This document shows, piece by piece, positions 1 through 64,000 of a stretch of 64,000 nt of DNA. The position numbers and the translations under genes were made by a program. Position 1 is the first letter of the stretch. Every line of letters begins with the position of its first letter. A model generated the notes under the pieces. That model was not told the DNA's origin and ran no database searches. It saw only the letters and a program-made list of their open reading frames with translations. The DNA comes from an uncultured Gammaproteobacteria bacterium (lineage in GTDB: Bacteria; Patescibacteriota; Microgenomatia; UBA8517), in contig CAZAXL010000005.1 in NCBI GenBank assembly GCA_964489145.1, positions 7,255-71,254 of the forward strand. Reading direction: 5' to 3'.

Positions 1-27
1 AAGTGTTAGGCAGGTGACCATATAAAA

Positions 28-246
28 ATGGATCAAAATACTAAAAAGAAAATCAGATTGGAAGATCTTCCGGATTTGCTCACCGTTCGTGAAGTGAGCG
101 AGCTTCTCAGAGTTTCTCCTTTAACTATCAAGCGTTGGGGAAAAAGAGGAAAACTTCCCGCAATCCGCATTAACTCCAGAGGAGATAGGCGCTATAAGAA
201 AGAAGCCGTACTTTGGTTACTAGGAATGCAATCCAAGGAAGAATAA
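28..246 (+). CDS. Excisionase-family helix-turn-helix DNA-binding protein (MerR/Xis-like HTH)
   Basis: 72 aa. Motif 'LLTVREVSELLRVSPLTIKRWGKRGKLPAIRI..GDRRYKKEAV' fits the excisionase-type HTH pattern. ATG 7 nt from window position 21. Confidence 0.55.
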   Translation: MDQNTKKKIRLEDLPDLLTVREVSELLRVSPLTIKRWGKRGKLPAIRINSRGDRRYKKEAVLWLLGMQSKEE

Positions 247-351
247 ACCCTCAATAATTACTAATTATAAATTTAAAATTACGAATAAAATTAAAAATTA
301 GAATTTCTAAATTCGAATTTGATTTAAAATTTTAAATTCGAAATTCATCAA

Positions 352-2160
352 TTAGTCCAATTTAATTTGTAAATTCCAGAAATGTGAGTACAGCGAATCC
401 TTTTTCTTGAGTAGGCTCTCATGAGTTCCCACTTCTTTTATTCGGCCGTGTTCCATAACCACAATTTTATCTGCTCTCATAATAGTTGAAAGCCTATGGG
501 CAACAATTATAGTGGTTTTTCCGGCACGAGCCTTCCAGAAAGCCTCCTGAATCAGCTTTTCGGATTCGCTATCAAGCTGGCTTGTAGCCTCGTCAAAAAC
601 AACAATATCGGGGTCACTTAAGATCATTCTTGCGATTGCCAATCTCTGTTTTTGGCCTCCGGAAAGCTTAACTCCGCGCTCGCCGACTTCGGTATCGTAT
701 TTTTTGGGCAAACTTTGGACAAAGTCATCAATATTGGCTATTTTTGCGGCCTCCCTGATTTCGGACAGCTTCGAGTGGTCTTTTCCATAGCCGATGTTAT
801 ATGCAATGGTGTTATTGAAAAGTATCGGTTCTTGGGGAACAATTCCAATAAACCCTCTTAAAGTATCTTTTGTAAAATCCTTAATATTTATGCCGTCAAT
901 CATAATACTGCCGGATGATAAGTCGAAAAATCTCATCAGAAGTTTGACCAAACTGGTTTTCCCGGATCCGCTTCGTCCAACAAGGGCCACAGACTGACCC
1001 TGGTCAATTTTTAGGTTAATCCCATCGATTGCATTTTTAACCCTATTTTTGTATGCGAATTTGACATTATTAAACGTCACTTCGCCATGAATATGACCAG
1101 GTCTTACCTCGGAGGTATATTCTCCCTTGTTTCCTGCGGGATAAACATGGCCGACCTTTATCGGCTTTTCCGGATCTTTTACGTCAATTTGATAATCTAA
1201 AAGTTCAAAATACTTCTTAATATCGGCAAGATTGGTCGATATCTCCCTAAGTCCATAAATTAGATCAAAAAGTTTGGGAAAGAACATACTTACGTAGCTG
1301 ATTATTAACACAAAATCTCCAATTCCAATGCCACCTGCCTTTATCAAATTTAAGGAAAAAGCCAGTACCAGAAAAATAGAAATGTTTACAAGGGAGCCAA
1401 CGCTCATGTCGATCATTCTGTAAGTCCAAAAATGTCTCCAAAGGAACCTTTTCCAGGTTTTGAATGTGTTTTTGAGACGGTTTTGTTCCCAGCCCTCCTT
1501 GGCAAAGAGCTTCACAGTCTCATAATTTATAAGGTTGTCGGTGATAATTCCCGATATTTGGTCTTCCCATTCGTTGAATTCGTTACGTGTTTTGATGTTG
1601 TAGCCGGCCAAATATTTAGTAGCTACCAGGGTTAGCAGGAAGGAGCCTACAAATATAAGGATGAACCTGTAGTCGATTTGGATGAAAAAGTAGCCCATGA
1701 CGGTAAATCCAATGACAATTTCCCACATTCTTTGGTTGAGCCGGTCATAAAGACCCCAAAAAGCATTATCTCCGCGTTTGAAAGCACTAATTAAAGCTCC
1801 GGTGCTTTTTCCGGAATGGAAGGAAAAATCCAATTCCTGAACGTACTTAAATATCGCTCTTCTAATATCAATAGATGTATCTATAGCGACAATATCACCC
1901 AAAAGATATTTGAGGTTGGCAAATATAAGACCGGCAAACTGGGTGGCAATATAGATTAGGATCAACTTATAAAGGTAGTCAAGGTTGCCATCCTGCAGGG
2001 CATTTACAAACAGCTTGAAAAAATAGGGAGTAATGAGTTCAAACACGTAGGCAAAGGTGGTGGCAATCATTGCCAGGATAAACCACCACTTATGTTTCCA
2101 AATAAACGAATAAAATCTTCTGATAATTTTTAACATTTTTATAATTTCACAAGACGCCAC
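352..2160 (-). CDS. ABC exporter, fused permease + ATP-binding domains (MsbA/ABCB-type)
   Basis: 602 aa. N-terminal 6-TM region, Walker A 'GRSGSGKTS', ABC signature 'LSGGQKQRLAIARM', Walker B 'IVVFDEATS'. Confidence 0.85.
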   Translation of the reverse strand: MASCEIIKMLKIIRRFYSFIWKHKWWFILAMIATTFAYVFELITPYFFKLFVNALQDGNLDYLYKLILIYIATQFAGLIFANLKYLLGDIVAIDTSIDIRRAIFKYVQELDFSFHSGKSTGALISAFKRGDNAFWGLYDRLNQRMWEIVIGFTVMGYFFIQIDYRFILIFVGSFLLTLVATKYLAGYNIKTRNEFNEWEDQISGIITDNLINYETVKLFAKEGWEQNRLKNTFKTWKRFLWRHFWTYRMIDMSVGSLVNISIFLVLAFSLNLIKAGGIGIGDFVLIISYVSMFFPKLFDLIYGLREISTNLADIKKYFELLDYQIDVKDPEKPIKVGHVYPAGNKGEYTSEVRPGHIHGEVTFNNVKFAYKNRVKNAIDGINLKIDQGQSVALVGRSGSGKTSLVKLLMRFFDLSSGSIMIDGINIKDFTKDTLRGFIGIVPQEPILFNNTIAYNIGYGKDHSKLSEIREAAKIANIDDFVQSLPKKYDTEVGERGVKLSGGQKQRLAIARMILSDPDIVVFDEATSQLDSESEKLIQEAFWKARAGKTTIIVAHRLSTIMRADKIVVMEHGRIKEVGTHESLLKKKDSLYSHFWNLQIKLD

Positions 2161-2348
2161 AAAACCCTTTTCGACAAGCTCAGAGCTATAGCCTTACGGG
2201 GTTGTTTTGGCGGCGAAACCCAATTATAAGCTCAACTTAAGTTGATATTCAAGAAGTACTTTATGCATACCAAAGATCTAGCCTTGCAGGTAGAGATTTT
2301 TAAGCCAGTTTGTGCTACAATATACATACTTTCAAAAAGTTTACTTCC

Positions 2349-3233
2349 ATGCGAAAACTAATTGGTTTGCTATTTGCTATAGTCTTGGTATTGGCCGTGT
2401 CAGGCTCGTTGCCTGTAGTGGCTGTGACTTCCAGTCCAGTTCCGTCTCCCACACCAACCGCAACCCTAGAACCTACTCCCATTGCTCCTCCAGTTGATAT
2501 TACCCAAAAAAGTATGGAATCTCTGGGTCCTTTGGAAAGACTTTTGGAAAGTCAGGAGTTAGGGTCTGTTTGGCCATTTAACCCTGTTAAATATGCCATA
2601 AGAGGGGCCATTGATGCCGGAGTTCCTGCAAATACACTAGTCCTTTTGCTTCTTCTGCCGATTGTTACTTTTGTTATAGCTTTTTCGCGTAATGTTGTGG
2701 GTATCAGAGGATTTGGTATCTTCCTACCTGCGGCTCTTTCTGTCGTGTTTGTGGCCACAGGTCCGGTTGTGGGAATTGGGCTTTTTTTGGTGATTGTTGC
2801 AGTCTCAACTCTTGTTCGTATGATACTTCGCAAACTGAAAGTAAAACTCCAATATCTCCCGAGAATGTCATTTATTTTTTGGGCAGTGGTTTTTGCTGTC
2901 TTGGGGGTATTGTTCTTAGCGCCAGTCCTAAATTTTCCGTCTCTTGCCAACGTTTCAATCTTTGCCGTACTTGTCCTGATTCTTCTGGCAGAAGAGTTTA
3001 GCCGGGTTCAGCTTGGAAAAAGTGCCAAAACGGCAGCCAACCTTACTTTTGAAACATTAATTTTGTCTTTAATTTCCTATCTTTTCCTTACACTCCATCC
3101 ACTAAGGGAGTACGTGCTTCTAAGACCCGAGATTTCCTTAATCTCAGTTGCAATAGCCGACCTGGTGCTCGGAAAATACACCGGACTTAGGGTTATGGAA
3201 TTTTATCGTTTTAGAAAACTTATACGAAGTTAA
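2349..3233 (+). CDS. Polytopic (about 7 TM) membrane protein with Pro/Thr-rich extracytoplasmic N-terminus, 7TM-transglutaminase-associated-like
   Basis: Signal/TM 'MRKLIGLLFAIVLVLAV', then 'SSPVPSPTPTATLEPTPIAPP', then multiple hydrophobic helices. Immediately upstream of the ATP-grasp genes. The ORF track starts at 2310; the internal Met at 2349 is more plausible. Confidence 0.45.
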   Translation: MRKLIGLLFAIVLVLAVSGSLPVVAVTSSPVPSPTPTATLEPTPIAPPVDITQKSMESLGPLERLLESQELGSVWPFNPVKYAIRGAIDAGVPANTLVLLLLLPIVTFVIAFSRNVVGIRGFGIFLPAALSVVFVATGPVVGIGLFLVIVAVSTLVRMILRKLKVKLQYLPRMSFIFWAVVFAVLGVLFLAPVLNFPSLANVSIFAVLVLILLAEEFSRVQLGKSAKTAANLTFETLILSLISYLFLTLHPLREYVLLRPEISLISVAIADLVLGKYTGLRVMEFYRFRKLIRS

Positions 3234-3252
3234 ATATTAAAAGCTCTCACTT

Positions 3253-4545
3253 ATGAAAGTCTCATCTATTCTTGGTCTAAATGCCCGTACTCAACTTTTT
3301 GCGTACAAGTACAATACCAAACGTGGCAAAAATATTGCTGATAGCAAGATTCAGTCAGCCAGGGTGCTTAAAAAGGCAAAAGTAGCTCGTCCTAAAATTT
3401 ATAAAAAATTTATCGATCCCAGGCAAGTTATGGAATTTGACTGGAATGCCCTTCCACCCAAATTTGCCTTAAAGCCCAGCCGTGGTATGGGGGGGGAGGG
3501 AATTATAGTTGTAAAAAGAAGACTTAAAGATGGGGGATGGTTAACTACTCAAAAAGAGAGAATAAAGGTCGATGATCTCAAACTCCACACACTGGATATT
3601 TTGGAAGGAGCCTATTCGATGGGAAACGTTCCTGACGTTGCCTTTATACAGGAATATATAGGGCGTGCTAAAGTCTTCCGAAGGTGGGCATATCGCGGAA
3701 CTCCTGATATACGTATTATTATTTTTAATAAAATTCCGGTGATGGCGATGCTCAGGCTTCCCACTAAAGAATCCGGTGGACGTGCCAATTTACATCAGGG
3801 GGCAATTGGGGTTGGGGTTGATATTGCTACAGGGATTACAACAAAAGCCATTTGGCATGGAGAGGAAATTGTGTTCAAACCGGGGACAGAGAGGAAGCTT
3901 CGGGGAATAAAAATACCCGGTTGGAATTTGATTTTGGAGACAGCTATCAAAGCGCAGGAGGTATCTCATTTGGGCTACTTGGGAGTAGACATTGTAATTC
4001 ACCCCGAAAAAGGCCCAATGATATTGGAACTTAATGCCCAGCCAGGGCTTCAAATACAGCTTGCAAATGGAGAGGGTCTTAAAAAAAGACTTGAAAGGGT
4101 GGAAGACCTTGAAGTTACTGATGCTGAACATGGAATCAGGATTGCAAGGGCTCTTTTTGCGGGTAGGTTTGAAAATAGAAAAGCTTTAGAGGAGGGAATT
4201 AAAACAATCAAAAATGATGAAGTAATTAAAATAGTACTTCCCAACAAGCGAAGGGTTGAAGTTATGGCCAAGGTCGATACAGGAGCATGGAGAAGCTCAA
4301 TAGATAAAACTTTTGCAGAGAATAATGGTCTTTTGCAAAAAGATAATATTCTTTGGACAAAAGTTTTTAAAAGCGCTTTAGGATCCGAGGAAAGGGCGGT
4401 TATTAATATTAGTTTTTACTTGGCGGGAAGACGGATTAATACAATAGCATCGGTATCAAACAGAAAAGGTTTGAAAAAGATCTTTATTATTGGACGACGT
4501 GACCTTCAGGGGTTTTTAGTTAAAGTAGACGATGTTGCAAAATAA
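3253..4545 (+). CDS. ATP-grasp amidoligase (alpha-L-glutamate-ligase/RimK-related) fused to C-terminal retropepsin-like aspartyl-protease domain
   Basis: 430 aa. ATP-grasp core 'KPSRGMGGEGIIVV...YIGR...ILELNAQPG'. C-terminal 'KVDTGAWRSSID' is a D-T/S-G-A aspartyl-protease motif. Confidence 0.7.
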   Translation: MKVSSILGLNARTQLFAYKYNTKRGKNIADSKIQSARVLKKAKVARPKIYKKFIDPRQVMEFDWNALPPKFALKPSRGMGGEGIIVVKRRLKDGGWLTTQKERIKVDDLKLHTLDILEGAYSMGNVPDVAFIQEYIGRAKVFRRWAYRGTPDIRIIIFNKIPVMAMLRLPTKESGGRANLHQGAIGVGVDIATGITTKAIWHGEEIVFKPGTERKLRGIKIPGWNLILETAIKAQEVSHLGYLGVDIVIHPEKGPMILELNAQPGLQIQLANGEGLKKRLERVEDLEVTDAEHGIRIARALFAGRFENRKALEEGIKTIKNDEVIKIVLPNKRRVEVMAKVDTGAWRSSIDKTFAENNGLLQKDNILWTKVFKSALGSEERAVINISFYLAGRRINTIASVSNRKGLKKIFIIGRRDLQGFLVKVDDVAK

Positions 4546-5470
4546 AAATAGGCAAGAAATTATGAAAAAAATATTAATTTTAGTAGGAGTGATGGGACCT
4601 AAAAAAGAAGTTCTTGTTCAAGATATTGCCTCAAGAATTGGTAAAGATACAGATATTACTTTGGCGGAATTTTCGGATTTGTATTTTTCCATTTCGGACA
4701 AGAATATTTATGTCGAGATCGCAGGGACGCCAATTACCAATTTTGATTTGGTTTATTTCAGACGGGCAGGGGGAGGTTTTTCAATTGTTGCTGCTACACT
4801 TGCCACCTGTCTTAAAGCAAAAAACATCAAGTTTATAGATTCTTCGTGGGGTGAAATAGGGCCCTTAGGAAGTAAGTTTACGTCTTTGGTAAAACTCTGC
4901 GTAGAAGGGCTTCCGATAATTAAAAGTATCTATGTAAGGCAAAAACAAATAAATAAATATAACGAGAGGATTGTCAAAGAATTGGGTCTTCCACTGGTAG
5001 CAAAAGAGCTTTCAATGCAAAAGGGAAAAGGGGTATATAAGATAGAATCTATCCTGGATTTTGCAAAACTTCCGGCAAAATCTTCAAGCGATTCGGATAA
5101 TCAGTTTCTTTTTCAAGAATATAAAAATTTGGGAGACGAATACAGACTATTGGTTTTAGGACGAAAGGTTCGTGTTTGGGAGAAAAAGATTTTAACTGTC
5201 AACGGCGAATTTCGCCACAACGTTTCTTTGGGTGCCAGAGAAGAATTTTTGGATATAGAAAAAATCCCAGATGACCTTGCGAAGATTGCAGAAGATGCGG
5301 CTATTAAGTTAAATTTACAAATAGCAGGAGTTGATGTTGCGGCAGATAAAAATACCGGTAAATACTATCTGATTGAAGTTAATAGAGGGCCGGGATTTAC
5401 TTACGACACTGAAGTGTCACCCGAGATGGATGAAATTGCTAAATTTTTAAAAGAGGAAACGGAAAAATAA
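4532..5470 (+). CDS. RimK-like ATP-grasp ligase
   Basis: 312 aa. 'LPLVAKELSMQKGKGVYKI', 'YRLLVLGRKVRVWEKK', 'IAGVDVAADKNTGKYYLIEVNRGPGF' match the RimK/GSH-synthetase-like ATP-grasp fold. Overlaps the upstream gene by 14 nt. Confidence 0.7.
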   Translation: MLQNKNRQEIMKKILILVGVMGPKKEVLVQDIASRIGKDTDITLAEFSDLYFSISDKNIYVEIAGTPITNFDLVYFRRAGGGFSIVAATLATCLKAKNIKFIDSSWGEIGPLGSKFTSLVKLCVEGLPIIKSIYVRQKQINKYNERIVKELGLPLVAKELSMQKGKGVYKIESILDFAKLPAKSSSDSDNQFLFQEYKNLGDEYRLLVLGRKVRVWEKKILTVNGEFRHNVSLGAREEFLDIEKIPDDLAKIAEDAAIKLNLQIAGVDVAADKNTGKYYLIEVNRGPGFTYDTEVSPEMDEIAKFLKEETEK

Positions 5471-5477
5471 CATTTAA

Positions 5478-6428
5478 ATGAAACAAATTAAAATCGGGAT
5501 AATGTTTTCCAAAGATTTTACAGGGAATGAACCACTTAGCCATATTGTGGTTAAGCTTCCTGTTTATAAGAGGTTTCTTGAACTTTGCCAGGCGGAAGGT
5601 TGGAAAGTATATGTCTTAACCCGCAAAACTTATGTTGGCAACGGAACTTTTAAAGGCGCTTGGCATTTTGATAATGGAAAATTCTTTAAAGTTTTAGATC
5701 CAGTCAAAATCGATTTAGTATATGACAGGTCGGGTGGGGTAATGTTACCGCCGTCTGGGGATGAAAGTTTGATTTGGGTTAACAGGAGAGACTTTAAGCT
5801 TTTAGCATGGGACAAATGGGCAGCCTTCAATATCATTGGTGAATACATGCCACAAACTTTTATTATTGAGGACAGAAAGAAGCTGTCAAAAATTCTCACT
5901 CAAATTAAAAGCGATTGTGTAGTTCTTAAGCCACTTAACGGACTCAAAGGAATCGGAATTTTTATCGGACCAAAAAAAGAAGCACTGAATTTTAAATTTA
6001 ACGAAAGGTACAACCGTTATATTGCTCAGGGGTTTGTAGACACGGGAAGTGGAATCCCCGGCATTACTTTGGGGCTACATGACCTCCGAATTGTGATAGT
6101 AAATGGCAAACCGGTATGGTGTCATGTTAGAGTTCCGGCTGATGGAAGTCTTTTGGCAAACGCTGCACAGGGGGGAAATATTACAGAAATAGATTACGAT
6201 AAAATTCCGGAATCTATCAAAAAAATTGTTGGTAATATTACAACATTTTTTTCATGGAAATATGATAACCCAATTTATAGTTTGGATTTTGGGGTTGGAA
6301 AAAACGGCAAACCCTACATTTTTGAAATAAATGACCAAATGGGTTTTCCAAAATGGGAGATGGATAAAAAAGATATGTTTTTACAGGAACTTGTAGAGAA
6401 TTTTAAGACAAAGCTTCAAAGGAGCTAA
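5478..6428 (+). CDS. ATP-grasp family ligase (RimK/YheC-D-like)
   Basis: 316 aa. 'VVLKPLNGLKGIGIFI', 'GFVDTGSG', 'LRIVIVNGKPVWCHVR', 'YIFEINDQMGFP' match the ATP-grasp C-terminal half. Confidence 0.6.
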   Translation: MKQIKIGIMFSKDFTGNEPLSHIVVKLPVYKRFLELCQAEGWKVYVLTRKTYVGNGTFKGAWHFDNGKFFKVLDPVKIDLVYDRSGGVMLPPSGDESLIWVNRRDFKLLAWDKWAAFNIIGEYMPQTFIIEDRKKLSKILTQIKSDCVVLKPLNGLKGIGIFIGPKKEALNFKFNERYNRYIAQGFVDTGSGIPGITLGLHDLRIVIVNGKPVWCHVRVPADGSLLANAAQGGNITEIDYDKIPESIKKIVGNITTFFSWKYDNPIYSLDFGVGKNGKPYIFEINDQMGFPKWEMDKKDMFLQELVENFKTKLQRS

Positions 6429-6562
6429 AAAAACTCCATCATTTAAATTCCGTACAATTGGTTTTAGTTGTATATATCGAGATAATTTTTTATTCTAAAG
6501 ACAACGACAATCTTTAAGTTTTTATACTCCTAATAAAATACGAAGATACATTTCTTACTCAA

Positions 6563-6597
6563 CAAAAAATCCCGCCTTTTTGGCGGGACCTTTTGTT
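6563..6597. terminator. Bidirectional Rho-independent terminator between the ATP-grasp cluster (+) and rplL (-)
   Basis: Hairpin 'CCCGCC-TTTTT-GGCGGG' flanked by an A-run on one side and a T-run on the other. Confidence 0.6.
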
Positions 6598-6660
6598 GTA
6601 GGAACTTATAGTTCCTCAGCTTTCACTGTAGAACTATCAATAACCTCAAATTAATTAAAG

Positions 6661-7065
6661 TTATTTAAGTTCCACTTTTGCTCCTGCTGCTGTAAGTTTG
6701 TCGGAAGCTGCTTTAGCGTCTTCTGCTTTAGCGTCTTTCAAAACTTCGGCCGGAACAGTGTCAGTCATTCCTTTGGCGTCCATTAAGGTTAGGTTGGGAT
6801 TGATTTCCCTTAAAGCCTTAATAACTGCAATTTTATTTGCACCGGAGTCGGTCATGACGACTGTTTTATTAGCACTTCCGGTATCTTCTGCTGGAGCTTC
6901 TCCTGCGGCTGCTGGGGCTGCTGCTGCAACCGGAAGCGCTGCGGAAACACCAAGCTTGTCTTGCAAAGCTGTGACTAATTCGGAAAGTTCCAAAACAGAA
7001 AGTTTAGAAACTTCCTCCACAATCTTTTCAACTTTTTCTGATACTTTTTTAGATTCTTCTGCCAT
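6661..7065 (-). CDS. rplL: 50S ribosomal protein L7/L12
   Basis: 134 aa. Ala-rich hinge and a conserved C-terminal domain 'KIAVIKALREI...AEVLKDAKAEDAKAASDKL..AGAKVELK'. Confidence 0.95.
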   Translation of the reverse strand: MAEESKKVSEKVEKIVEEVSKLSVLELSELVTALQDKLGVSAALPVAAAAPAAAGEAPAEDTGSANKTVVMTDSGANKIAVIKALREINPNLTLMDAKGMTDTVPAEVLKDAKAEDAKAASDKLTAAGAKVELK

Positions 7066-7086
7066 TTAATGATTCACCTCCGATCC

Positions 7087-7623
7087 CTATTTTTTACTGG
7101 CTGTGTCTAACACATAAACCAGTTTCTGCAAATTTGCATTCAATGTACCAACCAAGCCATATTCCACACCCATTAAAGTACCAAGGAACTGACCAAGAAG
7201 TGCATCGCGTCCTGGAAGAAGCGAGATTTGAGAGAGAGATTGAGAATCCTGGAATAATCCTTCAACAATACCGATTTTAAATTTCGGAACTGATTCGCCG
7301 GCTGCGCTGACAAATTCTTTAGCAAATTTTCCTAAAACTTGAATTGGGGCAACAGGATCGTCGGTTGCAATAATAAGAGCGGTTTGACCGGAAAGAATTT
7401 CGCCGGTTAGATTTTTATTGTCAAATCCTGCCGCATCGCCGGCACGGGAGAGGAGCGTGTTTTTAACAACAACCATTTTTCCACCAACTTTAGCCAGTCT
7501 TCTTTTAAGTTCTTGTTGGGGTTTAACGGCAAGTCCTGCGTAATTGACAAGGATTACCGACTTGGCGTCTTTTAGCTCAACTTTTAAATTGTCTACAAAT
7601 ACTATCTTTTCCAATTTTTTCAT
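7087..7623 (-). CDS. rplJ: 50S ribosomal protein L10
   Basis: Start taken at the internal Met 'MKKLEKIVFVDNLK'; the ORF track extends to 7656. L10 family similarity and position upstream of rplL. Confidence 0.9.
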   Translation of the reverse strand: MKKLEKIVFVDNLKVELKDAKSVILVNYAGLAVKPQQELKRRLAKVGGKMVVVKNTLLSRAGDAAGFDNKNLTGEILSGQTALIIATDDPVAPIQVLGKFAKEFVSAAGESVPKFKIGIVEGLFQDSQSLSQISLLPGRDALLGQFLGTLMGVEYGLVGTLNANLQKLVYVLDTASKK

Positions 7624-7640
7624 ATTTTTATATTTTGTCC

Positions 7641-7665
7641 AAAAAAAATCGCGCACGAGGCGCGA
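7641..7665 (-). terminator. GC-stem hairpin + U8 (attenuator/terminator) 18 nt upstream of the rplJ start
   Basis: Minus-strand sense 'TCGCGC-CTCGT-GCGCGA' followed by TTTTTTTT. Confidence 0.45.
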
Positions 7666-7758
7666 AAATCGCTTTTGCCTCGGTATGACTTATGCCAGTT
7701 TTTTCCTGGAGCATACTTTCTTAGGACAGGGGTATTATCTAATTTTTGAAGCGCAAAG

Positions 7759-7995
7759 TCAACTGGGATTATCGATTTGACTCTTTTTTAATTTTTCAAT
7801 TCTTCTTTGGGCATCCAATTTTTCCTGTAGTCTAGTTGGGTTTAGTTTAGCCACATCAAACTCTCTCTGAATTGAGTCGGGAGTTTCCAGCACCTTGGTG
7901 GTTAAAATCGGTTTTTGGAGCAATTGATTAAAGGCTCTTTCCGTCGATTCTTCTGTCATTTGGTTATAGTTTATCAAAAAACCAAAATTCATCAA
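7759..7995 (-). CDS. Hypothetical 78-aa ORF in the rplA-rplJ spacer (possibly non-coding leader)
   Basis: ORF only, no recognisable domain. It lies where L10-leader/attenuator RNA is expected. Confidence 0.2.
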   Translation of the reverse strand: MMNFGFLINYNQMTEESTERAFNQLLQKPILTTKVLETPDSIQREFDVAKLNPTRLQEKLDAQRRIEKLKKSQIDNPS

Positions 7996-8005
7996 ATCCC
8001 AAAAG

Positions 8006-8788
8006 TTATACCTTAACTTTCACTGATGGGCCCATTGTGGCTTTGATGTATGCTTTTTCGATTTGTTTTGTACCTCCAAAAGCCTTAAGAATAGCTTCAA
8101 GATTTTCAACCAACTCTGAATCCGCCTGAATTGTTTTGCCGACTACAGTGTGTACAAGGGGGGCTTCTCTTTCTGTTTTTAACGTAACCGTTGCAGTTGA
8201 AAACGACTTAACCTTTTTGGGATCGTTTATTAAAGTTCCATTTTTGGGATTTGGCATAAGGCCTTTAGGTCCTAAAAGTTTTGCGAATGGGACAAGTTTT
8301 GGCATCATATCGGGGGTTGCTACTAAAATATCAAAATCAATTTTTCCAGCTTGCAATTTAGTAACAGTGGCATCTGATGCCACTTCGACTTTCTTAACCC
8401 GGCCCGCCTGATGGGGAAGAGTAATCTGGATGGATGTTCCCGTCTTTTTGACAACAAGGTGTAGTTCCATTGTTCCGTCAAATTTTGAATAAGAAGTTTC
8501 CTTTACGAGTTTGACTGCTTCAGAAACTTTGTACAATTTTTCATGATCAAATTTAGCTTTAGACTGCCTGTATTTTTTACCCCTTATGCGTTCAATCTTT
8601 TTTGATTTTTTAGTGGCTTCGGTTTTTTGAGCTCCTTCTTCAATAATTGGGGACTCTTCGCCGGGCGCTGCCTCAACCACTTTGACTCTTTGACCACCTT
8701 TAAGTCCGGCCAAATGAACCTTTTCTTGTTCTTTTTCTTTCTTTTTATTGGAGTCTTCTCCGACAAACGCTGTTTTCATTTTTCCCAT
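8006..8788 (-). CDS. rplA: 50S ribosomal protein L1 with about 60-aa Lys/Glu-rich N-terminal extension
   Basis: 260 aa. L1 core 'KFDGTMELHLVV...LGPKGLMPNPKNGT'. The extra N-terminus is 'GEDSNKKKEKEQEK...'. Confidence 0.9.
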   Translation of the reverse strand: MGKMKTAFVGEDSNKKKEKEQEKVHLAGLKGGQRVKVVEAAPGEESPIIEEGAQKTEATKKSKKIERIRGKKYRQSKAKFDHEKLYKVSEAVKLVKETSYSKFDGTMELHLVVKKTGTSIQITLPHQAGRVKKVEVASDATVTKLQAGKIDFDILVATPDMMPKLVPFAKLLGPKGLMPNPKNGTLINDPKKVKSFSTATVTLKTEREAPLVHTVVGKTIQADSELVENLEAILKAFGGTKQIEKAYIKATMGPSVKVKV

Positions 8789-8845
8789 ATTATTTATATA
8801 ATCCTTCGGCTACTGCCTCAGGATCTCGCTTTCCTACGAAAGCTC
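8786..8845 (-). promoter_or_regulatory. Conserved stop-hairpin-SD-AT spacer-start cassette (copy 1, rplK/rplA junction)
   Basis: Minus sense 'GAGCTTTCGTAGGAAAGCGAGATCCTGAGGCAGTAGCCGAAGGATTATATAAATAATATG'. Near-identical to the def/fmt junction. Confidence 0.5.
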
Positions 8846-9262
8846 GACTTTCACTCCCATACTTCTTGCTGTTCCTTCAACAATTCTGGCTGCCGCTTCA
8901 ACGTCGGTTGTATTTAAATCAACCATTTTTTCCTCAGCAATTTTTTTGACCTGCTCGTGAGTTATTGTTCCTACTGGTTCTCTCGGGGTTTTACCGCTTC
9001 CTTTTTCAATTCCCAAAGCCTTTTTAATCATGTCGGAAACAGGGGCTTTCTTGATTATAAAATCGAATGATCTGTCTTCGTAAATAGTGATGACCGCGGG
9101 GACAACTTGTCCTTTCATGTCTTTTGTTTTGTCGTTGTACTGTTTGACAAAATCCATGATGGCAACTCCGTGCTGCCCAAGAGCTGTTCCTACGGGAGGA
9201 GCAGGGGTAGCCTCAGCCGCCTTAAGATTGATTTTAACTACTGTTTTGATCTTTTTTGCCAT
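8834..9262 (-). CDS. rplK: 50S ribosomal protein L11
   Basis: 142 aa. 'PPVGTALGQHGV', 'KTPREPVGTIT'. Confidence 0.95.
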   Translation of the reverse strand: MAKKIKTVVKINLKAAEATPAPPVGTALGQHGVAIMDFVKQYNDKTKDMKGQVVPAVITIYEDRSFDFIIKKAPVSDMIKKALGIEKGSGKTPREPVGTITHEQVKKIAEEKMVDLNTTDVEAAARIVEGTARSMGVKVELS

Positions 9263-9399
9263 TTTAACTTAGTTGGAAAGACACAGGGAAACCGGTTATG
9301 AAGTTTCGACCTGGTGGTCTACCTCAGATTTAACCGAGGTAAGGGCATTGTATCATTGGAAAGTTGCGGAGTAAAGTAGAATTATTGTAATATATACGT

Positions 9400-9618
9400 A
9401 TGTCAGAAGACGCCAGTGAAAAAGTTGATTGGATAATACCAGTCGCTAAGGATGTACCAATAGGAAGTGTTTCTTCATCTAAGCTGTCTAAGGCGGCTGA
9501 GCAACACGGAGTAAGACTTGATATCAAAACCGGAAAAGACGGAAAAATCGTAGCAGATATTTACCAAGAGGTTGTTGAAGGTATGCCTGCTCCGAGAAAA
9601 AACCCAACAAAACCTTAA
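9400..9618 (+). CDS. Hypothetical 72-aa protein (antisense to ribosomal operon)
   Basis: ORF only. Confidence 0.25.
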   Translation: MSEDASEKVDWIIPVAKDVPIGSVSSSKLSKAAEQHGVRLDIKTGKDGKIVADIYQEVVEGMPAPRKNPTKP

Positions 9619-9911
9619 GTGTGTCGTTTTCCGCCAAGAAGTTCTCCTGTAACTCTCACACCTTCTTCCCTTTTATAAACTCTTCCTTCCGGCGGATCTC
9701 GGCTTACTGTACGATGGAATCTAGCACCTTTAATTCGGAAAGGTGTATCTTTATCCTCCAGCCCCTGAACAGTGAACAGATCATTTTTGTAGGATTTTGT
9801 CTGCGCAATGCCAACTACTTGATAATGGGTGTCTTTCCAAATAACAACGTCAAGAACTGTAGGATAATCTGGAGAATCGGATCCCTCTTTTTTATTTAAA
9901 TTTTCAGACAT
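9615..9911 (-). CDS. Hypothetical 98-aa protein between nusG and rplK
   Basis: ORF co-oriented with the operon. Its start overlaps the nusG stop. No recognisable domain. Confidence 0.4.
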   Translation of the reverse strand: MSENLNKKEGSDSPDYPTVLDVVIWKDTHYQVVGIAQTKSYKNDLFTVQGLEDKDTPFRIKGARFHRTVSRDPPEGRVYKREEGVRVTGELLGGKRHT

Positions 9912-10540
9912 TAAACTTTCTGAATTTGTAGAAAATCAAGCTCAACCGGTGTTTCGCGGCCGAAAATTGAAACCAAAACTTTGACTTTACCTTTTTCCTC
10001 ATCAATTTCATGGATTGTTCCAAGAAAATCCGAAAAAGGACCGTCGACGATTTTAATAGCCTCACCAACACTAAATTTAGTCTTAAATCTGGGAGCGGGA
10101 GAGCTAATAAATTTCTGGATGTTTGCAACTTCAGCATCGGAAAGAGGGGTGGGTTTATTTCCTGCTCCTACAAATCCTGTAATTCCGGCAGTTGTCCTGA
10201 CGGCAAGCCAAGTCGGATCATCCAAAATCATCTTTACAAGAAGATATCCCGGAAAGATTTTTTCCTTGATGGTTGCTTTTTTACCACTTCTGATAATAAC
10301 TCTGTCTTGTGTCGGAACCAACATTTCAAAAACCCTACCTTCCAGGTTCATGGTTTCAACTCTCTGGCGGAGGGTGTCCATGACACGTACCTCATGGCCC
10401 GAAGAGGTATGAACCACATACCACTTTGCTTTAGGATCGGTTGTTTGGGCAAGGATCATGTGGCCCTGGATCTTTTTATGTCCGATACCTCTTTCTGCTA
10501 CTCCTGCAACTGTTTCTTGCTGTTTTGTGTCTTCGTTCAT
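9911..10540 (-). CDS. nusG: Transcription termination/antitermination factor NusG
   Basis: NGN 'KWYVVHTSSGHE', 'IFPGYLLVKM', KOW 'FSVGEAIKIVDGPFSDFLGTIHEID'. Confidence 0.9.
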   Translation of the reverse strand: MNEDTKQQETVAGVAERGIGHKKIQGHMILAQTTDPKAKWYVVHTSSGHEVRVMDTLRQRVETMNLEGRVFEMLVPTQDRVIIRSGKKATIKEKIFPGYLLVKMILDDPTWLAVRTTAGITGFVGAGNKPTPLSDAEVANIQKFISSPAPRFKTKFSVGEAIKIVDGPFSDFLGTIHEIDEEKGKVKVLVSIFGRETPVELDFLQIQKV

Positions 10541-10548
10541 AGTTATGT

Positions 10549-10734
10549 TTATTTAGTCAATATTCTTGTCAAAACTGTTGTGAACAAATAATCGAGTCCT
10601 CCTACGTAAAATCCAACAATTACCGAAACCAAAAGGACGATACTCGTAAGTCTGACGACTTCATTTTTCTTTGGCCAGGTAACTTTGGAAAGTTCACTTC
10701 TTACTTCTGAAAAGAAAGTAACGACCGATTTCAT
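10549..10734 (-). CDS. secE: Preprotein translocase subunit SecE
   Basis: 61 aa. 'FFSEVRSELSKVTWPKKNEVVRLTSIVL' plus one TM. Upstream of nusG. Confidence 0.8.
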   Translation of the reverse strand: MKSVVTFFSEVRSELSKVTWPKKNEVVRLTSIVLLVSVIVGFYVGGLDYLFTTVLTRILTK

Positions 10735-10797
10735 CTAGATGTGAATTGTATCAAATTATTCTGAAGCGCACAAGATAGATTGCCTCTCGGTGTATAA

Positions 10798-11193
10798 TTG
10801 GCCATGGGAGCTGAAAGTGAGAAAAGACCCATCCGATTTGAGGATGAAAAGAAGCCTAAGTTTAAAATTGCCGAGGGTTCGTGGGAATCTGTTTTGGTTG
10901 GACTGAAGGGTGAGTACCCGGAAAGTGTATTTGGTGTTGCAGATATGGATTATTGGGAGGAAATTGAAGAGAAGGCGACGATGGGTCTGAAGAAAGCCTG
11001 TTTTCAGTATTTTCTGGCCGGGGTAGGGCACGTAACATTAGCCGGAAGGGTAGTAAACAGCAATCCGGCAATAAGGGTTAAAATCAGTCTTGGTGAAATG
11101 TCTACAGGAGAACGGAATGAATTAGTAGACAGGTTTGCCACTTTTTTGTATGACAGGTATCCCAGAAAGTATAGGGAACGGATCAAAAAATGA
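10798..11193 (+). CDS. Hypothetical protein
   Basis: 131 aa. Start codon overlap (ATGA) with rnhB. Confidence 0.4.
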   Translation: MAMGAESEKRPIRFEDEKKPKFKIAEGSWESVLVGLKGEYPESVFGVADMDYWEEIEEKATMGLKKACFQYFLAGVGHVTLAGRVVNSNPAIRVKISLGEMSTGERNELVDRFATFLYDRYPRKYRERIKK

Positions 11194-11873
11194 ATCTTCC
11201 GGATTTTTCCTTCGAAAAGACAGTCTCTAAAAAAGGATACAGAATTATTGCCGGCATAGATGAGGTTGGAAGAGGTTGTTTTGCGGGACCGGTGGTCGCG
11301 GCGGCTGTCGCTTTCGCTCCAAATTCGAAATTCAAATTTCTAATTTCTAATAAATTTCCCAATAAAAAAATAATTATTAATGATTCTAAAAAATTGGCTC
11401 CGAAACAGAGGGAACTGGCTTCGTTCTGGATAAAAAGGAATGCACTTTGCTATGGAATCGGGTGGGCGAGTGTTGCTCAAATTAATAAATTTGGAATCAA
11501 AAAAGCCAGTGAGATAGCTTTTAGGAAAGCGATAAAAAACTGCGGGATCGAGATAAATTATATTTTAATTGATGCTTTTTACGTTCCTTATGTAAGAGGG
11601 TTGCGCCGAAAGAATCAAAAACCGATTATAAAAGGGGATACTAAATCAATTTCAATTGCTGCGGCCTCAATCATAGCCAAAGTTTACCGCGATGAGCTTA
11701 TGACCAAGCTGTCTAAAAATCGTAAATACAAAAAATACGGGTGGGATAAAAATAAAGGCTACGGCACGCTTATTCACAGAAATGCTATCCAAAAATACGG
11801 ACTGACCAGATTGCACAGAAAGAAATTTGTGGAAAGCTATTTTAATAACTCCTCTTTTTCTCAAGCTCGATAG
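11190..11873 (+). CDS. rnhB: Ribonuclease HII (with AT-rich in-frame insertion)
   Basis: 'GIDEVGRGCFAGPVVAAAV', 'NDSKKL'. About 13 extra residues 'NSKFKFLISNKFP' are encoded by a repeat-like AT-rich tract. Confidence 0.9.
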   Translation: MNLPDFSFEKTVSKKGYRIIAGIDEVGRGCFAGPVVAAAVAFAPNSKFKFLISNKFPNKKIIINDSKKLAPKQRELASFWIKRNALCYGIGWASVAQINKFGIKKASEIAFRKAIKNCGIEINYILIDAFYVPYVRGLRRKNQKPIIKGDTKSISIAAASIIAKVYRDELMTKLSKNRKYKKYGWDKNKGYGTLIHRNAIQKYGLTRLHRKKFVESYFNNSSFSQAR

Positions 11874-12036
11874 AGTGGGCGATGCGATACTTGGCCTCTT
11901 TTCTTCTTTCAGCCGGTTTTTTGTAGTGTTCGCGGTCGCGATACTCCTGCATAACACCCTCGACTATGGTTTTTTTACGAAAGCGGGCAATAAGTTTGTC
12001 ATCGCTTTCTCCTTTTTTCTTTTTAATAATAAACAT
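11842..12036 (-). CDS. rpsU: 30S ribosomal protein S21
   Basis: 64 aa, basic. 'KKPAERRKEAK' is the S21 signature. Confidence 0.8.
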   Translation of the reverse strand: MFIIKKKKGESDDKLIARFRKKTIVEGVMQEYRDREHYKKPAERRKEAKYRIAHSIELEKKRSY

Positions 12037-12137
12037 ATTTTGAATATATCCCCGCTTATGCGGTAAACATAAATTTAAATCGCCTCCTTCCTGGTGATAC
12101 TAGCTTGTAATTTTAACATATGTTATGATTTCTTGTA

Positions 12138-13145
12138 ATGTCTAAAAAAGTGGCACTAATTACAGGAATTACCGGCCAGGACGGGAGTTACCTCGCAGAA
12201 CTTCTTCTTAAGAAAGATTATGTTGTTACAGGGATTGTGAGAAAAACCAGTAATATGGCTTATGCCAACATTTCCCATATTCAAGAAGAGTTAAATTTGA
12301 TTCAGGCGGATTTACTGGACCCGATTTCAATTCGTGAGGCGTTGCAAAAATCTAAACCCGATGAAGTTTATAATCTGGCGTCTCAAAGTCACCCCGCGGA
12401 AAGCTTCAGACAACCGATTCATACAGCAGAGATTACCGCAATTGGTGCCCACAGAGTGTTGGACGCAACTCTGGATGTTGTTCCAAAATCAAGATTCTAT
12501 CAAGCCAGCAGCAGCGAAATGTTCGGGTGGGTGAGAGAAATTCCTCAAAACGAAGAGACACCATTTAATCCGGCCAATCCCTATGCGGCTTCAAAGCTTT
12601 ATGCTCATGCCATGACCAAAATATATAGGGAAAGCTATAAAATGTTCGCTTCAAACGGAATTTTATTTAATCACGAATCTCCCCGAAGACACCTTGGTTT
12701 TGTAACCCAAAAAGTGACATACGCTGCAGCCTGCGCAAAACTTGGAATTAAAAGTTCTGAACATCTCAATGAAGAAGGTGAGCCGATTGTCAAAAACGGA
12801 AAAGTGGCTCTTGGAAATCTCCAGGCAAAACGCGATTGGGGATTTGCCGGAGATTATGTTGAAGCCATGTGGCTTATACTGCAGCAGGACAAACCGGACG
12901 ATTTCGTAATCGGAACCGGGGAAACCCACACAATTCAGGAACTTTGTGAGGAATCATATAGCTATGTGGGACTTAACTGGAAAGATCATGTTGTAGTTGA
13001 TGATAGATTTATTCGTCCGACAGAAACGGGGCCATTGGTTGGTGACCCGACAAAGGCAAAGAAAGTGTTGGGTTGGACTCCGAAAACGACTTTTAAAGAA
13101 CTGGTTCACTTGATGGTTAATGCACAAATTGCAAGATTAAAGTAA
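12138..13145 (+). CDS. gmd: GDP-mannose 4,6-dehydratase
   Basis: 'ALITGITGQDGSYLAELLL', 'YAASKLYAH', 'NHESPRR'. Confidence 0.9.
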   Translation: MSKKVALITGITGQDGSYLAELLLKKDYVVTGIVRKTSNMAYANISHIQEELNLIQADLLDPISIREALQKSKPDEVYNLASQSHPAESFRQPIHTAEITAIGAHRVLDATLDVVPKSRFYQASSSEMFGWVREIPQNEETPFNPANPYAASKLYAHAMTKIYRESYKMFASNGILFNHESPRRHLGFVTQKVTYAAACAKLGIKSSEHLNEEGEPIVKNGKVALGNLQAKRDWGFAGDYVEAMWLILQQDKPDDFVIGTGETHTIQELCEESYSYVGLNWKDHVVVDDRFIRPTETGPLVGDPTKAKKVLGWTPKTTFKELVHLMVNAQIARLK

Positions 13146-13568
13146 TTCCATCTTCTTAATTATTTCTGATGTGGAGGGGGATTTAATTTTTGATATTTCA
13201 ACAACTTTGGCTCCGGCTATTTTTGCCTGTTCCTGCTTTTTGTTAAGAATTGGATCGCTTTTTGTTACTGCAATTATTGCAGGACGGGTTTTAACTATAA
13301 GTTTTAAATAATCCCTATCCGTCATTTTATCTTTTAAGATTATTACTTGATCAACAAACTTTAGTGATTTAAGAATTTCCTTTCTTTGTTTTTGTGAATG
13401 GATGGGCCGCCCTTCACCCTTTAGTACCCTTATTCTTTTATCCGATTCTATGGCAACAACCAAGTAATCTCCTAAAGATTTTGCCTTTTTCAAAAAATAG
13501 ATATGTCCGTAGTGGAGGATATCAAAACACCCGCCGGTCAAAATTACTTTAATTTTTGATTTTGTCAT
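13137..13568 (-). CDS. Cytidylyltransferase-family nucleotidyltransferase (HldE domain II / TagD-like)
   Basis: 'ILTGGCFDILHYGHIYFLKKAKSLGDYLVVAIESD...LKGEGRP'. Confidence 0.7.
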   Translation of the reverse strand: MTKSKIKVILTGGCFDILHYGHIYFLKKAKSLGDYLVVAIESDKRIRVLKGEGRPIHSQKQRKEILKSLKFVDQVIILKDKMTDRDYLKLIVKTRPAIIAVTKSDPILNKKQEQAKIAGAKVVEISKIKSPSTSEIIKKMELL

Positions 13569-14199
13569 ATGTGTCCACAGCGAATTTTACGGCCAAATCA
13601 ACGGTCTCATCAAGTCTGCTGTCAAGATTTTCTATAAGGGTGGCTTTCTTTTGAAGTATATCCAAATAAATTTGATCTTGATCGTCACGGACTTTGTATT
13701 CTGCCGGGTCATATTTATCAAGATCTCTTATTTTTCTTCTTTCGGTAATAACTTCCTTTGGTGCAGTTACAAAAAGCACAATTGTATGATCCTGAAGCAG
13801 GTGTACCTTTTCAGGAAAAATTCTTTGGAAAAATTTACCCGAAGCAACTTCAGCCGCGCGGGAAGGGTCAATTCTCCAAACTAAATTTTCACCGGCCAGA
13901 AGCCTCTCAATCTCGATCTTAGGAGTTGCTTTATTTGATGTTCCATATTTTGTGATTGGTTCAACAAGTTCGTCATCCTTGGCCATTTTTTGAAGTTGAG
14001 CACTACTTACAAAATGATATTGAATTCCGTCTGTCTCGCCGGGTCGGGGAGGACGGTCCGTACAAGTAACCACTTTTTTAAGGTTAAATTTTTGGACAAG
14101 GGGATTTTTCAAAAATTCATCCATGACAGAATCCTTTCCGGCGCCGGATGCGCCAGTAAATATGATTAATACCCCGATTTCCACAACAAGATTATACAC
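13549..14199 (-). CDS. gmk: Guanylate kinase
   Basis: P-loop 'TGASGAGKDS', 'TDRPPRPGETDGIQYHFVS', 'YGTS'. Confidence 0.75.
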   Translation of the reverse strand: MYNLVVEIGVLIIFTGASGAGKDSVMDEFLKNPLVQKFNLKKVVTCTDRPPRPGETDGIQYHFVSSAQLQKMAKDDELVEPITKYGTSNKATPKIEIERLLAGENLVWRIDPSRAAEVASGKFFQRIFPEKVHLLQDHTIVLFVTAPKEVITERRKIRDLDKYDPAEYKVRDDQDQIYLDILQKKATLIENLDSRLDETVDLAVKFAVDTYDKIKN

Positions 14200-14241
14200 C
14201 AGCTTCTATTTTTTCTTTTTACTATTTGTTAATATATATTT

Positions 14242-15318
14242 ATGCCCACTGCCAAAAACGAAGACGAAGCGCAAGTAAAAAAAACCTCCTCAAAAGAAAA
14301 GATTAAACTTAATATCGACAAAGAAACACTTAAAAAGTTCAGACTTGTGGTAGTGGCCTACTCAAGCGTTCAAAGAGAACATTTTGCTACAAAGGACGCC
14401 TATGAAGCCGAGATTGAAGTGGAAGAGAGAGCCATTGAAGTTTCCGAAGAAATTAGAAAATTAGGTGTTCCGGTCAGGACTCTTCCCGGAGATCAATACT
14501 TTTATACAAATCTGCTGGTAGATAAGCCCGACTTGGTTGTTAATCTTGTTGACACACTTAAAGGGCGGGATCAGTTGCAGCCTTCAGTACCTGCCGCTCT
14601 TGAGTTGGCAAATATTCCCTATACAGGCGCAGGAATGGAGGGGCTTATCATTGGGAATAACAGAAATCTCACAAAAAGACTTCTTATGGCTTACGACATT
14701 CCAACACCTCCATTCCAGTTTATTAGACGTGCCGGAACCAATATCGATGAAGATTTAGGGGTTCCTCTGATAGTGAAACTTAACGAGGGCGGGGGAAGCG
14801 TGGGAATTAATAACAACGCAGTCAAAGAAACCGAAAGAGCTGCAAAACTTAGGGCAAATAATATGATTTCCACATATCATTTCCCTGTAATTGTTGAGAA
14901 GTTTGTGGATGGTCCGGAAGTAACGGTTGTTGTTTTTGACGATGGAGTGAAACGCCACGTCTTTATGGCTCAGAAAAAGTTTGGCATAAAGCCGGATGGT
15001 AAGCATGAATTTACGAGTATTGAGTCATATAACAGTTGGAAAGCTTATAAATATCTCCCGGTAGACGAAAATAATAAGTTTGAGATTACAAAACTTGCAG
15101 TTAGGGCTTTTGGAGGGCTTCAACATAAAGATTATGCTAAATTTGATGTACGGGTTGATGCTGACACAGGAATCCCATATTTTACGGATAGCAATCCCAA
15201 TACAGCCTTTGGGCCGGATAGGGGTCTTCCTATGACGGAGGTTTTGGCTATGAATGGGGTTGAGTTCTCCGACGTCTTGGCCAGTCTGCTTTCAAAATAC
15301 GCCAAAAATCTTTCTTAG
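14242..15318 (+). CDS. D-Ala-D-Ala-ligase-like ATP-grasp enzyme
   Basis: 358 aa. 'VNLVDTLKG', 'IPYTGAG', 'LIVKLNEGGGSVGI', 'YAKFDVRVDADTGIPYFTDSNPNTAFG' is Ddl-family topology. Confidence 0.7.
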   Translation: MPTAKNEDEAQVKKTSSKEKIKLNIDKETLKKFRLVVVAYSSVQREHFATKDAYEAEIEVEERAIEVSEEIRKLGVPVRTLPGDQYFYTNLLVDKPDLVVNLVDTLKGRDQLQPSVPAALELANIPYTGAGMEGLIIGNNRNLTKRLLMAYDIPTPPFQFIRRAGTNIDEDLGVPLIVKLNEGGGSVGINNNAVKETERAAKLRANNMISTYHFPVIVEKFVDGPEVTVVVFDDGVKRHVFMAQKKFGIKPDGKHEFTSIESYNSWKAYKYLPVDENNKFEITKLAVRAFGGLQHKDYAKFDVRVDADTGIPYFTDSNPNTAFGPDRGLPMTEVLAMNGVEFSDVLASLLSKYAKNLS

Positions 15319-15364
15319 CATACACCTGGACAAATCCCAGTTTGAGTCGTAAAATAGACCGATT

Positions 15365-16024
15365 ATGGAACTCGAGAAAAACATTAAAACCAGGAAATTG
15401 CTTCAAAGGCTTCTTAAGCTTGAGGACAATGTTGTTGGCAAGCCTTTTCCGGGCATGAAGCGTGTCAGGCAAATTTCCAGCTATCACTGTGGCCCGGCCG
15501 TTATTGTGGAATTGTTTTCATTTTTGGGAAAAAATATTTCGCAAATTGCAATTGTTAGGTCTTTGAGAGCCAAAAACAAAATCAGACAGTTGGGTCTTAC
15601 CATTCACGACCTGGCTCGTGCCACCAATATCCTGGGTAAAAAGGAGGTTGTCTTTTGGTGGAAACACCGATCTGCAATCAATGACATCTCTTTGGCTATA
15701 AATAAATATGGCTATCCGGTTGGGGTGGAATGGCAAGGCGTCTTTTACGAAGATGAAGATGAAGACAATGGGCATTATGCGGTTATTACTAAAGTTGATA
15801 AGAAAGCCAATTATTTGAGGATTTGTGACTCCTATTCCGATTTTGCCGGAGTGGACAGAAGATTTCGAATCAAAGATTTTGAGAAAAGATGGTGGGATGT
15901 AAACGAAGTAAAAATCTCAGGAAGGACGAAAACAAGAAAAATTAAGGATATAAGAATGATGTTTGTGATTACTCCAAAGGGCGAAACCTGGCCCAAAAAA
16001 CTTCATATGGTCAAAGCTTTATAA
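15365..16024 (+). CDS. Papain-like (C39/BtrH_N-like) cysteine peptidase/acyltransferase
   Basis: 'QISSYHCGPAVIV' gives Gln-x5-Cys. A later 'NGHYAVITKVD' supplies the His/Asp. Nested between two ATP-grasp genes. Confidence 0.45.
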   Translation: MELEKNIKTRKLLQRLLKLEDNVVGKPFPGMKRVRQISSYHCGPAVIVELFSFLGKNISQIAIVRSLRAKNKIRQLGLTIHDLARATNILGKKEVVFWWKHRSAINDISLAINKYGYPVGVEWQGVFYEDEDEDNGHYAVITKVDKKANYLRICDSYSDFAGVDRRFRIKDFEKRWWDVNEVKISGRTKTRKIKDIRMMFVITPKGETWPKKLHMVKAL

Positions 16025-16053
16025 AACTGTTAGATTATTCTTTAGTATACTAA

Positions 16054-17088
16054 ATGAACGTTGCTCTCACTTATAATGTCAAGAGAAATAAACCTTCAGT
16101 TGGTTTAGAAAAGCAGATTGATATTGAGTTTGATACTCCCCAAGTCACCCAGGCGGAAAAAGAGGCAATTGAAAGTTTTGGTCACAAAGCTTTTCTGGTG
16201 GAGGCCGACGAGAATGCTTTTCTAAAATTAAAAAAGTTAAAAGGAAAAATTGATATTGTTTTTAATGTAGCCGAAGGCCTTTGGGGGGAAGCTCGGGAAA
16301 CCCAAATTCCTATGATTTGTGAGATTTTAAGAATTCCTTATACCCATTCAGGTCCGACTACACACACAATTTCTCTCGATAAGTCTTTTACGAAATTGGT
16401 TTTACATGGGGCCAATGGAATAAATGTTCCCGATTCCCGTGTAGTTAGGGGTAGGGATTATATTATTCCGGATAGTTTAAAATTTCCTCTAATAATAAAG
16501 CCGAACTCTGAGGGATCCAGTAAGGGGGTAATGGATAAAAATGTGGTCAGAAACAGAAAAGATCTGAAAAGTAGAATTGAAGTAACATCCGAAAATTTTG
16601 CCAAGGAAGTTTTGGTTGAGGAGTATATAGAAGGCCGGGAATTTACAGTCGCAATTATTGGTAATGGAAACCCCAGAGTTTTACCGATTATTGAACAGAA
16701 GTTCGATTTCTTACCCAAGGGGATGAATAAAATTGCCAGTTTTGAACTTAAATGGCAATATGAAGATTCTTTGAGAGATTTGCACGACGCTTATGATTGT
16801 CCGGCGAAGATAGATAAAAAACTTGAGGAGGAAATAGAGAATACATCGAGAGAGATATTCAAGCTTTTAGACGTTCGGGACTGTGCCAGAATTGATTATA
16901 GGTTAGATCAAAATGGCAAGCTTTTCTTTTTGGAGATAAACACGCTTCCGGGAATTAATCCAAGTCCTGACGAAATTTCCTATTTTCCTATCGCGGCAAG
17001 AACTGCAGGAATGAGCTTTACAGAAATGGTGGGGGAGATTTTGAATCTTGCGTGTGAAAGATATGGAATTAAGTTCGACAGATCCTAG
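16054..17088 (+). CDS. D-Ala-D-Ala-ligase-like ATP-grasp enzyme
   Basis: 344 aa. 'VFNVAEGLWGE', 'LIIKPNSEGSSKGV', 'EEYIEGREFTVAIIG', 'ARIDYRLDQNGKLFFLEINTLPGI'. Confidence 0.75.
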   Translation: MNVALTYNVKRNKPSVGLEKQIDIEFDTPQVTQAEKEAIESFGHKAFLVEADENAFLKLKKLKGKIDIVFNVAEGLWGEARETQIPMICEILRIPYTHSGPTTHTISLDKSFTKLVLHGANGINVPDSRVVRGRDYIIPDSLKFPLIIKPNSEGSSKGVMDKNVVRNRKDLKSRIEVTSENFAKEVLVEEYIEGREFTVAIIGNGNPRVLPIIEQKFDFLPKGMNKIASFELKWQYEDSLRDLHDAYDCPAKIDKKLEEEIENTSREIFKLLDVRDCARIDYRLDQNGKLFFLEINTLPGINPSPDEISYFPIAARTAGMSFTEMVGEILNLACERYGIKFDRS

Positions 17089-17235
17089 TATATAAACTTC
17101 AAATGGCAGGCTTTAGTATCCCAGCTTCGGACAATTTAGCACAAAGTAAGCTCGTTTGAAATAGATAGAATTAACCAGTTTCTTAACCCTCAACCAGCAA
17201 TTGCTTTCAACATATTAAAAAGTTAAAATTCCGTT

Positions 17236-17787
17236 ATGGCTGAAAGACTTGCTGAAAGGATAAACGAAATTGCTTCAGAATATCCAACTTCGCCCGTTGC
17301 ACCAGAATTTATAAGTAGAACCAAAGAAGGTGAATTAACTAGAGATGAAAATCCATATTCCCATTTTTGTGTTTATTTTGCGGGTTTTGACCGCGAAGCA
17401 GGAAAAGTCTTTATTGGCCATCATAAGAAATCAGGATTGTGGCTTTTTAATGGTGGGCATATAGACAAGGGAGAAACACCCGAAGAAGCCTTAGAAAGGG
17501 AGATGGGTGAAGAATGGGGCGTAAAAATTGATTTACAAAGTATTGGTAAGCCAAAATTGCTGACAATAACTCCAATTCAACATCCAACAATAAAATGTAA
17601 GCGACATTTTGATATTTGGTATTTTATTCCTCTCTCAGAGATAGATTTTAAGCCTGACCAAGCCTTATTAGATACGGAGTTTTATACAACCGACTGGAAA
17701 GGTATAGAAGATGCTAAAGCTTTGATTATCGACATGGCTACTCTTAAAGGAATCTCAGAATTTGAAAAGATTTTTAGTAAGAAATAA
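17236..17787 (+). CDS. NUDIX hydrolase
   Basis: Nudix box 'GGHIDKGETPEEALEREMGEEWGV'. Confidence 0.8.
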   Translation: MAERLAERINEIASEYPTSPVAPEFISRTKEGELTRDENPYSHFCVYFAGFDREAGKVFIGHHKKSGLWLFNGGHIDKGETPEEALEREMGEEWGVKIDLQSIGKPKLLTITPIQHPTIKCKRHFDIWYFIPLSEIDFKPDQALLDTEFYTTDWKGIEDAKALIIDMATLKGISEFEKIFSKK

Positions 17788-17907
17788 CTTCAATGTTCAA
17801 TTCCTCTCAGGGTTTAGGATGGTCTGATATAGTTTTTTGAGGCTAAATAATTTACAGGAAGTCGTAAATGATGTTAGAACTTATTACGCTCTTCTTCAAG
17901 AGCCTTG

Positions 17908-18447
17908 TTATATTCCAGTACTTTTATGATTCTTACCGCGACTTCTTTGTTGTGCTTCAAAAACACTTGTGCATATCGATAACGCGATTTCCATTTCGGA
18001 TGATTGGGGTCTAATATTATCCCAGTCAATATCTTTTATTGGCGCAAAATTTGCTAAAAATTTCATTATTTTTATTTCACCTGGATCATTTTCATTATCA
18101 TAAAATACCCAAAAATCATAGCCTGGGTGATCGAGGTATACAGAAGTGATATTTGTTCCAAACTTAGTCAGGACATACTCATTCTTGGTTTTTGGCTTAT
18201 ACACCTCTAAATATACGGTTTCTTGTCCCTTATCTTTTATTCCCGAGGTTCCCAGTTCGATAAAAGCGCCACCAACTAGGGGAATTTTCAAAGGTTTACC
18301 TAACTCCATATTATTCTCACTTAAAGTTGCGGGTAAGAGATCTCTTTCATCCCATATGCCTTGGACGACGGAATAGATCTTGCTCATTTGTCGATCACTT
18401 ATCTTGGGAGGTTCTTCTACCTCTATCGTGTTTTCACCCTCGCTCAT
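17908..18447 (-). CDS. Hypothetical protein
   Basis: 179-aa ORF. Starts 2 nt downstream of tRNA-Trp. Confidence 0.4.
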   Translation of the reverse strand: MSEGENTIEVEEPPKISDRQMSKIYSVVQGIWDERDLLPATLSENNMELGKPLKIPLVGGAFIELGTSGIKDKGQETVYLEVYKPKTKNEYVLTKFGTNITSVYLDHPGYDFWVFYDNENDPGEIKIMKFLANFAPIKDIDWDNIRPQSSEMEIALSICTSVFEAQQRSRGKNHKSTGI

Positions 18448-18448
18448 T

Positions 18449-18522
18449 TGGCAGGGGCGGAGGGAATTGAACCCCCATTAACGGTTTTGGAGACCGCTGT
18501 TCTGCCGTTTAACTACGCCCCT
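18449..18522 (-). tRNA. tRNA-Trp (anticodon CCA), CCA encoded
   Basis: Cloverleaf read by eye. Acceptor AGGGGCG/CGCCCCT, anticodon loop CTCCAAA, T-loop TTCAATT. Confidence 0.85.
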
Positions 18523-18570
18523 TTATCGACAACTATTAATTTTACCTTATGTAGCTTGTGAGGGCAAAGG

Positions 18571-18621
18571 AAGGAAAAATAAAGGGCGTTTCTACACAAA
18601 AATTTCTTGTATAAAAACGCC
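18571..18621 (-). terminator. Possible stem-loop terminator after the 114-aa ORF
   Basis: 'GGGCGTTT...AAACGCCC' 8-bp stem with a long loop, followed on the minus strand by a T-rich tract. Weak. Confidence 0.3.
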
Positions 18622-18642
18622 CAAATAAATGGTGCCTAGAAT

Positions 18643-18987
18643 TTATTTTTCGGCAGATAGTTCTGCTATAAATTTCTTCTGGGCTTCTGAAACAAACCTA
18701 CAAATTGGGTCATAATCAACATTCGAATTTTTGTATGCATTACAAATATCATTGCGAATGTCATCAAATAACCGACTAATCAGGTTGACCAAACTTTCAT
18801 TTGGCTTGTTGTTGCCTTGACTGGAAAAGGGATGCCCATTTCTGGTAACTGTGATTTTGGCTGACCAGTCCCAAAGGGTGATTGACTGACGTCCCTTGAC
18901 TGCTTCAATATATATCTCGACCTTACTTTCCTTTCCGCCAGCCCGATTTTCCAAAATGCCTTTTTCTGACAAACTTTTCCGTGACAT
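18643..18987 (-). CDS. Hypothetical protein
   Basis: 114-aa ORF. Confidence 0.35.
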   Translation of the reverse strand: MSRKSLSEKGILENRAGGKESKVEIYIEAVKGRQSITLWDWSAKITVTRNGHPFSSQGNNKPNESLVNLISRLFDDIRNDICNAYKNSNVDYDPICRFVSEAQKKFIAELSAEK

Positions 18988-19129
18988 TTCCTTTTCCTCC
19001 TCAATGTGTAAGTGCGAATTTTTTCACCGCAATTGGTGAATGGGGGAATGATATCCCAAACAGCTTCGAAAGTCAATTAACTATAAGGTATGTAAGGATT
19101 TTTGGATTAAGTAGCTTTAATGGTATACA

Positions 19130-19597
19130 ATGTGTCCCAAACGAATGGCAAACATTGAATTACAATCACAGTCACAAATTAATTATGAGTTGGTAGGAAA
19201 AAAGCTATTATCGGGAGAGGTTATGAATGATGTGGAGAAAAATTCTGTTTTTGGAATCGCAACAAAATTTGCCTCAGATTTAGTTGATGATAAGGCAGAC
19301 TCTCTACGCGGACTATCGCAACAAAGCCAAGATGTGAGAGATCACATGAATGTGATAGTGCTGGACAGATTGGTTTCTTTATATCAGAGCGGTTCTACTG
19401 TAATGTTTGAAAATCTGAAAAAGACGGTATGTGATTCACTTTTAATTAAAAAAAATAGATTGTCCGATGAAAGGCTATACGCTTTTCTAAGCTCCAGCCT
19501 TGACCAATACTTTGGAAATGAAATAAGCAGCGAAGTCAAAAAGGGTATGGACTTCATCCGTGAAACAGTTGAGCTCATTGTTCCCACTAAAATCTGA
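19130..19597 (+). CDS. Hypothetical protein
   Basis: 155-aa ORF. Confidence 0.35.
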   Translation: MCPKRMANIELQSQSQINYELVGKKLLSGEVMNDVEKNSVFGIATKFASDLVDDKADSLRGLSQQSQDVRDHMNVIVLDRLVSLYQSGSTVMFENLKKTVCDSLLIKKNRLSDERLYAFLSSSLDQYFGNEISSEVKKGMDFIRETVELIVPTKI

Positions 19598-19607
19598 CGG
19601 TTGTCAA

Positions 19608-19799
19608 TTACTTTAGTTTTGAAGATTCCTTGTGAATCTGAACTTTCCTGCAATTGTGACAGTATTTCTTCAGTTCAAGTTTTGAGTCTTTTTTTCCTTT
19701 TAACTCCATATTAACTTTGTTTCTTTCTGTAATATAATTTTGGTTTTTGCAAACAGAACAAATCAAAGCCACAATTTCTCTAGCACCTTTTTTAGCCAT
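19608..19799 (-). CDS. rpmG: 50S ribosomal protein L33
   Basis: 63 aa. Zn-ribbon 'CSVCKNQNY...CHNCRK'. Confidence 0.85.
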   Translation of the reverse strand: MAKKGAREIVALICSVCKNQNYITERNKVNMELKGKKDSKLELKKYCHNCRKVQIHKESSKLK

Positions 19800-19851
19800 G
19801 GGGATATTCTAGCAAATTATATGTGAATAGTGAATAGTGAATAGTAATTTG
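19800..19851 (-). promoter_or_regulatory. Putative rpmG promoter: three tandem 'TATTCAC' heptamers + TATAAT
   Basis: Minus sense 'TATTCACTATTCACTATTCACATATAATTTGCTAGAATATCCCCATG'. Confidence 0.4.
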
Positions 19852-19923
19852 AGCCTGAGGTGAGGATTGAACTCACGACCCCGTACTTACCAAGTACGTG
19901 CTCTACCACTGAGCTACCCAGGC
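19852..19923 (-). tRNA. tRNA-Thr (anticodon GGT)
   Basis: GCCTGGG/CTCAGGC acceptor, D-arm GCTCAGTGGTAGAGC, anticodon loop TTGGTAA, T-arm GTGAGTTCAATCCTCAC. Confidence 0.85.
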
Positions 19924-19983
19924 GAGTCACCGAACCTGGGTAGAGAAAGTGGCAAGATTTTCTTACCACTGAGCTACCCAGGC
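19924..19983 (-). repeat. Self-complementary partial copy of the tRNA-Thr(GGT) 5' half directly upstream of the tRNA
   Basis: A 22-nt copy 'GCCTGGGTAGCTCAGTGGTAAG' plus its complement 'CTACCCAGG' form a long hairpin abutting the mature 5' end. Confidence 0.6.
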
Positions 19984-19995
19984 AAATAAAACAAG

Positions 19996-20080
19996 TGCTG
20001 AGGTCAGGATTCGAACCTGAGTAGCCCTTTCGGACGCGAGATTTACAGTCTCGTGCGTTTGACCGCTCCGCCACCTCAGC
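19996..20080 (-). tRNA. tRNA-Tyr (anticodon GTA), long variable arm
   Basis: Anticodon stem-loop CGAGA-CTGTAAA-TCTCG, T-arm TCAGGTTCGAATCCTGA, 85 nt. Confidence 0.85.
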
Positions 20081-20084
20081 GCTG

Positions 20085-20156
20085 AGCCGACGAGAGGATT
20101 CGAACCTCTGACTTGCTGTTTACAAAACAGCTACTCTACCACTGAGTTACGCCGGC
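20085..20156 (-). tRNA. tRNA-Thr (anticodon TGT)
   Basis: GCCGGCG acceptor, D-arm ACTCAGTGGTAGAGT, anticodon loop TTTGTAA, T-arm AGAGGTTCGAATCCTCT. Only 4 nt from tRNA-Tyr. Confidence 0.8.
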
Positions 20157-20226
20157 AAGCGTATATCCGGCGTAACATTGTTTTTCTCAGTGGCCAAGCT
20201 ATTGCTTACCACTGAGTTACGCCGGC
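20157..20226 (-). repeat. Self-complementary partial copy of the tRNA-Thr(TGT) 5' half directly upstream of the tRNA
   Basis: 'GCCGGCGTAACTCAGTGG...CCACTGAG...TTACGCCGG' is a nested inverted repeat of 9 + 8 bp built from this tRNA's own 5' sequence. Confidence 0.6.
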
Positions 20227-20264
20227 GCTAATGAATTATATCAATAAATGAAGCTATTTACGAG

Positions 20265-20420
20265 GAAAAAAGACCCTGCCTCAAAAAGTCCGGCTGCATT
20301 CCTGGATAAACCAGGTGGGTAAGCTGCCTTCCTCAGCATGAAAGCTTTGGTTGGACTCCGCTTTCCCAAAGCACTTTTATTTGATCAGGAAATTTAAACC
20401 GAACACTTTTCGACAGGGTC
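20265..20420 (-). ncRNA. Candidate about 155-nt structured RNA / structured 3' UTR downstream of the M50 gene
   Basis: Long-range 7-bp closing helix GACCCUG...CAGGGUC followed by U6. Internal hairpins GCUUUGG/CCAAAGC, CCUGG/CCAGG, GCUG-AGGAAGG-CAGC. Confidence 0.2.
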
Positions 20421-20448
20421 CACATTAATTATATCAGAGGTGCACAAG

Positions 20449-21099
20449 TCAGATGGATGAGAACCCGGGAATAAGAAGTTTGAGAAAAATATTAATTACG
20501 GGACTAATAACAAGTGTAGCCAAGGAACTCCCACCGAAAATGGGAAAGATTAAAGCCAGGATCAGAATCATTCCAAACTTGTCCAAAAAATCACCAAAAG
20601 CCTTGGCCTGTTTATTGGGAAGAAGGCCGGTGAGGATCTTAGTGCCGTCAAGGGGACCAATCGGGATTAGGTTGAAGATTGCAAGAACAATATTGAATTC
20701 GATAACGTAGAAAAACATTGCAAAAATGTTTGTGTTGGGAAAGACCGTTAAAATGATTCTCAAGAATATGGATAAAACAAGTGCGAAAGAAATGTTCGCA
20801 AGAGGTCCTGCAAGAGAGATAAGTGCCAGATCTTTTTTTGGATGCTGAAGATTGTACGGATCGACGGGTACCGGTTTTGCCCAACCGAAAAGAAAAGGTG
20901 AGCGGAGTATCAAAAGAGTCAGGGGAAGGATAATACTGCCAACAATATCGATATGAGAAATTGGGTTAAGAGTAAGGCGTCCCATGATTCTTGCAGTTGG
21001 GTCTCCCAACCTTTCAGCCACAAGTCCGTGGGCGACTTCATGCAAAATAATTGCCAGGGCAAAACCCATAATTCCGATTATTAGTATTAGGATATCCAT
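20449..21099 (-). CDS. Site-2-protease-family (M50) zinc metalloprotease, membrane
   Basis: 'HEVAHG' HExxH in TM1, multiple TM helices, 'LIPIGPLDG'. Confidence 0.8.
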   Translation of the reverse strand: MDILILIIGIMGFALAIILHEVAHGLVAERLGDPTARIMGRLTLNPISHIDIVGSIILPLTLLILRSPFLFGWAKPVPVDPYNLQHPKKDLALISLAGPLANISFALVLSIFLRIILTVFPNTNIFAMFFYVIEFNIVLAIFNLIPIGPLDGTKILTGLLPNKQAKAFGDFLDKFGMILILALIFPIFGGSSLATLVISPVINIFLKLLIPGFSSI

Positions 21100-21150
21100 T
21101 GCGGTTTAAAGTAGTTAATAGTATAATCTACGGAAGCTAAAAATAAAAAT

Positions 21151-21414
21151 ATGGCATATATTTGCGACAATTGCGGAAAAGGAACAGTCCATGGCCGTCA
21201 GAGCACACACGGCAGAGGCGTTGCTGGAAAAAGATGGAAGAAAAGAGCACAGAAGACACCTCGATTATTTAAGCCCAATCTCCAAAAGATTGCTGTGGTA
21301 GTTGCCGGCAAAAAAACTCAAATGAAGCTTTGTGCAAGCTGTATTTCCAAGTTCAGAAAGATCGGAAAAATTAAAAAACCTCAAGCAGCTTCCTCAAAAG
21401 CTGCCTCTTTGTAA
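21151..21414 (+). CDS. rpmB: 50S ribosomal protein L28 (C-terminal extension)
   Basis: 'CDNCGKGTVHGRQSTHG....KRWKKRAQKTPRLFKPNLQK' is the L28 pattern. Confidence 0.8.
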   Translation: MAYICDNCGKGTVHGRQSTHGRGVAGKRWKKRAQKTPRLFKPNLQKIAVVVAGKKTQMKLCASCISKFRKIGKIKKPQAASSKAASL

Positions 21415-21431
21415 GCAAAGCTTGGCCCTGC

Positions 21432-22304
21432 TCAGCAGAATCGCATCGCATTGTAACCTTCTTTAAATTGTTTCCAGGTTACAGGCTCTTTGCCTTCCAG
21501 TTGAACTTCGTCCAGAACCAGTTTTTCGTCTTCAAGATGTACTTTTAATATTTTTAATCTCTTATTCTTTTCATCCGTGGTTGATAAACGGATAAATGTC
21601 CAAGCTCCCGGCCAGGGGTACATGGCTCTTACTAACTTTTCAATCTCAGCCGGAGTTTTTTTATCTATGTTGAAAAAGCCATCCTCCTTTTTCATAATTT
21701 TTGTGAATGTCGCCTCTTTGTCGTTCTGTGCCTTTAAATTAATTTTACCCCGGATGTAAGGTTCCAGTAGCTCAACTAAAACGTCAGCCGATTTTTCAAA
21801 TAGGCGATTTCTTAAAGTTTCCGCGGTATCGTCTGTAAGTATTTCTTCTTTTGATTGAGAGATAATTGGTCCATGATCCATTTTTTCATCCATTTTAATA
21901 ATTGAAACACCTGTAATTTCATCCCCATTGGCAATGGCAGCGGGAACCGGAGAGGCACCTCTGTATTTTGGCAAAAGAGAGGGGTGAATTACTAAAATTC
22001 CTTGGGAAAAAAGATCGATGACATCTTTTTTGATAATTTCCCCATATGATGCCAGTATTCCCAGGTTAGCGTCAGGGGGACTATCAATCAGATCATTCGC
22101 AGAATAATAAATTGGAATTTTATGCTCATGCGCCCATTTATCGATGGGAGAATATGCAAGAATTTGCTTTCTGCCGATGGGCTTTGGTGGCTGAGTTACA
22201 ACGGCAGTTATGGGAGATTTTCCCGGCCCGGTCACAAATTTTTTGTGAATCGCAGTCAAAATCGGCAGAACGTAAACTGGTGTACCAAAGAAAACTATTT
22301 TCAT
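21432..22304 (-). CDS. fmt: Methionyl-tRNA formyltransferase
   Basis: 'MKIVFFGTP', 'SLLPKYRGASPV'. def lies immediately upstream. Confidence 0.9.
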   Translation of the reverse strand: MKIVFFGTPVYVLPILTAIHKKFVTGPGKSPITAVVTQPPKPIGRKQILAYSPIDKWAHEHKIPIYYSANDLIDSPPDANLGILASYGEIIKKDVIDLFSQGILVIHPSLLPKYRGASPVPAAIANGDEITGVSIIKMDEKMDHGPIISQSKEEILTDDTAETLRNRLFEKSADVLVELLEPYIRGKINLKAQNDKEATFTKIMKKEDGFFNIDKKTPAEIEKLVRAMYPWPGAWTFIRLSTTDEKNKRLKILKVHLEDEKLVLDEVQLEGKEPVTWKQFKEGYNAMRFC

Positions 22305-22361
22305 ATATTTATATATCCCTTCGGCCGTTGCCTCAGGATTTCGCTTTCCTACGAAAGCTCA
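22302..22361 (-). promoter_or_regulatory. Conserved stop-hairpin-SD-AT spacer-start cassette (copy 2, def/fmt junction)
   Basis: Minus sense 'GAGCTTTCGTAGGAAAGCGAAATCCTGAGGCAACGGCCGAAGGGATATATAAATATATG'. Confidence 0.5.
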
Positions 22362-22882
22362 ATCTCCTCCCATTCATCACCCTCAACTTTGTAGAGAGGT
22401 TTCCCCTCGCTTAAAAGATGGTCTATAAAAAGAATTCCCTCAAGGTGGTCAATTTCATGCATAATTATTTGGGCGTGGAAACCCTCAAAAGTTTCCGTTA
22501 ATGTTTTTCCTTTTTCGTCTAAATATTTAATTGTTACTTTAGCAGCACGTTTTAAAGGACCGTAGTAATAGGGAAGTGAAAGACATCCTTCAAGGATTTC
22601 TTTCTTGCTCTGCCTGGCTTTAGCGGAGTGGGATTGGCTTCCTACTTTTACGATTTCCGGATTAATGACAACTTTTTCAAAATCTTTATATTTAGCCACA
22701 AAAATCCTTAAATTTTTTCCTATTTGGGGGGCGGCAAGTCCGACACCTTCCGGGTCTTTTTGTATACTCAGCGTATCTCTAAGGTCTTTTATAAGATCCT
22801 TAATCTTTTTATCGATCTTAGGAACCGGTCTAGATTTCTTTCGCAAAATAGGGTTATTTGAGAGGACAATTTTTCTAATCAT
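22349..22882 (-). CDS. def: Peptide deformylase
   Basis: 'GLAAPQIG', 'EGCLSLP', 'HEIDHLEG'. Confidence 0.9.
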   Translation of the reverse strand: MIRKIVLSNNPILRKKSRPVPKIDKKIKDLIKDLRDTLSIQKDPEGVGLAAPQIGKNLRIFVAKYKDFEKVVINPEIVKVGSQSHSAKARQSKKEILEGCLSLPYYYGPLKRAAKVTIKYLDEKGKTLTETFEGFHAQIIMHEIDHLEGILFIDHLLSEGKPLYKVEGDEWEEIELS

Positions 22883-22925
22883 ACCCGAATTATATCAAAA
22901 AATCGGCCAATCTGGAAGAAAAGCT

Positions 22926-24950
22926 TTAATTAATACTTTCCAGATATTGTTTTGACATGGAGTCTGTGGGGTCTATATTTGTCAGTATATATTCAAGTTG
23001 GGTTCTTGCTTCTGAGTTTTCCTTTGCGTCAATGAGGAGAATGGCATAAGCAAGTCTGGCATCCTTATAATTTGATTTTAACTCAACAGTCTCCTTGAGG
23101 GTTTGAAGCGCTAAATCATTTTGTCCGATTCTGGAATAAATTAAACCTAAGTTGTAGCGGATTTTAGCATCAGTTGGCGCCTGCATGGCTGCAGCAACAA
23201 GAACATCTCTGGCATTCAAGAGATAATTCGGATCAATTACGGAAAGCATAACAAAAACCCCAAACTCCATTCTTTTGAGATTTAAATTTGCCGGAGAAAG
23301 ATTGACTGCCTTAATGGAGTTATCAATCGCAGCCTCGGTCAATTGTAAAGTTGTTGTAGACTCTTTCGCCTGGTTATAGGAAAGGGCAAGATTGGTATAT
23401 GATTTCGCGAGCTCTGCATAATAAATGCTTTGATCCGGCTCCAGTTTTATTGCTTTGTTTAAGTATTGTGACGCAAGGTCCTGTCTTCCTACTTTGTTGT
23501 AGCTAAGACCTTTTGCATAAAGATAGTCTACATACCAGTATCTGGAGGTGGTGAAGAGAAAATAGGCGGCGATAGAGATTAAAACCCAGTTTAAAACTTT
23601 CTGATTCGGGGTTAAATTCATTTTTTGTTCCTTTTTCAATACATCTTCCATAGCGAGAATCACTGAAAAAGCAGGGTACAGGAAAAATAAAAGCTGTATT
23701 GGTATTACGGAAAACCCGAAAAAGTTAGTGATAAGAATTGAAATATATCCGGAGATAAATGCGGTGGACATTAAAGAATTGGAATGAAAATTTTTGACCA
23801 TCAAATAAATTGAAAACCCGATCATTGTCAGGTAAGCGATGATACCCACGACCCCCGTATTTGCAAGAAAATTGAGATATTCATTGTGTGCTTTATTGTA
23901 AATAAAATCCCACTCGCTGGTCATGTTGTGTGCGGCTGGGCGGTAGAGATAGTAAGAATAGGCAAAAGTTTCGACACCACTTCCGAATATAGGATAGTGT
24001 TTCCAAACATCGATCGCACCCTGCCAAACAATTTTTCGGATTGTTCCGGATTCGGTTCCGCCGGTTTCCAAAGCTGTTGCTCCTGTTTGAGTAGATATTG
24101 CCGGTTGGATGTTCTGAGACCCCTCAATGATCTTAAAAATACTTGGTGTAAACTGGGTTCCAAAAATTAAAGCTGCAACCGCCAGGAGCATATTAGAAAT
24201 GAGAAACTTTTTAAGATATTTAAATCTACTTTTTAAAAATATAATTCCCCAGAATACAATTTCGGCCACAGCGAAACCAAGAATTCCAGAACGCGAACCT
24301 GTAAAAAGCAAGACCGTAAAAAAGAGCAAACTGAGAAGATAAGGAACCGTCGAGGAAAAAGTAATTTTGTTCTTATCCAGCTTAAGTACTAATACCCAGG
24401 TTATTGGTATTAAAGCGGTAAGCCATGCGGCTAACCAATTGGGCTGTCCCAACGTCGAGAAAACCCTTTGTTGAACAGCCTGCTGCCAAATATCTTTATC
24501 GATTCCAAGACGTTCCAGAACGCCGTAGATAGAAACAATTACCGCCGAGCCAAGTGTAATATTAATTAATTTTTTGGCATCACTCTTATCAATATTTGAA
24601 ACAAATGCCCAGTAAAGAAGTAAATAGGAGAGAGTAGATAAAAGCCCGCCGTTAAATCTTGAATAATACCCGAGCCAGGAAGTTTGGGGATCAATTGATA
24701 TAAGCGTTGAAATTAACTGCGACCCCAAAAAAACAATGAGAGGGATGTCTAATATTGTGCGACGAAAGATAAGTTTTCTTTCTGAAACCATTCGCATTGC
24801 CCAGAAAGTGACTATTAAAATGGTTAAAAAGTATGTAATTACTATTTTGTTAAACTCAAAAAGTTCAGATGTGTAAGGCCACAAAATTAACGGCACCAGA
24901 AAAAGAAGAATTCCAAAAAGAGATAAAATTATTTTTTGAAATGATTTCAC
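22926..24950 (-). CDS. Large polytopic membrane protein with C-terminal TPR repeats (O-antigen-ligase/Wzy_C-like)
   Basis: 674 aa. About 12 TM helices, then TPR-like 'NLGLIYSRIGQNDLALQTLKETVELKSNYKDARLAYA'. Confidence 0.55.
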   Translation of the reverse strand: MKSFQKIILSLFGILLFLVPLILWPYTSELFEFNKIVITYFLTILIVTFWAMRMVSERKLIFRRTILDIPLIVFLGSQLISTLISIDPQTSWLGYYSRFNGGLLSTLSYLLLYWAFVSNIDKSDAKKLINITLGSAVIVSIYGVLERLGIDKDIWQQAVQQRVFSTLGQPNWLAAWLTALIPITWVLVLKLDKNKITFSSTVPYLLSLLFFTVLLFTGSRSGILGFAVAEIVFWGIIFLKSRFKYLKKFLISNMLLAVAALIFGTQFTPSIFKIIEGSQNIQPAISTQTGATALETGGTESGTIRKIVWQGAIDVWKHYPIFGSGVETFAYSYYLYRPAAHNMTSEWDFIYNKAHNEYLNFLANTGVVGIIAYLTMIGFSIYLMVKNFHSNSLMSTAFISGYISILITNFFGFSVIPIQLLFFLYPAFSVILAMEDVLKKEQKMNLTPNQKVLNWVLISIAAYFLFTTSRYWYVDYLYAKGLSYNKVGRQDLASQYLNKAIKLEPDQSIYYAELAKSYTNLALSYNQAKESTTTLQLTEAAIDNSIKAVNLSPANLNLKRMEFGVFVMLSVIDPNYLLNARDVLVAAAMQAPTDAKIRYNLGLIYSRIGQNDLALQTLKETVELKSNYKDARLAYAILLIDAKENSEARTQLEYILTNIDPTDSMSKQYLESIN

Positions 24951-25016
24951 AATTCATTTTAGCACACGACACCTCATAGACCCTTTGCAACTTTTCGTTA
25001 AATAGGTATACTCCTG

Positions 25017-26105
25017 TTGCTACTATATATGAAGATAATGAATCCTATCGATAGGTTTTTGGGAATTTTCTCACATGACATCGGCATTGATTTGGGGACG
25101 GCAAACACGCTGGTTTATGTCAGAGGAAAAGGAGTTGTTATAAGAGAACCCTCGGCCGTGGCCAGACATAAAAAAACAAAAGAAATTTTGGCAATCGGGA
25201 CCTCAGCCAAAAAAATGATGGGCAGAGCCCCCGTAACTATTGAAGTGGTAAGACCTTTAAGAGGTGGTGTTATTGCAGACTTTGATGCGACCGCCGCCAT
25301 GCTTTCCCACTATATTAAAAAAGTTCATGAAACAGAAAGTACTTTTCCAAAAATTCCGAGACCAAGAGTCGTAATCGGAATTCCTTCAGGAGTAACTGAA
25401 GTTGAAAGAAGAGCTGTTGCTGAGGCTGCAATTGATGCAGGAGCCCGGGAGGCCAATTTAATTGAAGAACCTATGGCTGCCGCAATTGGCGCGGGTCTTT
25501 TAGTTGAAGGGCCGGAAGGAAATTTTATCGTTGACATTGGAGGAGGAACCAGTGAAATTGCCGTAATTTCACTTGGTGGAATAGTTTTGGGAAGGAGCAT
25601 CAGAATTGCCGGAGACGAAATGGATGAGGCGATAATTAATTATGTAAGACTGAAATACTCGCTGCTTTTGGGTCAACCAACCGCAGAGGCTGTCAAAATA
25701 GGAGTCGGCGGAGTAGAAATAGGTGAAGACAAAGACGCACAAAAGGAAACAAAACTTACTGTTGTTAGGGGGCGTGATCTTGAAACAGGACTTCCGAAAT
25801 CCATAAAGCTGACAAGCGAAGAAATTCAAGAGGCTCTGAGTCCCATTCTGCAGGAAATAGTCGGTAACATTGTTGATACTATCGAAGAGACACCGCCGGA
25901 GCTAACCGGTGATATTATGAAAAAAGGAATTACCCTGGCAGGGGGCGGGTCGCTTATTCCCGGGATAGATAAAGCTATATCTGAAGCTGCAAAAATGCCG
26001 GTTTATGTTGCGGATGATCCTTTGACATGCGTGGTCAGGGGTTGTGGAATCTGTCTTGAGGACAATGGTTTATTAAAAAGAATAAGAGTCACTAAAGGTC
26101 TTTGA
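25017..26105 (+). CDS. mreB: Rod-shape-determining protein MreB
   Basis: 'DIGIDLGTANTLVYV', 'VVIGIPSGVTEVERRAV', 'DIGGGTSE'. Confidence 0.9.
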   Translation: MLLYMKIMNPIDRFLGIFSHDIGIDLGTANTLVYVRGKGVVIREPSAVARHKKTKEILAIGTSAKKMMGRAPVTIEVVRPLRGGVIADFDATAAMLSHYIKKVHETESTFPKIPRPRVVIGIPSGVTEVERRAVAEAAIDAGAREANLIEEPMAAAIGAGLLVEGPEGNFIVDIGGGTSEIAVISLGGIVLGRSIRIAGDEMDEAIINYVRLKYSLLLGQPTAEAVKIGVGGVEIGEDKDAQKETKLTVVRGRDLETGLPKSIKLTSEEIQEALSPILQEIVGNIVDTIEETPPELTGDIMKKGITLAGGGSLIPGIDKAISEAAKMPVYVADDPLTCVVRGCGICLEDNGLLKRIRVTKGL

Positions 26106-26136
26106 AAATTGTAAGTTGTTAATTGATAATTAAACT

Positions 26137-27771
26137 ATGCATTCTTTATCTTCGGACAAATCTCAATCATGGTTATCATGGTCTTTAAGAGGGGTTTTGA
26201 TACTTCTGTTTATGGTTCTTGTAGCAAAACTTATAGAAGTGCAGGTGATAAAGGGTAGCTACTTCAGAAATCTTTCTGAAGAAAATAGGATTAGGCGTGT
26301 AGTTATTCCTGCATCAAGAGGAAAAATCTTGGCACGCGGAGGAGAAATTTTGGCTGGAAATACGGAAAACAAAAAACGCATTGAATTTACGGATACCGGA
26401 GGTTTTATCCTCTCTGAGGATTTGACCGGGGCGGTAGAAGAGGAAGTGGTAACCGACTATAAAAGATATTATCCGATGGGTGATAAATTTTCCCATGCTT
26501 TGGGGTATTTGGCGCAAGTCGGTGAGAATGAGGTAAATAAAATAAACCCTGATTGTCCGGAAAAAGGTCCAATATCTTCAGATTCTTTAATTGGGAAAAC
26601 AGGGCTGGAAGAGGAGTATGAGTGCCTTCTTTCCGGTACCCACGGCGAGGAGATTATTGAAGTTGATGCGTCCGGAGATAAACTTAGAATACTCGGTAAA
26701 AAAGATCCTGTTCCGGGACAGGATCTGCAGACAACAATTGATTATGGACTCCAAACGGAAATTGCAAATGAAATGAACGGCAAAAAGGGTGCTGTTATTG
26801 TTACCGATACGACAGGACGAATTTTGGCTTTTTATTCTTATCCATCATTTGATCCAAATATTTTCATTAACAAGGGTAACAACGACGAAATAAGTTCCCT
26901 GTTAAATGATGGCAATCTGCCCTTTTTTAATAGGGTGATAAGCGGCACCTTTCATCCCGGATCCGTCTTCAAACCACTCGTATCAATTACAGCTCTTGAG
27001 GAAGGAGCGATTGATAAAAACTTTATCTATAACGACCAGGGCGTAATAACAATAAACAATTATTCCTATTCAAATTGGTACTTTAGTGAATATGGGCGGA
27101 CCGAAGGATCAATAGACCTGACAAAGGCGATAGCGCGTTCAACAGACACGTTTTTCTATGCTATTGGACAAATGGTTGGACCGGATGCAATTGCCAAATG
27201 GGCAAATACTTTTGGCCTTGACAGTCAAACCGGAATTGACATTCCCGGGGAGGTAAAAGGATTAATACCAACCCCATCCTGGAAAGAACTGACGAAAAAT
27301 GAACCCTGGTTTTTAGGAAACACTTATCACATGTCAATCGGACAGGGAGATGTTTCTGTGACCCCTGCCGAGATAAATACATATATTTCAGCTGTCGCCG
27401 CAAACGGAAATTTGTGTCAGCCAAAATTTAATGAATCATTACCGGCTAAATGTAAAAAAACAGGGGTTAGTAAACAAAATCTTGACTTAGTGAAAGAGGG
27501 AATGAGTAAAGCCTGTTCTCAAGGGGGAACGGCGTATACTTTTTTTGATTTTTCAGAAAAACACGGAGGGATAAATGTTGCTTGCAAGACTGGAACCGCA
27601 GAGGTTGGTACAGACGGGACACCACACGCCTGGTTTACTTTTCTTGCCCCTATCGATAAACCCCAAATTGTTGCCACTGTTTTGATTGAAAAAGGCGGCG
27701 AGGGCTCATCCGCCGCTGGGCCCATCGCCCGCAAAATTGCAGACTACTACTACGCTTCTTTTGCCAATTAG
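26137..27771 (+). CDS. mrdA: Penicillin-binding protein 2 (transpeptidase)
   Basis: N-terminal TM, 'GSVFKP' (SxxK), 'SNW', 'KTGTAE'. Confidence 0.85.
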   Translation: MHSLSSDKSQSWLSWSLRGVLILLFMVLVAKLIEVQVIKGSYFRNLSEENRIRRVVIPASRGKILARGGEILAGNTENKKRIEFTDTGGFILSEDLTGAVEEEVVTDYKRYYPMGDKFSHALGYLAQVGENEVNKINPDCPEKGPISSDSLIGKTGLEEEYECLLSGTHGEEIIEVDASGDKLRILGKKDPVPGQDLQTTIDYGLQTEIANEMNGKKGAVIVTDTTGRILAFYSYPSFDPNIFINKGNNDEISSLLNDGNLPFFNRVISGTFHPGSVFKPLVSITALEEGAIDKNFIYNDQGVITINNYSYSNWYFSEYGRTEGSIDLTKAIARSTDTFFYAIGQMVGPDAIAKWANTFGLDSQTGIDIPGEVKGLIPTPSWKELTKNEPWFLGNTYHMSIGQGDVSVTPAEINTYISAVAANGNLCQPKFNESLPAKCKKTGVSKQNLDLVKEGMSKACSQGGTAYTFFDFSEKHGGINVACKTGTAEVGTDGTPHAWFTFLAPIDKPQIVATVLIEKGGEGSSAAGPIARKIADYYYASFAN

Positions 27772-27809
27772 CCCTTTTCTCGGAAAGTATTTGGTTCTAA
27801 TCTGGTATT

Positions 27810-28895
27810 GTGACAGAAAGTGAATATCTAACCGCAATTTGTGCATTTACTTATTTTGGACCTGCCAGGGTGAGACTTTTGACGTCATATTTTAAGAGCC
27901 CCAAAAAAGTATGGGAAAGCACTTTGGGAGAGCTTACCGAAGTCGGTTTGCCTGAAAAGAAAATAATAGAGTTTTTAAGTTTTCGGAAAGATTTTAATAT
28001 TAAATCTTATTTTCAAAGGCTAACAAAGTTAAATATAAAAGTTACGACATTTTTAGATAATAAATTTCCCGAAGTTTTTAAAGCCTTGGATGGGGCGCCC
28101 GTTGTCTTGTATTACCGCGGATCACTCAACGGTTTGAGAACAAATTCAGTTGCAATTGTAGGGACACGGAGAATGACTTCTTATGGAAGGGAAGTTACCG
28201 AGAAGTTTTCTTCAGAGCTCTCCTCATTTGGTGTAACAATAATTTCCGGTCTTGCCAGAGGAGTGGATACGACGGCGCATAAAGCCTCTCTTTTGGCGGG
28301 TGGTATCACAATTGCCGTATTGGGAAATGGTTTAGACAGTGTCTATCCTCCTGAAAATAAAACCCTGGCAGAGGAGATTATCCAAAAAGGCGGAGCAGTT
28401 ATCAGCGAGTACCCGCTTGACTATCCCGCACTTCCTGTTAATTTTGCCGTCAGAAATAGAATTGTTTCCGGACTTGCAACATGTGTCCTGGTAATTGAAG
28501 GGGCGGAAAAAAGCGGAACGCTTTTAACAGCATCTCACGCAGCCGAACAAGGCAAAACTGTATTTGCGATTCCGGGACAGATTACATCACCTCTTTCAAA
28601 AGCCCCGTTTTATCTTCTGAAAAACGGAGCAAAAATGGCGACTGAAACTCGGGATATTTTAGACGAGCTTGATATGGAGGTAAAAGTTGATAAGGAAAAA
28701 ATGAAAAAAGTTGTACCGGATACACCCGAGGAGGCTAAACTTATAGAACTTTTGGAAAACGAAACCCTACACCTTGACGAGCTTGTTAGAATAACAGGTA
28801 TCCAAACCTCCGAGATTTCTGCTAGACTGACTATCATGGAAATGAAAGGGTTAGTCAAGAGTTTAGGAGGCGGAAAATACAAGCGAAGCTTGTAA
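27810..28895 (+). CDS. dprA: DNA-processing protein DprA (Smf)
   Basis: 'VAIVGTRRMTSYGREV', 'IISGLARGVDTTAHKASL', C-terminal wHTH. Confidence 0.85.
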   Translation: MTESEYLTAICAFTYFGPARVRLLTSYFKSPKKVWESTLGELTEVGLPEKKIIEFLSFRKDFNIKSYFQRLTKLNIKVTTFLDNKFPEVFKALDGAPVVLYYRGSLNGLRTNSVAIVGTRRMTSYGREVTEKFSSELSSFGVTIISGLARGVDTTAHKASLLAGGITIAVLGNGLDSVYPPENKTLAEEIIQKGGAVISEYPLDYPALPVNFAVRNRIVSGLATCVLVIEGAEKSGTLLTASHAAEQGKTVFAIPGQITSPLSKAPFYLLKNGAKMATETRDILDELDMEVKVDKEKMKKVVPDTPEEAKLIELLENETLHLDELVRITGIQTSEISARLTIMEMKGLVKSLGGGKYKRSL

Positions 28896-28914
28896 AGCTG
28901 AAGCATTATAAATT

Positions 28915-30879
28915 ATGGAATTGATAATAGTTGAGTCACCAACAAAAGCCAGAACTCTGGGCCGTTTTTTGGGTGGATCATATGTTGTTGAGGCAACTGC
29001 GGGACATATTAAAGACTTACCAAAAAGCAAACTCGGAATAGAAGTAGAAAATAATTTTAAACCGGATTTTGCTGATATTCCAAAGAAAAAAGATATTATC
29101 AAAAATCTCAAAACCGAAGGGAAAAAAGCAAAAATTGTTTATTTGGCAACTGACCCTGATCGTGAAGGAGAAGCTATTGCGGAGCATGTTGCTGAGATTT
29201 TAAATGCGGACTCCAAGATAAAACGCATTGTTTTTCACGAAATCACAAAAGAAGCGGTTGAGAAAGCAATTCAAAACCCCAGAGAAGTTGATAAAAACCT
29301 AGTTGATGCACAAATCGCAAGAAGGGTATTGGATCGGCTCGTGGGATATAAACTTTCACCGCTACTTTGGAAAAAAATAAGACGGGGTCTTTCGGCCGGA
29401 CGTGTGCAGTCTGTTGCAGTTAAGCTTATTGTGGAGAAAGAGCGGGAAATCAAAGCTTTTAAGTCGGAAGAATATTGGGAAATCTATTCAAAGGTAAAAG
29501 GTGAAAGGCAAGAAATAAAAGATTTTGATATCGAGCTGGTCAAAATAAATGAGAAAATTGCTGAAGTTAAAAATAAAAAGGATGCCGATGGAATCATTTC
29601 AGATTTGGAAAAGGCCAAATACACAGTGTTTGATGTAAGAAAAAAAGAGGTTTCCAAAAATCCATATCCACCGTTTACGACTTCCACAATGACCCAGGCA
29701 GCTGCCCGTATCTTTGGTTGGTCTTCTAAAAGAACAATGTCGATAGCTCAGAAACTTTACGAAGAGGGACTGATTACATACCACAGGACGGATTCCTTTA
29801 ATCTTTCAAGCCAGGCGGTGGATACTGTCCGAAAATATATCGAAAAAGAATTTGGCCGAAATTATTTGCCGGATTCTCCCAGGATTTATAAAACTCAATC
29901 AAAAGTTGCGCAGGAGGCACACGAAGCCATAAGGCCAACAGATATAAATTCCAAATTGCAAATTACGGATGACAAATGGGGTCACGATGAAGAGACTCTT
30001 TATAAACTTATTTGGTCGCGCTTTGTTGCTTGCCAGATGAACCCGAGCCTTTATGACGAGACGGTTATCGATGTTGCGGCTGAACCCGGAAATTATTTAC
30101 TGCGCGCGGGTGGACAAATAATGAAATTTGACGGTTGGAGAAAAGTAATTCCGGCAAAGCTTGAAGTTGACAGTGTTGTTAAATTACCGGAGGTCTCAAA
30201 AGATGAAAAGTTGGATCATATAAAGACCTGGGGTGAACAGAAATTTACACAACCTCCGGCAAGATATAACGAGGCCTCTCTTATCAAAACTTTGGAAAAG
30301 TTGGGGATTGGCAGGCCTTCGACTTATGCGCCGACTATATCTACGATACAGATCAGAAACTATGTCGAAAAGACCGAAGGTAAGTTTTTTCCAACCTCAA
30401 TCGGCGAGGCGGTAAATGACTTTTTGGTTAAAAATTTTACGGACGTTTTTGAATATGAATTTACTGCCGGAATGGAAGATAGTCTTGATAAAGTGGCTAA
30501 CGGAGAGGTCAAATGGACCGGAATAATTAAAGATTTTTACAAACCCCTTGCAAGTAAAATCGGAATAGTTGATAAAAAAGCCGAGAGGGTAAAAATAGAA
30601 ACAGAAAAACTTGGTAAAAAGTGCCCCGAATGTAAGGAGGGGGAGCTAGTTATCCGTATCGGTAGGTTTGGAAAATTTATATCCTGTTCCAGATTCCCCG
30701 ACTGCAAATATACAGAAAAATATCTGGAAAAGGTTGGTGTTAAGTGTTCCGAATGCAAGATAGGCGATGTAATTGTTAAGAAAACATCAAAAGGCAGAAA
30801 ATTTTTCGGATGTTCACGCTACCCTGAGTGCAAATATGCTTCCTGGAGAAGTCCCAAAAAAGAAGAATCTTCAAGTTAA
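28915..30879 (+). CDS. topA: DNA topoisomerase I
   Basis: TOPRIM 'ELIIVESPTKARTL', 'YLATDPDREGEAIAEH', two C-terminal Zn-ribbons 'CPECKEG...CSRFPDC' and 'CSECKIG..CSRYPEC'. Confidence 0.9.
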   Translation: MELIIVESPTKARTLGRFLGGSYVVEATAGHIKDLPKSKLGIEVENNFKPDFADIPKKKDIIKNLKTEGKKAKIVYLATDPDREGEAIAEHVAEILNADSKIKRIVFHEITKEAVEKAIQNPREVDKNLVDAQIARRVLDRLVGYKLSPLLWKKIRRGLSAGRVQSVAVKLIVEKEREIKAFKSEEYWEIYSKVKGERQEIKDFDIELVKINEKIAEVKNKKDADGIISDLEKAKYTVFDVRKKEVSKNPYPPFTTSTMTQAAARIFGWSSKRTMSIAQKLYEEGLITYHRTDSFNLSSQAVDTVRKYIEKEFGRNYLPDSPRIYKTQSKVAQEAHEAIRPTDINSKLQITDDKWGHDEETLYKLIWSRFVACQMNPSLYDETVIDVAAEPGNYLLRAGGQIMKFDGWRKVIPAKLEVDSVVKLPEVSKDEKLDHIKTWGEQKFTQPPARYNEASLIKTLEKLGIGRPSTYAPTISTIQIRNYVEKTEGKFFPTSIGEAVNDFLVKNFTDVFEYEFTAGMEDSLDKVANGEVKWTGIIKDFYKPLASKIGIVDKKAERVKIETEKLGKKCPECKEGELVIRIGRFGKFISCSRFPDCKYTEKYLEKVGVKCSECKIGDVIVKKTSKGRKFFGCSRYPECKYASWRSPKKEESSS

Positions 30880-31403
30880 CCTTTTTGATTTTTGTATTTA
30901 ACTATCTCTTTGAATTTATATTCTAATTTAACACCGGCTTTTCTAAACATCTTTTCTGACTCCCCACCTGTATGATATTTTTTTTCAGCATAAATTCTTT
31001 TTATTCCGGAGTTGATTAAAAGCATTGCGCAAATCCGGCAGGGGGTCATTCTGCAATATACGGTTGCTCCGTCTATGGCAACCCCGCGTTTAGCCGCCTG
31101 GCAGATTGCATTTTGCTCTGCGTGAACCGTCCTGACACAATGACTTGAGATGGTGCCATCTTCATTAAAAGCACGTCTAAGATCATGTCCGGCTTGGTCG
31201 CAATGTGGAAAGCCGATCGGGGAGCCAACATAACCCGTTGCTAAAATTTGCTTGTCTTTTGCTATAACACATCCGCTTCTACCCCTATCACAGGTCGCTC
31301 TTTTGGAAACGGCATCCGCAACCTCCATGAAATAATCATCCCAAGTCGGACGGGTATATTTTTCTTTAATTGATTTTGTTGATGGTTTTTTCGATTTTGT
31401 CAT
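30876..31403 (-). CDS. dCMP deaminase (ComEB-type)
   Basis: 'RPTWDDYFMEVA', 'HAEQNAI', 'PCRICAMLL'. Start taken at the internal Met; the ORF track extends to 31448. Confidence 0.85.
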   Translation of the reverse strand: MTKSKKPSTKSIKEKYTRPTWDDYFMEVADAVSKRATCDRGRSGCVIAKDKQILATGYVGSPIGFPHCDQAGHDLRRAFNEDGTISSHCVRTVHAEQNAICQAAKRGVAIDGATVYCRMTPCRICAMLLINSGIKRIYAEKKYHTGGESEKMFRKAGVKLEYKFKEIVKYKNQKG

Positions 31404-31917
31404 ACAGATCTTCAATGCTGTCATTGTTATCAAATTTATAATCGGCAATCAATATGCATTTTGATAAATTCTGAGCATTTGGATCGCGTGATTGTTTTTC
31501 TTTTTCTTCCTGTAGTTTAAATTCTTCGAATGTGACATTGTCTTTTTCGGAGCCGCGGGATTTTACTCTTTCATATCTTGTCATTTGGTCAGCATCAACC
31601 ACAAAAAGATAACCCCCGTTGTTTTTAATAAATTCTGCTTCTTTAGGATTTCTGATACTTTCTATAATCGCGTTTGCACTTTCCTTTTTTGCTTTTTCAA
31701 AAAGTTTTTTGACAATAAAATCGGGTCCGTATGTAGTTCTTATTTCATTGGCAATTTCCCGCATACCGTTCCTATCAACAGTTCTGCCTTGTCTGACTAA
31801 TTCCTCAGTTAAATATTCCGACACGGAGTAGTGTTTGAAGTTTCTACTGGCTACTAGAAAGTCGACCACGGTTCCTTTACCTGCACCGAGTGTTCCCGTG
31901 ATACCGATAATTAACAT
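31366..31917 (-). CDS. P-loop nucleotide/nucleoside-monophosphate kinase (dNMP-kinase/CoaE-like)
   Basis: 'IIGITGTLGAGKGTV' Walker A, about 180 aa. Next to dCMP deaminase. Confidence 0.5.
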   Translation of the reverse strand: MLIIGITGTLGAGKGTVVDFLVASRNFKHYSVSEYLTEELVRQGRTVDRNGMREIANEIRTTYGPDFIVKKLFEKAKKESANAIIESIRNPKEAEFIKNNGGYLFVVDADQMTRYERVKSRGSEKDNVTFEEFKLQEEKEKQSRDPNAQNLSKCILIADYKFDNNDSIEDLYDKIEKTINKIN

Positions 31918-32059
31918 TCTGTATATTAATATATTATGATAAAATCTTTTGCAATAGCATCCTCCGCAAACTAAAGTTTGCGGTTTTCCTTGAGGGAGGA
32001 TGATATATCAGGTTCAATTCCTCCACGAATTAGAAATTCGTGGTATCCTTGAAACCGTT

Positions 32060-32398
32060 ATGGGATTTTCAGATTTTGATAAATATCAAAAAGAATGTGG
32101 AAAAACTGCCGTCTATCCCAAGATCGGAGAAAGATTTGTCTATCCGCTCCTGGGCTTACAAGGGGAAACAGGTGAAGTTTCGGAAAAAATCAAAAAACTT
32201 TTCAGGGACGAGGGAGGAAAACTTAGTGAGGAAAAAAGACAGGAAATTGCAAAAGAGTTGGGGGACGTTCTTTGGTATTTGGCCCAGCTTTCCAAAGAGA
32301 TTGGAATAAAATTTTCAGATGTTGCCAGGGGAAACTTAAAAAAACTTGCCTCAAGGAAAGTGCGGGGCAAACTTCATGGGAACGGCGACAATAGGTAA
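32060..32398 (+). CDS. MazG-like nucleotide pyrophosphohydrolase
   Basis: 'LQGETGEVSEK', 'ELGDVLWYLAQL'. Internal Met start; the ORF track begins at 32000. Confidence 0.7.
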   Translation: MGFSDFDKYQKECGKTAVYPKIGERFVYPLLGLQGETGEVSEKIKKLFRDEGGKLSEEKRQEIAKELGDVLWYLAQLSKEIGIKFSDVARGNLKKLASRKVRGKLHGNGDNR

Positions 32399-32517
32399 AC
32401 CTGAGACCCTGCTTGTAGAGTGAATTGGTAAATTTTTACTTATTGACAGTGCACTTGGGTAATTGATAAAACTCTGCAAGGACAATGGTGGAAATTGAAG
32501 GATCCGGGTCTAATTAA

Positions 32518-33285
32518 ATGATTGAGAATCTTGAAGGAAGAGAAAAATTAGGAAAAAAATCCTTAGTCATCGGACTGGTTGGATGTCTTGCCAGTGGAAA
32601 GACCACCCTCTCTGAAGAACTCGCTCGAAGGTGGGGAATTGAACCAATTGAAGAAAACTACCCCGCCAATCCGTTTTTGGAAAAGTTTTATGAAGACCCC
32701 AACAAGTACAGCTTCAAGTCCCAAGTGTTCTTTTTATCTTCAAAAGTCGAACAACTTAAAAGCATTGATAAAAGTAAAGTTTCCCTAATTGATCCGGAAT
32801 TAAATATGGATTTTATTTATGCCAAAACCCATTTCAAGATGGGTTGGATGAATGAAAACGAATGGAATTTATATCAAAACATTTTTTTTACAATCACGAC
32901 CAAAGACAGTTTGATTTATCCTGACATGCATATTATTGTTACCGCAGATCAGGAAGAACTAAAACAACGGATAGTTGATAGAGGAAGAAATTATGAGATG
33001 TGGATCTTGAAAAATTATCCGGAATATTTGGAAAGATTGTCAGAATCGGTGAATGAATGGGGAATGAGGGGAGAGAATAACTCCTATAAATTTATTGCCA
33101 ATACGTCAGCCGGGGGATCGTCCGGTAGCGTTGAACAGTTGGCTGACAGAATTGAGAGCCACATTTGTCGCGAATTTGGGACAAACGGAAAGTTTGTTTT
33201 ACCTAAAATTAAGCCGGCGTTTGTGCTAGAAAACCACGATATTTTTCCCGGAAGTGGCGGTGATGTATCAAGATTAAGAAGATGA
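32518..33285 (+). CDS. Deoxynucleoside kinase (dAK/dGK family)
   Basis: 'IGLVGCLASGKTTL', 'EENYPANPFLEKFYEDPNKYSFKSQVFFL'. Confidence 0.75.
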   Translation: MIENLEGREKLGKKSLVIGLVGCLASGKTTLSEELARRWGIEPIEENYPANPFLEKFYEDPNKYSFKSQVFFLSSKVEQLKSIDKSKVSLIDPELNMDFIYAKTHFKMGWMNENEWNLYQNIFFTITTKDSLIYPDMHIIVTADQEELKQRIVDRGRNYEMWILKNYPEYLERLSESVNEWGMRGENNSYKFIANTSAGGSSGSVEQLADRIESHICREFGTNGKFVLPKIKPAFVLENHDIFPGSGGDVSRLRR

Positions 33286-33935
33286 AAGAAAGAGAAAAAT
33301 TCATTGTTTTTGAAGGAATCGGAGGAAGCGGCAAAGGGACTCAGATAGAACTTGCAAAAAATCTCCTTGAAAGAAACGGGATTAAGGCAATCTACACGAG
33401 GGAGCCGGGTGGAATTGAACCGGCGGAAGAAATTAGAGAATTAATTTTTGAACTCAGAGACAAGAAACTTATAAAAGCGGAGGGACAGTTGGTACTATTT
33501 TTTGCCGCTCGAAAGCTTTGGGTTGATGGCGTGATTGCACCAAACTTAGACAAAGGAGTGAATGTTTTAACGGATAGATGTCACACATCAACGGGTGCTT
33601 ATCAGGGCCATGCCGAAGGCGGAGATCAAAAGCAAATTTTGGCAATTGCCGATGTAGTTTTGGGAGATTATAAGCCCGATGCTGTAATACTTCTTGATAT
33701 TTCAAAGGAAACCTCCATTGAGAGGCGTGGTAACAACGTAAACGGTGATCCGTTTGATAAAGAATCTTCGGAATATTTCGACCGACTTATAGCAGGGTAC
33801 AGAGAAATGGCCAAAACAGGATGGGGAGGTCTGAAATGGTATGTTGTTGATGGTGAGGCCAAACCTGAAAAGGTAGCTGAATCTGTCACCAAAGTCCTTG
33901 AAGAGATTTTCGAAAGGAAGCTTGAGCGTCTATAA
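33282..33935 (+). CDS. tmk: Thymidylate kinase
   Basis: 'FIVFEGIGGSGKGTQ', 'REPGG', 'DRCHTSTGAYQG'. Confidence 0.9.
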   Translation: MKEREKFIVFEGIGGSGKGTQIELAKNLLERNGIKAIYTREPGGIEPAEEIRELIFELRDKKLIKAEGQLVLFFAARKLWVDGVIAPNLDKGVNVLTDRCHTSTGAYQGHAEGGDQKQILAIADVVLGDYKPDAVILLDISKETSIERRGNNVNGDPFDKESSEYFDRLIAGYREMAKTGWGGLKWYVVDGEAKPEKVAESVTKVLEEIFERKLERL

Positions 33936-33944
33936 TAGTTAGAT

Positions 33945-35246
33945 ATGGTTATAATCTCCGATTTAATTAAAGAAGAACAGAAGCGTCAGGAGGAGACTCT
34001 CATGATGATTCCGTCGGAAAATTATGCTTCAAAAGAGGTTCGTGAAGCTGTTGGGTCTGTCCTTATGAACAAATATTCCGAGGGCTACTCCGGCAGGCGC
34101 TACTATCAAGGTAACAAAATTATCGACGAGATTGAGACGTTTGCGATTGAAAAAGCGAAGGAACTTTTTAAAGTCGAACACGTAAATGTCCAACCGTATT
34201 CCGGTTCTCCCGCAAATGCAGAAGTTCTTTTTGCACTACTTAATCCGGGTGACACAGTAATGGGACTTAGACTTTCTTCAGGTGGGCATCTGACTCACGG
34301 GCACCCGGATATAACTTTTTCTGGAAGATTTTATAAATCGGTTCAGTTTGGGACCAAAGACGATGGAATTATTGATTATAGCGAGGTTGAAAATCTGGCC
34401 AGAAAGGAAAAACCGGCACTTATGATAATCGGTACAACTGCGTATCCGTTAATTCTTGACTGGAAGAAGCTGGGAGAAATTGCCGATTCAGTTGGATCGT
34501 GGCTGGTAGCAGATATCTCCCACGTTTCAGGTTTAGTTTTGGCAGGAGAATATCCTTCTCCGGTTCCGTTTGCCCATATTGTCACAACCACAACACACAA
34601 GACACTAAGGGGCCCGAGAGGAGCAATGATTATGGTTACCAAAAAAGGAATCGAAAAAGATCCTGAAACAGCCTCTAAAATAGATAAAGCGGTTTTTCCA
34701 GGACTTCAAGGTGGGCCTCACAATGGTACAACTGCCGGTATTGCACAGGCCTTAATCGAGGCAGATTCTGGGGACTTTAAGAAATATGGAAAACAAATTG
34801 TTGCTAATGCCAGATATCTGGCAGAAGAACTTAAAAACGGGGGACTTACATTGGTAACCGGTGGAACCGAATGTCATTTGATGGTCATTGATCTGAGACT
34901 AATTGGACTATCCGGCAACATTGCCGCTGAAGCGCTGGAAGCAGCAGGAATTATTGTTAACAGAAACTCAGTTCCAAATGACCCGGCGCCTCCGTTTTAT
35001 CCATCCGGTATCAGACTCGGCACTCCCGGTATTACAACCCGTGGGATGACCGAATCTGAAATGAAAATTATATCCGGTTGGATTTTAAAAGTTCTTGATC
35101 ATCTTAAAGGTGAGAAACTGCCCGAGGTAAAAGAAAAAAGAGGAGAATATATTAAATCTTTTAGAATTAAAGTTGCCAATGATGAGTTCTTAAAAAATAT
35201 CGCTTCCGAGGTCAGGGACTTATGTAAAAAATTCCCCATGCCCTAA
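33945..35246 (+). CDS. glyA: Serine hydroxymethyltransferase
   Basis: 'MIPSENY', 'NKYSEGY', 'TTTTHKTLRGPRG'. Confidence 0.95.
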   Translation: MVIISDLIKEEQKRQEETLMMIPSENYASKEVREAVGSVLMNKYSEGYSGRRYYQGNKIIDEIETFAIEKAKELFKVEHVNVQPYSGSPANAEVLFALLNPGDTVMGLRLSSGGHLTHGHPDITFSGRFYKSVQFGTKDDGIIDYSEVENLARKEKPALMIIGTTAYPLILDWKKLGEIADSVGSWLVADISHVSGLVLAGEYPSPVPFAHIVTTTTHKTLRGPRGAMIMVTKKGIEKDPETASKIDKAVFPGLQGGPHNGTTAGIAQALIEADSGDFKKYGKQIVANARYLAEELKNGGLTLVTGGTECHLMVIDLRLIGLSGNIAAEALEAAGIIVNRNSVPNDPAPPFYPSGIRLGTPGITTRGMTESEMKIISGWILKVLDHLKGEKLPEVKEKRGEYIKSFRIKVANDEFLKNIASEVRDLCKKFPMP

Positions 35247-35301
35247 GAAGGTGATCCTTTCTTGTCTGCATTTAGCCTCAGAATGTAATATAATACGGGT
35301 T

Positions 35302-36096
35302 ATGGCAATAATTTTTGATGGCAGAGCCTTTGCGGCGGAAAAAGAATCCTCTTTAGGTATCAGAGTTTTGGGGCTTAAGGCAAGAGGGGTTTATCCCAAA
35401 CTGGCGTCAATTTTGATTGGCGATAATCCTGCAAGTGAGCTTTATGTAAATCTGAAGAAAAAAGCTGCCGAAAGGATAGGGGCGGAAATAGACGTATATT
35501 TTTTGCAGGAAAACTCCAAGTTCTCCGAAATTTTACAGTTAATAGAGTCATTAAATAACGACGATAATTTTAACGGAATAATGATTCAACTTCCGCTTCC
35601 GGAATCACTTTCTGAATTTAAAGAAAAGATACTTGGTGCGATTGATCCCGGCAAAGACATCGATGGTTTAAGATATGACAGTCAATTTTTACATCCAACG
35701 TCAAAAGCTGTTATTGATATTCTCAAAGAAGCTGAAAAATCTTTAAAAACCGATCCAAAATCTGTGTGTGTTGTCGGTGCCACCGGAATGGTGGGAACAC
35801 CTCTTGTAAAAGAATTAAGAAAAGAGGGCTACACTGTTGCCGAGGTAAATACCGAAACGGAAAATCTGACGGAAAAACTCAAAACATCGGAAGTTGTCGT
35901 AAGTGCAACAGGGGTTGCACACTTGATTAAGTCGGACATGATAAAAGACGGTGCTATTGTTATAGATGTGGGTTCACCAAAGGGAGATGTTGACCCCTCA
36001 GTATCGGCAAAAGCCAGCTTTTTTACACCCGTGCCCGGAGGAGTAGGTCCCGTAACGATTTCCTGCCTGTTGGAAAATCTGATTCTGGCTTGCTAA
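35302..36096 (+). CDS. folD: Methylene-THF dehydrogenase / methenyl-THF cyclohydrolase FolD
   Basis: 'IFDGRAFAAE', 'LASILIGDNPASELYVNLKKK', 'PVPGGVGPVT'. Internal Met start; the ORF track begins at 35251. Confidence 0.9.
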   Translation: MAIIFDGRAFAAEKESSLGIRVLGLKARGVYPKLASILIGDNPASELYVNLKKKAAERIGAEIDVYFLQENSKFSEILQLIESLNNDDNFNGIMIQLPLPESLSEFKEKILGAIDPGKDIDGLRYDSQFLHPTSKAVIDILKEAEKSLKTDPKSVCVVGATGMVGTPLVKELRKEGYTVAEVNTETENLTEKLKTSEVVVSATGVAHLIKSDMIKDGAIVIDVGSPKGDVDPSVSAKASFFTPVPGGVGPVTISCLLENLILAC

Positions 36097-36243
36097 TTTA
36101 ATACCCTTCATATATAATTTGACCCTAGTGAGAGTCACACATCGATCGTGCTTTCTGGATAACTTCCGATCGATGGCGGAAAAAGAAAGCCGAAGGTCCT
36201 GAGTGGTGAGTATAGTCGAACCATCGAAGGACAATGATTTTAA

Positions 36244-36942
36244 ATGTCTAAAATAAATATTTCACTTGAAGATTTGATGGATGCGGGGGCCCATTTCGGG
36301 CACCAAACCAAGCGCTGGAATCCCAAAATGGAGGAGTATCTTTATGGACAAGAGGAAGGTGTCCACATCTTTGATCTGACAAAAACTAAACCCCTAATTG
36401 AAGAAGCTTTGGAGTTTTTGGCAAAGTCTGCCAAAGAAGGAAAGAAAATATTAATTCTTGGAACTAAAAAACAAATTAAAGATAAAGTGGCAGAAGTTGC
36501 AGAAAAAGTCGGAGTTCCTTATGTTAATGAAAGATGGCTTGGTGGAACAGTTTCCAACTTTGGTCAAATGAAAAGATCCATCGATAAGATGGAAGAGATG
36601 AAAGAAAATCTCGCGACCGGTTTCTACAACAAATACACCAAAAAAGAAAGACTTCTTATTGACCGTGAAATCATACGACTTGAAAAATTTTTCGGCGGCA
36701 TAAAATCCTTGACTGGTGTTCCCGATGTTCTTTTTGTGATTGATACTAAGAGAGAATCAGCCGCAGTCCGTGAGGCAGCTGAAAGAAAAATTCCTGTAGT
36801 GGGAATAGTAGACAGCAATGCAGATCCGGACCTTATTGATTATCCGATTCCAATGAATGACGACGCCAGCAAAGCCCTGACATATATTTTGGATTTGGTG
36901 GGACGGGCTATCGGACAAGAAAAAACGCAGACCGAAAAGTAA
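36244..36942 (+). CDS. rpsB: 30S ribosomal protein S2
   Basis: 'LMDAGAHFGHQTKRWNPKM', 'VDSNADPD'. Confidence 0.95.
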   Translation: MSKINISLEDLMDAGAHFGHQTKRWNPKMEEYLYGQEEGVHIFDLTKTKPLIEEALEFLAKSAKEGKKILILGTKKQIKDKVAEVAEKVGVPYVNERWLGGTVSNFGQMKRSIDKMEEMKENLATGFYNKYTKKERLLIDREIIRLEKFFGGIKSLTGVPDVLFVIDTKRESAAVREAAERKIPVVGIVDSNADPDLIDYPIPMNDDASKALTYILDLVGRAIGQEKTQTEK

Positions 36943-36944
36943 AA

Positions 36945-37397
36945 ATGGCCAAAATAGACATTGAACTTATTAAAAAACTCAGAGAAGAAACAGGAGTTGC
37001 CATAATTCGCATCCGTGAAGTTTTGGAAGAGGTTGGCGGGGATAAAAAAAAGGCACTAGAGGTTCTTAAAAAAGAAGGGTTTGAAAAAGCTTCGAAGCGT
37101 GAGGGAAGAAGCACTTCCGAGGGAAAGGTTTTTGTTTACACACACCACACAGGAAAAGTTGTTGGTATAGTGGAACTTCTTTGCGAAACTGATTTTGTCG
37201 CCCGAAATGAGCTTTTTGAAGCATTAGGAAAAGACCTTGCTATGCAGGTTGCCTCAATGGGAGAAGCTGATTTGGAAAAACAGGATTTTGTAAAAGACTC
37301 CGGCAAAAAAGTTTCGGATTTAATTAAGGAACTTATTGCCAGGACAGGGGAAAACGTTCGCTTGGGCCGGGTTTTTCGTGTAGAATTAGGAAAGTAG
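36945..37397 (+). CDS. tsf: Elongation factor Ts (short, 150-aa form)
   Basis: 'LIKKLREETGVAIIRIREVLEE', 'LCETDFVARN'. Confidence 0.85.
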   Translation: MAKIDIELIKKLREETGVAIIRIREVLEEVGGDKKKALEVLKKEGFEKASKREGRSTSEGKVFVYTHHTGKVVGIVELLCETDFVARNELFEALGKDLAMQVASMGEADLEKQDFVKDSGKKVSDLIKELIARTGENVRLGRVFRVELGK

Positions 37398-37411
37398 TAC
37401 AATTCCACAAA

Positions 37412-37966
37412 ATGGAGGAATCTTCGATACGTTCTAAAATGCAGTCAACTCTAGACGTTGTTGCTTCTGATATTTCAGGGATAAGAACCGGTAGGGCATC
37501 TTCGGCGCTTGTAGAAAATATTGTTTGCCCTGCATATGGCGGAACACAAAGATTAAAAGTTATGGAACTTGCCTCGATTTCTACTCCGGATCCTACTCAG
37601 ATAATTATTAACCCTTGGGATAAATCCATAATCGGAGACATTAAAAAGGGAATAGCCGAGGCCGGTATTGGTCTTAATCCCTCTATCGATAGCGAGGTAA
37701 TAAGAATTATTATTGCTCCAATGACCACGGAAGACAGAGAAAAGTATGTCAAACTTCTCTCCGGAAAACTTGAAAATGGCAAAGTTGCAATACGTCAAGT
37801 AAGGGGAGACGAGATGCATGAAATTAAAAATAAATTTGAGGCAAAAGAAATTACGGAAGATGATAAATTTTTGTTTGAGAAAAAACTTCAGGAAATTACC
37901 GATGAATTTGTCAGTAAGATTGAGGAGATGGGTGGGAAGAAAAAAGCCGAACTTCTTCAGATATAA
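37412..37966 (+). CDS. frr: Ribosome recycling factor
   Basis: RRF length (184 aa). 'GIRTGRASSALVENI', 'LSGKLENGKVAIRQVRGD'. Confidence 0.9.
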   Translation: MEESSIRSKMQSTLDVVASDISGIRTGRASSALVENIVCPAYGGTQRLKVMELASISTPDPTQIIINPWDKSIIGDIKKGIAEAGIGLNPSIDSEVIRIIIAPMTTEDREKYVKLLSGKLENGKVAIRQVRGDEMHEIKNKFEAKEITEDDKFLFEKKLQEITDEFVSKIEEMGGKKKAELLQI

Positions 37967-38030
37967 CATTTTTCCCATGCCCATGATCTTCTTGCTTCTG
38001 TGTGATACCTAATACATAATACATCCATAT

Positions 38031-39143
38031 ATGTTGGTCTCTATTTTTGTTTTTATACTTGTGCTTTCGGTGTTAATTATATCCCATGAATTCGGACACT
38101 TTATTGTTGCCAGAAAGTCAGGAATAAAAGTTGAAGAATTTGGCTTCGGACTTCCTCCAAGACTTTTCGGCAAGAAGATAGGTGAAACTGTCTACTCGAT
38201 TAATGCCCTTCCTTTTGGTGGTTTTGTAAGGCTTCACGGTGAACAGGAGGAGGATGGGGAAACAAATACTAAACGTTCATTTTTGCATAAAAGCAAAAAA
38301 GTAAGAGCCATGGTTGTAATTGCCGGAGTTGTTATGAACTTTCTTTTGGCAATTATAGTTTTTGCAATTGTTTACTCATTCTCCGGAATACCCCGAGACG
38401 GAGGAAAAGTAAAAGTAATTGACGTAGCATCGGGGTCTCCCGCGGCAAATGCCGGAGTTGTAGTTGGTGATATTATTACTAAAGTTGGCGGTGAAACAAT
38501 CGTTCTGTCGGACGAGTTTATTGCAAAAACAGCCACTTATAAGGGTAAAAGGGTAACCTATGAGGTACAGAGGGATACAAACGGTCAGACAAAAACCCTG
38601 ACAGTTAGCCTTATTCCCAGAGAGAATCCACCCTCCGGCGAAGGATCGGTTGGGGTGACGATTACAACAATGGAAATTTATTATCCGCCTGTGCTGCTCA
38701 GGCCTTTTTATGGAATTTATTACGGATTTAAGGACGGCATTTTTTGGGGTAAAACCATTGCGACGGGGCTGTGGGGTCTGGTATCCGGCGTTTTTGAAGG
38801 AAAGACCCCCCAAGGGGTTTCAGGGCCGATCGGGATTTATGCGGTGACCACAGAGGCCTCAAAAGGCGGTTTTCTGACTCTTCTCAATTTTGTCGGTATT
38901 CTTTCCGTCAACTTGGCGATTTTGAATGTTATACCTTTCCCGGCGCTTGATGGAGGAAGACTCTTGTTCATAGGAATTGAGACGGTTACCAGAAAAAAAG
39001 TTTCCAGAAAAGTTGAAGCAACAATTAACAACATAGGCTTTCTCCTGCTTTTGACTCTTCTTCTGGTAATTACAGTCGGGGATGTGCGAAGACTCGTGAC
39101 AAACGGTGGAATTGACGGATTCATTAACTCGTTGGGAAAATGA
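38031..39143 (+). CDS. rseP: RseP-type intramembrane zinc metalloprotease (M50 with PDZ)
   Basis: 'HEFGHFIVAR', PDZ segment, 'LNVIPFPALDGGRL'. Confidence 0.85.
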   Translation: MLVSIFVFILVLSVLIISHEFGHFIVARKSGIKVEEFGFGLPPRLFGKKIGETVYSINALPFGGFVRLHGEQEEDGETNTKRSFLHKSKKVRAMVVIAGVVMNFLLAIIVFAIVYSFSGIPRDGGKVKVIDVASGSPAANAGVVVGDIITKVGGETIVLSDEFIAKTATYKGKRVTYEVQRDTNGQTKTLTVSLIPRENPPSGEGSVGVTITTMEIYYPPVLLRPFYGIYYGFKDGIFWGKTIATGLWGLVSGVFEGKTPQGVSGPIGIYAVTTEASKGGFLTLLNFVGILSVNLAILNVIPFPALDGGRLLFIGIETVTRKKVSRKVEATINNIGFLLLLTLLLVITVGDVRRLVTNGGIDGFINSLGK

Positions 39144-39156
39144 TACAATAGGCTCG

Positions 39157-40386
39157 ATGAAACAATCACAACTTTTTCCAAAAACAAGAAAAGAAGCCCC
39201 GAAAGACGCACAAAGTTTAAACCACAAACTTCTGGTTCGCGCGGGATTTATTGACCAGTTGATGTCCGGAAGTTGGACTCTTCTTCCACTTGGGCTTAGG
39301 GTTGTTACAAAAATAAATCAGATTATCAGAGAAGAGATTAATGCGGTTGGTGGTCAGGAAATGCTCATGCCTCTTCTTCATCCGAAAGAAATTTGGAGTG
39401 AAACAGGAAGGTGGGATAAAGCTGACGAGATAATGTATAAATTATCCGATACCAGGAAAAAAGAATATGTTTTGTCTTTCACACATGAGGAAATAGTAAT
39501 GGATTTGCTTCGCAAAAATATCAAAAGCTATCAGGATCTGCCGGTCGCCATCTATCAGCTCTCAACCAAATTTAGAAATGAGGCAAGAGCCAAAAGCGGA
39601 ATATTAAGAGGGAGAGAATTTATGATGAAAGACCTTTATTCTGCACATGCAAATGAAGAAGACATGATGAATTATTACGAGAAGGTAAAAGGAGCTTATG
39701 TAAAAATTTTCAAAAGACTAGGATTTGATTTTAAAGTCGCTGAGGCCTCAGGAGGGGTTTTTACCGAAAGACACACCCACGAATTTCAGGTAATCGGCGC
39801 AAATGGCGAAGACACAATCTTTACTTGTAATAAGTGTGATTATTCCGTAAATAAGGAAATATTCGAGGGAAACGAGGGAGAAAAATGTCCAAAATGTAAA
39901 GAGGGAAAAATTGAAAAAATTGAAGGAACAGTGGAGGTTGGAAACATTTTCCCTCTGGGAACTTGGTATGCAGAACGGATGCATGTTTATTACACAGACG
40001 AAAAAGGACTTAAAAAACCAATTTGGTTTGCCAGTTATGGAATCGGACCCACACGTGTTATGGGAACCTTAGTAGAAGTGTCACACGATGACAAAGGAAT
40101 TATTTGGTATCCGCAAATCGCCCCATTTGACATTCACTTAGTGGAACTTCCGGGAGGAAATGGAAAAAAGATATACGAAAAATTGAAAGAAAACAATATC
40201 GATGTTTTGTGGGACGATCGGGATGTTGCCCCGGGAGAAAAGTTTGCAGACGCGGACCTTATCGGAATTCCTGTTCGCTTAGTTGTATCGGCACGTAATG
40301 GAGATAAGATTGAGTGGAAGGAAAGAAAAACAGACGCATCCGAACTTTTGGGTTTTGATGAGGTCATTAAACGACTTAAAAAATAA
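39157..40386 (+). CDS. proS: Prolyl-tRNA synthetase (short, no editing insertion)
   Basis: 'LLVRAGFIDQLMSGSWTLLPLGLRV', class II motifs, Zn 'CNKCDY...CPKC'. Internal Met start; the ORF track begins at 39106. Confidence 0.9.
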   Translation: MKQSQLFPKTRKEAPKDAQSLNHKLLVRAGFIDQLMSGSWTLLPLGLRVVTKINQIIREEINAVGGQEMLMPLLHPKEIWSETGRWDKADEIMYKLSDTRKKEYVLSFTHEEIVMDLLRKNIKSYQDLPVAIYQLSTKFRNEARAKSGILRGREFMMKDLYSAHANEEDMMNYYEKVKGAYVKIFKRLGFDFKVAEASGGVFTERHTHEFQVIGANGEDTIFTCNKCDYSVNKEIFEGNEGEKCPKCKEGKIEKIEGTVEVGNIFPLGTWYAERMHVYYTDEKGLKKPIWFASYGIGPTRVMGTLVEVSHDDKGIIWYPQIAPFDIHLVELPGGNGKKIYEKLKENNIDVLWDDRDVAPGEKFADADLIGIPVRLVVSARNGDKIEWKERKTDASELLGFDEVIKRLKK

Positions 40387-40707
40387 ATGGAAGATTGTGT
40401 TTTTTGTAAAATTGTAAAAAAAGAACTTCCGTCCGATAAAATTAAAGAAACAGATAATTTAATCGCGATTAACGATATAAATCCACAGGCAGATACACAT
40501 ATCTTAATTATTCCCAAAAGGCACATTAAGGATGTAAGTGAATTAGACGATTCACTTTGGACGGAAATCAAAAAATTGGGGTTGGAACTGATGAGAGAAA
40601 AGGGTATAACTAACTTTAGGATGACGACGAATGCGGGGAACGCGGCTGATGTGCACCACATGCATATGCATCTGTTGGGTGAGATCTCGAGTGATCAGAA
40701 AATATGA
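40387..40707 (+). CDS. HIT-family nucleotide hydrolase
   Basis: 'HILIIPKRH', histidine triad 'HHMHMHLLG'. Confidence 0.85.
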   Translation: MEDCVFCKIVKKELPSDKIKETDNLIAINDINPQADTHILIIPKRHIKDVSELDDSLWTEIKKLGLELMREKGITNFRMTTNAGNAADVHHMHMHLLGEISSDQKI

Positions 40708-41141
40708 TTGCACAAACCTTACAACAAAGAATTGGTGAGTCGATGAAAGCCCACGATGAAGTAAGAACTTCTACTTTGAGGCTTCTTCTTTCCGCCTTTA
40801 ATTACGAAAAGATTGAGAAACAGCATGAACTGACGGATGAGGAAGAACTTGCAGTTATAAAGCGTGAAGCAAAAAAAAGAAAAGAAGCGGTTGAGATGTA
40901 TAAAAATGTGGGATCTTCCGACCGTGCCCAAAAAGAAGAAGATGAGCTAAAAATCCTTCAGGAATATTTACCTCCGGAAATGGGTGATGAAGAACTTGCA
41001 AAATTGGTTGATGAGGCGGTTGCCGAAATCAAACCTGCAGGAATGGGTGATATGGGGAAAGTAATCGGATTCGTCAAAGGTAAAGCACCAAACGCTGACG
41101 GGGGAAAAATTGCCCAACTGGTAAAAGGAAAACTTGGTTAA
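40704..41141 (+). CDS. GatB/YqeY-domain protein
   Basis: 145 aa, 'MGDMGKVIGFVKGK' C-terminal YqeY motif. Confidence 0.8.
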   Translation: MIAQTLQQRIGESMKAHDEVRTSTLRLLLSAFNYEKIEKQHELTDEEELAVIKREAKKRKEAVEMYKNVGSSDRAQKEEDELKILQEYLPPEMGDEELAKLVDEAVAEIKPAGMGDMGKVIGFVKGKAPNADGGKIAQLVKGKLG

Positions 41142-41159
41142 GGCGGAGCTTCGTATATC

Positions 41160-41549
41160 ATGATAAAAGTTTTAATTACTAAACAATCTAATTATCCGGT
41201 TAAGTCATTGGTCATCAAAAAAAAGCTGGCGGAATTTTTTACAAAAAAAGGAATTGTTTCCGATGCTGAAGTTTCTGTAGCGATAGTTGGAGAAAAAAGA
41301 ATGCTTGAGATAGGGAAAAAGTTTTTGAATGATAAAAAACTTCACAATGTTTTATCGTTTGTAACCGAGGAAACAAAGGGAGGATTTGTCTATCCGCCGA
41401 ACGGAAAAATTCATTTGGGTGAGATTATTGTCTGCTACCCGCTGGCAGTTAAAGAGGCGATTGAGGAAAATATACTGATTGATCAAAGAGTCTATGAACT
41501 GATAGAACATGGGGCAATGCATTTAATGGGAATTCATCACAAAGAATGA
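41160..41549 (+). CDS. ybeY: rRNA maturation endoribonuclease YbeY-like
   Basis: 'HGAMHLMGIHH' matches the YbeY H3xH5xH zinc motif. Confidence 0.65.
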   Translation: MIKVLITKQSNYPVKSLVIKKKLAEFFTKKGIVSDAEVSVAIVGEKRMLEIGKKFLNDKKLHNVLSFVTEETKGGFVYPPNGKIHLGEIIVCYPLAVKEAIEENILIDQRVYELIEHGAMHLMGIHHKE

Positions 41550-43048
41550 CACTTTATTTAAAATACCGCCCAAAAAATTTAGATGAACTGGATGAAACTT
41601 CTGTTAGCGAATCTCTTAAAAAAATAGTTTCCAAAAAATCCATTCCCCACGCATTTTTGTTTGCAGGACCAAAGGGTACAGGTAAAACTTCGGCTGCAAG
41701 AATTCTTGCCAAAATAATTAACTGCCAGGACTTAAAGGGGTATGACCCTTGTGGTAAATGCGAGCAATGCACCTCAATTGTCAAAGGAAGCAACCTTGAT
41801 GTTGTGGAAATGGACGCTGCATCCCATCGTGGAATTGATGATGTCCGGGTCCTGCGGGACGCGGTCAAGCTTACTCCGGTATCCGGTAAAAAGAAAATTT
41901 ATATTATTGATGAGGTGCACATGCTGACTGCCGAAGCAAGCAATGCTCTTTTAAAAACCCTAGAAGAACCTCCCGAACATGTGGTTTTTATTTTAGCGAC
42001 AACTAACCCGGAAAAATTAATTGGAACAATCCGTTCCAGAACCACATTAATTCCTTTTCGAAAGGCGAGTATTCCCGAAATAATAAGATCTCTTAAAAGA
42101 GTGGTTGATGGGGAGAAAATAAAAATTGAGGAATCGGCACTAAAACTTATTGCTGAAGCTTCAGACGGATCATTCAGGGACGCAATTAAGATGTTGGAAC
42201 AGTTAACGGCAGAAGAAAAAGAACTTACCGAGGAATCTCTTGAAGAGTTTCTCTTTAAAAATAAATCTTTTGATTTGGATAATTTTACAAAACTCCTTAC
42301 AGCAAAAGATTTGAAGAAACTTCTTTCGGAGGTCGAGGAACTGGGCACAAAAGGAGTAACGATAGAAATCTTTTTGGAATCTTTAATAAAAAAATTAAGA
42401 AGCAGCCTTTTATCCAAAGTCGGCGTCGGAAATGACAACTTGGAAAATTTATCAAAGGCCGAGCTCATTACCCTCATCGATCTTCTAACCGGGGCTTTTC
42501 GGGAAATTGGATCAAGTCCTGTTGAAGAACTGCCTTTGGAGCTGGCACTTATTTCCTGGTGTGGCGAAGAAGAAAAAGATGATAATGAAGGCGAAAAAGG
42601 TGAATCCAAAGAGACCCCTAAGGCAGAGGAGATTAAAGAAGAAAAAGATGACAAGGTCGGATCTGAAACTGAATTTCAGGAAAGTCTGCCGGGTGAAATG
42701 TTGGAAATTCGAGACGATGTGTGGAAGAATATTTTAGTTCTCGTTAAACCGGTTAATGCCACAATGGAAGCCCTTCTTCGTGCCGCTAAGCCAATTTCTT
42801 ACAACGGAAAAATTCTCACCCTGGGCGTTTATTATAAATTTCACAAAGAGAGGATCGAGGAAGCACGTCACAGAAAAACTCTGGAGGAAATTGTCGCAAA
42901 AGTGCTGCAATCACCGACAAAAGTAAATTGTGTACTGGTCGAGCCGCCACCCAAGAAAATTGTTGAAGAGACAAAAATAGAAACCATTTTAACCGAAGGA
43001 AAAGACAAGGATATTGTTGAAATTGCCGAAAAAATATTCAGCAATTAG
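41546..43048 (+). CDS. dnaX: DNA polymerase III subunit gamma/tau
   Basis: 'FLFAGPKGTGKTSAARILAK', 'CGKCEQC', 'YIIDEVHML', 'SFRDA'. Confidence 0.9.
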   Translation: MTLYLKYRPKNLDELDETSVSESLKKIVSKKSIPHAFLFAGPKGTGKTSAARILAKIINCQDLKGYDPCGKCEQCTSIVKGSNLDVVEMDAASHRGIDDVRVLRDAVKLTPVSGKKKIYIIDEVHMLTAEASNALLKTLEEPPEHVVFILATTNPEKLIGTIRSRTTLIPFRKASIPEIIRSLKRVVDGEKIKIEESALKLIAEASDGSFRDAIKMLEQLTAEEKELTEESLEEFLFKNKSFDLDNFTKLLTAKDLKKLLSEVEELGTKGVTIEIFLESLIKKLRSSLLSKVGVGNDNLENLSKAELITLIDLLTGAFREIGSSPVEELPLELALISWCGEEEKDDNEGEKGESKETPKAEEIKEEKDDKVGSETEFQESLPGEMLEIRDDVWKNILVLVKPVNATMEALLRAAKPISYNGKILTLGVYYKFHKERIEEARHRKTLEEIVAKVLQSPTKVNCVLVEPPPKKIVEETKIETILTEGKDKDIVEIAEKIFSN

Positions 43049-43106
43049 TAGCCAACTTTAAATTTAAAATTGTAATTTGTAATTTTACGAAGTAAAATCG
43101 GTATAT

Positions 43107-43382
43107 ATGTTTGACAAAGTTAGGAACCTGGCAAATATGCAGCGTCAGGCAAAAGAGCTGCAGAAAGAACTTGAGAAAATTATCCAAACCGAGGAAAAAC
43201 ACGGTTGGACTGTTTCTGTGACGGGGGATCAAAAACTTCGCTACATCAAAAATGGTGATGAAGATATGAAAGAGTTGACAGAACTTATAAATGAAGCAAT
43301 GAAGAAAGTTCAAAAAGAATCAGCAAGGAAAATGATGGAAATGGGAGGTGGTTTGGGCGGGCTTCTGGGTGGACTAAAGTAA
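43107..43382 (+). CDS. ybaB: Nucleoid-associated protein YbaB/EbfC
   Basis: 91 aa, 'MQRQAKELQKELE', Gly-rich C-terminus. dnaX-ybaB-recR synteny. Confidence 0.85.
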   Translation: MFDKVRNLANMQRQAKELQKELEKIIQTEEKHGWTVSVTGDQKLRYIKNGDEDMKELTELINEAMKKVQKESARKMMEMGGGLGGLLGGLK

Positions 43383-43399
43383 TCTGCTAGAATAACATT

Positions 43400-44008
43400 A
43401 TGAAAATAGCGCGCCCGATTGGAGCACTTATTGAATCTTTTCAAAAACTTCCCGGAATTGGACCAAAATCGGCCCAGAGGCTAACTTATTATCTTCTCCA
43501 TGTTCCCCAGCGAGAACTTGACGATTTCTCGGAAAGTATTTCAAGACTTAAAAAAGATACGGTCCTTTGCTCGGTTTGTAAAAATGTGAATGAGACCGAT
43601 CCCTGTTCAATTTGTTCAGATAACAGCCGCGATCACTCGGTGGTGATGATTGTTGAAGAACCCCTGGATGTTCTGGCTTTTGAAAGAATGGGTAGATTCA
43701 AGGGAGTTTACCATGTCTTGCATGGTGCTATTAATCCGTTGGAAAATATTGGTCCCGATGAAATTTATATACAGGATCTTTTAAATAGGGTAAAAGACAA
43801 TAAAGATGGCATAAAGGAGGCTATAATTGCCACAAACCCAACAATGGAGGGTGAAGCAACAAGCATGTTTCTGATGAAGCAGTTAAAAATTAATAATTCA
43901 GAGGTAAAAATTACAAGATTGGGAATGGGGATCCCAACCGGTGCCGATCTGGAGTATGCCGATGAAGTAACTTTGGCCCGCGCGCTTGAGGGAAGGAGGG
44001 AATTGTGA
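43400..44008 (+). CDS. recR: Recombination protein RecR
   Basis: HhH 'LPGIGPKSAQRL', Zn 'CSVCKN...CSIC', Toprim. Confidence 0.9.
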   Translation: MKIARPIGALIESFQKLPGIGPKSAQRLTYYLLHVPQRELDDFSESISRLKKDTVLCSVCKNVNETDPCSICSDNSRDHSVVMIVEEPLDVLAFERMGRFKGVYHVLHGAINPLENIGPDEIYIQDLLNRVKDNKDGIKEAIIATNPTMEGEATSMFLMKQLKINNSEVKITRLGMGIPTGADLEYADEVTLARALEGRREL

Positions 44009-44012
44009 TCAT

Positions 44013-44549
44013 ATGGGTACTGCCAAAAACACACAACAACTTGCCCAGGATCTGGCAAAGCAAATTGCACAGGAGCCACTGGAAATATTAAGGGAAGCGG
44101 GAAAACAGGTTGCCGGTGGTGAGCAGGATACAAAAAGCCAAGATATTATACAACCTCCGGATATCCAGAGTTCTGAAAGCCGGCCCAAAACCACCCATTA
44201 TCAAAACGAACTTCAGGATAAAGCCAAATCAAGCCGTAGAATAGAGGCTCTTAATCAAGAGATTGCAGACATTCGTAAACAGGATTTATTCAACGATCTT
44301 CAAAGTAGAATTACAGAAGGGGAAGATATTCCACTGGAAAATTATACGGAGCTTTCTATGGAGCAAAGACAGGTTTTGAAAGCTCAAGAAGAGGCTGTCA
44401 AAAACCGGATCGACAAGGAACAAAATACGGGATTGAACGAAGTTCCTGCTATTCACTCAAAACCAAGCCGCCGGTTTGGTGCCTGGCAAAGACATGAAGC
44501 GGAAAAACAGCAAACCAGAGTCGAAAAGCCAATACCTCCATCGGGATAA
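44013..44549 (+). CDS. Hypothetical charged coiled-coil protein
   Basis: ORF only. Start shifted to the Met after the recR stop. Confidence 0.35.
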   Translation: MGTAKNTQQLAQDLAKQIAQEPLEILREAGKQVAGGEQDTKSQDIIQPPDIQSSESRPKTTHYQNELQDKAKSSRRIEALNQEIADIRKQDLFNDLQSRITEGEDIPLENYTELSMEQRQVLKAQEEAVKNRIDKEQNTGLNEVPAIHSKPSRRFGAWQRHEAEKQQTRVEKPIPPSG

Positions 44550-44587
44550 CAATTAACAATTATCGATTAACAATGTAAAATGATCTC

Positions 44588-45997
44588 ATGGCAGATATTT
44601 TTTTAACCAATACACTAACTCACAAAAAAGAAAAATTTACACTAATCAATCCTCCCAAGGTTGGAATGTATACCTGCGGCATGACAGTTTACGACTACGC
44701 TCACATCGGGCATGGCAGAAAATATGTTACGGACGACATTCTTAAAAGAGTGCTTACTGTAAATGGTTATGAAGTTGAACATGTTCAAAATGTTACCGAT
44801 GTCGGACATTTGGTGTCCGATGCGGATGAAGGGGAAGATAAACTGGAAAAGGGAGCAGCTAAACAGGGTAAAACAGTTTGGGAAGTTGCAGAATTCTTTA
44901 CTAATAATTTCTATGAATCGATGGATAAACTGAACATAGAAAGACCCAATGTTATTTGTAAGGCTACAGACCACATCAAGGAGCAAATTGAACTGGTACA
45001 AAAATTAATGGATAAAGGGTTTGCTTATGATACCCCTGAAGCGGTTTATTTTGATATTTCAAAATTTCCTAAATACGGTGGGGCTTTCGGACAAAAACTT
45101 GAAGATAAAAAAGTTGCGGTAAGAGGCGAAGTCCAAACAGGGGAACACAAGAAAAACCCCGCTGATTTTGCCCTTTGGTTTAAAAGAATGGGCAGATTTC
45201 AAAATCACACCATGCATTGGGATTCACCCTGGGGGGATGGGTTTCCCGGCTGGCATATAGAATGTTCCGCGATGAGCATGAAATATTTGGGAGAACAGAT
45301 TGACATTCACACCGGCGGGGAAGATCACATAAGCATTCATCATCCCAATGAAATTGCCCAGAGTGAAGCATCAACGGGCAAAACTCCCTTTGTAAAATAC
45401 TGGCTGCATACGGCATTTTTGATGGTTGATGGACGCAAGATGAGTAAGAGCTTGAATAATTTTTACACAGTGGAGGATGTAGAGAAAAAGGGATTTGACC
45501 CGCTGGCCCTCAGATATCTTTATTTAGGAGCGCACTATCGCGACCCCCTGAATTTTACTTGGGATTCACTGGAAGCTTCTCAGACGGCACTTTCAAAACT
45601 TAAATCTCAAATTTCCCAGCTTCACCAAAGTTCCGCCGGGGAGTCAAATCGAACTGTTTTGTCAGAGGACAAGGAAATGAAAATTGAGGAATACAGAAAC
45701 GAATTTTCAGAGGCAATCAATGACGATTTAAATACTGCCAGGGGATTGGCGGTACTATGGTCAATGCTTGGCAGTAACATTCCGTCCGGAGATAAATACG
45801 ATTTAGCCATGAGTTTTGATGAAATATTGGGACTGAAATTGAATGAAACAAAAAGTATCGAAATCCCGGAAAATATCTCCTCTCTGATGGAGGAAAGAGA
45901 CAGACTTCGAAGCGAAGGAAAATTTGAAGAGGCAGATAAGATACGTGACCGAATAAAAGATGCCGGCTTTGATGTAAATGATAAATCGTTAAAATAA
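44588..45997 (+). CDS. cysS: Cysteinyl-tRNA synthetase
   Basis: '[19 protein letters not shown]', 'KMSKS'. Confidence 0.95.
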
Positions 45998-45998
45998 A

Positions 45999-46646
45999 AT
46001 GAAACTTTCTGCCGTAATTTTTGATATGGACGGGACAATTTTAGAAGATGAGGACGAATACGGAAAAGCATTTAACAAAGTTCTTAAAAACTTAAATGTT
46101 GATTCAAAGACGGACGCTCCTCAGGAAAAGGGAATTGGAGTTAAAGAAAACTGGGATCTCCTTATTAAAAAATATTCCATAAATACGGATAAAACTCCTG
46201 AATCCCTAGCCAAAGAAACTCAGAATGCATACCTGGCTAGTATTAGCGAGGTAACGGTAAGAGCAGGGTTTGATGATTTTCTTGAAAAATTAAAAGACAG
46301 CGGAGTACGGGTTGCGCTTGCCACCTCAAACATTTGGGAACAGACAGATAAGATATTAGATACGGTCAACTTACAGGATGCCTTTGATGTCATAACGACA
46401 TCTGATGAAGTTCTTTACAACAAACCCGATCCTGATATTTTTACTGTAACGGCCGATAAGCTTGGTATTGAAAAGCATGAATGTTTGGTTATAGAGGATT
46501 CACCTTCAGGAGTCGAGGCGGCAAGGCGTGCCGGAATGAAAGTTGTTGCCATTTTTTCCGGCGGGGATTTACAAGCTCTTTCAAAAGCAGATTTGGTGGT
46601 TGAAGGATTTTCCGAAATTACAGCCCAAGCGATAGACCAGTTGTGA
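45999..46646 (+). CDS. HAD-superfamily hydrolase (beta-phosphoglucomutase-like)
   Basis: 'VIFDMDGTI', 'ALATSN', 'EDSPSGVEAARRAGM'. Confidence 0.8.
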   Translation: MKLSAVIFDMDGTILEDEDEYGKAFNKVLKNLNVDSKTDAPQEKGIGVKENWDLLIKKYSINTDKTPESLAKETQNAYLASISEVTVRAGFDDFLEKLKDSGVRVALATSNIWEQTDKILDTVNLQDAFDVITTSDEVLYNKPDPDIFTVTADKLGIEKHECLVIEDSPSGVEAARRAGMKVVAIFSGGDLQALSKADLVVEGFSEITAQAIDQL

Positions 46647-46668
46647 GATAATGAATTAATATTAAGTT

Positions 46669-47286
46669 ATGGAGCAAAATAATCAGCCAAGCTTTAACGT
46701 TGTAACAACTAACAAGCCAAGTAAAAACACCAAACAGGGTTTGATAATAGGTGCTTTAGTTGTTGTCTTTTTGGCTATAGCTGTTGTCGCTGGAGTCATT
46801 CTTGTCAGACAGCAGCAAGATATTAGGGAAAAGGCAGAAGCAGTTCTTGTTTGCCCTGCAGCCGAAGCTTGTCCTGTCGCAGGGGATCCAACTTTATTAA
46901 AAAGCTGCTATTCAGCGGATGCGGGGGATCCTCCGCGGGATATAAGCTGTTCAACGATTGCCAACGTCGGTGCCACAACTTTTTGCGGTTCAACAAATTT
47001 TTGCTGTCCGTCGCTGGGTGCTTCTTGGACCACAGATTTAACGATGTGTTCAACACCAAGCCCGACGCCGACACTAACTCCGACACCATCCGCAACCGCA
47101 ACCGCGACTGCCAGTGCAACGCCTACAGAAACTGCAACCTCTTCTGCAACCTCTTCTGCAACACCCCAAGCTACAGGCTCGGCAACACCGGCCCCGATTC
47201 CTGTAACAGGAATGAGTTGGCCAACAATAGTTGGAACAGCAGTGGGAATATTGGTAATAATTGGGTCAATTCTTCTGGTGCTCTAG
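46669..47286 (+). CDS. Cys-rich cell-surface protein with T/S/A/P linker and C-terminal 'IPVTG'+TM sorting-signal-like tail
   Basis: N-terminal TM, 9 Cys in about 100 aa, 'TPSPTPTLTPTPSATATATASATPTETATSSATSSATPQATGSATPAPIPVTG', then a hydrophobic C-terminus. Confidence 0.5.
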   Translation: MEQNNQPSFNVVTTNKPSKNTKQGLIIGALVVVFLAIAVVAGVILVRQQQDIREKAEAVLVCPAAEACPVAGDPTLLKSCYSADAGDPPRDISCSTIANVGATTFCGSTNFCCPSLGASWTTDLTMCSTPSPTPTLTPTPSATATATASATPTETATSSATSSATPQATGSATPAPIPVTGMSWPTIVGTAVGILVIIGSILLVL

Positions 47287-47777
47287 TGGAGTTTGATTTT
47301 TTTAATTGAAAATTTATCCCCCTTCGCGAATACCCCGGGCGTTAGCTCGTGGGTAAGCGAAGTGTTTTCGCTTCGGAGGGATTCCACTCCAGACGAAGCT
47401 GGGGAGAAGATACCCCGACCGTAAGGCTGGGGAGCTTCATTGACAACTATCCCTACATGGTCAATTAAAGGAAAATGACTTTTTATTTCGGTTTGAAATT
47501 TCTCAGCAAGATTTGAAGTATAGGAACCGAATCCGGCGTTTTCAGATTGTTTGCAAAGCCTGTCTTCCCATTCATGGATAATATTAAGGATTTCGGCGCC
47601 GATTTTATTAAATTCCTCCTGATTTTTCTCTTGGTCAATTGAATATTCGAAATGCGCTTTGGTGAATTTATTAAAGGCATCTTTATTTTCTGAAACCATC
47701 TTGTCGAAATACACCTTGTATTTGGTCATATGGGAAATTTTGTCTGAAAACGGAGAGAAAATCAACCACAAAAACAT
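47283..47777 (-). CDS. Hypothetical protein whose 3' end reads through repeat copy A
   Basis: 164-aa ORF. The last about 50 codons are encoded by the repeat, so the true C-terminus is uncertain. Confidence 0.35.
   Translation of the reverse strand: MFLWLIFSPFSDKISHMTKYKVYFDKMVSENKDAFNKFTKAHFEYSIDQEKNQEEFNKIGAEILNIIHEWEDRLCKQSENAGFGSYTSNLAEKFQTEIKSHFPLIDHVGIVVNEAPQPYGRGIFSPASSGVESLRSENTSLTHELTPGVFAKGDKFSIKKIKLH
47313..47439. repeat. About 127-nt dispersed structured repeat, copy A
   Basis: About 90% identical to 62285-62414. Conserved hairpin AAGCGAA-GTGTT-TTCGCTT. Confidence 0.8.
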
Positions 47778-47820
47778 TTTCAGCTGGTTTTAAGACTGTG
47801 GGGTATAATATAGTCTCATT

Positions 47821-48471
47821 ATGAGAATTTTAGTAATTGAAGATGAGCATAAAATCGCAAACTCCATAAAACGCGGTTTTGAACAGGAAACGTGGGCTAC
47901 CGATGTTGCCTATGATGGTGAGGAAGGCTACGACCTGGCCTCAACAGAGGATTATGACGTTATAGTGCTGGACTTGATGCTTCCAAAAATGCCTGGCATC
48001 GAGATATGTAAAAAATTGAGAAAAGCGGGCAACCACACCCCAATACTCATGCTTACGGCAAGGGGTGCGGTTGGGGACAGAGTCGAAGGTCTGAACAGCG
48101 GAGCTGACGACTATCTTGTTAAGCCATTTGCATTTGAAGAGCTTTTGGCAAGAGTTAGGGCACTTGTCAGGCGTCCAAAAGAAACTCAAAGCTCAGAATT
48201 AAGAGTTAACGATTTGGTTTTGAACACGAATACTTTTGAAGTAAAAAAGAATGGTAAAAATATTGAACTTTCCAGAAAAGAATTTGCAATTTTAGAGTAT
48301 TTAATGAGAAATTCCGGGAAGGTGGTTTCTAAAGAAAATATAATTGCCCATGTATGGAATTACGAAGCGGATATTCTACCAAACACGGTAGAGGTTTTTG
48401 TTGGCTATCTTCGCGACAAGCTCGGTAACGATTTAATTCATACCGTAAGAGGTTTCGGATATAAGGTTTAG
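47821..48471 (+). CDS. Two-component response regulator, OmpR/PhoB family
   Basis: Receiver 'ILVIEDE...VIVLDLMLP', wHTH 'LSRKEFAILEYLM...GFGYK'. Confidence 0.9.
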   Translation: MRILVIEDEHKIANSIKRGFEQETWATDVAYDGEEGYDLASTEDYDVIVLDLMLPKMPGIEICKKLRKAGNHTPILMLTARGAVGDRVEGLNSGADDYLVKPFAFEELLARVRALVRRPKETQSSELRVNDLVLNTNTFEVKKNGKNIELSRKEFAILEYLMRNSGKVVSKENIIAHVWNYEADILPNTVEVFVGYLRDKLGNDLIHTVRGFGYKV

Positions 48472-48484
48472 TAATTCTTAATAT

Positions 48485-49516
48485 ATGTTTAAAGAGGCCC
48501 GTATAAAATTAACCGCTTGGTACTCGGTCATTATTATGATTGTAAGTCTTTCTTTTTCCGGGATTATTTATGTTGGTATAAATATGGAACTTGTCCGGAT
48601 AGATAATGTTCAGAAGGAAAGAGAGGCTAGACTTGATGATTTAAGAAAATTTCTAATTCAAAACAGCCTTCCGTTTCCGCAGGAAACACAGTCTTTCGAG
48701 ATAGAAACAGTAGAACACGCGAGACTTAGGGTCGTTTATGCACTTGGTCTTATTAATGTCTCAATTTTGGTTATTTCAGGGATTGGTGGGTATTTTTTGG
48801 CGGGTTTGACACTGGACCCTATTTCCAAAATGGTTAAGGAACAAAAGGAATTTGTCAGTAATGCCAGTCATGAACTTCGTACACCACTAACTTCGCTTAA
48901 AACTGAGATTGAAGTGGCCTTGCGTGATAAGAAGCTAAGCCTGATGCGGGCTAAAAATATTTTAAAGAGCAATCTGGATGATATAAACAGTATGCAAAAA
49001 CTTTCCAATTATCTTCTGAAACTGCACAGATTTGAGAATTCCGAAGTTGATATGAAAATGGAAAAAATTGATCTTGGAAAAGTAACCTTAAAAGTAATTA
49101 AAAGCAAAGGTTCTTATGCCAAGCAAAACAAAATTAAGATTGTCAAAAATATCACTAAGGTTTATGTGAATGGCAACGAGGAATATATAACCGAGCTTGC
49201 AAGTATTCTTATCGAAAATGCCATAAAGTATTCGGGAAAAGCTAAAAAAATAGAAGTTTCAACCAAAAAAGGCGGATTTTTGGTTGTCCGCGATTTCGGA
49301 ATAGGGATCGCAAAAAATGACCTTCCTCATGTTTTCGACAGATTTTACAGGGCAGACTCTTCAAGATCAAAAGAAAACGCCGAAGGCTTCGGTCTTGGTC
49401 TTTCTATTGCCAAGTCGATTACTGAAAAGTTGGGAGCAAAAATCAGAGTTCAGAGTAAGATGGAAAACGGAAGTACTTTTAGCGTGCAGTTTGCGTCAAA
49501 TTTCGGTACCGTTTGA
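48485..49516 (+). CDS. Sensor histidine kinase
   Basis: 2 TM, HisKA 'SHELRTPLTSL', HATPase 'VRDFGIGI', 'GFGLGLSI'. Confidence 0.85.
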   Translation: MFKEARIKLTAWYSVIIMIVSLSFSGIIYVGINMELVRIDNVQKEREARLDDLRKFLIQNSLPFPQETQSFEIETVEHARLRVVYALGLINVSILVISGIGGYFLAGLTLDPISKMVKEQKEFVSNASHELRTPLTSLKTEIEVALRDKKLSLMRAKNILKSNLDDINSMQKLSNYLLKLHRFENSEVDMKMEKIDLGKVTLKVIKSKGSYAKQNKIKIVKNITKVYVNGNEEYITELASILIENAIKYSGKAKKIEVSTKKGGFLVVRDFGIGIAKNDLPHVFDRFYRADSSRSKENAEGFGLGLSIAKSITEKLGAKIRVQSKMENGSTFSVQFASNFGTV

Positions 49517-49855
49517 TAAAGAAATATTAATTCTGCGGATCACCTCATGGCCAAACTCATTAATTAAATTTTCTCTGATTTCAAAAAGTACCGGTTCGGT
49601 AGGGACCAGGTCTTCCTCATCCGTTTTGGGGTGGGTGATGTCTATTTTGATGCTCTTTATAATATCGTCAGGTACGTTACCAATAACAAGGGGGAACATC
49701 AGCAGCTTTCTAAATATTTGCAATTCTTCTTGTTGTCGGGCAAAATCTTCTATCTCCCTGATTCTGTCAAAATTTTCAACGAGTAAATGGCTTATTATAG
49801 GGGAGCAACCCCAATCGTGTTTTTGATTAAGATTTTGTCTACGTTCTTGGCTCAT
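49496..49855 (-). CDS. Hypothetical protein
   Basis: 119-aa ORF. Confidence 0.35.
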   Translation of the reverse strand: MSQERRQNLNQKHDWGCSPIISHLLVENFDRIREIEDFARQQEELQIFRKLLMFPLVIGNVPDDIIKSIKIDITHPKTDEEDLVPTEPVLFEIRENLINEFGHEVIRRINISLSNGTEI

Positions 49856-49935
49856 GCTGCCATTCTACCACATGGCTGCAAGAAATAATTAAAAATGCTT
49901 GCGGTTTTACTGAACACTGTTATAGAATTACTTAG

Positions 49936-50367
49936 ATGAAAGAGAAGTTTTTTAATTGGATTAAGGTTCTGGCGGCAGTAGGAATTATTCTTGCGCTTTT
50001 TCTTCTTTGGGAGCAAATTTTCCGCCCCAGTTTTCAGCCCTGCAACATAAACGCTATGGTTAACTGTGACGCCGTTATAAGTGGGGAAGTGTCAAAAACT
50101 TTGGGAATTCCGACACCCCTCATCGGTCTTGTTGGCTACATAATAATTCTTTTCGCGGCATTCAAGAAAAACGCCAAATTGGTTTTAGGAATGGCTGCCT
50201 TTGGCCTGGCATTCTGTCTTTATATTGCCTACCGTGAGCTATTCCAACTTCATGTAATTTGTCCTGTCTGTGTTCTCTGTCAACTGGACATGATAACAGT
50301 ATTTATCTTAGGAATTATCCTTAACCGTAAAGCTTCAAAGCCAACCCCAACAGATCCTATAGCTTGA
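49936..50367 (+). CDS. Vitamin K epoxide reductase (VKOR) family thiol-oxidoreductase
   Basis: 4 TM. Loop Cys pair 'PCNINAMVNC', then 'CPVC' at a TM start. Confidence 0.6.
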   Translation: MKEKFFNWIKVLAAVGIILALFLLWEQIFRPSFQPCNINAMVNCDAVISGEVSKTLGIPTPLIGLVGYIIILFAAFKKNAKLVLGMAAFGLAFCLYIAYRELFQLHVICPVCVLCQLDMITVFILGIILNRKASKPTPTDPIA

Positions 50368-50483
50368 CAATTTAGACTTATAGTGTTAGAATTTTGCCCA
50401 TCTAGGCGTGCGCCTGGAATGTGGTTGGTTAGCACATTAAGCTTTAAATTTCAAAAACTTTTTGGTCCTAAAGGAGGACAAAA

Positions 50484-50849
50484 ATGGAAAGCAGAAAGTT
50501 AAGTCCGGCAGTAAGGATAGTACTGATTGTAGTTGGTTTATTGATAATTGGCTTAATTGCCTTATCAGCATCTGGTATCCCTGTTTTTGCAGCTGGGGAA
50601 TGCAAAGCCCCCGAGGGGTATTTGTTGATCGAAAACAGAATGGCCGCTGACTTGGCTGGAAACCCTGTATATATTGTACGAGGGATAGGAGCCACCGGCG
50701 AAGGCGTCTCTGTGAATCGGAAGTTCTACATTCCTCAATGTGGATCAAGTGATCCGTCAATAGAGGAAGTCGGAAACGTTTTTGTCTGGTTAGACGGTAG
50801 ACAGGTTTTACTACTGTCTGGATCGGTCGGAAGAGACACCTCTCAATAG
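50484..50849 (+). CDS. Small membrane-anchored/secreted protein with two Cys
   Basis: Strong SD 'AAAGGAGG' 7 nt upstream. N-terminal TM. Preferred over the overlapping minus ORF. Confidence 0.45.
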   Translation: MESRKLSPAVRIVLIVVGLLIIGLIALSASGIPVFAAGECKAPEGYLLIENRMAADLAGNPVYIVRGIGATGEGVSVNRKFYIPQCGSSDPSIEEVGNVFVWLDGRQVLLLSGSVGRDTSQ

Positions 50850-50988
50850 TTTTTGAAATATGTTTTTCAAATACCGGAGCTCTAAGCTTCATCTTTGTTT
50901 TTTAAAAGATGATGTTTATCTCCGGTTTTTTGTGGAAAAATTGCATACGGAGAAAAATCTGGTATAGTACGGGCGTAAGGAGAAATCC

Positions 50989-51753
50989 ATGAGTTCTGAA
51001 CAACAAAGAGGCACCGACAATCAAGACATTGCTCACACACTGGCTCTTTTTCTGTCCGGAAAAATTAAAAGGGAAGATATGGGTGAGAATAACCAGATGG
51101 TACTGGATTTTTATCTTGGGGTAATGTCGGATGATCCCAGGTTTGCCGAGCGAGTCAATCTCATAAAAAATCAAATGATTGAGAAGGACAAAAAAATTCC
51201 ACTTTACACACCCGGAGAACTCGGAAGGGCAAAAGACCACAAGAAACGTAAAAAATCATCGGGAGAAAAAGCTTTCCAACCCGCTTTTTGGGAAGAAACC
51301 AGCCTTAAAAATATATCAGAATCGGAGCTTGAAGGTTTCTACGACCCGGAAAAATATTTAATGAAATTACACAAGTCTTCCTCTCGAGGTTTTAATCAGG
51401 GCTACGAAAGATTGTTAAGAAAAGACGTCCAGGACAGAAAAAACCAATTAAGAAATTCGATTGATTTACCCGTAGCCAGAGGCAAGAATTCCCATGTAAA
51501 CGATGATTTTTACAAATTTTTGGTTAGGAGAGTTTGTACTTTTGACACATTTGAAATCTTTAACGAATATGATCGCGCAATTGATAGAATTTCACCGGAA
51601 TTGAATCTAAAAATAGAACAAGTAAAAGATTTGGTTGATGAGCTTTTGAACCAGGGGCTAAACCGGCGCGAGAGATTTGAAAGATTTGATCAGTTTACCA
51701 AGGAATATAAAAAAGAATGGAATATGGAAGTCGACTTAAATTTTCGGGGTTGA
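50989..51753 (+). CDS. Hypothetical protein
   Basis: 254-aa ORF, charged. Confidence 0.4.
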   Translation: MSSEQQRGTDNQDIAHTLALFLSGKIKREDMGENNQMVLDFYLGVMSDDPRFAERVNLIKNQMIEKDKKIPLYTPGELGRAKDHKKRKKSSGEKAFQPAFWEETSLKNISESELEGFYDPEKYLMKLHKSSSRGFNQGYERLLRKDVQDRKNQLRNSIDLPVARGKNSHVNDDFYKFLVRRVCTFDTFEIFNEYDRAIDRISPELNLKIEQVKDLVDELLNQGLNRRERFERFDQFTKEYKKEWNMEVDLNFRG

Positions 51754-51758
51754 TATCT

Positions 51759-52745
51759 TCATGGGTTTTTGGGTTTATAATACACACCACGGGTAGAACC
51801 CATTTTTTGGATAAAACCTTCTTTTGCCAGTCTCATTAAATCGTAGCGCAGAGTTCTTTCGTTAACATTTTTAAATCTCCTTCTGATGCTGTCGAAGTTG
51901 GTCATTTTTTGGTCATTTATAAGCTGTAATATTTCACCCCTTCTGGGTAAAAGCGCGTCGTAGCTTTCAACTTTTTGTTTTTTGAGCACCAAATCTTTTG
52001 CCTCTGTGGCCGCCTCGGCAATCAATTCGAGCATAAATTCCAGGTAATTTGTAGTATCGCGCTCCGGCTCTTCAAGCATTTTGTAATAAGTCTCGCGTTT
52101 TTTATCGACCTTTTCCTCAAATGGTAAAATTCCTTTAAGTCCATAATCATTTTTTGTCAGCACCATCAAGATAAAAAGTCTTCCGACTCTGCCACTGCCA
52201 TCCGTAAATGGATGTATTTTTTCAAAAACAAAGTGAGAAAGAAGTGCCTTAACGGGAATAAGGGTTTCTTTATTGCTGTTGGCATATTTCAAAAGTCTTT
52301 CAATCAGCTTGGGTATTAAACTAGGAGGGGGAGCATGATAGACAACAGTCCCTGCAGTTGTGAATATACCTTCATGCTTCTTTCTGAATTTTCCCAATTC
52401 TTCATATTCAATCCCTTTCATAACGATTGAGTGCAAAGTCAAAATGTCTTTTACGGAAATATCTTTTTTGTTCCTTTCCTGAATCCAATTTATTGCTTTT
52501 AAGATATTTTCTATTTCAACTCTCTTTTTGTCTTTTGAGGAAAGCCTTGAATAATCATCCAGGAGTGTGGGATTACCCTCAATTCTTGCCGAAAAAACGG
52601 AACTTTTCAAAGTTGACTTGCGCCTGATGTTTAATTCAACTTCGGGGGGAATTGATATATTTTCAACAATCTCTTTGGCAGCCTCTATTTTAGATAGAAG
52701 TTTAGAGGTATTAGTATTGAGAAAATATTTTGGAGGAATCAACAT
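51759..52745 (-). CDS. Fic-family protein (class II, internal inhibitory helix) with C-terminal wHTH
   Basis: Fic motif 'HPFTDGSGRVGR', N-terminal 'SARIEGN' of the [S/T]xxxE[G/N] type, C-terminal 'LMRLAKEGFI'. Confidence 0.8.
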   Translation of the reverse strand: MLIPPKYFLNTNTSKLLSKIEAAKEIVENISIPPEVELNIRRKSTLKSSVFSARIEGNPTLLDDYSRLSSKDKKRVEIENILKAINWIQERNKKDISVKDILTLHSIVMKGIEYEELGKFRKKHEGIFTTAGTVVYHAPPPSLIPKLIERLLKYANSNKETLIPVKALLSHFVFEKIHPFTDGSGRVGRLFILMVLTKNDYGLKGILPFEEKVDKKRETYYKMLEEPERDTTNYLEFMLELIAEAATEAKDLVLKKQKVESYDALLPRRGEILQLINDQKMTNFDSIRRRFKNVNERTLRYDLMRLAKEGFIQKMGSTRGVYYKPKNP

Positions 52746-52919
52746 TGCCTAATACTACCAGATATTTCCAGATGTTGCCATATATTGCCAAAAACGAAAG
52801 AGGGGTTTATTAAATAACAAATCAAGCCCCATAACGCACAGTATCTTTTTTGTGCGCTTTGTTTAACAACTCCGAAATGACCATCGACAAGTACTTCAAC
52901 TAGTTGTAACATATGAAGT

Positions 52920-53114
52920 ATGATAACTCACAATAAAAACTTCACTTTAGCAAGTAAAAACATCAAACAAAGAGTAACGCTTTTCGTTAATCCTTCAATT
53001 TTGAAGCATGCTAAAGCCCAGGCTGTTGTTGAAGACTTAAGTTTAACTGTGCTTGTAGAAAAAGCATTAATGAAATATTTACCTAGGGTAACAGTGATTA
53101 AGGGGGGTGAGTAA
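52920..53114 (+). CDS. Hypothetical small protein
   Basis: 64-aa ORF. Confidence 0.25.
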   Translation: MITHNKNFTLASKNIKQRVTLFVNPSILKHAKAQAVVEDLSLTVLVEKALMKYLPRVTVIKGGE

Positions 53115-53502
53115 TATGACAGAAATTGTAAGAGAGACAGTAAGAACAGAGAATGAAGTTGCATCAACCCCGGTTAATGCAGAAGTAAGCGGTACTCAAA
53201 CTGCAGCACGTTTAATCTATTTTCTGTTTGGAATACTTGAAGTACTTTTGGCCTTCCGTTTAATTTTTAAGCTTGCAGGTGCAAGTCACGGAAGCGCTTT
53301 TGTAAATTTAATTTATAGTCTAACCGGAATTTTTATCTTGCCTTTTACCGGAATATTCCGTCAGGCGGTAGCAACCGGAGTAGAAACAACAGCAATTCTT
53401 GAGCCGGCAACGGTAGTTGCCATTATCGTCTACGCTGTTTTGGCGTGGGGAATCGTGGCTTTAGTGAGAATAATTTCCGGTGAAAGGAAAGAAGCTGATT
53501 AG
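53107..53502 (+). CDS. Small membrane protein (YggT-like)
   Basis: Hydrophobic repeats 'LIYFLFGILEVLLAFRLIF' and 'LIYSLTGIFILPF'. Confidence 0.4.
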   Translation: MSNMTEIVRETVRTENEVASTPVNAEVSGTQTAARLIYFLFGILEVLLAFRLIFKLAGASHGSAFVNLIYSLTGIFILPFTGIFRQAVATGVETTAILEPATVVAIIVYAVLAWGIVALVRIISGERKEAD

Positions 53503-53528
53503 TTTGATTTAATAAGGAGGTGATATAT

Positions 53529-53666
53529 ATGGGGATATTAGACATTATCATTATTATATTAATTATTGGTTGGTTGGGAGGATTTTCTTTCCGTGTCGGC
53601 GGAAGCCTGATTCATTTACTACTTGTCATTGCAGTTATTGTTCTTGTTGTCCGTCTTTTAAGTTAA
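53529..53666 (+). CDS. lmo0937-family small membrane protein (45 aa)
   Basis: Not in the ORF track because it is under 60 aa. SD 'AAGGAGG', 'MGILDIIIIILIIGWLGGFSFRVGGSLIHLLLVIAVIVLVVRLLS'. Confidence 0.5.
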   Translation: MGILDIIIIILIIGWLGGFSFRVGGSLIHLLLVIAVIVLVVRLLS

Positions 53667-53742
53667 TTTAAAGTAAAAGAACTTGTGAACAAACTACAGG
53701 AGTTAAGTACGACGGAGATAGTAACTTAGAGTATAATAAAGT

Positions 53743-54087
53743 ATGTTGATTTTAATTTTATTTTTGGTTATTGGTTCATTTGTTGTATATGTATCAAGAT
53801 TTAATTTTACCCCGGTTACGGTTAATCTGGGATTTTATACATTCCCGGATATTCCTCTCTTTTATGTAATTATCGGCGCACTTCTTACAGGTTTGGTGAT
53901 TTCATATTTGGTTTATCTGGTTCGTTCTATTTCTACATCCTTTGCGTTACGTGGTAAAAATAAGGAAATTAAAAAAGAGAAAGATGTTGTACTTGAGTTA
54001 ACCAAACGTGTTCACCAGTTGGAGTTGGAAAACGAAAAATTGAAGCACGGTTCCAGCGGCGAAGCCGAAGACACAAACTCTTTGTGA
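53743..54087 (+). CDS. LapA/DUF1049-like membrane protein
   Basis: 2 TM plus a C-terminal coiled-coil 'LELENEKLK'. Confidence 0.45.
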   Translation: MLILILFLVIGSFVVYVSRFNFTPVTVNLGFYTFPDIPLFYVIIGALLTGLVISYLVYLVRSISTSFALRGKNKEIKKEKDVVLELTKRVHQLELENEKLKHGSSGEAEDTNSL

Positions 54088-54548
54088 AAAACCTCTTAGC
54101 TAAAATCTACAAAGCAATGCATCTCCCTAAAGGTATGCAACTATTTGTCATGCGCTTTTTTCAGGACCAATTTTTAATCGGTGTTACCGGTATAATTTTT
54201 AATGAAAAACAGGAAATTCTTCTTTTTAAGCATACCTATCGTTCACACGCATGGGCTTTGCCCGGCGGCTATTTAAAATCCGGCGAACACCCGCGCGAAG
54301 CACTGGAGCGGGAAATCAAAGAAGAGTCGGGTTTTACTGTAAGCGTTGATGAGCCTCTGAAAACCCGAACCGACCGCGACAATGCCCGACTGGATATGTG
54401 TTACACGGGAATCTTAATCGGTGGCGATTTTACTCCAACTCACGAAGTCTCCGAATATGGTTTTTTTAATCAAGACAATCTTCCTCTTCTCAGGAAAAAT
54501 CAGGTTTTTTTAATTGATGAAGTTTTAAGGCAGCGACGCTCACCATAA
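54084..54548 (+). CDS. NUDIX hydrolase
   Basis: 'LPGGYLKSGEHPREALEREIKEESGF'. Confidence 0.8.
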   Translation: MKNLLAKIYKAMHLPKGMQLFVMRFFQDQFLIGVTGIIFNEKQEILLFKHTYRSHAWALPGGYLKSGEHPREALEREIKEESGFTVSVDEPLKTRTDRDNARLDMCYTGILIGGDFTPTHEVSEYGFFNQDNLPLLRKNQVFLIDEVLRQRRSP

Positions 54549-54650
54549 GATTGAAAATAGACGATTCGAACTCACTATATATTTTTAGACTCGGGTGTTG
54601 AGCGAAGCTTGCCACTCAGCTTTATCCGAACTTCATGATAAAATTCAAAC

Positions 54651-55646
54651 ATGAGTTTATCTGTAGGAATTGTTGGTTTACCAAACGTAGGGAAAAGCAC
54701 ACTTTTTAATGCTCTTCTCAAAAAGCAGCAGGCTTACGTTGCGAACTTCCCATTCGCAACGATTGAGCCGAATATTGGGATAGTTCCTGTTCCTGACGAA
54801 CGGCTTTCAGAGCTAGCTGAAATAACAAAAAAATCCGAAAGTATGGCCAATCTTCCTCCTGAAGTTCCAGCCACGGTTGAATTCGTAGATATCGCAGGGC
54901 TAATCGCAGGCGCAAGTAAAGGCGAGGGATTGGGAAATAAGTTCCTAAGCCATATCAGGGAAACCAGCGCGATTTGCTACGTTTTAAGAGCCTTTACCGA
55001 CCCCGATATCATCAAGCAGGGGGTAAAAAACCCAAAAACCGACTTGGAAGTTTTAAAATTGGAACTTGATTTGGCAGATGCGGAAACAATAGAAAATCAC
55101 AAAAAAAGGAAAGAACAGGACCCCGAAAACCTCCCGCTATTTTCAAAGAAACCCTTTTTGATTGTGCTGAATGTAGATGAAGCCGATTTGAAGAATTCCG
55201 GCAGTTTGGAAGATAAATATGCAGAGGAGCTGGGGGTAGATAAAAATCAGGTTGTGATAATTTCTGCCAGAACCGAGGCGGAACTTTCGGAACTCTCACC
55301 CGAAGACCAAAAAGCATATTTGGCCGATTTGGGGGTTGAGAAATCAGGCCTTGAGCGTTTAATCCAAAAAGCATTTGCTACGCTTGGTTTAATAACATTT
55401 TTAACAGCGGGAGAAAAAGAAGTTAGAGCTTGGACCATTCCGGCAGGGATCAGCGCCCAAGAAGCGGCCGGAGTAATTCATACGGATTTCATTAAGAAGT
55501 TTATTAAGGCTGACGTTGTTGCTTTTACCGATTTTGTAACACTTGGCGGTTGGAAGGCGGCTCGCGACGCCGGAAAAGTAAGGAGCGAGGGGCGGGATTA
55601 TACAATGAAAGACGGGGAAGTTGTGGAATTTAAGATTGGGGCATAA
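54651..55646 (+). CDS. ychF: Ribosome-binding ATPase YchF
   Basis: 'VGIVGLPNVGKSTLFNAL', 'FVDIAGL', C-terminal TGS. Confidence 0.9.
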   Translation: MSLSVGIVGLPNVGKSTLFNALLKKQQAYVANFPFATIEPNIGIVPVPDERLSELAEITKKSESMANLPPEVPATVEFVDIAGLIAGASKGEGLGNKFLSHIRETSAICYVLRAFTDPDIIKQGVKNPKTDLEVLKLELDLADAETIENHKKRKEQDPENLPLFSKKPFLIVLNVDEADLKNSGSLEDKYAEELGVDKNQVVIISARTEAELSELSPEDQKAYLADLGVEKSGLERLIQKAFATLGLITFLTAGEKEVRAWTIPAGISAQEAAGVIHTDFIKKFIKADVVAFTDFVTLGGWKAARDAGKVRSEGRDYTMKDGEVVEFKIGA

Positions 55647-55650
55647 CTAA

Positions 55651-55692
55651 TTTCTAATTGCTAATTTCTAATTTCTAATCTATAATCTGAGC
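55651..55692 (+). promoter_or_regulatory. Tandem 'CTAATTT' repeats + TATAAT 6 nt before the rpsF ATG
   Basis: 'CTAATTTCTAATTGCTAATTTCTAATTTCTAATCTATAATCTGAGC-ATG'. Confidence 0.4.
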
Positions 55693-55980
55693 ATGAATAA
55701 ATACGAATTAACCTTAGTTTTGGACGGCAAGGCGGGAGCTGTCAAAAAAAAGAAAGTAATCGAAACTTTAGAAAAAGTTTTGGCTATTTTTAAGGGATCA
55801 ATCAAAGAGTCTAAAGATTGGGGAGTAAAAGAACTTGCCTACAAAATCGGAAAAAGTGAGACCGGGCTTTACCTATTCTTCGAAATTGAACTTGATCCCA
55901 AAGGAGCTAAGTCATTAAATGATAAACTAAGAGTAGATCCTGATTTAATTAGGTTTTTACTAATAAATAAAAATAAATAA
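55693..55980 (+). CDS. rpsF: 30S ribosomal protein S6
   Basis: 'MNKYELTLVLD', 'GLYLFFEIE'. Confidence 0.9.
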   Translation: MNKYELTLVLDGKAGAVKKKKVIETLEKVLAIFKGSIKESKDWGVKELAYKIGKSETGLYLFFEIELDPKGAKSLNDKLRVDPDLIRFLLINKNK

Positions 55981-56490
55981 ATGGCACGAAGTTTAAACAA
56001 GGTAATGCTAATCGGAAATCTCACGAGAGATCCTGAAATGCGTTATACCCCCCAGGGAACCGCGGTTTGTACTTTCGGGGTTGCTACAAACAGAAACTGG
56101 ACAACGGAAAGCGGAGAAAAGAAAGAAGACGTAGAGTTTCATAATGTTGTGGCCTGGAATAAATTGGCCGAGATTTGTACACAGCTTTTAAAGAAAGGCA
56201 GAAAAGTCTACGTTGAAGGCAGGCTCTCAACACGTTCTTGGCAAGGTACTGACGGAACCCAAAAACAAAGAACAGAAGTGGTGATAAGCGACATGGTTAT
56301 TTTGGATAAAAAGGAAGATTCGGGAGACTCTGGAATTGATATTCCTGAACCTGAAGTGGAGCCTCAAGTTTCACCCGAGGAAGTCTCTGCCAAAAAACCC
56401 GCAAAAAAGTCCGGTAAATCTGAAACCGCCTCCACCGAGGTAAAAGAAGAAAAAACAGAAGAACCTGGTGATGAAGATATCCCATTTTAA
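55981..56490 (+). CDS. ssb: Single-stranded DNA-binding protein
   Basis: 'LNKVMLIGNLTRDPE', acidic 'DEDIPF' tail. Confidence 0.9.
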   Translation: MARSLNKVMLIGNLTRDPEMRYTPQGTAVCTFGVATNRNWTTESGEKKEDVEFHNVVAWNKLAEICTQLLKKGRKVYVEGRLSTRSWQGTDGTQKQRTEVVISDMVILDKKEDSGDSGIDIPEPEVEPQVSPEEVSAKKPAKKSGKSETASTEVKEEKTEEPGDEDIPF

Positions 56491-56509
56491 TTTAGAATTT
56501 ATTGAAAGT

Positions 56510-56767
56510 ATGGCAAAGAAAAAAGACAACAAAAAAAGAAGAAGACAAATTGAGATAGTAGTTCCCCGGAATTGCCCTTTTTGCAAAAGCAAAACCATGC
56601 CGGACTATAAAGAAGTTGATGTGCTTGCGAGATATATGAATGATCGCGCAAAAGTGTTGGGAAAGTCCAGAACCGGAATTTGTGCCAAACATCAAAGAAG
56701 AATTTCCTTGGCCATTAAAAGAGCAAGGCACCTAAGTCTTCTTCCTTACACCCCGTCGTTGGACTAA
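56510..56767 (+). CDS. rpsR: 30S ribosomal protein S18
   Basis: 'CPFC', 'MPDYKEVDVLARYMNDRAKVLGKSRTGICAKHQRRISLAIKRAR'. Confidence 0.9.
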   Translation: MAKKKDNKKRRRQIEIVVPRNCPFCKSKTMPDYKEVDVLARYMNDRAKVLGKSRTGICAKHQRRISLAIKRARHLSLLPYTPSLD

Positions 56768-56822
56768 TCTCCATTAAATTTAAGTCTTGAGTAGATCAAA
56801 TCTTAAGGGTAATATGTATTTT

Positions 56823-58058
56823 ATGTCTGCAAAGATTAATTTTCTAAAGGCCAGAAAAATAATACTGTCGGTGTTTATCTTGGTTGCTGTTTTTACCGGC
56901 GGGTATTTTCTCGGCGTAGAGGGTTATAAAGCCGAAGTAACAAAGGCACTGAACGTTACGGTTAGTAGGCAGCTTCCTCCCGACAAGAACATAGACTTTT
57001 CTCTTTTTTGGCAGGTTTGGGATTTGATGACCCAAAAATATTACGATAAATCCAAGCTTATTCCATCTCAAATGATTTACGGAGCAATTGAGGGAATGGT
57101 TGCCTCAGCCGGGGATCCTTATACCACCTTTCTTCCTCCGGTACAGAATAAAATTGTAAACGAGGACTTGAGCGGATCTTTTGGTGGGGTTGGAATAGAA
57201 ATAGGCTATAGGGGGGGACACTTGGCGGTAATAGCTCCTCTTCACGGTACCCCTGCCGAAAAAGCCGGTGTTAAAGCGGGGGACTTCATAGTGAAAATTA
57301 CCGATAAGGCAAAAAATGTGGATTTGGATAGCACTAACATGAGCACCAGCGATGCAGTTACTTACATTAGGGGTGTTGCTGGAACAAAAGTCACTTTGAC
57401 CCTGGTGCGCGAAGGGGTACCCGATCCGATTGTTGTTGAATTATCCAGAGAAAAAATCAACGTTCCCTCTGTCACCTTGACATGGATTGGTGATGAAGGG
57501 AACATCGCTGATATTAAAATCAGTAAATTCGGTGCGGAAACCAAAGGTGAGTGGAATAAAGCAGTATCTCAAATTTTGGAAAAGAGCGATGTAAAAGGAG
57601 TGATAGTTGATCTTAGGAATAATCCCGGCGGCTATCTTCAGGCGGCTGTCGATCTGGCCTCGGATTTTGTTCCGATAGGAACAACAGTGGTTATTCAACA
57701 AAACGGTGACGGGACCAGGCAAGAATATAAATCAAATTCTTTACCAAGACTTGAAAATTACCAGGTGATTATCCTTATAAACGGAGGAAGCGCTTCAGCG
57801 TCCGAAATTTTGTCCGGTGCCCTGAGAGACAATAAAGGAATTAAGCTTGTTGGCGATAAAAGCTTTGGAAAAGGAACAATACAAGAGCCAATTGATATAA
57901 ACGGTGGCAGCGGAATACATGTAACTACCGCAAAATGGCTGACTCCGGACGGAACCTGGATTCATGAAAAAGGACTGATTCCTGATGTGGAAGTGGCCAA
58001 TGCCGATGACGCGACGGAAGACATCCAACTTAATGCGGCAATAAAACTCTTTAATTAG
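56823..58058 (+). CDS. ctpA: Carboxyl-terminal processing protease (S41) with PDZ
   Basis: 'GVGIEIG', PDZ, 'VDLRNNPGG', 'GGSASASE'. Start uncertain; the ORF track begins at 56787. Confidence 0.85.
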   Translation: MSAKINFLKARKIILSVFILVAVFTGGYFLGVEGYKAEVTKALNVTVSRQLPPDKNIDFSLFWQVWDLMTQKYYDKSKLIPSQMIYGAIEGMVASAGDPYTTFLPPVQNKIVNEDLSGSFGGVGIEIGYRGGHLAVIAPLHGTPAEKAGVKAGDFIVKITDKAKNVDLDSTNMSTSDAVTYIRGVAGTKVTLTLVREGVPDPIVVELSREKINVPSVTLTWIGDEGNIADIKISKFGAETKGEWNKAVSQILEKSDVKGVIVDLRNNPGGYLQAAVDLASDFVPIGTTVVIQQNGDGTRQEYKSNSLPRLENYQVIILINGGSASASEILSGALRDNKGIKLVGDKSFGKGTIQEPIDINGGSGIHVTTAKWLTPDGTWIHEKGLIPDVEVANADDATEDIQLNAAIKLFN

Positions 58059-58105
58059 CTGTTGTATTAATTGACTGATAACAGCCGTTAAACGATAATT
58101 GGGTT

Positions 58106-59248
58106 ATGAAAAAGATTGGTTTGAAAAAAATCTTGGTTTTTGTGGCGTTGATAACAGTGGTTATAGCTGCAGCAACCTCCGGTGCGGTAGCCGATAGACT
58201 TTTTGGATTTAAACTCCTGGACAAATTCTTTCCCAAGCTTTCCGGTGTCGTTCAAGAGAGAATAGTTACGGAAAGCAGTGACGTTGTTGAGGTTGTCAAA
58301 AAGGTCGGACCTTCAGTTGTAACTGTTTCGGCCACAGCTCCGGTAAGACAGGTAATTCAATTTTCACCGTTCAGTGGTTTTACAAGCGGTACACAAGGTG
58401 GAAAAGAGCAGGATATCGGGAGCGGCTTTGTTGTTTCCTCCGATGGCTTGATAATAACCAATAAACATGTAGTTGCCGATGCCACCTTGAGTTATAAAGT
58501 GTCAACATCGGACGGCAAGACATATGATGTCGGACAGATAAGCCGGGATCCGAATAATGATATTGCTGTAATTAAAATTGATGCCTCGGGACTTACTCCG
58601 GTTGATCTGGGTGATTCCTCAAATTTGCAAGTGGGGCAGTTTGTAATTGCAATAGGAACCGCCCTGGGAGAGTTTAGAAATACTGTTACAACGGGAGTTA
58701 TTTCAGGACTTGGGCGTGGAATTGATGCAGGGAACAGTTTTCAGGGTTATGTTGAACGGTTGGATAATGTAATTCAGACAGATGCAGCCATAAATCCGGG
58801 TAATTCCGGCGGTCCGCTTTTAAACTCGGCAGGCCAGGTAATCGGAATAAATGTGGCAGTAGCCGAGGGGGCCAATAACATTGCTTTTTCGATCCCAATA
58901 AATACGGTAAAAGAAGCCTTGAATGTATTTAAAACCACCGGAAAGTTTCCTGCCAAGGCCTATCTCGGAGTTGGGTATCAGGTTATTTCTCAACAAATTG
59001 CACTCCTTAATCAGGTGCCTCAAGGAATGTATGTTGTAAATGTGGTTTCTGATTCTCCCGCAGAAAAAGCCGGAATTCAGGTGGGGGATATAATTTTCAA
59101 AATTGATGGAAATGCGGTTGGGGACAATAGCGAGGCTTTGAGTACGATAATTTCCGGTAAAAAACCCGGAGATGCAATCTTACTTGATATTTGGAGAAAT
59201 GGAGAAACCAAGAACGTTAATGTTACTCTAACAGAAATAGCTCAGTAA
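58106..59248 (+). CDS. htrA: HtrA/DegP family serine protease with PDZ
   Basis: 'ITNKHV', 'DIAVIKI', 'GNSGGPLLN'. Confidence 0.9.
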   Translation: MKKIGLKKILVFVALITVVIAAATSGAVADRLFGFKLLDKFFPKLSGVVQERIVTESSDVVEVVKKVGPSVVTVSATAPVRQVIQFSPFSGFTSGTQGGKEQDIGSGFVVSSDGLIITNKHVVADATLSYKVSTSDGKTYDVGQISRDPNNDIAVIKIDASGLTPVDLGDSSNLQVGQFVIAIGTALGEFRNTVTTGVISGLGRGIDAGNSFQGYVERLDNVIQTDAAINPGNSGGPLLNSAGQVIGINVAVAEGANNIAFSIPINTVKEALNVFKTTGKFPAKAYLGVGYQVISQQIALLNQVPQGMYVVNVVSDSPAEKAGIQVGDIIFKIDGNAVGDNSEALSTIISGKKPGDAILLDIWRNGETKNVNVTLTEIAQ

Positions 59249-59250
59249 AA

Positions 59251-59964
59251 TCACTGAATACTCCGGGTTAGTTCTACGACCTTTTCCAATTCACCGTCCA
59301 TAATAGCCTCAAGTTTGCCCCAATTTTTACCGATTCTGTGGTCAGTGAGCCTGTCCTGGGGAAAATTGTAAGTGCGTATTTTTTCTGACCTCATTCCACG
59401 GCCTATAACTGAACGATAGCCGGCAACAGTGCGCATTTTCTCGGCTTCCTGGCGCTCCCAAAGACGGGACCTGAGCAGGGAAAGCGCTATTTGGCGGTTT
59501 TGCTCTTGGAACCTCTCCTCGCGGGCTTCTGCGACGGTACCGGTGGGTTTATGGACAAGTCTCACTGCTGTTGAAACTTTATTTACGTTCTGGCCTCCGT
59601 GGCCTCCGCCTGTGGTAAAGCTCCATTCCAGGTCATTGGGGTTTATCTGAATTTCGGTTTCTTTAATTTCGGGAAGTACAACCACTGTAGCAGTGGATGT
59701 GTGGATTCTACCTCTTTTTTCGGTTACAGGTACTCTTTGCACACGGTGTACACCGGATTCGTTTTTGAGGCTGTCAAAAGCTCCAAACCCTGAAATTTTT
59801 ATAGTATTGTCAGATACGGAGTATACTTTCCAGCCAATTTTCACGGCAAAACGTATATACATGCGAAGTAAATCTTGCCCCCAAAGCTTAGCCTCGTCAC
59901 CGCCAGTGGCACCCCTGATTTCTAAATAGACTACCTGGAGTTGATTATTATTCATACTGCCCAA
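59251..59964 (-). CDS. prfA: Peptide chain release factor 1, lacking N-terminal domain 1
   Basis: Begins at 'YLEIRGATGGDEA'. 'PVTEKRGRIHTS' is the RF1-type PxT motif; 'GGQNVNK' is the GGQ. 237 aa. rpmE abuts upstream. Confidence 0.75.
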   Translation of the reverse strand: MGSMNNNQLQVVYLEIRGATGGDEAKLWGQDLLRMYIRFAVKIGWKVYSVSDNTIKISGFGAFDSLKNESGVHRVQRVPVTEKRGRIHTSTATVVVLPEIKETEIQINPNDLEWSFTTGGGHGGQNVNKVSTAVRLVHKPTGTVAEAREERFQEQNRQIALSLLRSRLWERQEAEKMRTVAGYRSVIGRGMRSEKIRTYNFPQDRLTDHRIGKNWGKLEAIMDGELEKVVELTRSIQ

Positions 59965-59970
59965 ATCCGA

Positions 59971-60276
59971 TTATTTACCCCTGAGCTCGGCAAGCGATTC
60001 CGGCCTGGTTGCTTCTTCTTGAAGTTTCTTAAGTTTTTTAACCATTCTCTTCTCGGTTTTTGTGATATGTTTTTTGGCACCTGCCATTCTGGCTTTAAAG
60101 GCGTCGACTCTACCTGCGGTGTCTACGAACTTCATCTGTCCTGTATAGAAAGGATGACAGTTATAACAGACATCAACACGAATTTCAGGAACGGTTGCTC
60201 CCGTTGTAAATACGTTGCCGCAAGCACAAGTGACCTTGGCTTCAGGGAACCATTTTGGGTGAATTGTGGCCTTCAT
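59971..60276 (-). CDS. rpmE: 50S ribosomal protein L31
   Basis: 'MKATIHP', 'CACGN...CYNCHPFYTG'. Confidence 0.9.
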   Translation of the reverse strand: MKATIHPKWFPEAKVTCACGNVFTTGATVPEIRVDVCYNCHPFYTGQMKFVDTAGRVDAFKARMAGAKKHITKTEKRMVKKLKKLQEEATRPESLAELRGK

Positions 60277-60279
60277 AAC

Positions 60280-61194
60280 TTAGGAATTATACCTTTTTTT
60301 CTTCACTTGGGCAAGGGTAACCCCAGCCGCTATTAGAAGGCCTCCGACGATAAAAGGCGTACCGATTTTCTCTCCCAGCCAAAAAACCGACAATGGTGCG
60401 CCGAAAAGAGGGTAGAGGTAGCTGATAAGGTTGACCTCTCCGATCTCGATTGTCTTTTCGGCTTTGTGCCAGAGAAAGTAAGCCAGAGTTCCGGATAAAA
60501 GTGCCATATAGAAAACTCCAAGGTGATACCTTACGGGTGTGGTAAGAATCTCCGAGATAATGTTTTTCCCCGAATTTACGGCAAAAACAATAGGCAACAT
60601 AGTAATAAAACCGATAATAAAAGATATATTTGTAGCAAAAACAGCATCAACATTGTCCCTGAGAATTATTTTGGCAAATATTGCGGTTACCGCACCAACC
60701 ATCACGGAGGCTAAAACTAAAAGATTTCCTTCGAGCCCACCGAAGCCATTATTAAGTTTAAGTATGGGCTCAACTATAGTAATAAGAGTTCCCATAAGTG
60801 CAATCAGAATTCCAACACTTTCCCTTTTGGTGATATGTTCCTTTAGGAAGAAAACTCCGGCAACGGCAATAACAATGGGGGACGCGGCAGAAATTAAGTT
60901 GGAATTAATTGAGGTGGTCTTGTCGATGCCCAGGAAAAGAAGTCCAATCGAAACCGTTGAGAGTAAAAACCCATTTAAAAGTGTTATGGCCAAAATTTTA
61001 GGTTTTTTGGGAAACTTTATGCCGGTAAATGCAAAAATGGCAAAGGCAACGATTGCCGAAATAAAAAATCTGTAGGTTAAAAAGACGGCGGAGGAAAAAC
61101 CCTCCAGGGTATATTTAATGATAGGACCGGCGCTTCCCCAAATGACGGCAACTATAAGAAGTTCTATATAAACGCGTTTTCGGGCAGGGCTCAT
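60280..61194 (-). CDS. EamA/DMT-family transporter
   Basis: 10 TM, duplicated EamA halves. Confidence 0.8.
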   Translation of the reverse strand: MSPARKRVYIELLIVAVIWGSAGPIIKYTLEGFSSAVFLTYRFFISAIVAFAIFAFTGIKFPKKPKILAITLLNGFLLSTVSIGLLFLGIDKTTSINSNLISAASPIVIAVAGVFFLKEHITKRESVGILIALMGTLITIVEPILKLNNGFGGLEGNLLVLASVMVGAVTAIFAKIILRDNVDAVFATNISFIIGFITMLPIVFAVNSGKNIISEILTTPVRYHLGVFYMALLSGTLAYFLWHKAEKTIEIGEVNLISYLYPLFGAPLSVFWLGEKIGTPFIVGGLLIAAGVTLAQVKKKRYNS

Positions 61195-61195
61195 A

Positions 61196-61238
61196 GCACT
61201 AATTATGAATGATGAATTACAAATTATGAATAGGGAGC
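61196..61238 (-). promoter_or_regulatory. Direct 'ATTCATAATT' repeats with a CATAAT box 8 nt before the EamA ATG
   Basis: Minus sense 'TATTCATAATTTGTAATTCATCATTCATAATTAGTGCT-ATG'. Confidence 0.35.
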
Positions 61239-62144
61239 TTAAATTAAGTCGATGATACGGTCAATTCCGAATGAAAAACCAACCGCGGGAATAGTACGGC
61301 CGGCAAACATTCCAATCAGATTGTCATAACGTCCTCCGCCACCCACAGAAAGTCCTCCCGAAGTTTTATCCAGTTTAAGCTCAAAAATTGTCGAGGTGTA
61401 GTAGTCCAAACCCCGAGCAAGAAACGGATTGAAGACAAAATCAACATTTTCTTTGAACCCTTTAATTTTAAGTTCTTCGAAAATTTTAGTCAGTCTCTCT
61501 GTTTTATCGGATTTTTCCAGATCGGCAAACATGTTTTCGGCATCGTCCAAATTAATTTCTTTTAAGAGTGCGACAACCTGGTCACGCCCGATTTTATCAA
61601 TTTTATCAATTGATCTGATTCCTTCTTTGGAAAAGCCGATTTTGTCAAAAAGTTCACGGTCATTTACTTGCAAAATGGCATCAGTTAGTCCGATAGCACG
61701 CGATCCCTCGATTGTTGCAGAAATTACCTTTACATCTTCGGAAACATCACTTGACCCTACAGAATCAAGGTCGAACTGAGTAAACTCTCGCTTACGGCCC
61801 TTTTGGGGATTTTCCCCTCTAAAAACTTGGCCTATTTGGTATCTGGAAAAAGTTGGTTTAAGAAGACCAATATTATTGGCAATAAAACGGGCCAAAGGAA
61901 CAGTTAAATCATATCTTAAAGCAAGTTCCCTTCCGCCTTTGTCTTCAAATTTATAGATCAATTTTTCGTCTTCGCCGTATTTTCCCAGAAGAGTATCTGC
62001 AAACTCGACGATTGGGGTTTCAAGCGGTTCAAAACCATATTTTTCGAGAATAGGGGCAATAGCGTTTATCATAAAACGCCTTTTCTTGGCCTCGGCGGGT
62101 AAAATATCGCCAAAGCCTTTTGGTGTAACAGGACCCTTTTGCAT
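61239..62144 (-). CDS. Histidyl-tRNA-synthetase catalytic-core protein without anticodon-binding domain (HisS/HisZ-like)
   Basis: 'RYDLTVPLARF', 'FRGENPQKGRKREFTQFDLD', 'GGGGRYDNL', 'GFSFGIDR'. Ends at 301 aa. Confidence 0.7.
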   Translation of the reverse strand: MQKGPVTPKGFGDILPAEAKKRRFMINAIAPILEKYGFEPLETPIVEFADTLLGKYGEDEKLIYKFEDKGGRELALRYDLTVPLARFIANNIGLLKPTFSRYQIGQVFRGENPQKGRKREFTQFDLDSVGSSDVSEDVKVISATIEGSRAIGLTDAILQVNDRELFDKIGFSKEGIRSIDKIDKIGRDQVVALLKEINLDDAENMFADLEKSDKTERLTKIFEELKIKGFKENVDFVFNPFLARGLDYYTSTIFELKLDKTSGGLSVGGGGRYDNLIGMFAGRTIPAVGFSFGIDRIIDLI

Positions 62145-62284
62145 AATAGTTATTATATATCAGTTTGAGAGTAATAAAAAACCTCCCGGTCTTTGTCCCG
62201 ACAAATATCGGGACAAGGAACGAGAGGTTTGACTCACAAAGGGGCATTATATCAGTATTTAAGAAAACTGCAAGTATTTGGCCC

Positions 62285-62414
62285 TTTATCCCCCTTCGCG
62301 AATACCCCGGGCGTGAGCCCGCGGGTAAGCGAAGTGGTTTCGCTTCGGAGGGATTCCGCTCCCGACGAAGCGCTGGGAGAAGATACCCCGACCGTAAGGT
62401 CGTGGGGAGCTTCA
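62285..62414. repeat. About 130-nt dispersed structured repeat, copy B
   Basis: About 90% identical to 47313-47439. Its last 3 nt form the TGA stop of the minus-strand gene 62412..63392. Confidence 0.8.
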
Positions 62415-63392
62415 GTCCTCTTTAAGAAGATTGAAAAGCGAACGTGTAAGAGCCGGAGTGCCTGTCATGTCGGAAACCATAACCAAAGTGTCCGATGAAG
62501 AAATATCAGCCAGCTTGATTTGTTTTATTTTCCCGTCAGAAAAAGATTCGATGCTTGTGTTTTTATCGGGTGTAATGGTTGTTGTCTGGCCTTCTTTTTC
62601 AGAAACAAGAGTCAGGGATTTTTTGGTGACATCATTAACTTTTTGTATCGATACACTGATTTTTGTCTCGACAGGGGAGTCTGTAACAAGAATTCTTTGG
62701 GCATCGAGTACATCGTCTCCGTCAACGTATCCCATCGCAACTATAAAATCTCCGATTGCAATATCTGTCAGTTTTACAGTTTTATTATTTGTTCCTTTGG
62801 TGTTTACAACGACAACATCCGATCCACCTGTTTCGATTTGCTGGATTTGTCTGTCGGTGGTTTTTATTTGAATTGTCGAATCGGCAATATCAGTCACAGT
62901 TCCGATATAGGCCTTGGGCGGATTTCCCGCCTGGGTAATTTTTTGGGCTACGGTTTCATTTTCGTCTGTTGGTGTTTGGAAAGAAGCCGAATATACGGTA
63001 AAAATTTCTTGTGTTGCAACATTTCCCTGTAGGTTTACCGAAGAAACTTTGATACTGTTAATTCCGGAGACAAGATCCACTTCTTTTGAAAAAGTTCCGT
63101 CATCAAGACTCTCCGTGAGGTAGTCTCCTTTTTCTGTTGAAATAACGACCAATGTTAAGGGTTTTGTAATACCGGAAATGCCTATAGAGCCTGATGTAAC
63201 AACATCGAAATTTTCAGGTTTATTAACAGTAATCATAAACTGACCGACGCTACCCTGGGAATTGGGGGTAGGTGTTGGTGCATTTTTGGATGTTATAGAT
63301 GAACGAACTCTCCAAGCACCAAATCCGATTATGAGTCCAAATAAAATTCCGATAACCCCAGCCCAAAGCAATTCTTTTCTCATTGAAACCAC
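62412..63392 (-). CDS. Hypothetical secreted/membrane-anchored protein
   Basis: N-terminal TM 'LLWAGVIGILFGLIIGFGAW', then a T/S-rich beta-like domain. Confidence 0.4.
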   Translation of the reverse strand: MVSMRKELLWAGVIGILFGLIIGFGAWRVRSSITSKNAPTPTPNSQGSVGQFMITVNKPENFDVVTSGSIGISGITKPLTLVVISTEKGDYLTESLDDGTFSKEVDLVSGINSIKVSSVNLQGNVATQEIFTVYSASFQTPTDENETVAQKITQAGNPPKAYIGTVTDIADSTIQIKTTDRQIQQIETGGSDVVVVNTKGTNNKTVKLTDIAIGDFIVAMGYVDGDDVLDAQRILVTDSPVETKISVSIQKVNDVTKKSLTLVSEKEGQTTTITPDKNTSIESFSDGKIKQIKLADISSSDTLVMVSDMTGTPALTRSLFNLLKED

Positions 63393-63519
63393 AATATAGT
63401 GTAAGATTCATTTTAAGTCAAATGTAAGAGGCGTTTTAAGTCAAGCCTGGTAGGAGTTAGGGTATTGATTAGGTTTTCCGGATTTGCTAGAGTGCACTGA
63501 GAATTACTAATACGCAATA

Positions 63520-64000
63520 ATGGAAATAACTTATTTAGGACATTCAAGCTTTAGGATTAAAACCAAATCTGCTACGGTTATTACAGACCCTTTTGATCCC
63601 AAAATGGTCGGCCTGAAAAATTCAGGGGGAGAGGCCGAAATAGTTACCGTTTCCCATCAGCACTCTGACCACAATTCTATTGAAAAAATTTCGGGAGTTA
63701 AAAAGGTGATTGAAGGACCGGGCGAGTATGAAATAAAAAGCGTTTCAATAATCGGATATCAATCGTTTCATGATGACAAAAAAGGGGAGGAACGAGGCAA
63801 AAACACCATTTATGTGTTTGAGACGGAGGGGCTTAGAATTGCACATCTAGGGGATTTGGGACATGCGCTGAGTGATGATTTGGTAAGCGAAATGGGGTCA
63901 ATAGATATTTTGATGATTCCTGTTGGGGGATTCTATACAATCGGTCCCAAAGAGGCAGTGGAAATAGCCTCGAAAATTGACCCTTATTTTATTTTACCGA
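63520..64000 (+). CDS. MBL-fold metal-dependent hydrolase (UPF0173-like), 3'-truncated by window end
   Basis: 'MEITYLGHSSFRIKT', 'VSHQHSDH'. The ORF runs off the window. Confidence 0.6.
   Translation, partial: MEITYLGHSSFRIKTKSATVITDPFDPKMVGLKNSGGEAEIVTVSHQHSDHNSIEKISGVKKVIEGPGEYEIKSVSIIGYQSFHDDKKGEERGKNTIYVFETEGLRIAHLGDLGHALSDDLVSEMGSIDILMIPVGGFYTIGPKEAVEIASKIDPYFILP

Follow-up and report, generated by a model that had tools for sequence, protein, structure and literature searches.

A structured repeat that inserts 3′ of TTTAT and preserves reading frames in Woesebacteria/Microgenomates genomes

Two copies of a repeat and their host genes

The window analysed here is a stretch of DNA of 64 kb, and contains two copies of a structured repeat. 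Copy A occupies positions 47318..47440 of the plus strand (123 nt, CCCCCTTCGCG...GGGGAGCTTCAT), and copy B positions 62290..62415 of the same strand (126 nt, with G as its final base, which is usually T). Pairwise alignment of the full elements shows ~90% identity and two small indels, with a gapless block of 87 nt that is 93% identical. The likeness starts abruptly at TTTATCCCCC (47313 and 62285) and ends at GGGGAGCTTCA(T/G) (47440 and 62415); the flanks of the two copies are unrelated and do not align. Alignment, sharp borders and unrelated flanks therefore bear out the initial annotation, which had described two copies of a repeat, about 90% identical and 15 kb apart. Both copies lie where it had placed them, and the extent of the element is revised here: the net inserts are 123 nt and 126 nt, and the TTTAT that precedes each of them is host target. 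This target lies at 47313..47317 (plus strand) directly 5′ of copy A, where its reverse complement is ATAAA and the equivalent bases are kept in the empty loci L125 and L126, and at 62285..62289 (plus strand) for copy B.

The elements have a G+C content of 57-63%, compared with ~40% for the window. When the window was scanned with a covariance model of the family, only two strong copies were found, with scores of 124 bits (123.9 for copy B) and 109 bits (109.3 for copy A). A scan for the ATACCCCG box gave five matches where 0.4 were expected, and the two such boxes and complementary ends reported initially are indeed present in the element.

Copy A lies within a minus-strand ORF (47283..47777) that encodes a conserved small protein and carries, 11 codons upstream of its stop, an in-frame insertion of 41 codons. 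Homologues from Woesebacteria/Microgenomates number more than 100, are ~105-108 aa long and end in ...GIVVNKFSIKKIKL(H/R); the window protein contains EAPQPYGRGIFSPASSGVESLRSENTSLTHELTPGVFAKGD, 41 extra residues, between the N and K of that ending. Exactly 123 nt are missing from two loci, L125 and L126, that are syntenic with the copy A locus (HisKA, response regulator, small protein). Two independent ENA assemblies (L127 and L128) carry this insertion as well. That this ORF reads through the element had been recognised from the start and proved to be the decisive clue to its nature; the count of element-encoded codons is corrected here from about 50 to 41. An AlphaFold model of the host protein, built on a shallow alignment, has a helical core and an insert without secondary structure (pLDDT<50). 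Tolerance of such inserts in a folded protein would fit their linker or terminal positions and the disordered, low-confidence insert of the copy A model. Examples of peptides that would span host-element junctions are ...HVGIVVNEAPQPYGR and GIFSPASSGVESLR.

Copy B lies at the end of a minus-strand gene (62412..63392) for a membrane-anchored protein of 326 aa with a Glucodextran_B-like domain (Pfam PF09136, E 4e-7). The 415 homologues of this protein are 308-371 aa long, so the host protein is not truncated. The locus L129, whose orthologue is 89% identical, is free of the element, and the gene there terminates in ...GAA TAA AGCC. In the window, copy B lies between GGA and ATAAA, the minus-strand form of its target, and the original TAA (62288-62286) is displaced to the far end of the element. 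Copy B has thus been inserted exactly at the TAA stop of the host gene, and a TGA (62414-62412; feature 62412..62414, minus strand) supplied by the terminal TCA of the element now terminates that gene. By eye, a long minus-strand hairpin with a T-run after it was seen on one side of copy B and a stop codon on the other; the terminator scan did not flag this hairpin. Terminator and promoter scans around both copies gave nothing above chance.

Members of the family

A 20-mer from the left end of the element retrieved full-length copies from four genome loci, one on the complete Candidatus Woesebacteria chromosome CP066686.1 and the other three on MAG contigs titled 'uncultured Gammaproteobacteria', with 38-43% G+C. 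Two further 20-mer matches in genomes proved to be chance 20-mers and not copies. A two-block pattern retrieved at least 118 metagenome loci, many of them from 0.1-µm groundwater fractions. Because this pattern fixes TTCGGAGGGATT and GGAGAAGATACC, these blocks are conserved by construction, and the diversity of the family is under-sampled. An nhmmer search over the window and 124 loci yielded 134 matches. The element set contains 110 distinct sequences, with at least 101 full-length distinct copies at no fewer than 97 distinct sites, and the covariance model was built from 93 copies among the matches listed. Two or three copies per locus are found in the window and in L006, L033, L072, L109 and L116. 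The repeat family is found in Woesebacteria/Microgenomates genomes of the Candidate Phyla Radiation (CPR). Viral contigs, searched with three patterns, gave chance matches alone, none of them confirmed by the covariance model. A full-text literature search, with incomplete coverage of the literature, brought up no account of an element of this kind in CPR/Patescibacteria.

A third, diverged element lies between genes at 31955..32063 on the minus strand and represents a sister family, with the layout …GGAUACC-hairpin-GGAGGAAUUGAAC…GGAAAACC-hairpin-GGAGGAUGCUAU. A profile of the sister family that was built without the window matched this position with E 3.5e-11, and the main-family covariance model gave a weak score of 21 bits there. 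As the sister-family profile also weakly matches main-family copies, the two families are related. A separate sub-family has GUCCAC/GUGGAC in place of the CCCCC/GGGGG helix and the same architecture, which is kept generally among sub-families that differ in helix sequence. Neither solo ends nor an autonomous parent element were found among the retrieved loci.

Searches of protein databases gave 10 matches for a profile of four element frames joined end to end and four matches for a single element-encoded peptide; both searches are poorly suited to such queries, given the short matches, the strict E-value and the single representative kept per 50%-identity cluster. A mini-gene on the minus strand (ATG...TAA) was considered and rejected, its frame not being kept between copies.

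Insertion sites and mobility

The five bases that precede CCCCC in 95 distinct left flanks, among the matches listed, are T (87%), T (95%), T (98%), A (98%) and T (99%). On the right flank the first two bases are weakly T-rich, and the composition is otherwise near background. The borders are TTTAT-CCCCCTTCGC... on the left and ...GGGAGCTTCAT on the right, and the last five bases of the element are TTCAT. Terminal inverted repeats are absent, the consensus ends CCCCCTTCGCG... and ...GGGAGCTTCAT not being complementary.

Exact junctions could be read from three pairs of occupied and empty sites, namely copy A compared with L125/L126, copy B compared with L129, and L116 (occupied) compared with L070 (empty). 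The flanks of the last pair are 99% identical and the net gain is 129 nt: the empty site reads ...GATTTTTAT|ATTGCC, and the occupied site ...GATTTTTAT[CCCCC...GCTTCAT]ATTGCC. An AT dinucleotide is found at both junctions in all three pairs. Since AT is common to TTTAT and TTCAT, the junctions fit insertion with no duplication and equally a 2-bp AT duplication or crossover. The element lacks the hallmarks of classical DDE-derived MITEs: terminal inverted repeats are missing, and any repeat at the junctions is limited to 2 bp (AT). Identical element sequences with different flanks were found at L014, L035 and L086. The orientation of the element relative to local GC skew was 38:30 (P=0.4), in short contigs where skew is confounded by gene strand.

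The initial annotation had offered three readings of the repeat: a small RNA gene, a 3′-UTR regulatory element or a miniature mobile element. Only the last of these stands. It fits the three presence/absence sites, the presence of copies within ORFs in both orientations and the conserved TTTAT target. The other two are disfavoured, as the orientation of the element relative to neighbouring genes is not fixed and it has no match in Rfam. The element is mobile, inserts 3′ of TTTAT, preserves the reading frame and swaps stop codons. We are accordingly confident, though short of certain, in classing the repeat as a mobile, frame-preserving insertion element.

Element length and reading frames

Many copies lie within long ORFs that read through them, on either strand. 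Among the matches listed, 14 of 97 sites are internal insertions with at least 50 open codons on both sides (nine minus and five plus), and at 37 of the 97 the element is entered by an ORF of at least 60 codons. In UvrA the insert falls in an inter-domain linker of ~10 residues, corresponding to residues 618-628 of the Bacillus protein. Further conserved proteins that carry the element in frame are YchF, PheT, bacterial PGI, adenylate kinase (Adk) and methionine aminopeptidase (Map). Hosts also include the membrane glycosyltransferases PMT_2 and Wzy_C, an FkbM methyltransferase and a C39-like peptidase.

The net lengths of the copies among the matches listed are 96, 123, 126, 129 (the mode), 132, 165, 168 and 171 nt, and the exceptions to a multiple of three are 98, 128, 130 and 166 nt. 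Such 3n lengths were found in 83 of 93 copies and in 19 of 26 distinct indel patterns among the matches listed (binomial P=4e-5 for patterns). Differences of 1-2 nt at five separate positions sum to multiples of three. The non-3n copies all lie between genes or in non-coding DNA, or follow a stop at entry to the element.

Four of the six frames of the element are usually open. Stop-free copies, out of 91 for each frame among the matches listed, number 78 for M1, 76 for M2, 71 for P1, 59 for P2, 11 for P3 and none for M3, which begins with TGA. Characteristic motifs are 'MKLP...RRGI' in M1, 'EAP...AKGD' in M2 and 'LSPFA...GAS' in P1. From the 3n length and the stop-free frames it follows that an intragenic insertion adds a peptide of 32-57 residues and causes no truncation; copy A adds 41. 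As judged from the reading frames, the inserts would be translated as part of their host proteins. The central part of the element is read in different frames across sub-families, so the constraint is on length and the absence of stops and not on the peptide. The copies are related by descent, so that these frame and length counts are not independent; the compensating indels nevertheless argue for selection, and 3n length and open frames are probably the outcome of selection for harmless insertion.

Insertion can also exchange one stop codon for another. Read on the minus strand the element starts with TGA and its target is ATAAA, so an insertion on a TAA stop replaces that stop and leaves the protein unchanged. 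At 17 of the 97 sites among the matches listed, all of them among the 37 entered by an ORF, the ORF ends exactly at the element-borne TGA. TTTAT is the reverse complement of ATAAA, which often includes a TAA stop, and this explains why copies are found at the 3′ ends of genes. Both window copies had been noted initially at the 3′ ends of genes for extracytoplasmic proteins; the position is confirmed and has its cause in the TTTAT/ATAAA target, and the type of neighbour is incidental.

Subterminal hairpins and alternative core folds

Each of the two window copies is predicted to fold much more stably than dinucleotide shuffles on both strands (z -4.0 to -5.2). Of two subterminal hairpins, H1 lies ~16 nt inside the left end of the element and H4 ~8 nt inside its right end. 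In copy A, H1 (47333..47353, plus strand) is CCCCGGGC-GUUA-GCUCGUGGG, preceded by AAUA, and H4 (47413..47432, plus strand) is CCCCGACC-GUAA-GGCUGGGG, with GAUA before it and AGCUUCAU after it. The corresponding hairpins of copy B are CCCCGGGC-GUGA-GCCCGCGGG (H1, 62305..62325, plus strand) and CCCCGACC-GUAA-GGUCGUGGGG (H4, 62386..62407, plus strand), and where H1 differs between the two copies, pairing is retained or strengthened (U-G to C-G). A common design, (A/G)AUACC-N-CG-NNC-GNRA-GNN-CG-N-GG, which includes a recurring internal mismatch, underlies H1 and H4. They have the same orientation, and profiles of the left and right ends match each other. Both hairpins covary. In 90 distinct copies among the matches listed, H1 columns 29-41 are GC39/AU37 and columns 30-40 are GC67/AU6/UA4; in H4, columns 122-129 are CG37/GC31/UA16 and columns 121-130 are AU69/GC15.

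Between them lies a central hairpin (47370..47399, plus strand, in copy A), GCUUCG-GA-GGGA...UCC-AGA-CGAAGC, in which 89.5% of cells are paired and the extension pair 70-101 covaries (CG40/UA31); its left half is fixed by the search pattern, and the conservation of that half carries no information. Two folds of the core were recovered. In fold S1 the 5′ CCCCC pairs with the 3′ GGGG, CUUCGC pairs with GCGAAG, and the hairpin GCUUCG-GA-GGGA...UCCC-GA-CGAAGC is formed. In fold S2 the 5′ AUCCCCCU pairs with the central GGAGGGAU, and GCRR:YYGC and CUCCC:GGGAG also form; the columns of GCRR:YYGC vary together (15-70, GC50/AU36; 16-69, AU41/GC33). Paired cells amount to 88.9% and 91.6% in the two folds, compared with ~40-56% in slid controls, and the observed covariation score was reached by none of 500 shuffles. 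The fold given by RNAalifold differs from the minimum-free-energy fold of a single sequence. As S1 and S2 are both supported and mutually exclusive, no single global fold is adopted here. Counts of G:U and A:C wobbles did not single out one functional strand.

The perfect 7-bp hairpin AAGCGAA/TTCGCTT that the initial annotation had stressed is present. Its supposed conservation does not extend to the family: it is lost in larger sub-families, and the helices that covary are others. A search with Rfam/Infernal had been proposed as a check. A scan with Rfam 15 at gathering thresholds found nothing on the element, its only hits being four tRNAs elsewhere; a permissive scan (E<=10) likewise gave no match within the element.

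Candidate transposition mechanism

We suggest that the element is non-autonomous mobile DNA, moved by an enzyme supplied in trans. A Y1 HUH transposase may move it by hairpin-guided single-stranded-DNA transposition as in IS200/IS605, with the covarying hairpins H1 and H4 as putative recognition sites. The left hairpin lies at a greater distance from its end than the right one does, in IS608 as in the present element. In IS608, cleavage sites are read with the help of short 'guide' sequences located 5′ of each hairpin; by analogy, the AANA and GATA that precede H1 and H4 would be candidate guide sequences.

No transposase with the ends of the element was found, and tblastn with IS200 and IS608 TnpA queries detected no IS200-type TnpA in ~840 kb around the copies, a weak negative result. 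Y1_Tnp genes are present in related genomes. Those of L131 (1316-1918), L083 and L071 are RAYT-like and have short flanking hairpins of their own, unlike H1 and H4. IS200/IS605 insertions are expected to show a strand bias. The failure to find a cognate transposase, the dissimilar RAYT hairpins and the absence of a clear GC-skew bias lower our confidence in a HUH single-strand mechanism, to which we give slightly less than an even chance. A more specific proposal is that the element is a miniature transposon with IS200/IS605 ends and a body shaped for coding stealth, moved in trans by CPR Y1 (RAYT-like) transposases. Coding stealth would comprise three features, namely a length of 3n, four frames free of stops and an entry TGA that suits the ATAAA target. 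This proposal we regard as possible but doubtful.

Discussion

The evidence bears unequally on the alternatives to a mobile, frame-preserving element. Conservation for a function at the RNA level, as a small-RNA gene or a 3′-UTR stabiliser or regulator that has been duplicated, would account for the strong and significant folding, which is found on both strands, for the GNRA-type loops and compensatory changes in four helices, and for the position of copy B between a stop codon and the minus-strand hairpin and T-run seen by eye. It does not account for copies within ORFs in both orientations, for mixed orientation relative to neighbouring genes, or for the absence of the element from orthologous loci that are otherwise unchanged. 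An RNA would have no rationale for a 3n length, its wobble pairs would not be expected to lack strand asymmetry, and no Rfam family matches; such a role is quite improbable. The structure could instead serve to remove or skip the element after transcription, as a mini-intron, a self-cleaving and ligating RNA, or a ribosomal bypass element like that of T4 gene 60 or the mitochondrial 'byp' inserts. A GC-rich structured insert in essential genes of an AT-rich genome, with a conserved multi-helix core and alternative folds, would suit this idea, and IStrons do combine IS200/IS605 ends with a splicing RNA (PMC4227781). However, with nine minus and five plus insertions in genes, a strand-specific RNA activity could not serve both orientations, and 3n length and open frames would be needless if the insert were removed. 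At 129 nt the element is also far below the size of group I or group II introns, and it matches no ribozyme family. We consider removal after transcription very improbable.

Mobility itself could depend on a different enzyme, either an IS607-type serine recombinase with crossover at AT or a DDE transposase that duplicates 2 bp (AT). AT is found at both junctions in three of three comparisons of occupied and empty sites, the left TTTAT and right TTCAT resemble half-related recombination cores, and orientation shows no clear bias with respect to GC skew. Yet the terminal inverted repeats required by DDE elements are absent, the ends of IS607 form imperfect AT-rich inverted repeats (PMC4227781), and specificity here lies on the 5′ side alone. 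Moreover, similar covarying end hairpins in the same orientation fit single-strand recognition and not sequence-specific binding of a duplex. An enzyme of either kind is therefore rather unlikely. The finding of only two strong copies in the 64-kb window might suggest an artefact of assembly or duplication, or chance similarity in this contig, and duplication during assembly had been foreseen in the initial annotation. It is ruled out by the unrelated flanks together with the further genome and metagenome loci; as the independent loci number more than 120 and come from many samples and assemblers, and as the same copy A insertion is found in two independent ENA assemblies, an artefact of any of these kinds is extremely improbable.

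The mobile, frame-preserving element that we favour may be compared with several known systems. Rickettsia palindromic elements (RPEs; Ogata et al. 2000) are described in PMC10969869 as inserted in frame into many unrelated genes. Like the CPR element, they are structured, non-autonomous repeats of ~100-150 bp in small AT-rich genomes, lie in frame in unrelated housekeeping genes, where they are translated with the host protein, and also between genes, and have no known transposase. They are its closest functional counterpart. The CPR element differs in being found in CPR rather than Alphaproteobacteria and in having a strict TTTAT target, a pair of homologous subterminal hairpins and ends like those of IS200/IS605; it also differs in being translatable in four frames and both orientations, with a dedicated TGA frame that swaps stops. 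Homology to RPE-1 to RPE-10 is unlikely, given the different phylum and a GC-rich consensus of a kind not known from RPEs.

By the same kind of comparison, the miniature derivatives of IS200/IS605 (PATEs) and the IStrons appear to be the closest mechanistic analogues. Members of the IS200/IS605 family insert 3′ of a T-rich pentanucleotide target, TTTAT being among those published, lack terminal inverted repeats and bear similar subterminal palindromes at either end; in this family and in group A IStrons the 3′ terminus is TCAT or TCAG and specificity is on the 5′ side alone (PMC4227781). The CPR element shares the target, the TCAT end, the 5′-side specificity, the lack of terminal inverted repeats and the subterminal palindromes with IS200/IS605, PATEs and group A IStrons. 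It differs from IS200/IS605 in that no tnpA or tnpB was found with it, in the lack of a clear GC-skew orientation bias, in the 2-bp AT ambiguity and in the elaborate conserved core between its end hairpins. Whereas IStrons are harmless through splicing, the CPR element would be so through frame preservation.

REPs, which are palindromes of 20-40 nt carrying a GTAG or CGTC tag, lie outside genes. REP/REPIN sequences and their RAYTs form a system in which a single-copy Y1 enzyme is presumed to move hairpin repeats in trans, and RAYT-like Y1_Tnp genes with their own hairpins are likewise present in related CPR loci. In contrast to REPs, the CPR element is 129 nt long with several helices, is often intragenic, and has hairpins unlike those that flank the RAYT genes. 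Open frames can also be present in intragenic MITEs such as ERIC/RU elements and the QMITE of Coxiella, small repeats that in some cases fuse with host ORFs (PMC2759123, PMC5896051). These MITEs bear terminal inverted repeats and target duplications, unlike the CPR element, in which in-frame fusion is built into the length and the frames.

In-frame 'selfish DNA in protein-coding genes', best known from Rickettsia, thus also occurs in the Candidate Phyla Radiation, whose genomes are likewise small and streamlined and where the hosts include the essential genes uvrA, pheT and ychF. Were the more specific proposal correct, coding stealth would be a third way for mobile DNA to be harmless inside genes, beside splicing (IStrons) and gene avoidance, and in-frame elements of the RPE type would gain a concrete transposition mechanism. 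We know of no account, since 2000, of how RPE-type elements move. The clean TTTAT target, the IS200/IS605-like ends and the abundant occupied/empty pairs make the mechanism experimentally approachable, and the signature of 3n length with open frames provides a simple rule for finding similar elements in other genomes.

In CPR genomics, lineage-specific inserts of 41-43 residues, altered stops and apparent N- or C-terminal extensions could be mistaken for biology. In metagenome assemblies the element also seems to give rise to chimeric joins: flanks were found swapped around the same element at L014, L035, L086, L018, L044 and L067.

Structural variants and a sister-family member

Longer variants of the main element, the approximately 125-nt GC-rich mobile repeat represented in the window by copies A and B, were found at four loci (L094, 2264-2435; L072, 4381-4591; L025, 9614-9788; and L095, 523-691). 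These variants are 165-171 nt in length and carry an additional module of 36-42 nt. In some of them the extra module, for example TCCTTCGACAGGCTCAGGATGGTGAGC...GAACCATAAG, is nested within the loop of the left subterminal hairpin (H1), the right subterminal hairpin (H4) or both, and in L095 an additional hairpin is placed in the central stem. The lengths of these additions are also mostly multiples of three. A further copy (L023, 60-190) contains, in its H1 region, a 30-nt unit, TAAGCGAAGCTTGGCTGATGAGTACACCAG, repeated 3.3 times in tandem; this unit includes the string CUGAUGAG.

A diverged member of a sister family, lower in GC than the main family and with the same two-hairpin architecture, is located on the minus strand at 31955-32063 of the window. 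It is intergenic and lies upstream of a minus-strand gene (31366-31917). The window therefore contains three elements of the superfamily.

Flanks and carrier genomes

In two sets of loci (L014, L035 and L086; L018, L044 and L067), the same left and right flanks were found in different combinations around identical or near-identical elements. These exchanged flanks suggest one of two causes: copies of the element may have recombined with one another, or the metagenome assemblies may be chimeric at this repeat.

The element is also present in MAGs titled 'uncultured Gammaproteobacteria' (L001, L002 and L006; CAZBTH01, CAZCNT01). As these MAGs have a G+C content of 38-43% and carry CPR-like genes (PMT_2 and Wzy_C-type membrane proteins), the label is probably wrong.

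RAYT-like genes and their own hairpins

RAYT-like Y1_Tnp genes (PF01797), the type of transposase considered as a possible mover of the main element, are present at three related CPR loci (L131, 1316-1918; L083, 8527-9170; and L071, 3481-4137). Each of these genes has short REP-like hairpins of its own on either side, such as CCTTAAAGACCGTGTCTTTAAGG at L131. At L131 a hairpin of this kind is also found within the transposase gene itself, in frame (approximately 1418-1446).

A second repeat and other genes in the window

A 55-nt repeat unrelated to the main element occurs at 8791-8845 and 22306-22360, the two copies being 89% identical. On the plus strand, both copies start immediately 3′ of TTTAT. 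On the minus strand, the rplK (L11) and def genes have their final codons within the repeat, and thus both proteins end in ...ELS*; the repeat also makes up the entire spacer to the ATG of the following gene (rplA and fmt, respectively). Comparison with Rfam gave only sub-threshold noise. The 55-nt repeat may be another small insertion element, one that supplies a stop codon.

The 'Cys-rich surface protein' gene adjoining copy A (46669-47286, plus strand) encodes a protein with a membrane helix at its N-terminus and a hydrophobic helix at its C-terminus; the protein also has a Cys-rich segment and a low-complexity stretch rich in Thr, Ser, Pro and Ala, the latter with a weak Podoplanin match. 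The stops of this gene and of the convergent ORF that hosts copy A overlap by 4 nt. A minus-strand tRNA cluster at 18449-20156 comprises Thr(TGT), Tyr(GTA) and Thr(GGT), with Trp(CCA) slightly further on.
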